The translations under genes and the position numbers were made by a program. The notes beneath the pieces were generated by a model that did no database searches, had not been told where the DNA came from, and saw only the letters and a program-made list of their open reading frames with translations. Positions 1 through 14,899 of a stretch of DNA of 14,899 bases are shown one piece after another; position 1 is the stretch's first letter, and each line of letters starts with the position of its first letter. Source of the DNA: Penicillus capitatus. Taxonomy: Eukaryota > Plantae > Chlorophyta. The stretch is taken from positions 1 to 14,899 of the forward strand of contig CBFGMF010000001.1 in assembly GCA_965649825.1 (NCBI GenBank), given 5' to 3'.

Positions 1-104
1 CCATAGGATGCGTCGGTATAAAAGATGAAAAGACGTGACGCTGAGCGATAATAAGAATGAAGATACACAGATGATTATGTGTGTAAAGGGTGACAGACAC
101 GGCA

Positions 105-1822
105 TTAAAGACGTTGGATTTCTTCATCTGAAGGGATGTCTCCTAGATTCTGTGGTACAGTTGGCTGTGAGGACATTTCGATCTCGATCGTGTCATCGAG
201 CGCTTTGCCCATCGTTTCGACAGGGATAAAGTAAACGGCTGTCCAGGCAACCAGGCACAAAAGGGAAAAGAGTATTTCCACGACCGTTGCGTGACCTTCG
301 TCCACCAGATGCACGGCAAAGAGTGGCGCCGCCAAGCCGCCAAAACGCGAAAACGCATTGCAGATGCCCATACCGAATGTCCGAACGTCCGTGGGGAACA
401 GCTCAGGGGTATAGACGAAGAGCGCATTGAAGGAGCCCGTGATGGATGTCCGTGCAGCAAAGAGAAGGGCTGTCTGGTAAATATCGCTTCCACTGAGCGC
501 GAGTGGCCACAAAGACATCGCACTCGCAAAGAGAAAGATCAGCATCGTCCGGCGGCGGCCGAAACTGTCGATCGTGAAAAAACAGATCGTAAATCCGACG
601 GTCTCCGCCGCCGTATCGATAAAGATCTCAAGATAGTCGCTCTCTTCTAACTCCAGCTCGCCATCCGCCGAGCACTCTTCAGCTTCCTTGGACTGGAGCT
701 CGGTCGTGAGCAGGACGATGCCGTAGTACATCATGGCATGGACGAACCAGGTGACGAAGAGCAGCAGGGTCCGTCGGATCAGGGCACTGGACACCAGTCT
801 GCACACCATTCCCCGTTGTCACGTATTCGCTCAAAAGAGTGAGAAGAGTGACGCACTCGGCGAGGCCACGGAACATGCCAGACGTCACTTTTTTGACGTG
901 ATAGTTAAAGTTCTTCGGTTCTGTGCTGACCGTCGGCGGCGTTCGGACCATCAGTTTGCCGGCGGGCAACTCCTTGCCGTTCAACTTGGCAATCCGTGCG
1001 AGAACACGCTCGGCGCGGAGCTGTTTGCCTTTCAACGCCAGAAATCTCGGCGATTCCGAGAGGAAAGGAAAGAAGAGGAGGAGAACGACGAAGGGGATGG
1101 TGGAAATGCCAAGCAGATATCTCCACCCCAACGATGGCAGAACAGCCCAAGCCAACGCCGCTTCGGCCAAGGCACCGATCGTCCAGAACGCCTGTACCAG
1201 AATGGCAAAGCGACCCCTCTGCTCCGTGGGGACAAATTCCAGAAACAGACTGAAAGCCACGTGCAGGCCGCCGATGCCTAACCCCACCAGTCCACGAAAA
1301 ATCAACAGACCCTACGTCACTCTTTTGTCACACGTTGATAGAGAGAGCCGAAATCCGACGGTGTAGTTCGGGGCAGCCGCCGAGGCAAAGCCCCAGATGG
1401 CAGTGAAAATGGCCGGGGCGAGGAATCCGATCTTGCGGCCTTCGCTGTCTCCGAGGACACCCCAAAGGTATGCACCGATGAACATCCCCACGAAGACGAC
1501 GCTCGTAATCGCTCCCTTCTCCATCGAACTGAGATTCCATTCGCAACTTGCCTGTGGACAGACGACATTGTTGGTGGCCTCTCTGGCGTTGTGTTGCTGG
1601 CGAGGCCGTCCGTCTTACCGAAGGAGCCAGAAATGACAGTAACATCATTTCCATGGCATCACACATCCAGGCAAAGCCAACGTAGAGAAGGAGAAGCCAT
1701 TGGTATCGACCGACGCCTGCGGCGCTGAGAGCTTCGTCAATGGTGTAGGTCCCAATGGAAGAGGAGACGGGGGCGGCATCCGATGCCTCGGTACGGATGA
1801 GACGGCCTTCTTCTTTTTCCAT
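105..1822 (-). CDS. MFS transporter, SLC22/SVOP-like (organic cation/carnitine transporter 7-like), 514 aa, 4 exons
   Basis: Exons 1822-1619, 1551-1360, 1311-857, 798-105; GT-AG introns 1618-1552 (67 nt), 1359-1312 (48), 856-799 (58). Exon sum is 1545 nt, in frame to TAA. SVOP/OCT7-type motifs: IDEAL..AGVGRYQ, FAWMCDAMEMMLLSFLAP, GDSEGRK, ESPRFL, DSFGRRRT, VYTPELFPTDVRTFGMG, PVETMGKAL. Confidence 0.93.
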
Positions 1823-1859
1823 CTAGGACAGGCGCAAGGCACAGACAGACACGGACGAC
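1823..1859 (-). other. Possible 5'UTR intron ending directly at the MFS start codon
   Basis: Minus strand reads CAG|gtcgtccgtgtctgtctgtgccttgcgcctgtcctag|ATG. It is pyrimidine-rich, but at 37 nt it is shorter than the 45-67 nt coding-region introns. Confidence 0.35.
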
Positions 1860-1931
1860 CTGTCGCGTCTTGTCATGCTTGTCGTCGTAATGGAAGAATT
1901 TTGGCCATCTTTGAGGTGCTTTGCTTTGGCG

Positions 1932-3422
<1,491 letters not shown>

Positions 3423-3514
3423 CATATCCATCGTACCATCCAAAACGATCATCTATGGACGTATGACTTGCCGAGAGAATCGCCTTTGACGCTTCTCTAT
3501 CTGTTCAGCAACAA

Positions 3515-3519
3515 TGTAA
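3515..3519 (+). terminator. Candidate TGTAA (UGUAA) polyadenylation signal of GDH
   Basis: TGTAA about 93 nt after the GDH stop. UGUAA is the known near-upstream poly(A) element of many chlorophytes. Confidence 0.45.
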
Positions 3520-3984
3520 ACGTCACATCACATCCGCCGCCTCTCGGGCGTTTCTGGCAGATCATAGCTGCAGTGTATGTGGACCGTCGCTCTTCCATCT
3601 GCGAAACGCGTCGAGGTGTCGTCGCGCTGGGTCGTTTTTTCAAAGATCTCGCTTTTTGCAAGCAGTAACAATCGCTTCGAGATACAGCGTTAGCCAGTCA
3701 TGCCTTCGGACTATTCCTGCAACACTTTCGACAACAGAGGCGGTTTCCTTTATTCAGAACAAAAAAATCACCGCCTCTATCCATGAATCTCCCTTCGCAC
3801 CAAAGATCTGCCGCCTCTCGTGTCGCGATGTCCAGCGAAATCTTGATTCGAGTCCAAACGACGGAAAACGGCAACAGAAGCTCATCCGTCACGACCGATA
3901 TAAAACAAACGACAGGCACTGCACGCGCTCACAGTGCTTATTGAAGTTGAAAGAGCAAAGAATTATTGGTTCACGAGATATGCT

Positions 3985-4215
3985 TCACTTTGTGGAGTCT
4001 TTCCGTTTCTTCTCGGAGCTGTCTTTGGATGAGGCCTTGGCCACGGCACTGGCCTTCGATTTGGCTGTGGATTTTGTTCCGTCTGACGTTGCTTTGACCT
4101 TGCCGGTCGCCTTTGCCGTCGCCTTGCCAGACTTGGACGTCACCTTAACCTTCTTCGTCACCTTCTCCACGGTAGGGGCCGCAGCAATGCGCTCTGTCGG
4201 CAGCGACGCCAATTT
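3985..4215 (-). repeat. Low-complexity Lys/Ala/Thr/Ser-rich coding tail of GH17-A
   Basis: 76 aa after the last conserved Cys, with 19 Lys by hand count and short internal repeats (GKATAKATGKVKATS). Confidence 0.8.
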
Positions 4216-5577
4216 GCATTTCGTATCTGGCAAATCGAACGACGTCTTGCGTTCTCGCTTCTCATCGAAAACGCCGAGCTTGTATTCATGATCGCACAGA
4301 TCGCAGATGCCATTCTCGAAACTCGACAACTAGAATACGCAAGATAGAAATGCAAGCAAATCTAAAAAGGCGGCGGGCGTCCTTACGGCAAGATTCTTTT
4401 CCAGGCAGTTGGGGCAAGGATTCCAGACGGCACGCCAATCGCGATCGAAGGCAGAAGCGAGGTAGTAAGGACGCTCGTCTGCACCCTTGACGAATTCCTT
4501 GACATACTTCGTCGCCGCAGAGGATGACGCGATCGCCTGATAGCCATCCATATACACATCACTCTTCTCGACGGTTTTCTTTATGGACGCACCTGATATC
4601 CGTTTTTCTTTTCGGGAACATTGGGACAGCAGCGACGTCCGTTTGTCGGCCAGCCGGTCTCGCAGACCCAGACGTCTTTGGTGTAGAATTTTGACAGTCC
4701 AGTGGCACGCGCGTTGGCATAGGAGGCTGCAGCGATGCAGTTGTCCTTGGCGCGCAGCGGGCATTCTACAGGTCTCCCCTCTGTATACGGCATGATCTTG
4801 AGGCAGATAAAATCGACAGCCCTGGAGCAAACGAGGGGTATCAGCGCAAGTCTTTGCGTAGGAGGGTCGATCTACTCGGCGAGCGTGGCTCCGTGCTCCG
4901 ATTCCCAGACACCCCATCCTTCCGCCGTCGTCACCGGATGGGTCAGTTTGTGTTTGCGCAGAATCTTCTTGACGCGGTCGATGTAGCCGACCAACAGATC
5001 GACGTTGTCCTGGAAGAAGAGACAAGAGAGTTGGCGGCGGCGTGTGTGGCGGCTGGAATAGAGGACCAGGATTTTGGCATAGCGGTCGGTGCTGCCAATT
5101 CTGCCGTTGACGAAGGCATCGCTGCCGACGACGATAGCCTGGACGGCACCGGAATGCTTCTTCATGACCGATTCCATCATCTTCATCTCCTTCTCGTTGT
5201 CTTCTGCCGACGTTCCGAGAAAAACGCCGAGCAGAATGGTGACATTGAGCTTCTCTGCCTGTTCCATCATCGCCCACGTGGTCTCTGGACACACGGCAAT
5301 GTTGTAGAGCCGGATGCTCTTGACAAACGTCGCCATGATTTGGGTATCGATGATCGCCTAAAGTACAGAAGGTGTTCAGAGGCTTCGGTTGGCGGCTGTG
5401 GCGGCGGACTTGTTCTTTCGAGACGCAGATGTCTTCGGTGGAGAAAGCAAAGGGGTCGTAGGTGATTCCATACAGCGGTTTACAGCCGGTTGCTTTGGCA
5501 GGTGCAGCTCCCAGTGCACCGTACGTGCAGCAACTGATGACCAGAAGCAGCACAGCCAGACGGTCGAAGAATTGCAT
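3985..5577 (-). CDS. Secreted GH17-family protein, paralog A (438 aa); degenerate acid/base motif and Lys/Ala/Thr/Ser-rich C-terminal tail; 6 exons
   Basis: Exons 5577-5410, 5357-5067, 5009-4876, 4821-4593, 4536-4387, 4329-3985; GT-AG introns of 52, 57, 54, 56 and 57 nt. Sum is 1317 nt, in frame. Signal peptide MQFFDRLAVLLLVISCCTYGALG; motifs YGITYDPF, IRLYNIAVC, VVGSD (for VGNE), VDFIC, WVCETGWP, AFDRDW. Collinear with paralogs B-D. Confidence 0.88.
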
Positions 5578-6269
5578 ATTGTTTTGCGAGCGACGCCAGC
5601 AGCTCAAGCGCAAATGCGTTAAGGGACGAGCGGTCGACGTATCGCCACAGAAACTCGTTCTTGTGTGTTTGCCGGTTCTTTGGTGTAGGTGATATACAGG
5701 CGAAGAGCGAGTCTTCAAGAGATGTACGCGTTTGGCGGTGTCAAGAAAGGACGCCGAATTTCGATGCGTTGTTCAGCAGACTCGTCCGTCCACAAATGCA
5801 CGGTTGTACGGTACGCAGCGGTCAGCCATCGGTTCCTCTGCTCCAGCGGTTTTTGACTGGACGCCTGCGACGGTTGACCAAAACGCCTTGCCTATAGGAT
5901 ACCGTTCGACGCTGCCGATGGCGCCCTCTCGCATGACGCATCTTGGCCGCATCCACGGTGCAAAAGCGAGACGTGTGTGACGTTTCTGCGCGTTTCGACG
6001 ACCCGTCCACGACCGTCTTTGCTGAAAGAGTTCCTCGACGGCGATTTCGGCGTGAAGTTTCGTCCACTCAGCGACTAACCGTTTCATGGCGATTGCCGAC
6101 GGTATGAAAACACGAAGCGCGTGCAGGTGTTAACGATTCCTTGAAGACGATCGTGAACTGCGTCTGCCTTTCATTTCTTCCCACCCTCTGTCTTCGGTCA
6201 GACCCCAACCCAGAGGCGCGTATCTACCATCCACCACCGACTCCGAAAGCGACCGCTACCGTGCCTCGA

Positions 6270-7435
6270 ATGTCGGTCGTGAAATTCGTCCTCCTCACTG
6301 CGCTCATTGCGGTCATCTCTGCGACGCCGTCGTGTGAACCCAAGCCGTTCTATGGCGTCACCTACGCTCCCTTCTCTATGGACTATGCCAACATCTGTCT
6401 TCCGACCGAACGGGTAGGGACATCCGCGTGGCACTGATTGTCTCACCTGAGCGTGCGTGCGTTCGTGCGTGCTGCATAGGTCAAGAAAGATATGAAACTG
6501 ATTACGAAGGTTGCACACAGTATCCGCCTCTACAACATCGGCATCTGCTACGACGATACCATCGTCGTAATGGAAACGGCGAAGCGTCATGGCATGACGG
6601 TGACCATCGGACTCTGGATGGATGGCAACGATACGACGATCTTTGACAACGAGTTTGCCGTGCTCCCCGAAATGATGGAGAAATATGGAGACATCATCGA
6701 ATACGTCGTCGTCGGCAATGAACCCCTGAAGGTCGAAGAGATGAAAGTGGAAGACGTGATCGTGCGTTATCGACGTGTTAAGAAGTGGATGATCGCCAAC
6801 GGCTACTCCCATCCCGTGACGGTTGCCGAAGTCTGGCAGGCATGGGAATCGCCAGACGGATTCGAGCTCGTCAAAGAGGTCGATTTCCTATGTATGAACA
6901 TGCAGCCCTACTGGGAAGGGTTCTATGCCGAATGCCCCGACAACGAACCAGACTGCACGACGGCAGGTCGGCTAATCTCCTCTCTCCTGCAGAAATCGCA
7001 ACGCTGTCGTTCGTAGCGGACTATATCCATCTGAAGGCGGCGGGTTTGGAGGAGTTCTTTCAGAAGAAGATCGTGCTTTGTGAGTCTGGCTGGCCGACAC
7101 AAGGCGAAGCCTGTTGCAGTGGTATCGATGATCCCGTGATCCCTGGCTTCCATGCCGTTCCTTCCGTCGACAACGCAGTCCACTTCGTCCACAACTTCGT
7201 CTACCGTGCGAAGGAGCGAAATGTAAAGTACTACTTGCATGCGGGTATTGACGACGACTGGAAGAAGACCTGGGATCCCTGCGACGAATGCAAGGGCACG
7301 GGCGTTTCGAAGTTTGGTGGGGAGGAATGCGATTTCTGTGTTGTGGATTATTACTGGGGCATGTACACATACGATCGCACGTACAAACCGCACTACGTGT
7401 TGCCAGAAGCGGCGGCGCAATGCGATGTTCATTGA
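6270..7435 (+). CDS. Secreted GH17 beta-1,3-glucanase/glucanosyltransferase-like protein, paralog B (349 aa), 3 exons
   Basis: Exons 6270-6413, 6480-6966, 7017-7435; introns 6414-6479 (66 nt) and 6967-7016 (50 nt, with CTAAT branch-like motif). Sum is 1050 nt. Signal peptide MSVVKFVLLTALIAVISA; catalytic VVGNE (Glu codon 6720-6722) and LCESGWP (7082-7084). Confidence 0.93.
6451..6472 (+). repeat. Imperfect (GCGT)n microsatellite in GH17-B intron 1
   Basis: gcgtgcgtgcgttcgtgcgtgc. Confidence 0.5.
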
Positions 7436-7722
7436 GTGAGATGCGCATTTTTGTTTTCTCTCTCTTTTCTGCACATCTGAATTGATTTCGAACTTGATTC
7501 CGAATGCACGAGGTGATCTCGTTTGCTTTTCTGAACTATTTCATTCAAAGCCGTGTAGCATTTTGCTATCGCTAGCAGAAATGGCACAGGGCTTGAAACT
7601 GATCTAGCATAATCTGTCACGTCGAATATCTTATGCGAGATAACCTTCGCACAATAATGTACACGTCTAAATTCTTGTCTGAATTCAGCAGACACAATAA
7701 AGAGGTCTCTCTGTGACAGCTA

Positions 7723-7727
7723 TGTAA
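7723..7727 (+). terminator. Candidate TGTAA polyadenylation signal of GH17-B
   Basis: First TGTAA I found downstream of the 7435 stop, ~290 nt away in an AT-richer tract. Confidence 0.3.
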
Positions 7728-7744
7728 TGGATGCTTCCATAAAC

Positions 7745-8090
7745 TTATCGCACTGAGATTGAGAGGATTCGGCGGATGGGTTTGTCGAGAAGGGCAGGGT
7801 CGGCATCATGCGTGGCTGTTCCTTCAACGGAATCGTCAGAATCGTCCTTCGTCTTCTCGAAGGAAGAAAACGAACAGAGCGCGTCTTCACTTTGCCACCC
7901 GTGCATACGCGATTCCGTGCTCGTCGACGAAGAGGCCCGGCTTGAGAGAACCGTTTCGCCGGCTAGCAGCATCTGACCAGCCAAGAGCAGCAATGGCCTG
8001 GAAGGGCATTCGAAGGTCGCCGGGTTATATGCTCGACGGCTCTTCTGCCTTGTCGAGCATGCTCTGTTCGTATCGGCAACGAAAGAACAT
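7745..8090 (-). CDS. Speculative small spliced hypothetical protein (50-83 aa)
   Basis: ATG 8090 follows an acceptor-like tttacacag. A GC-AG intron at 8048-7998 gives MFFRCRYEQSMLDK-AIAALGWSDAASRRNGSLKPGLFVDEHGIAYAR; an optional intron at 7898-7856 adds KTKDDSDDSVEG...ISVR. No recognisable family, and the model needs non-canonical sites. Confidence 0.18.
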
Positions 8091-8659
8091 CTGTGTAAAG
8101 GGTATAGTGAGTGGCTTCGTAGACCGCGCCTATCGGTCCGTTCATCTCATGTACGCGTTTTGCGTGTAAGCAACGTGCGAACGGACCGTCCTTTTTGGTC
8201 CGCTTCTTCCCGCGGTTCGTGTGTTCGTTTTGGCCGAACGTGTTGTGAGGCAGTGGACAAGATGGACAAATGGCTTGTTTTGCCAGCGGGCGTCATATTT
8301 AACCACACGCGGCCTGTCTTATGACGGTCGTATCTATCATTCTCTAACAGGAGTTTGTCAAGAAGAACATGATGATCCAGCTGCGAACGCGTTTCTAACG
8401 GCTGTCACCGAACAATTGGCGGGTCGACGGGCAGCCAGCTGGACGACGAGGGCGAAGTTCGTACGTTCAAAGGCACCTAACCGTCAAGGCCTGAGCTCAA
8501 AGGCAGACCACCCGCCTTTGCAAAAAAGTACTTTACCTGAAGAAACTTACCGATTCGGCACAATCGTTAAAAGCTATACGAGTGGTCTCTGCTTTCCGAG
8601 CGTCGGATTCTTCTTTACGTTGTCGAAATCTCTTGGCATCTCTCGTAGCTAAACTCGAG

Positions 8660-8707
8660 GTAAGGGGTTCATCTTTGGCGCATCGATGGAGCCGTCGGTC
8701 TGTGTAG
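8660..8707 (+). other. Probable 5'UTR intron (48 nt) ending directly at the GH17-C start codon
   Basis: CTCGAG|gtaagg...tctgtgtag|ATGATG: strong donor, typical length, and no in-frame ATG seen in the nearby upstream exon. Confidence 0.6.
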
Positions 8708-9857
8708 ATGATGTCCATACCAACGATGGTCTTTTTCGCCCTCGCCGTGGCGGCGGTGTCCGCGACGGATTCCTGTACGCCGAAGCGCTTCTACGGCGTG
8801 ACCTATGCACCGTTAGCATTAGACTCCACCAATATCTGCCTCCCTGTCGAGCAGGTCAGGTCCGTCGACAACGACGTCCAGCGTCATATGTCCCCGTGCA
8901 GGTCAAGGAAGATATGGAAAAAATTGCTCAGCTCGCCAACAGCGTGCGTATTTACAATATTGCCGTGTGCTACGAAAACGCCATTCAAATCATGGAGAGC
9001 GCCAAGGCAAACGACATGACGGTTCTCATGGGTCTCTGGATGCAAGAAGGGGACCCATCGGTGTTCGAGAACGAATTTGAGCACTTGCCTGAATTTATGG
9101 AGAAGTACGGTGACATCATTGAGTATGTCATCGTCGGCAATGAGCCCGTCTTCATCGAAGAGATCGATGTCGATGAGGTCCTTGCGGCCTACAACAAAAC
9201 CAGAGCCTGGCTCAAGGAACATGACTACCCACACAAATCCTCCGTTGCCGAAGTGTGGCCCGTCTGGGAGACCGAAAGCGGACTGAAGCTCGCCAACGCG
9301 CTGGACTTTGTCTGCATGAACATGCAGCCATACTGGGAAGGCTTCTTCGCCAAGTGCCCAAGCAACGTCACGGACTGCACACCCGCAGGTTTGCCCATCG
9401 CACGCGTCTTGCTCTCTGAGTGCTGTGCGCCTTAGGCGAGTACATCCACTTGAAGGCGGAGGGTCTTCAGGGTTACTTTGGCAAACAAGTCGTTCTTTGC
9501 GAGGCAGGCTGGCCAACGCTCGGCGAGCCCTGCTGCAGTGGCAGTCGCGACAATGCCCTCACTGGCTTTCATGCCGTTCCTTCTCTCGAGAACGCCGCCG
9601 CCTTTGTGCAGAACTTCGTCGGCATCGCACAGCAACGCGAGGCCAAATACTATCTGCACACGATGTTCGACGAGCAATGGAAGCAAATCTGGGATCCCTG
9701 TGACGAGTGCAAAGGCCAACAGGTCTCCAAGTTCAGCGAAGACGAGTGCAACGGTTGCATTGTTGATTACAACTGGGGGTTCATGTCTTTCGAACGCGAG
9801 GTCAAGAGCGCATACGTCTTGCCAGAGCCTCTGCCTCAATGTCACTATAGCAACTGA
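8708..9857 (+). CDS. Secreted GH17 beta-1,3-glucanase/glucanosyltransferase-like protein, paralog C (351 aa), 3 exons
   Basis: Exons 8708-8854, 8902-9388, 9436-9857; introns 8855-8901 and 9389-9435 (47 nt each). Sum is 1056 nt. Signal peptide MMSIPTMVFFALAVAAVSA; IVGNE (9142-9144) and LCEAGWP (9501-9503). Same intron positions as B. Confidence 0.93.
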
Positions 9858-9890
9858 GAGAATAACCGCCGCAATTTTCGATACGAACTG

Positions 9891-9985
9891 TTTGATTGAT
9901 GATCCCGAATCCTATCTGACATAGCCTTAGTGACACTGTCTCCTTTACCGCTGGATTTGATTGGATCACGCATTTGATTGATCAC
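9891..9985. repeat. Three short near-identical motifs TTTGATTG(G)AT(CAC) in the GH17-C/PHT4 intergenic region
   Basis: tttgattgat 9891-9900, atttgattggatcac 9955-9969, atttgattgatcac 9972-9985. Confidence 0.5.
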
Positions 9986-10310
9986 CTGGTTAGCTATTGT
10001 TTTCGATGCCTCGATGCATCTCCTGCCTTGGATACGTGGCTACCAAATAAATCGTGAAGATGGCTCCTGTTCAAAATCTTCCTTTGTTGCCCGATAGACT
10101 AGACCAGTACGGAGAAGAATTTCGTGACGGCCTCGCTGTATGAAGGCGTCGTGAACAATAACGGATGGGATGTCGACACCCGTTTAAGAGAAATTCTTGT
10201 CAAGAATACTCCACGCTGTGCTCCTTTGATGCATCGCAGGGCATCATCGCTGTTCTTAAGGCCTCGGCCGTCGATCGCATTTCGACCATTCTTTTCCTTC
10301 ATTTCAGGAG

Positions 10311-12439
10311 ATGCGGTGTCGTCTCGTCCTTTCATCGACCTCCAAGAGCAGAGGCGCACGATGTTCCAAACAGACGGCCAAAAAAGACGAAAGAAACGGC
10401 GGCGATGTTGGGCGGGTGCATTCGAGGTAGGCAACGCCACACGTTTGCCCCTCTGTGCCAACCCTCGTTCGCTCAGGGACTTCCTGCGACATAGAGCACG
10501 ATTTGCCGACCGATCGCTAACGGCCACACGCGTGCGTTGCCTCTTAGTTGGATATCGGTGAGACAGGTTGCTGCAGATAGCGCAGATTACTCTCTGTACT
10601 TCCAACCGAACACCGAGCGATTCTCCCTCGAGCAGCAGTTCGGCATCTGAGGTCTCGTTCTCGAGCCTTGCTCATCGGCCTGATCCTCTGCGTCTTACTC
10701 AGAGTCTCTTAACCAATCTGAATCCTTCATCGACGAGCGAAGAGAGCTTTTCGCCGGCGCTGTGCAAAGAAGACGTGCAGATCGCGACAAGGGAAACGAC
10801 GGAGGTGTGCTGGCGCTGTATGTGGAGTATCGTGAGATGTACACGCGTAGGCCATCGATAGTGTGACGTCTGGGTCGCAGCTATGGCTGAATCGTCGATG
10901 GGTGATCGTGGGACTGTGCTTCGTCGCTTTCATGTTGTGTAACATGGATCGGGTGAACATGAGCATCGCGATTCTGCCGATGGCGACGGAGTTCGGATGG
11001 GACAGCCAGTTGAAAGGCATCGTGCAGTCCTCCTTCTTCTGGTGACCTTCTGGGCAGCTTCCCATCGACGATCACGCGGTTCGACAGGGGTTACCTTCTG
11101 ACGCAGATCCTGGGCGGCATCTGGGCCGATAAGTTCGGAGGGAAGCGCATTCTGGGTGCGGTTTGCAGATCGGAGAGGCGACAGACAGTGCGTATGTTTG
11201 TGCAGGCTTTGGTGTTGTCTGGTGGTCCATTGCGACAGCGGTGACGCCGTTTGCTGCACATCTCGGATTTCCAGCCCTCCTGACAGCGAGAGCCTGTATG
11301 GGAATCGGCGAGGGCGTTGCGATGCCGGCCATGAACAATCTTCTCTCCAAGTCTGTTGTCGCATCTCTCCTTCGCCGCCGCCTCTGCAAGAGGATACGAT
11401 GCACTGTCTCAGGTGGATACCGGTACAAGAGCGATCGAGGTCTTTGGCCTTCGTCTACAGCGGTATGTTTGTGGGGTCGATTCTGGGATTGGCCATTTCG
11501 CCGCATCTCATTCAGCTGCTACAGTGGCCTTCTGTATTTTTCATCTTTGGCTCATTCGGAATCGCTTGGCTGATTTTTTGGAATCAATCGGCGTCGAGCT
11601 CGCCGCAAGAAGACCCCCACATCAGCGACGCCGAACGCGATTACATCATCAGCGGAAAACAACAGAACGTCTGTCCGACGATGGCGTTTGGCCTGGATTG
11701 ACGCCTTGTGTGTTCAGGAACCGACAGTGGAGATTCCGTGGGGCAGAATCCTGTCGAGGATCGAAGTGTGGACGATCATCATCAGCCATTTCTGTCACAA
11801 CTGGGGTACCTTTATCCTGTTGACATGGATGCCGACCTACTACAACCAAGTCCTGGGATTGGACCTCATGAAATCGGGATTCTTCTCTGTCTTACCATGG
11901 ATCACGATGGCCATCGCGGCGAACATCGGCGGATGGCTCGCCGACAGCCTCGTCCCACGAATCGGCGTGACAAAAGTCCGCAAACTTATGCAAACCGTAA
12001 GCCCGCCGCCACGCGCCGCCATCCCTCGGATGACAGAGGCCTGTCTGTTGCAGATTGGATTTCTAGGTCCAGCACTGTTCTTGACGCAGCTCAGCAGAGT
12101 CCATTCTGTCCCGATGGCTGTCCTGTGCATGATGTGCTCACAAGGACTGGACGCTTTTAGCCAGTCTGGACTGTACTCCAATCACCAGGACATCGGTCCC
12201 AAGTACTCCGGCGTGCTTCTCGGTCCGTCATCCTTTGTCCTCTTCAGCACCTCGAGTCTTTGCTTTTAGGCCTGTCCAATACGGCAGGAGTGTTGGCTGG
12301 AGTGTTCGGAACATATGTGACGGGGCGCATTCTGCAGTACGGTTCGTGGGATCAAGTGTGGCACGTGTCCGTGACGCTCTACATCGTGGGCGCCGTGATT
12401 TGGAACCTATTTGCCACAGGAGAACGCATACTTGACTGA
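10311..12439 (+). CDS. PHT4: PHT4/ANTR-family (SLC17-like) plastid anion/phosphate transporter, PHT4;1/PHT4;4-like, ~558 aa, ~10 exons
   Basis: Exons 10311-10426, 10477-10531, 10577-10804, 10851-11041, 11088-11155, 11206-11350, 11413-11668, 11718-11996, 12054-12222, 12270-12439. Sum is 1677 nt, in frame. Motifs CNMDRVNMSIAILPM, QSSFFWGYLLTQ, GEGVAMPAMNNLLSKW, HFCHNWGTFILLTWMPTYY, SQSGLYSNHQDI, WNLFATGERILD. The Ser/Arg-rich N-terminus resembles a transit peptide. The first two exons and the start (alternatives 10165, 10361) are uncertain. Confidence 0.94.
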
Positions 12440-12851
12440 AAACCCGTCGATCGTCGTGCAGACCAGTTCCAAGGCTTTTTTCGCACATGAACTGGCACAC
12501 GCTTTTCTGTTTAACGTATGGAAACAGCTTTGTGCAATATCTTGGCACTAGGCAAAGTAAAAGCGTCCATTTGGCAATCGCCTTGAATTCTGACGACGGC
12601 CTCAATTAAGGGTCATCAACACCACAGGTGGCACATATATGGTCCTCCGCGTAAATGCCGGAAGCAGCTCGTGGCAATGCTGCGTCTGGAAGCTGTCTGT
12701 CAGCGAGACAGCGAACTCAAGGTTGAAGTTCAGCCCGCGCCTGCCGTGCAGCGACCTCCTATTTCTTGACTGGCTATCTAACCCACTTCGGTCAACTTTT
12801 CGCAGCGTTTAAGTTTACGGCACCGAGCGTGCACAACGGTGATTAGTAAAT

Positions 12852-13991
12852 ATGAGAGTTCTCGCCGCGGCTTTTCTTTTTCTTTGTGTGGCGCTGGGCG
12901 CACTGGCAGGGGAATACCGCGCCGGACAGTATCCATCGTCCACGACGCTGTTCGGCCTGACGTATTCCCCCTTTAACTTCAACGCATCGAGCTTCTGCTT
13001 ACCATCGGCGCAAGTCCTCACAGATATGGACATCATTCATCAAACATCCGACCACGTACGCACCTACAGTCTAGCTGCCTGTCGAGAAAACGTTGAGGTC
13101 CGACGCACGTACTCCTTACCTTCTATCCATATGCTCGCCCTCCTTGTGTAGACCATCCTCACATACTGCCAACAGAACAGCATGCGTGCGATATTGGGAC
13201 TCTTTCTCTCTGGGGACACAGCGGCCAACGATGCAGAGTTAGGAGGATTGGAAGGCATCTTGGCGACGCATGGCGACGTGATTGACGCGATCGCCGTCGG
13301 CAACGAAGTGCTCTTCGCGCGACAGGTATTACGATCTCCGCACCGTGCGTTTGTCTGACGGCGGGATGTGGCGCAGCTGACATTGCAGCAGCTGATTGGG
13401 TATGTCAAAGGAGCCAAAAGAATCGTGACGGCATCTCAGCACGACATACCGGTGTCAACGGCCGAAGTCTGGCCAGTGCTCGAATCTTCCGTCGGTCCTG
13501 ATCTGGTGGCCGAACTGGACTTCATTTGTATGAACATGCAACCCTTCTGGGAAGGATGGGATATTGTCTGTCCGCCGAGCTCAAGTGGATGTCTCTCAGC
13601 TGGGAAGTACGTGCACGCCAAGGCCGAGGGCCTCGAAGACTATCTGAAAAAACCCGTGTGGATTTGTGAGTCGGGATGGCCGACAGAAGGCGAAAGATGT
13701 TGCCAGGGACGTGACAATGCGAGAGATGGACTCTTGGCTGGACCAAGCGAAGCGAATCTAACCATTTTCCTTGAGGAACTGGTGAACGGTGGGAAACAGG
13801 TGAATCGCCCAACGTATATCCACGCCATTTTTGACGAAGACTGGAAACGCATCTGGTCACCCTGCGGTACCTGTGAGGGACTGAGTACAGGAGTGAACGA
13901 TCCCTCCTGCAATTCGTGTGAACTGGATTATCATTTCGGTATCTATGAGTCTGATCGCACTCCGAAGAAGGGAGTCACTCTTCCTGCTTGA
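12852..13991 (+). CDS. Secreted GH17 beta-1,3-glucanase/glucanosyltransferase-like protein, paralog D (344 aa), 3 exons
   Basis: Exons 12852-13097, 13152-13325, 13377-13991; introns 13098-13151 (54 nt) and 13326-13376 (51 nt). Sum is 1035 nt. Signal peptide MRVLAAAFLFLCVALGALA; FGLTYSPF, VRTYS, AVGNE (13305-13307), WICESGWP (13668-13670), IFDEDWK, HFGIY. Confidence 0.92.
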
Positions 13992-14089
13992 CGCACGCAA
14001 ACAAACGACGCTTCTTTATGAACGTCAAAGAACGCTGCTCCTTTTTGGAAGGACCTCCAAAACTAGATGATGATTTTTATTTTTTGTTT

Positions 14090-14186
14090 TGTAACCGTGG
14101 AGAGAAGATGTCTCTTGTGACAAACGATCGTGTCCATGTCGACACGGCGATGAACCTTCATGTAACCTCAAGCAAACGAAATGTAA
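14090..14186 (+). terminator. Three candidate TGTAA polyadenylation signals after GH17-D
   Basis: TGTAA at 14090-14094, 14161-14165 and 14182-14186, preceded by a T-rich tract at ~14074-14090. Confidence 0.45.
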
Positions 14187-14899
14187 CAAAGACACTCTTA
14201 GCCAACAACAGATCTTGAAAACGCGAATCGTATCTCGCCATCTCCTTCTATGGCAAAGGAAAAAGCGTTCTTTACCTCGTTAGCATGAAGTGACCGATGC
14301 CAGCTAGAGCATCGCGCGTTGTGTTTGGAGTGATTGTCTAACTGTTAGCTGATCCGAATGCGAAAAGGTACTGACTGGAGACAACTTCTCTGTCTGATGC
14401 TGCTTCGGAGTCCGTTTCGAGATATTCGCTTGTGCGTGGTGTGACAGGCAGTGTCTTGACAGACAACACAAGGAAGTGACGTTTTGCCATCGGAGCTGTA
14501 CGTAACGATGACTTACTCTGCCTTTTCAAAGACACAAGCCTACATACACGATGTCCATAACAGTCACTGTCTTTCATTACTCTCGAGCGATTCAGCTGCT
14601 CAAGAGCACAAGCACAACAACCCATCCTTAATCAGAACACAGCACGCCTGTTTGTTAAACACGCAGAAAAGACAGAATCGGAAAAGACAGAACACTCCTC
14701 AAGGCTTCCAGGATTCAGGTCGAATACAACCAAGCATGTCTACGCGATTTGGAAGAGATTGTTTCGAGGTGTCGTGTTCACACATCGACAATTCTCGGAG
14801 TTCTACAGCTAGAAATAAAACGGAACTGCAGTTGCCATACAACAAAGGACGCTTCGCTTGAATCGGTCATCGGAATTGAGACTCAGAAAAGGCGTCAGC

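Follow-up and report, generated by a model that had tools for sequence, protein, structure and literature searches.

Gene content and structure of the locus

Four intact paralogous GH17 genes, referred to as A, B, C, and D, lie in the window, that is, the whole stretch of DNA analysed, which is 14,899 nucleotides long. Their positions and arrangement are those given by the first-pass annotation, and its description of one inverted and divergent paralog, two in tandem, and one beyond a transporter gene is borne out by the gene models. Gene A, the A-type paralog (3985-5577, minus strand), encodes 438 aa in six exons (5577-5410, 5357-5067, 5009-4876, 4821-4593, 4536-4387, and 4329-3985). The other three genes are on the plus strand and have three exons each: gene B (6270-7435; exons 6270-6413, 6480-6966, and 7017-7435) encodes 349 aa, gene C (8708-9857; exons 8708-8854, 8902-9388, and 9436-9857) encodes 351 aa, and gene D (12852-13991; exons 12852-13097, 13152-13325, and 13377-13991) encodes 344 aa. 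All 11 introns are GT..AG introns of 47-66 nt. The fifth intron recognized in gene A (5066-5010, 57 nt, in frame) is missed by a naive ORF reading and was placed there because the corresponding 19-aa stretch is absent from all five orthologues; a donor at 5111 was considered for it and rejected, as alignment with the orthologues puts the donor at 5066.

A and B are transcribed divergently from the two sides of a 692-bp intergenic spacer (5578-6269), a candidate shared promoter region, and B and C stand in tandem. D is separated from C by an MFS_1 transporter gene on the plus strand with approximate ends at 10800 and 12300, named PHT4 in the first-pass annotation, with Pfam MFS_1 matches on the ORFs 11163-11573 and 11688-12269. 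The host is a bryopsidalean (siphonous) green alga whose best named relatives are Caulerpa and Ostreobium, and by protein identity, it is nearer to Caulerpa than to Ostreobium.

Secretion features and cysteine scaffold

Each of the four proteins has one N-terminal hydrophobic window of 19 residues (Kyte-Doolittle 1.96-2.28), followed by small residues (ISA, VSA, ALA, or ALG) that fit the -3/-1 pattern of signal peptides. Past residue 30, the hydropathy maximum is 1.14, and neither a second hydrophobic segment nor a hydrophobic C-terminus was seen in A-D. The profile agrees in all four cases with the earlier description of a signal-peptide-like start and no obvious GPI or TM anchor, and from hydropathy, we infer that A-D are secreted proteins without a membrane or GPI anchor.

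The proteins contain 14-16 cysteines each. The shared cysteine scaffold proposed earlier is recovered in the alignment of 21 family members as 10 invariant and two nearly invariant columns. Before the last barrel strand lies a CxxC-(12)-CxxC insert (7280-7339 in B, plus strand), with equivalents at 9699-9758 in C, 13863-13919 in D, and 4416-4294 in A, and all four of its cysteines are invariant in the family. The insert was not found in the next tier of relatives, where profile matches stop near position 297-304, and its region is modelled with low confidence in B (residues 301-317, pLDDT <50).

Gene A additionally encodes a C-terminal tail of 76 aa rich in Lys, Ala, Ser, and Thr (3988-4215, minus strand), with 21 basic and six acidic residues, which is predicted to be disordered (pLDDT <50 at residues 374-438). 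The A-type orthologues also have long, charged, low-complexity tails, the sequence of which is not conserved, and they have in common 12 conserved cysteines and a conserved 12-aa insertion.

GH17 membership

The assignment of the four genes to GH17, made earlier from motifs, holds at the level of both sequence and predicted fold. Gene D matches RmBgt17A, the GH17 beta-1,3-glucanosyltransferase of Rhizomucor miehei (PDB 4WTP), with a phmmer E-value of 4.4e-22 and 81.7 bits over 218 residues (D residues 29-246), an alignment that pairs both catalytic motifs; its match to 8AKP has an E-value of 4.5e-4. A search with the family profile recovered 2502 proteins at E<=1e-10, some of which are labelled GH17 by their sources. 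The AF2 model of gene B (pLDDT 86.4, pTM 0.85) has GH17 proteins as its top four PDB matches in Foldseek (4WTR/4WTP, 6FCG, and 8AKP), with a TM-score of 0.86-0.88 against 4WTR/4WTP when normalised to the target. The model of gene A has a confident core, and its top three Foldseek matches are all GH17. The predicted structure of both proteins is a (beta/alpha)8 barrel, the nearest structural relatives of which are GH17.

The HMMER check against Pfam PF00332 gave sub-threshold scores for B (20.6 bits), C (24.5 bits), and D (28.0 bits), all under the gathering cut-off of 28.2 bits, and no match for A. The sub-threshold matches span only profile positions 223-301, the C-terminal third, and precomputed Pfam annotation assigns PF00332 to many homologues. 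These scores are read as the behaviour of a plant-biased GH17 model and not as counter-evidence to membership. The Pfam test, run on single-exon ORFs and full models, was dropped as a criterion of membership after the clear sequence and fold matches in the PDB. A-D are genuine members of GH17 and belong to its fungal/bacterial transglycosylase ("Bgt/Bgl2") type.

Catalytic and aglycone-site residues

In RmBgt17A, the proton donor is Glu99 and the nucleophile is Glu189, and Tyr102, Trp157, and Glu158 are all indispensable to transglycosylation (PMC11005184). B, C, and D keep both the G-N-E motif of the proton donor after strand 4 (6714-6722 in B, within 9130-9153 in C, and within 13293-13316 in D) and the C-E-[SA]-G-W-P-T motif of the nucleophile on strand 7 (CESGWPT at 7079-7099 in B, CEAGWPT at 9498-9518 in C, and CESGWPT at 13665-13685 in D). 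Gene A, on the minus strand, has VVGSDAF at 5112-5132, with Ser-Asp at the acid/base Asn-Glu site of the other three, and keeps the nucleophile Glu in CETGWPT (4644-4664). The contrast of GNE and CE[SA]GWPT with GSD and CETGWPT upholds the original observation that both catalytic Glu are kept in B, C, and D and not in A.

The nucleophile Glu of C-E-[STA]-[GS]-W-P-T is invariant in the 21 aligned family members, A included, and aligns with the Glu-to-Ala site of the RmBgt17A active-site mutant 4WTR. The loss of the donor Glu with retention of the nucleophile is found in eight of eight A-type sequences, namely those of the window, the two other genomes carrying the locus (L002 and L004), two from Caulerpa, and three transcripts. 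At the acid/base motif, the A-types other than gene A have GNN, GNQ, GSD (L002), or GTD (L004), with Glu in none, and those of Caulerpa have Asn-Gln.

On the aglycone side, the Trp-Glu pair (Y/F-W-E-G; YWEG within 6903-6920 in B) is kept in B, C, and D, while A has Thr-Glu. The Tyr102 position, three residues after the proton donor, is Phe in C and D and Lys in B, so that D has N-E, C-E-S, Phe, Trp, and Glu at the sites of the RmBgt17A donor, nucleophile, Tyr102, Trp157, and Glu158. The pair is not proof of transferase activity because it also occurs in at least one GH17 hydrolase, FbGH17B (PMC11005184). The Trp-Glu pair together with an aromatic residue at the Tyr102 site would be necessary, not sufficient, for transfer.

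Relations among the paralogs and conservation in siphonous green algae

B and C are 55% identical overall, and the earlier hand count of approximately 54% without gaps over the 162-aa middle exon is confirmed on recount (87/162, 53.7%). D is 37-38% identical to B and C, and A is 33-35% identical to the other three. The neighbour-joining (NJ) tree resolves three subfamilies, A, B/C, and D, at 91-100% bootstrap with members from Caulerpa and/or Ostreobium, in keeping with the notion of old duplicates; as judged from sequence, the subfamilies are older than the split from Caulerpa. The phylogeny proposed as a check thus supports the subfamilies but not the deep branching order. The sister group of the algal clade and a possible bacterial origin are left without support in this tree, with a basal bootstrap of 1-15%, and horizontal transfer is therefore not claimed.

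The gene order GDH, A (minus), B (plus), MFS transporter, and D recurs in both L002 and L004. L002 is collinear with the entire window at 81-88% nucleotide identity, and its A orthologue is intact, with the exon structure seen in the window; in L004, the order is GDH, A (minus), B/C (plus), MFS, D, and D. All four orthologue pairs between the window and L002 are under purifying selection, with dN/dS of 0.157 for A, 0.081 for B, 0.106 for C, and 0.189 for D. Within A, the core has a value of 0.12 and the C-terminal tail a higher one, about 0.38. In Caulerpa, the gene pairs g5358/g5359 and g8795/g8796 each place an A-type beside a B/C-type gene. A and B are adjacent in three genomes, and in Caulerpa the two have been duplicated as a unit. 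The A-B spacer of the window is close in length to those of L002 (708 bp) and L004 (689 bp). It is 72-75% identical between the window and L002; between the window and L004, no conserved promoter block above chance was found, and only the spacer length is conserved.

The best homologues of gene C are transcripts at 72% identity and Caulerpa lentillifera proteins at 65-68%, and the orthologues of gene D include Caulerpa g5379 (64%) and Ostreobium CAD7699139 (52%). In relatives, transcript evidence comes from full-length, intron-free contigs of two orthologues, one A-type (L006) and one C-type (L007). No other GH17 gene was found within 10 kb of the Ostreobium D-type gene, and the cluster is therefore not universal in Bryopsidales. 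Cysteine-rich relatives also occur in Bryopsis and in the chlorophycean Haematococcus, which is not among the taxa with beta-1,3-xylan walls named in PMC6419167; with such members, the wider cysteine-rich subfamily is not tied to xylan walls.

Proposed function

The reading that we favour, with somewhat better than even confidence, is that of a secreted, disulfide-rich GH17 set in which B, C, and D are active wall transglycosylases and A is an altered partner. From their residues, B, C, and D are predicted to be catalytically active with a retaining mechanism. In this mechanism, the Glu of G-N-E at the end of strand 4 would donate the proton, and the Glu of C-E-x-G-W-P-T on strand 7 would form the covalent glycosyl-enzyme intermediate. 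The enzymes would thereby cleave a wall chain with beta-1,3 linkages and attach its donor part to another chain, with some hydrolysis. Transglycosylation is the best guess because the Trp-Glu pair is present in all three enzymes and the aromatic residue in C and D; the Lys that B has at the Tyr102 site, in place of an aromatic residue, counts against this reading. The wall microfibrils of bryopsidalean algae consist of beta-1,3-xylan or mannan (PMC6419167), and Caulerpa xylan contains in-chain glucose up to about 10% (PMC13351767). A callose-like glucan or the glucose-containing beta-1,3-xylan of siphonous algae would be the likely substrate.

Gene A, having lost the donor Glu and the aglycone Trp and kept the nucleophile and the fold, would act as a conserved partner, most likely as a beta-1,3-glycan-binding protein or a very slow, altered enzyme. 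Weak or altered activity is conceivable because its acid/base site has Asp and not an amide. The A-type gene is transcribed divergently from its B-type neighbour across a spacer of constant length. A retained, non-standard partner fits better than a decaying pseudogene because no A-type orthologue has the donor Glu and the core is under purifying selection. The earlier proposal of active enzymes plus a non-catalytic or altered partner stands as three catalytically complete proteins and one altered one, but "non-catalytic" is too strong for the A protein of this alga. To call the cluster a system was also an overreach, as the evidence is one of conserved linkage, chiefly of the divergent A/B pair, and the clustering could reflect the mere history of tandem duplication. 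On sequence evidence, the A-D set is nevertheless a plausible wall-remodelling toolkit.

A more specific version of wall remodelling, which we regard as rather unlikely, takes the B/C- and D-types to be the missing remodellers of beta-1,3-xylan (glucoxylan) microfibrils and the A-type to be a partner that binds and presents chains or an enzyme acting on activated donors, co-expressed with the B-type through the shared divergent promoter.

Among the alternatives, secreted defence or digestive endo-beta-1,3-glucanases of the PR-2 kind, directed at fungi, oomycetes, or laminarin-bearing epiphytes and not at the alga's own wall, are unlikely without being negligible. Defence genes typically lie in multi-copy clusters that diversify fast, B, C, and D have an intact pair of catalytic Glu and the features of secreted proteins, the UniRef name of the Ostreobium orthologue is endo-1,3-beta-glucosidase, and, of the four best fold matches, two (the laminarinase 6FCG, and 8AKP) are hydrolases. 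Defence families are, on the other hand, expected to show species-by-species gene turnover, whereas the A, B/C, and D clades each hold orthologues of several species, and selection on the orthologues is fairly strong and purifying (dN/dS 0.08-0.19). Among solved structures, a transglycosylase is the closest, and the aglycone residues conserved here are also those of that enzyme; a defence role leaves the conserved, donor-less A without a function. A wound response, in which beta-1,3-glucan and not the structural wall would be trimmed or cross-linked after a giant cell is cut, is quite unlikely. Siphonous algae need very fast wound sealing (PMC11441479), and that GH17 enzymes work on beta-1,3-glucan is established (PMC7570368); in the literature examined, however, no evidence was found for callose in bryopsidalean wound plugs, and the callose passages of PMC10762512 concern streptophytes. 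The sequences themselves do not tell callose turnover from general wall remodelling.

That A is a functionless, decaying pseudo-enzyme and the cluster a remnant of old tandem duplications appears very unlikely. The absence of the proton-donor Glu and of the aglycone Trp and the blindness of Pfam to A would agree with decay, but its frame is open across six exons in both the window and L002 with the constrained core noted above, and A-type orthologues in at least five other sources retain the invariant nucleophile, the 12 cysteines, and the 12-aa insertion. One of them is represented by a spliced, transcript-like contig, and the adjacency of A and B in three genomes, duplicated as a unit in Caulerpa, is also against decay. 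An origin from a contaminating fungus, oomycete, or bacterium or from mis-assembly is effectively refuted. In its favour, the structure nearest to the set among those solved comes from a fungus, bacterial proteins form the next tier of sequence matches, and a contig of 3x coverage with the same locus (L001) continues into bacterial ABC-transporter genes, but the junction in that contig lies outside the cluster, past window position 14574. A-D have short GT-AG introns (47-66 nt) and stand between GDH and MFS genes on a 703-kb contig, a sister species has the locus on a 704-kb contig at 156x, and orthologues are present in the genome annotations of Caulerpa, Ostreobium, and Bryopsis.

Significance

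Bryopsidalean seaweeds such as Caulerpa, Halimeda, and Bryopsis are single cells of centimetre to metre scale whose microfibrils are not cellulose. A 2019 review of algal xylans was framed around the scant knowledge of xylan synthesis (PMC6419167), and no paper on the remodelling of bryopsidalean walls was found in the literature searched. The description of the genes as undescribed agrees with the literature search, which yielded no publication on GH17 from Caulerpa, Ostreobium, Bryopsis, or Codium and no description of this cysteine-rich subfamily in these genera or in green algae at large. The locus offers clonable candidates, namely three catalytically complete GH17 proteins with transglycosylase-like active sites and a conserved donor-less partner, and linkage of the genes extends to at least three genomes. 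Activity on beta-1,3-xylan or glucoxylan would extend GH17 specificity to a new polymer and might provide tools for algal biomass processing; to our knowledge, GH17 activity on a xylose-based triple-helical polymer is undescribed. Should the proteins prove to be ordinary beta-1,3-glucanases, the gain is a neat annotation of a cysteine-rich GH17 subfamily specific to this lineage.

Comparison with known systems

The GH17 proteins of land plants (PR-2 and plasmodesmal callose hydrolases) share with the algal set the CAZy family and the catalytic Glu pair, and they are secreted, as is predicted for the algal proteins. The Pfam model, weighted towards plants, all but misses the algal set, no plant GH17 structure is among the top 50 fold matches of the gene B model, and no CBM43/X8 module or GPI signal was seen in the algal proteins, the module being judged by length and alignment. 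The next sequence tier after the green-algal clade consists of proteobacterial GH17 proteins (26-30% identity, E 1e-9 to 1e-14), including GH17 plus membrane-domain proteins of roughly 560 aa and GH17-GT2 fusions (Glt1/Glt3/Glt7/NdvB-like and Glt20), of which P0071 is an example. Characterised members of this tier are transglycosylases (PMC11005184). The bacterial proteins differ in their fusion to membrane or GT2 domains and have neither the algal cysteine scaffold nor the CxxC insert.

In yeast, Bgl2, Scw4, Scw10, and Scw11 are GH17 paralogs that are secreted without covalent anchoring and remodel wall beta-1,3-glucan (PMC7663962). The algal set is likened to them by description, as multiple GH17 paralogs predicted to be secreted and unanchored, and differs in the host wall, which is glucan in yeast and xylan or mannan in bryopsidalean algae. 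The yeast proteins have a signal peptide and a single catalytic domain without an anchor, as is predicted for the algal set; their genes are not known to be clustered, and we know of no conserved donor-less member among them. For the A-type, myrosinase (GH1, clan GH-A) may serve as an analogy, as this retaining enzyme, with a natural Gln at the acid/base position instead of Glu, is functional with the nucleophile alone. The likeness to the Asn-Gln of the Caulerpa A-types can be taken as a lead only, and myrosinase belongs to another family and acts on another substrate with an activated leaving group.

RmBgt17A (4WTP/4WTR/4WTS) is the best sequence and fold match among solved structures. It resembles the algal proteins at the donor and nucleophile Glu sites, in the Trp-Glu pair of B, C, and D, and in the aromatic residue at the Tyr102 site of C and D. 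Identity over structurally aligned residues is, however, only 21-22%. In length, the algal proteins exceed RmBgt17A by about 60 residues, and they have G-N-E in place of G-S-E at the acid/base motif. Unlike RmBgt17A, they have 12 conserved cysteines, among them a Cys-Cys pair after the nucleophile and those of the CxxC...CxxC insert before the last strand, and they are encoded by a conserved multi-paralog cluster that includes a donor-less partner.

Gene models and organization of the cluster

The models of genes A–D were hand-built from open reading frames (ORFs) and splice sites and then compared with homologues, and they bear out the first-pass annotation, which had claimed four paralogous genes in 3985–13991. 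Gene A, which runs on the minus strand from 5577 to 3985, has six exons encoding 438 aa; the other three lie on the plus strand with three exons each, namely, B (6270–7435; 349 aa), C (8708–9857; 351 aa), and D (12852–13991; 344 aa). All 11 introns are of the GT..AG type and 47–66 nt long. Compared with a plain ORF reading, the model of A requires an in-frame 57-nt intron at 5066–5010, as none of the five A-type orthologues has the 19 residues that this stretch would contribute. The layout is also as first described: A and B diverge across a 692-bp spacer, B and C stand in tandem, and D lies beyond a transporter gene (MFS_1 in Pfam). In the middle exon, B and C share 87 of 162 aa (53.7%) without gaps, in agreement with the earlier hand estimate, and the paralog identities are 55% for B–C, 37%–38% for B/C against D, and 33%–35% for A against the others.

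Upstream of the cluster are a Sugar_tr/MFS transporter gene (window 105–1822, minus strand) and a glutamate dehydrogenase (GDH) gene (ELFV_dehydrog; window ~2150–3422, plus strand), both collinear in L002, a contig of a sister species. GDH adjoins the A-type gene in L004, a contig of a more distant genome, too, so the conserved block exceeds the four GH17 genes. Within the B–C spacer (7436–8707; 1.27 kb), approximately 440 bp (7743–8182) does not align to L002, and the spacer ORFs 7759–8169 and 8221–8652 have no Pfam match; the unaligned stretch is probably non-coding with an indel. On the 3' side of D, the GC content drops to ~0.49 (window 13501–14899), alignment to L002 continues to 14830, and the ORFs found there (e.g., 14484–14861) have no Pfam match.

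Membership of the GH17 family

In HMMER searches against PF00332, B, C, and D scored 20.6–28.0 bits, below the 28.2-bit cut-off, with a match covering the last third of the domain only, and A was unmatched; the family assignment made in the first reading thus falls short on this profile and stands on other evidence. D matches RmBgt17A, a GH17 beta-1,3-glucanosyltransferase of Rhizomucor miehei with solved structures (PDB 4WTP/4WTR), at E = 4.4e-22; the alignment spans 218 residues and brings both catalytic motifs into register. The AlphaFold model of B (pLDDT 86.4, pTM 0.85) has GH17 proteins as its best four PDB matches (RmBgt17A, a Formosa laminarinase, and Penicillium G7048), with a TM-score of 0.86–0.88 to the RmBgt17A structures, normalized to the target. 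In the model of A, the core is confident and the tail disordered, and its best three fold matches are GH17 as well; plant GH17 structures were not found among the top fold matches. The PF00332 scores alone would be weak, and it is the RmBgt17A sequence match together with the fold matches that settles the identity: by alignment and predicted structure, A–D are GH17 proteins of the fungal/bacterial side of the family.

Secretion features and cysteine scaffold

At its extreme N-terminus, each of the four proteins shows a single strongly hydrophobic stretch of 19 residues, followed by small residues. Elsewhere, Kyte–Doolittle values do not exceed 1.14 and the C-termini are not hydrophobic, which matches the earlier statement that no obvious anchor is present; A–D are accordingly predicted from hydropathy to be secreted. 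A net charge of −19 to −28 makes the mature forms of B, C, and D acidic. The shared Cys scaffold that had been proposed is recovered as 10 invariant and two nearly invariant columns across 21 aligned sequences, including a Cys-Cys pair 10 residues past the nucleophile and a CxxC-(11–15)-CxxC insert ahead of the last strand. This insert is modeled with low confidence and is missing in the next tier of relatives, where profile matches stop near position 300.

Active sites and the donor-less A-type

The proton donor of RmBgt17A is Glu99 and its nucleophile Glu189, and its transglycosylation requires Tyr102, Trp157, and Glu158 (PMC11005184). These positions were transferred to A–D through the D–RmBgt17A alignment and the family alignment. 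Both catalytic Glu are kept in B, C, and D but not in A, just as the motifs had first been read; it is the donor Glu that A lacks. B, C, and D share the donor motif G-N-E and an aglycone Trp-Glu; the nucleophile motif is C-E-S-G-W-P-T in B and D and C-E-A-G-W-P-T in C, and the Tyr102 position holds Lys in B and Phe in C and D. A has G-S-D at the donor (Ser133-Asp134), C-E-T-G-W-P-T at the nucleophile, and an aglycone Thr-Glu. Phe occupies the Tyr102 position, three residues after the donor Glu, in all other catalytically complete family members, while Lys is found in B (window 6714–6731) and its L002 orthologue, which hints at a distinct acceptor site and suggests another acceptor preference or more hydrolysis.

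The three A-type transcripts have GNN at the donor, both Caulerpa A-types have GNQ, and the motif is GSD in the L002 orthologue and GTD in that of L004, with the nucleophile Glu present in all eight A-type sequences; on these motifs, donor loss in A is not peculiar to the source species. The A-types also have in common a 12-residue insertion directly after the donor strand (consensus K-I-G-S-x-x-R-Y) and a long, charged, low-complexity C-terminal tail, which in the window is 76 residues long with 21 basic and six acidic residues, giving a basic tail on a core neutral in charge.

Relatives, linkage, and selection

Among named relatives, C is closest to proteins of Caulerpa lentillifera (65%–68%) and Ostreobium quekettii (47%), and D shares 64% of its residues with Caulerpa g5379 and 52% with that Ostreobium protein; more distant relatives include a protein each of Bryopsis sp. 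KO-2023 and Haematococcus. These identities place the window in a siphonous green alga of the order Bryopsidales, nearer to Caulerpa than to Ostreobium. GMH43218 is a bryopsidalean GH17, and an RNAi method has been published for Bryopsis (PMC12961179). The duplications had been called old, and a neighbour-joining tree with 100 bootstraps concurs: the A (100%, both Caulerpa A-types inside), B/C (99%), and D (91%, Ostreobium inside) clades each hold members from other species. The subfamilies are therefore older than the split from Caulerpa, and D is older than the split from Ostreobium. B is sister to C plus Caulerpa and transcript sequences (95%), and by this topology the B–C duplication is old as well. 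A fourth, catalytically complete clade of transcript-derived members (P0005, P0007, and P0008; 100%) is sister to the B/C type, has C-terminal tails rich in Ser/Thr/Pro, and has no member in the window.

L002, a 704-kb contig, is collinear over the whole window at 81%–88% nucleotide identity, and all four orthologues are intact with identical exon structure. Against them, dN/dS is 0.157 for A (core 0.12, tail ~0.38), 0.081 for B, 0.106 for C, and 0.189 for D. Intron 2 of the C orthologue (L002 12896–12943) opens with GC, not GT (GCAAGC...TTAG), which, provided that the model is correct, makes it a GC-AG intron. Full-length intron-free contigs of A-type and C-type orthologues in public read sets (L006 and L007) resemble transcripts, and these orthologues thus appear to be expressed in relatives.

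In L004, where the GC content is 43%, the genes run GDH, A(−), B/C(+), MFS, D, D, with tandem D-type copies at 7773–8994 and 9476–10639 and a single B/C-type copy, as against one D and two B/C in the window; the member affected by tandem duplication therefore differs by lineage. The A–B spacer measures 692, 708, and 689 bp in the window, L002, and L004, respectively, with its sequence unconserved at depth. In Caulerpa, an A-type and a B/C-type twice carry consecutive gene numbers (g5358/g5359 and g8795/g8796), the two having been duplicated together; within 10 kb of the Ostreobium D-type gene there is no other GH17 gene. A public contig, L001 (37 kb, 3x coverage), is 99.4% identical to window 4022–14574, beyond which (L001 10553–15414) bacterial-looking genes abruptly follow (ABC peptide transporter, LacI, and GFO/IDH/MocA). 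As the window and L002 stay collinear past this junction, L001 looks like an alga–bacterium assembly chimera.

Predicted function and alternative explanations

B, C, and D possess everything that a retaining GH17 enzyme requires, and C and D the full aglycone set of RmBgt17A, which favours secreted wall enzymes. They would cut a chain with beta-1,3 linkages, retain its donor part on the Glu of strand 7, and transfer that part to a second chain, with some hydrolysis. In A, normal leaving-group protonation would be impossible, although weak protonation through Asp may occur in the source species. Although A lacks the +1 platform Trp as well, it is conserved and adjoins a B-type gene; the simplest reading would be a member that binds glycans, or one that is altered and very slow, working alongside the active enzymes. 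The charged tail of A may retain it in the polyanionic wall. This composite, predicted wall transglycosylases with an altered partner, is somewhat better than an even bet. Defence-type or digestive glucanases are a distinctly less probable account, and wound-callose enzymes slightly less probable again. That A is a dead relic seems very improbable, and a contaminant origin of the genes is the least credible of all, given their short spliceosomal introns, their place on a ~703-kb contig, and the collinear 704-kb contig of the sister species.

Bryopsidalean microfibrils consist of beta-1,3-xylan or beta-1,4-mannan, cellulose being absent in most genera, and beta-1,3-xylan forms triple helices (PMC6419167); in-chain glucose in Caulerpa beta-1,3-xylan ranges from none to ~10%, and glucoxylan hexasaccharides have been synthesized (PMC13351767). 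B, C, and D all keep the Trp that contacts glucose O6 in RmBgt17A, which would, if anything, favour a glucose-containing substrate. Cys-rich relatives occur in Haematococcus too. A GH17 acting on beta-1,3-xylan would be new, if true.

Comparison with known GH17 proteins

The cluster had been put forward as undescribed, and a literature search found no paper naming GH17 alongside Caulerpa, Ostreobium, Bryopsis, or Codium; the only annotation in existence, assigned automatically to the Ostreobium protein, is 'glucan endo-1,3-beta-D-glucosidase'. A–D are of the same kind as the Bgt/Bgl2-like GH17 proteins but are set apart from described members by the 12-Cys scaffold and the CxxC...CxxC insert. 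Unlike those members, the A, B/C, and D subfamilies are, as far as databases show, confined to siphonous green algae, and the algal set is further distinguished by a conserved donor-less partner that is divergently paired with a B-type gene.

Follow-up and report, generated by a model that had tools for sequence, protein, structure and literature searches.

Introduction

In the GH18 chi-lectins, in concanavalin B and in alpha-Klotho, a glycosidase fold is kept together with its groove, but the proton donor is substituted, and these proteins are conserved as functional binders. In the plant myrosinases, which belong to GH1 and thus to clan GH-A, the acid/base glutamate is replaced by glutamine and ascorbate serves as the base, the nucleophile being kept. 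These proteins, together with the two described next, are the closest described systems for the gene that is the subject of the present work.

The first of the two is RmBgt17A, a GH17 beta-1,3-glucanosyltransferase from Rhizomucor miehei with known structures (4WTP/4WTR/4WTS). In this enzyme, Glu99 donates the proton and Glu189 acts as the nucleophile (PMC11005184). Asn152, like Glu99, contacts O1 of the sugar in the -1 subsite, and exchange of either Tyr102 or Trp157 for alanine abolishes transglycosylation (PMC11005184). The second is PsXLP1 of Phytophthora sojae, an inactive GH12 paralog that functions as a decoy (PMC8960721). In the literature searched, we found no description of natural GH17 pseudo-enzymes or of a clade of this kind.

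In the present work, we examine a GH17-like gene, called gene A, of the green alga Penicillus capitatus. It lies in a window of 14,899 nucleotides (contig CBFGMF010000001.1, positions 1 to 14,899), which is the whole stretch of DNA that was analysed. A preliminary description of the window had proposed that gene A has lost the catalytic Asn-Glu motif of its paralogs, that its nucleophile is intact and that it is not a pseudogene. We will show that gene A belongs to the A clade, an old group of secreted, GH17-like proteins that is conserved among siphonous green algae (of the bryopsidalean type) and in which the acid/base residue is replaced throughout. The reading that we prefer, with a probability of roughly 0.5, is that gene A encodes a secreted, non-hydrolytic beta-1,3-glycan-binding wall protein, that is, a pseudo-glycosidase.

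Results and Discussion

The window contains four GH17-like genes, A to D, with short GT-AG introns of 47-66 nt, and other genes flank this array and interrupt it between C and D (Table 1). The protein of gene A is 31-33% identical to those of B, C and D. Gene B matches 4WTP with an E-value of 4e-19 (phmmer against PDB), and the sister of gene D is the Ostreobium quekettii protein CAD7699139.1. Judged from the gene models, the region between the start codons of A and B may be a shared promoter. The neighbouring glutamate dehydrogenase (GDH) gene is closest to green-algal and plant GDH, its best named match being from Coccomyxa (61% identity), followed by land plants.

Table 1. Coordinates of the features discussed in the text, as positions in the window. 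Residue numbers refer to gene A unless RmBgt17A is named.
Feature	Position	Strand	Basis and remarks
Gene A, GH17-like protein, 438 aa	3985-5577	-	spliced model; ortholog transcripts
Gene A exons	5577-5410, 5357-5067, 5009-4876, 4821-4593, 4536-4387, 4329-3985	-	stop codon 3987-3985
Gene A introns (n=5)	5409-5358, 5066-5010, 4875-4822, 4592-4537, 4386-4330	-	all GT-AG
Predicted signal peptide, residues 1-24 (MQFFDRLAVLLLVISCCTYGALGA)	5506-5577	-	hydrophobic N-terminus, by eye from sequence
Ser135-Asp136, position of the GH17 Asn/Ser-Glu acid/base motif	5118-5123	-	alignment to RmBgt17A Ser98-Glu99; agc (5123-5121, Ser135), gat (5120-5118, Asp136); context AIVVGSDAFVNG
Val139, equivalent of RmBgt17A Tyr102 (+1 sugar platform)	5109-5111	-	alignment; role according to PMC11005184
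Clade-specific insertion after strand 4 (NGRIGSTDRYAKIL)	5067-5108	-	alignment; model pLDDT 79-92
K206-I-M208-P-Y210-T211	4782-4799	-	Lys206=Asn152, Met208=Phe154, Thr211=Trp157 (RmBgt17A)
Glu252, nucleophile position in WVCETGWP	4659-4661	-	alignment; gag (4661-4659); invariant in the A clade
FDRDWR	4432-4449	-	Arg306 in place of the RmBgt17A Glu235 equivalent; Arg309 at the Lys/Arg238 position
C-terminal tail, Lys/Ser/Thr/Ala-rich, residues 377-438	3988-4173	-	net charge +14, pI 10.4
Intergenic region A/B, 692 bp	5578-6269		between head-to-head start codons 5577 (-) and 6270 (+)
Gene B, canonical paralog, 349 aa	6270-7435	+	VVGNE (aat gaa 6717-6722), VLCESGWP; introns 6414-6479, 6967-7016
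Gene C, canonical paralog, 351 aa	8708-9857	+	IVGNE (aat gag 9139-9144); introns 8855-8901, 9389-9435
Gene D, canonical paralog, 344 aa	12852-13991	+	AVGNE (aac gaa 13302-13307); introns 13098-13151, 13326-13376
MFS transporter gene	~108-1822	-	
MFS transporter gene	~10900-12436	+	
GDH gene	~2082-3419	+	

The spliced model and the transcripts of its orthologs bear out the earlier observation that the reading frame of gene A is intact and interrupted by five clean introns. All five splice junctions align without gaps to the intron-less ortholog transcripts. The second intron is an in-frame stretch of 57 nt, but it carries a 1-nt indel in a second haplotype, L003, and is therefore non-coding. 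The count of 14 cysteines given previously applies to the mature protein, as it does to each of B, C and D; the whole protein of gene A has 16, two of which are located in the signal peptide. The net charge of the catalytic domain of gene A is 0 and that of the tail is +14, compared to -19 to -28 for the three paralogs. A charged low-complexity tail is present in all full-length members of the A clade (A and P0001-P0005).

To place the protein in a family, searches by sequence and by structure were used. In phmmer searches against PDB, gene A matches 4WTP with an E-value of 1.4e-7 and 8AKP with 9e-4. The Pfam model PF00332 gives no match for A, P0001 or P0004 even at E<=10, and B, C and D, with 20.6-28.0 bits, also fall under its cut-off of 28.2. 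An AlphaFold (AF2) model of gene A built with only six clade sequences was unusable (pLDDT 43) and was replaced by one based on an alignment of 106 sequences, which has a pLDDT of 89.2 and a pTM of 0.87. A structure prediction had been suggested in the preliminary description as a check against GH17 templates, and the four top Foldseek matches of the model are indeed all GH17 (4WTR, 4WTP, 8AKP and 6FCG, E-values 2e-16 to 3e-14), with 4WTR in the lead (E 2e-16, target-normalised TM 0.84). Glu252 is located in predicted strand 7 (residues 248-253), the strand at whose end GH17 enzymes carry the nucleophile.

By fold, sequence and nucleophile, gene A is thus a GH17 derivative. The glutamate that GH17 enzymes have as the acid/base at strand 4 is absent, with Asp136 in its place and Asn or Gln in the orthologs. 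For this reason, and because PF00332 does not detect the protein, we call it GH17-like and not a GH17 glucanase. Since the A clade is invisible to Pfam, its members are at present annotated as hypothetical.

We now turn our attention to the acid/base position. HMMER, MAFFT and hmmalign agree in aligning Asp136 with the proton donor Glu99 of RmBgt17A and Glu252 with the nucleophile Glu189. In the AlphaFold model, Asp136 is the first residue following predicted strand 4 (residues 128-135), and the identification of the lost residue as the clan GH-A acid/base thus stands. The codons read in B, C and D likewise agree with the change from VGNE in the paralogs to VVGSD in gene A, the nucleophile motif WVCETGWP is intact as had been described, and the alignment to the paralogs reproduces the further change from CMNMQP(Y/F)WEG to CLKIMPYTEG. 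The GSD codons are the same in L003, which is an independent assembly of the same species (ENA contig, 702 kb, 99.77% identical).

It is important to point out that the two halves of the change from GNE to GSD do not carry the same weight. Each of the 111 canonical relatives tabulated, 103 broader and 8 close ones, has Glu in the acid/base column, and the Glu to Asp replacement in gene A can therefore not be ascribed to chance. Outside the A clade, Asp occurs at this column once in about 130 sequences. The residue before it, on the other hand, is Ser in 16 of the broader set of 103, one of which is the active enzyme RmBgt17A (Ser98, in VGSE), so that the Asn to Ser half is a normal GH17 variant and has no weight. 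Of the reported loss of Asn-Glu, it is thus only the glutamate that is unusual.

The loss had furthermore been presented as an event of gene A, and this view has to be revised, since it extends over the whole clade. An exhaustive representative search with an A-clade profile found 1710 relatives, compared to 5 and 8 with word-indexed searches. In a neighbour-joining tree, gene A groups with siphonous green-algal proteins, from Caulerpa and from transcripts, with a bootstrap of 100%. The full-length orthologs are 46-59% identical to gene A. Three to four ortholog transcripts have VVGNN (P0001-P0003 and L005, the last being an extra transcript from a metagenome locus scan, which recovered no genomic surroundings from further species), and two Caulerpa proteins have VGNQ (P0004, P0005). 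Shorter fragments from other species, in or near the clade, have GSD (P0027), GTD (P0026) and GND (P0054). In the A clade, which covers Caulerpa and at least five other lineages, the site is therefore occupied by D, N or Q, and the nucleophile is invariant. In the same tree, the A clade does not have a longer stem (0.107) than the canonical B/C clade (0.122). Since the site is always polar but not always a carboxylate, a role in hydrogen bonding would fit better than one in proton transfer.

A sister group has the opposite pattern, as it keeps VGDE but has ICNTGWP or ICAAGWP in place of the nucleophile motif. Catalytically disabled paralogs have thus arisen at least twice in the family, which indicates that inactivation by either route is tolerated and retained. 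The nearest named GH17-like relatives are from Caulerpa lentillifera (P0004, P0005), Ostreobium quekettii (P0010), Bryopsis sp. KO-2023 (P0015) and Haematococcus lacustris (P0016). Together with the GDH gene, they point to a chlorophyte source, most probably a siphonous ulvophyte.

The other residues of the active site were compared on the basis of the contacts described for RmBgt17A (Table 2). The nucleophile and the positions of Phe38, Glu75, Tyr135 and Glu158 are invariant in the clade, and a number of others are replaced in a consistent manner. At the Trp157 position, where gene A has Thr211, the two assemblies of the species are polymorphic (Thr/Ala). An insertion of 10 residues follows the acid/base motif in all A-clade members, with Ile143, Gly144 and Tyr149 invariant. 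The changes at Tyr102 (to Val), Asn152 (to Lys) and Trp157 (to Thr/Ala) and the insertion had been left out of the preliminary description.

Table 2. Active-site positions of RmBgt17A and their counterparts. Roles of the contact residues are from PMC11005184; positions were obtained by alignment of RmBgt17A onto the family.
RmBgt17A residue (role)	A clade	Gene A
Phe38 (-2/-3 stacking)	kept, as Tyr	Tyr
Glu75	kept	kept
Tyr135	kept, as Trp	Trp
Glu158 (+2)	kept	kept
Glu189 (nucleophile)	kept	kept
Tyr102 (+1 platform)	Val/Ile/Ala	Val139
Trp157 (O6 of -1 sugar, +1 platform)	Tyr	Thr211
Phe154 (+2)	Asn	Met208
Glu235 (-2, O6)	Arg/Lys	Arg306
Asn152 (O1 of -1 sugar)	Glu (GNN group), Asn (Caulerpa)	Lys206

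We next consider selection and transcription. A comparison of dN/dS across orthologs had been proposed earlier. For three close GNN transcripts, the ratio in the catalytic domain is 0.10-0.15 at a dS of 0.7-1.2 (Nei-Gojobori), and for gene A against its orthologs it is unusable due to saturation of dS. The window differs from L003 at 34 positions, 18 of which are in gene A. These are distributed as 9 of 276 nt in the introns (3.3%) and 9 of 1317 nt in the exons (0.68%), i.e. the exons are five-fold less polymorphic. Five of the exon differences are synonymous and four are non-synonymous (S15G, T211A, V311I and E430V). Complete intron-less mRNAs of orthologs are found in two sequencing-run assemblies and in one metatranscriptome. 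Together with the intact reading frame, these results confirm that gene A is not a pseudogene. Judging by the sequences, purifying selection has acted on the A clade since its acid/base residue was lost. Both the loss of an essential residue and subsequent purifying selection, as expected for a pseudo-enzyme, are thus found here.

On this basis, the following scheme can be proposed for the preferred reading of gene A as a glycan-binding protein. The A clade has abandoned the glutamate that serves as general acid/base at the end of strand 4 in favour of Asp, Asn or Gln, and it has rebuilt the acceptor side (+1/+2), with Tyr102 changed to Val/Ile/Ala, Trp157 to Tyr (Thr/Ala in gene A) and a loop of 10 residues inserted. 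The nucleophile and most of the sugar contacts on the donor side (-1 to -3) have been retained. In gene A, the glycone subsites kept in this way would hold a glycan chain, and as the leaving group could not be protonated, no efficient cutting would take place. The basic tail could attach the protein to anionic wall polymers. The binding without turnover and the nature of the ligand are what we infer from these features. Also in support of the reading, both of the platform residues that RmBgt17A needs for transglycosylation, Tyr102 and Trp157, are replaced in the clade. As a counterpoint, the strict retention of the nucleophile glutamate and of its partner Tyr210 would be expected equally of a protein that is still catalytic.

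The alternative that survives best, possible but on balance unlikely, is indeed that gene A has remained an enzyme whose mechanism or substrate has changed, namely a retaining glycosidase or transglycosylase for which no acid/base residue of the protein is needed at strand 4. Its substrates could be donors that have good leaving groups, or anionic glycans (sulfated or uronic). The base could also come from outside or from the substrate itself, as in myrosinase, or the catalytic residue could have been relocated. In line with this, Glu252, Tyr210 and the residues of the -1 subsite are invariant in a clade whose members are only 46-59% identical. The replacements are conserved as well (Asn at Phe154, Tyr at Trp157, Arg/Lys at Glu235, and the insertion with Tyr149), which has the appearance of re-specification and not of decay. 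The active-site region of gene A, and the protein as a whole, are also far more basic than in the paralogs. The GNN orthologs furthermore show a reciprocal swap, in which Glu99 has become Asn and Asn152 has become Glu, and both positions contact O1 (PMC11005184). This glutamate could be a relocated acid/base, in which case the clade may be enzymatic. A nearby Glu in the acid/base position had been named in the preliminary description as a refutation, and the alignment places Lys at this partner position in gene A, which makes it the clade member least likely to have such a relocated acid.

Against an altered mechanism, no single alternative acid is conserved in the whole clade, as the Asn152 position holds Lys in gene A, Glu in the GNN orthologs and Asn in the Caulerpa proteins. 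The acceptor-platform residues required for GH17 transglycosylation are gone, and no candidate activated substrate is known. A more specific version, which we regard as doubtful, is that the members of the A clade are retaining beta-1,3-glycan transglycosylases lacking the canonical strand-4 acid/base, with the proton-transfer role moved or outsourced. The role would then be filled by the swapped glutamate in the GNN orthologs, by Asp136 paired with Lys206 in gene A, or by an anionic wall substrate. If this were the case, the clade would build or remodel the beta-1,3-xylan or glucan walls and the wound plugs of siphonous green algae.

Another option considered is that Asp136 itself acts as the acid/base and that gene A encodes a normal beta-1,3-glucanase or glucanosyltransferase, if perhaps a slower one. 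Asp can in principle act as a weaker acid/base. The carboxylate is kept in gene A, at least three other sequences in or near the clade have Asp as well (P0026, P0027 and P0054), and the remaining barrel is intact in the model. However, a shorter side chain at the acid/base position of clan GH-A enzymes usually costs orders of magnitude in rate. The close orthologs, which are under equally strong constraint, have Asn or Gln and cannot donate a proton, Asp is very rare at this column elsewhere, and gene A lacks equivalents of Asn152, Tyr102 and Trp157. We therefore consider this option improbable.

Very unlikely is a role of gene A as a decoy or partner, which would sequester an inhibitor or binding protein directed against B, C or D, or would regulate them, with co-expression with B from the shared head-to-head region. 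The head-to-head arrangement of A and B is in accordance with such a role, and the pair PsXLP1/PsXEG1 of Phytophthora sojae (GH12) constitutes a precedent (PMC8960721). However, gene A shares only about a third of its residues with B, C and D and differs strongly from them in charge and in the surface of its active site, so that it would be a poor mimic, and no inhibitor is known in the system. Finally, that gene A is a decaying pseudogene, or that the Asp is an assembly error, is hardly credible: the lost catalytic residue and the extra lineage-specific changes K206, M208 and T211 could be taken as signs of decay, but the 438-aa frame with its five canonical introns, the exon polymorphism and the dN/dS of the clade argue against it, and the codon is identical in the independent assembly. 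The pseudogene reading was rejected on these grounds, and the reading of a misalignment was rejected as well.

As regards the biological setting, siphonous green algae, among them Caulerpa, Bryopsis and Ostreobium, grow as giant single cells. The molecular basis of their unusual beta-1,3-linked wall polymers, and of the speed with which they plug wounds, is poorly understood. Gene A is a concrete candidate for a protein that binds or organises wall glycans, or, less probably, for an enzyme with a non-standard mechanism. Taken together, the A clade and the sister group without the nucleophile amount to a natural experiment in the conversion of glycosidases into binders.

Comparison with Known Systems

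Among solved structures, RmBgt17A is the best match of gene A in both sequence and fold. The two share the (beta/alpha)8 barrel, Ser before the acid/base position, the ETGWP nucleophile motif, PY-x-EG and the Arg at 238. Gene A differs in having Asp for Glu99, Val for Tyr102, Lys for Asn152 and Thr/Ala for Trp157, and also in its 10-residue insertion, its 14 Cys, its Cys-rich C-terminal subdomain and its basic tail.

The canonical paralogs, i.e. B, C, D, CAD7699139.1 and GMH43218.1 of Bryopsis sp., are 31-36% identical to gene A and have in common with it the Cys pattern, the signal peptide, the C-terminal CxxC subdomain and the genomic neighbourhood. Unlike A, they have retained VGNE, the Trp of PYWEG, FD-x-x-WK and, except for B and P0015, an aromatic residue at the position of Tyr102. 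Their net charge is strongly negative (-19 to -28), and tail and insertion are both absent.

The myrosinases belong to the same clan, have also kept the nucleophile, and resemble the A clade in having an amide at the acid/base position, which is Gln in the Caulerpa proteins and Asn in the GNN group. Gene A itself has Asp at this site, its acceptor side has been remodelled too, and the algal proteins have no known activated substrate or cofactor. PsXLP1 is similar to gene A in that it is an inactive paralog, as gene A putatively is, encoded beside active ones. However, it lost its catalytic Glu by truncation and is still very similar to its active partner, whereas A has deeply diverged from B, C and D, and the host of gene A is a free-living or endolithic alga and not a pathogen.

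The chi-lectins and the other binders mentioned in the Introduction come from other families and folds, with GH18 using substrate-assisted catalysis, and binding by gene A is, unlike theirs, only putative. Inactive paralogs of glycosidases are well known, and the A clade extends this theme and overturns nothing.

Locus and gene structure

When the Pfam profile PF00332 was compared with the GH17-like gene A, the GNN ortholog P0001 (a transcript with the motif VVGNN) and the Caulerpa lentillifera ortholog P0004, the A clade went undetected, even at E ≤ 10. The canonical paralogs B, C and D score slightly under the gathering score of the same profile, and standard pipelines will therefore call the whole algal family hypothetical. 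Annotation of A is further affected by its second intron, which is listed with the other features of the locus in the table. Since this intron is in frame and stop-free, prokaryote-style gene callers translate across it, as exemplified by the database fragments P0006 and P0017. That it is truly non-coding follows from a 1-nt deletion at window position 5039 in L003, a contig of a second assembly with the same locus.

Features in and around the GH17-like genes of the window
Feature	Position	Strand	Description
MFS sugar-type transporter	108-1822	minus	neighbour gene
NAD(P) glutamate dehydrogenase	2082-3419	plus	neighbour gene
Lys/Ser/Thr/Ala-rich tail of A	3988-4173	minus	charge +14, pI 10.4
Intron 2 of A	5010-5066	minus	57 nt, in frame, no stop codons
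A/B intergenic region	5578-6269		692 bp; A and canonical paralog B transcribed divergently from it
Second MFS transporter	about 10900-12436	plus	between GH17 genes C and D

The divergence between the two haplotypes is sharply uneven along the locus. Overall, L003 and the window are 99.77% identical, with 34 differences, of which all except one fall within 1159-5970 (18 of them in gene A), while the 8.9 kb at 5971-14871, with B, C, an MFS gene and D, are identical in the two. The intergenic region separating A from B may be a shared bidirectional promoter.

At the protein level, the whole-protein charge of A is about 35–40 units more positive than that of B, C or D. The tails of the Caulerpa orthologs are likewise basic, and in the GNN orthologs a basic block is followed by a long acidic stretch.

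Catalytic positions

Outside the window, a second group within the Cys-rich algal GH17 family (P0013, P0014, P0041 and P0063) has lost the nucleophile and retains the acid/base residue as VVGDE. Sequence comparison gives its nucleophile motif as KICNTGWP, IICNTGWP or VICAAGWP. P0013 and P0014, both from complete transcripts, pair at 99% bootstrap.

In P0089, another protein from outside the window, the acid/base position is occupied by Asp (VVGNDVLAR), and the nucleophile is intact. Among the ca 130 tabulated sequences, P0089 is the only one outside the algal clade with Asp there.

In the GNN ortholog loci (L001, L002, L004 and L005), the positions aligned with residues 136 and 206 of A, which correspond to Glu99 and Asn152 of the Rhizomucor miehei β-1,3-glucanosyltransferase RmBgt17A, are occupied by Asn and by Glu, respectively, the latter in the context CLEMNPYYEG. 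Judged from the alignment, this exchange is a reciprocal swap and may have relocated the catalytic acid. In RmBgt17A, Glu99 and Asn152 both touch O1 of the −1 sugar.
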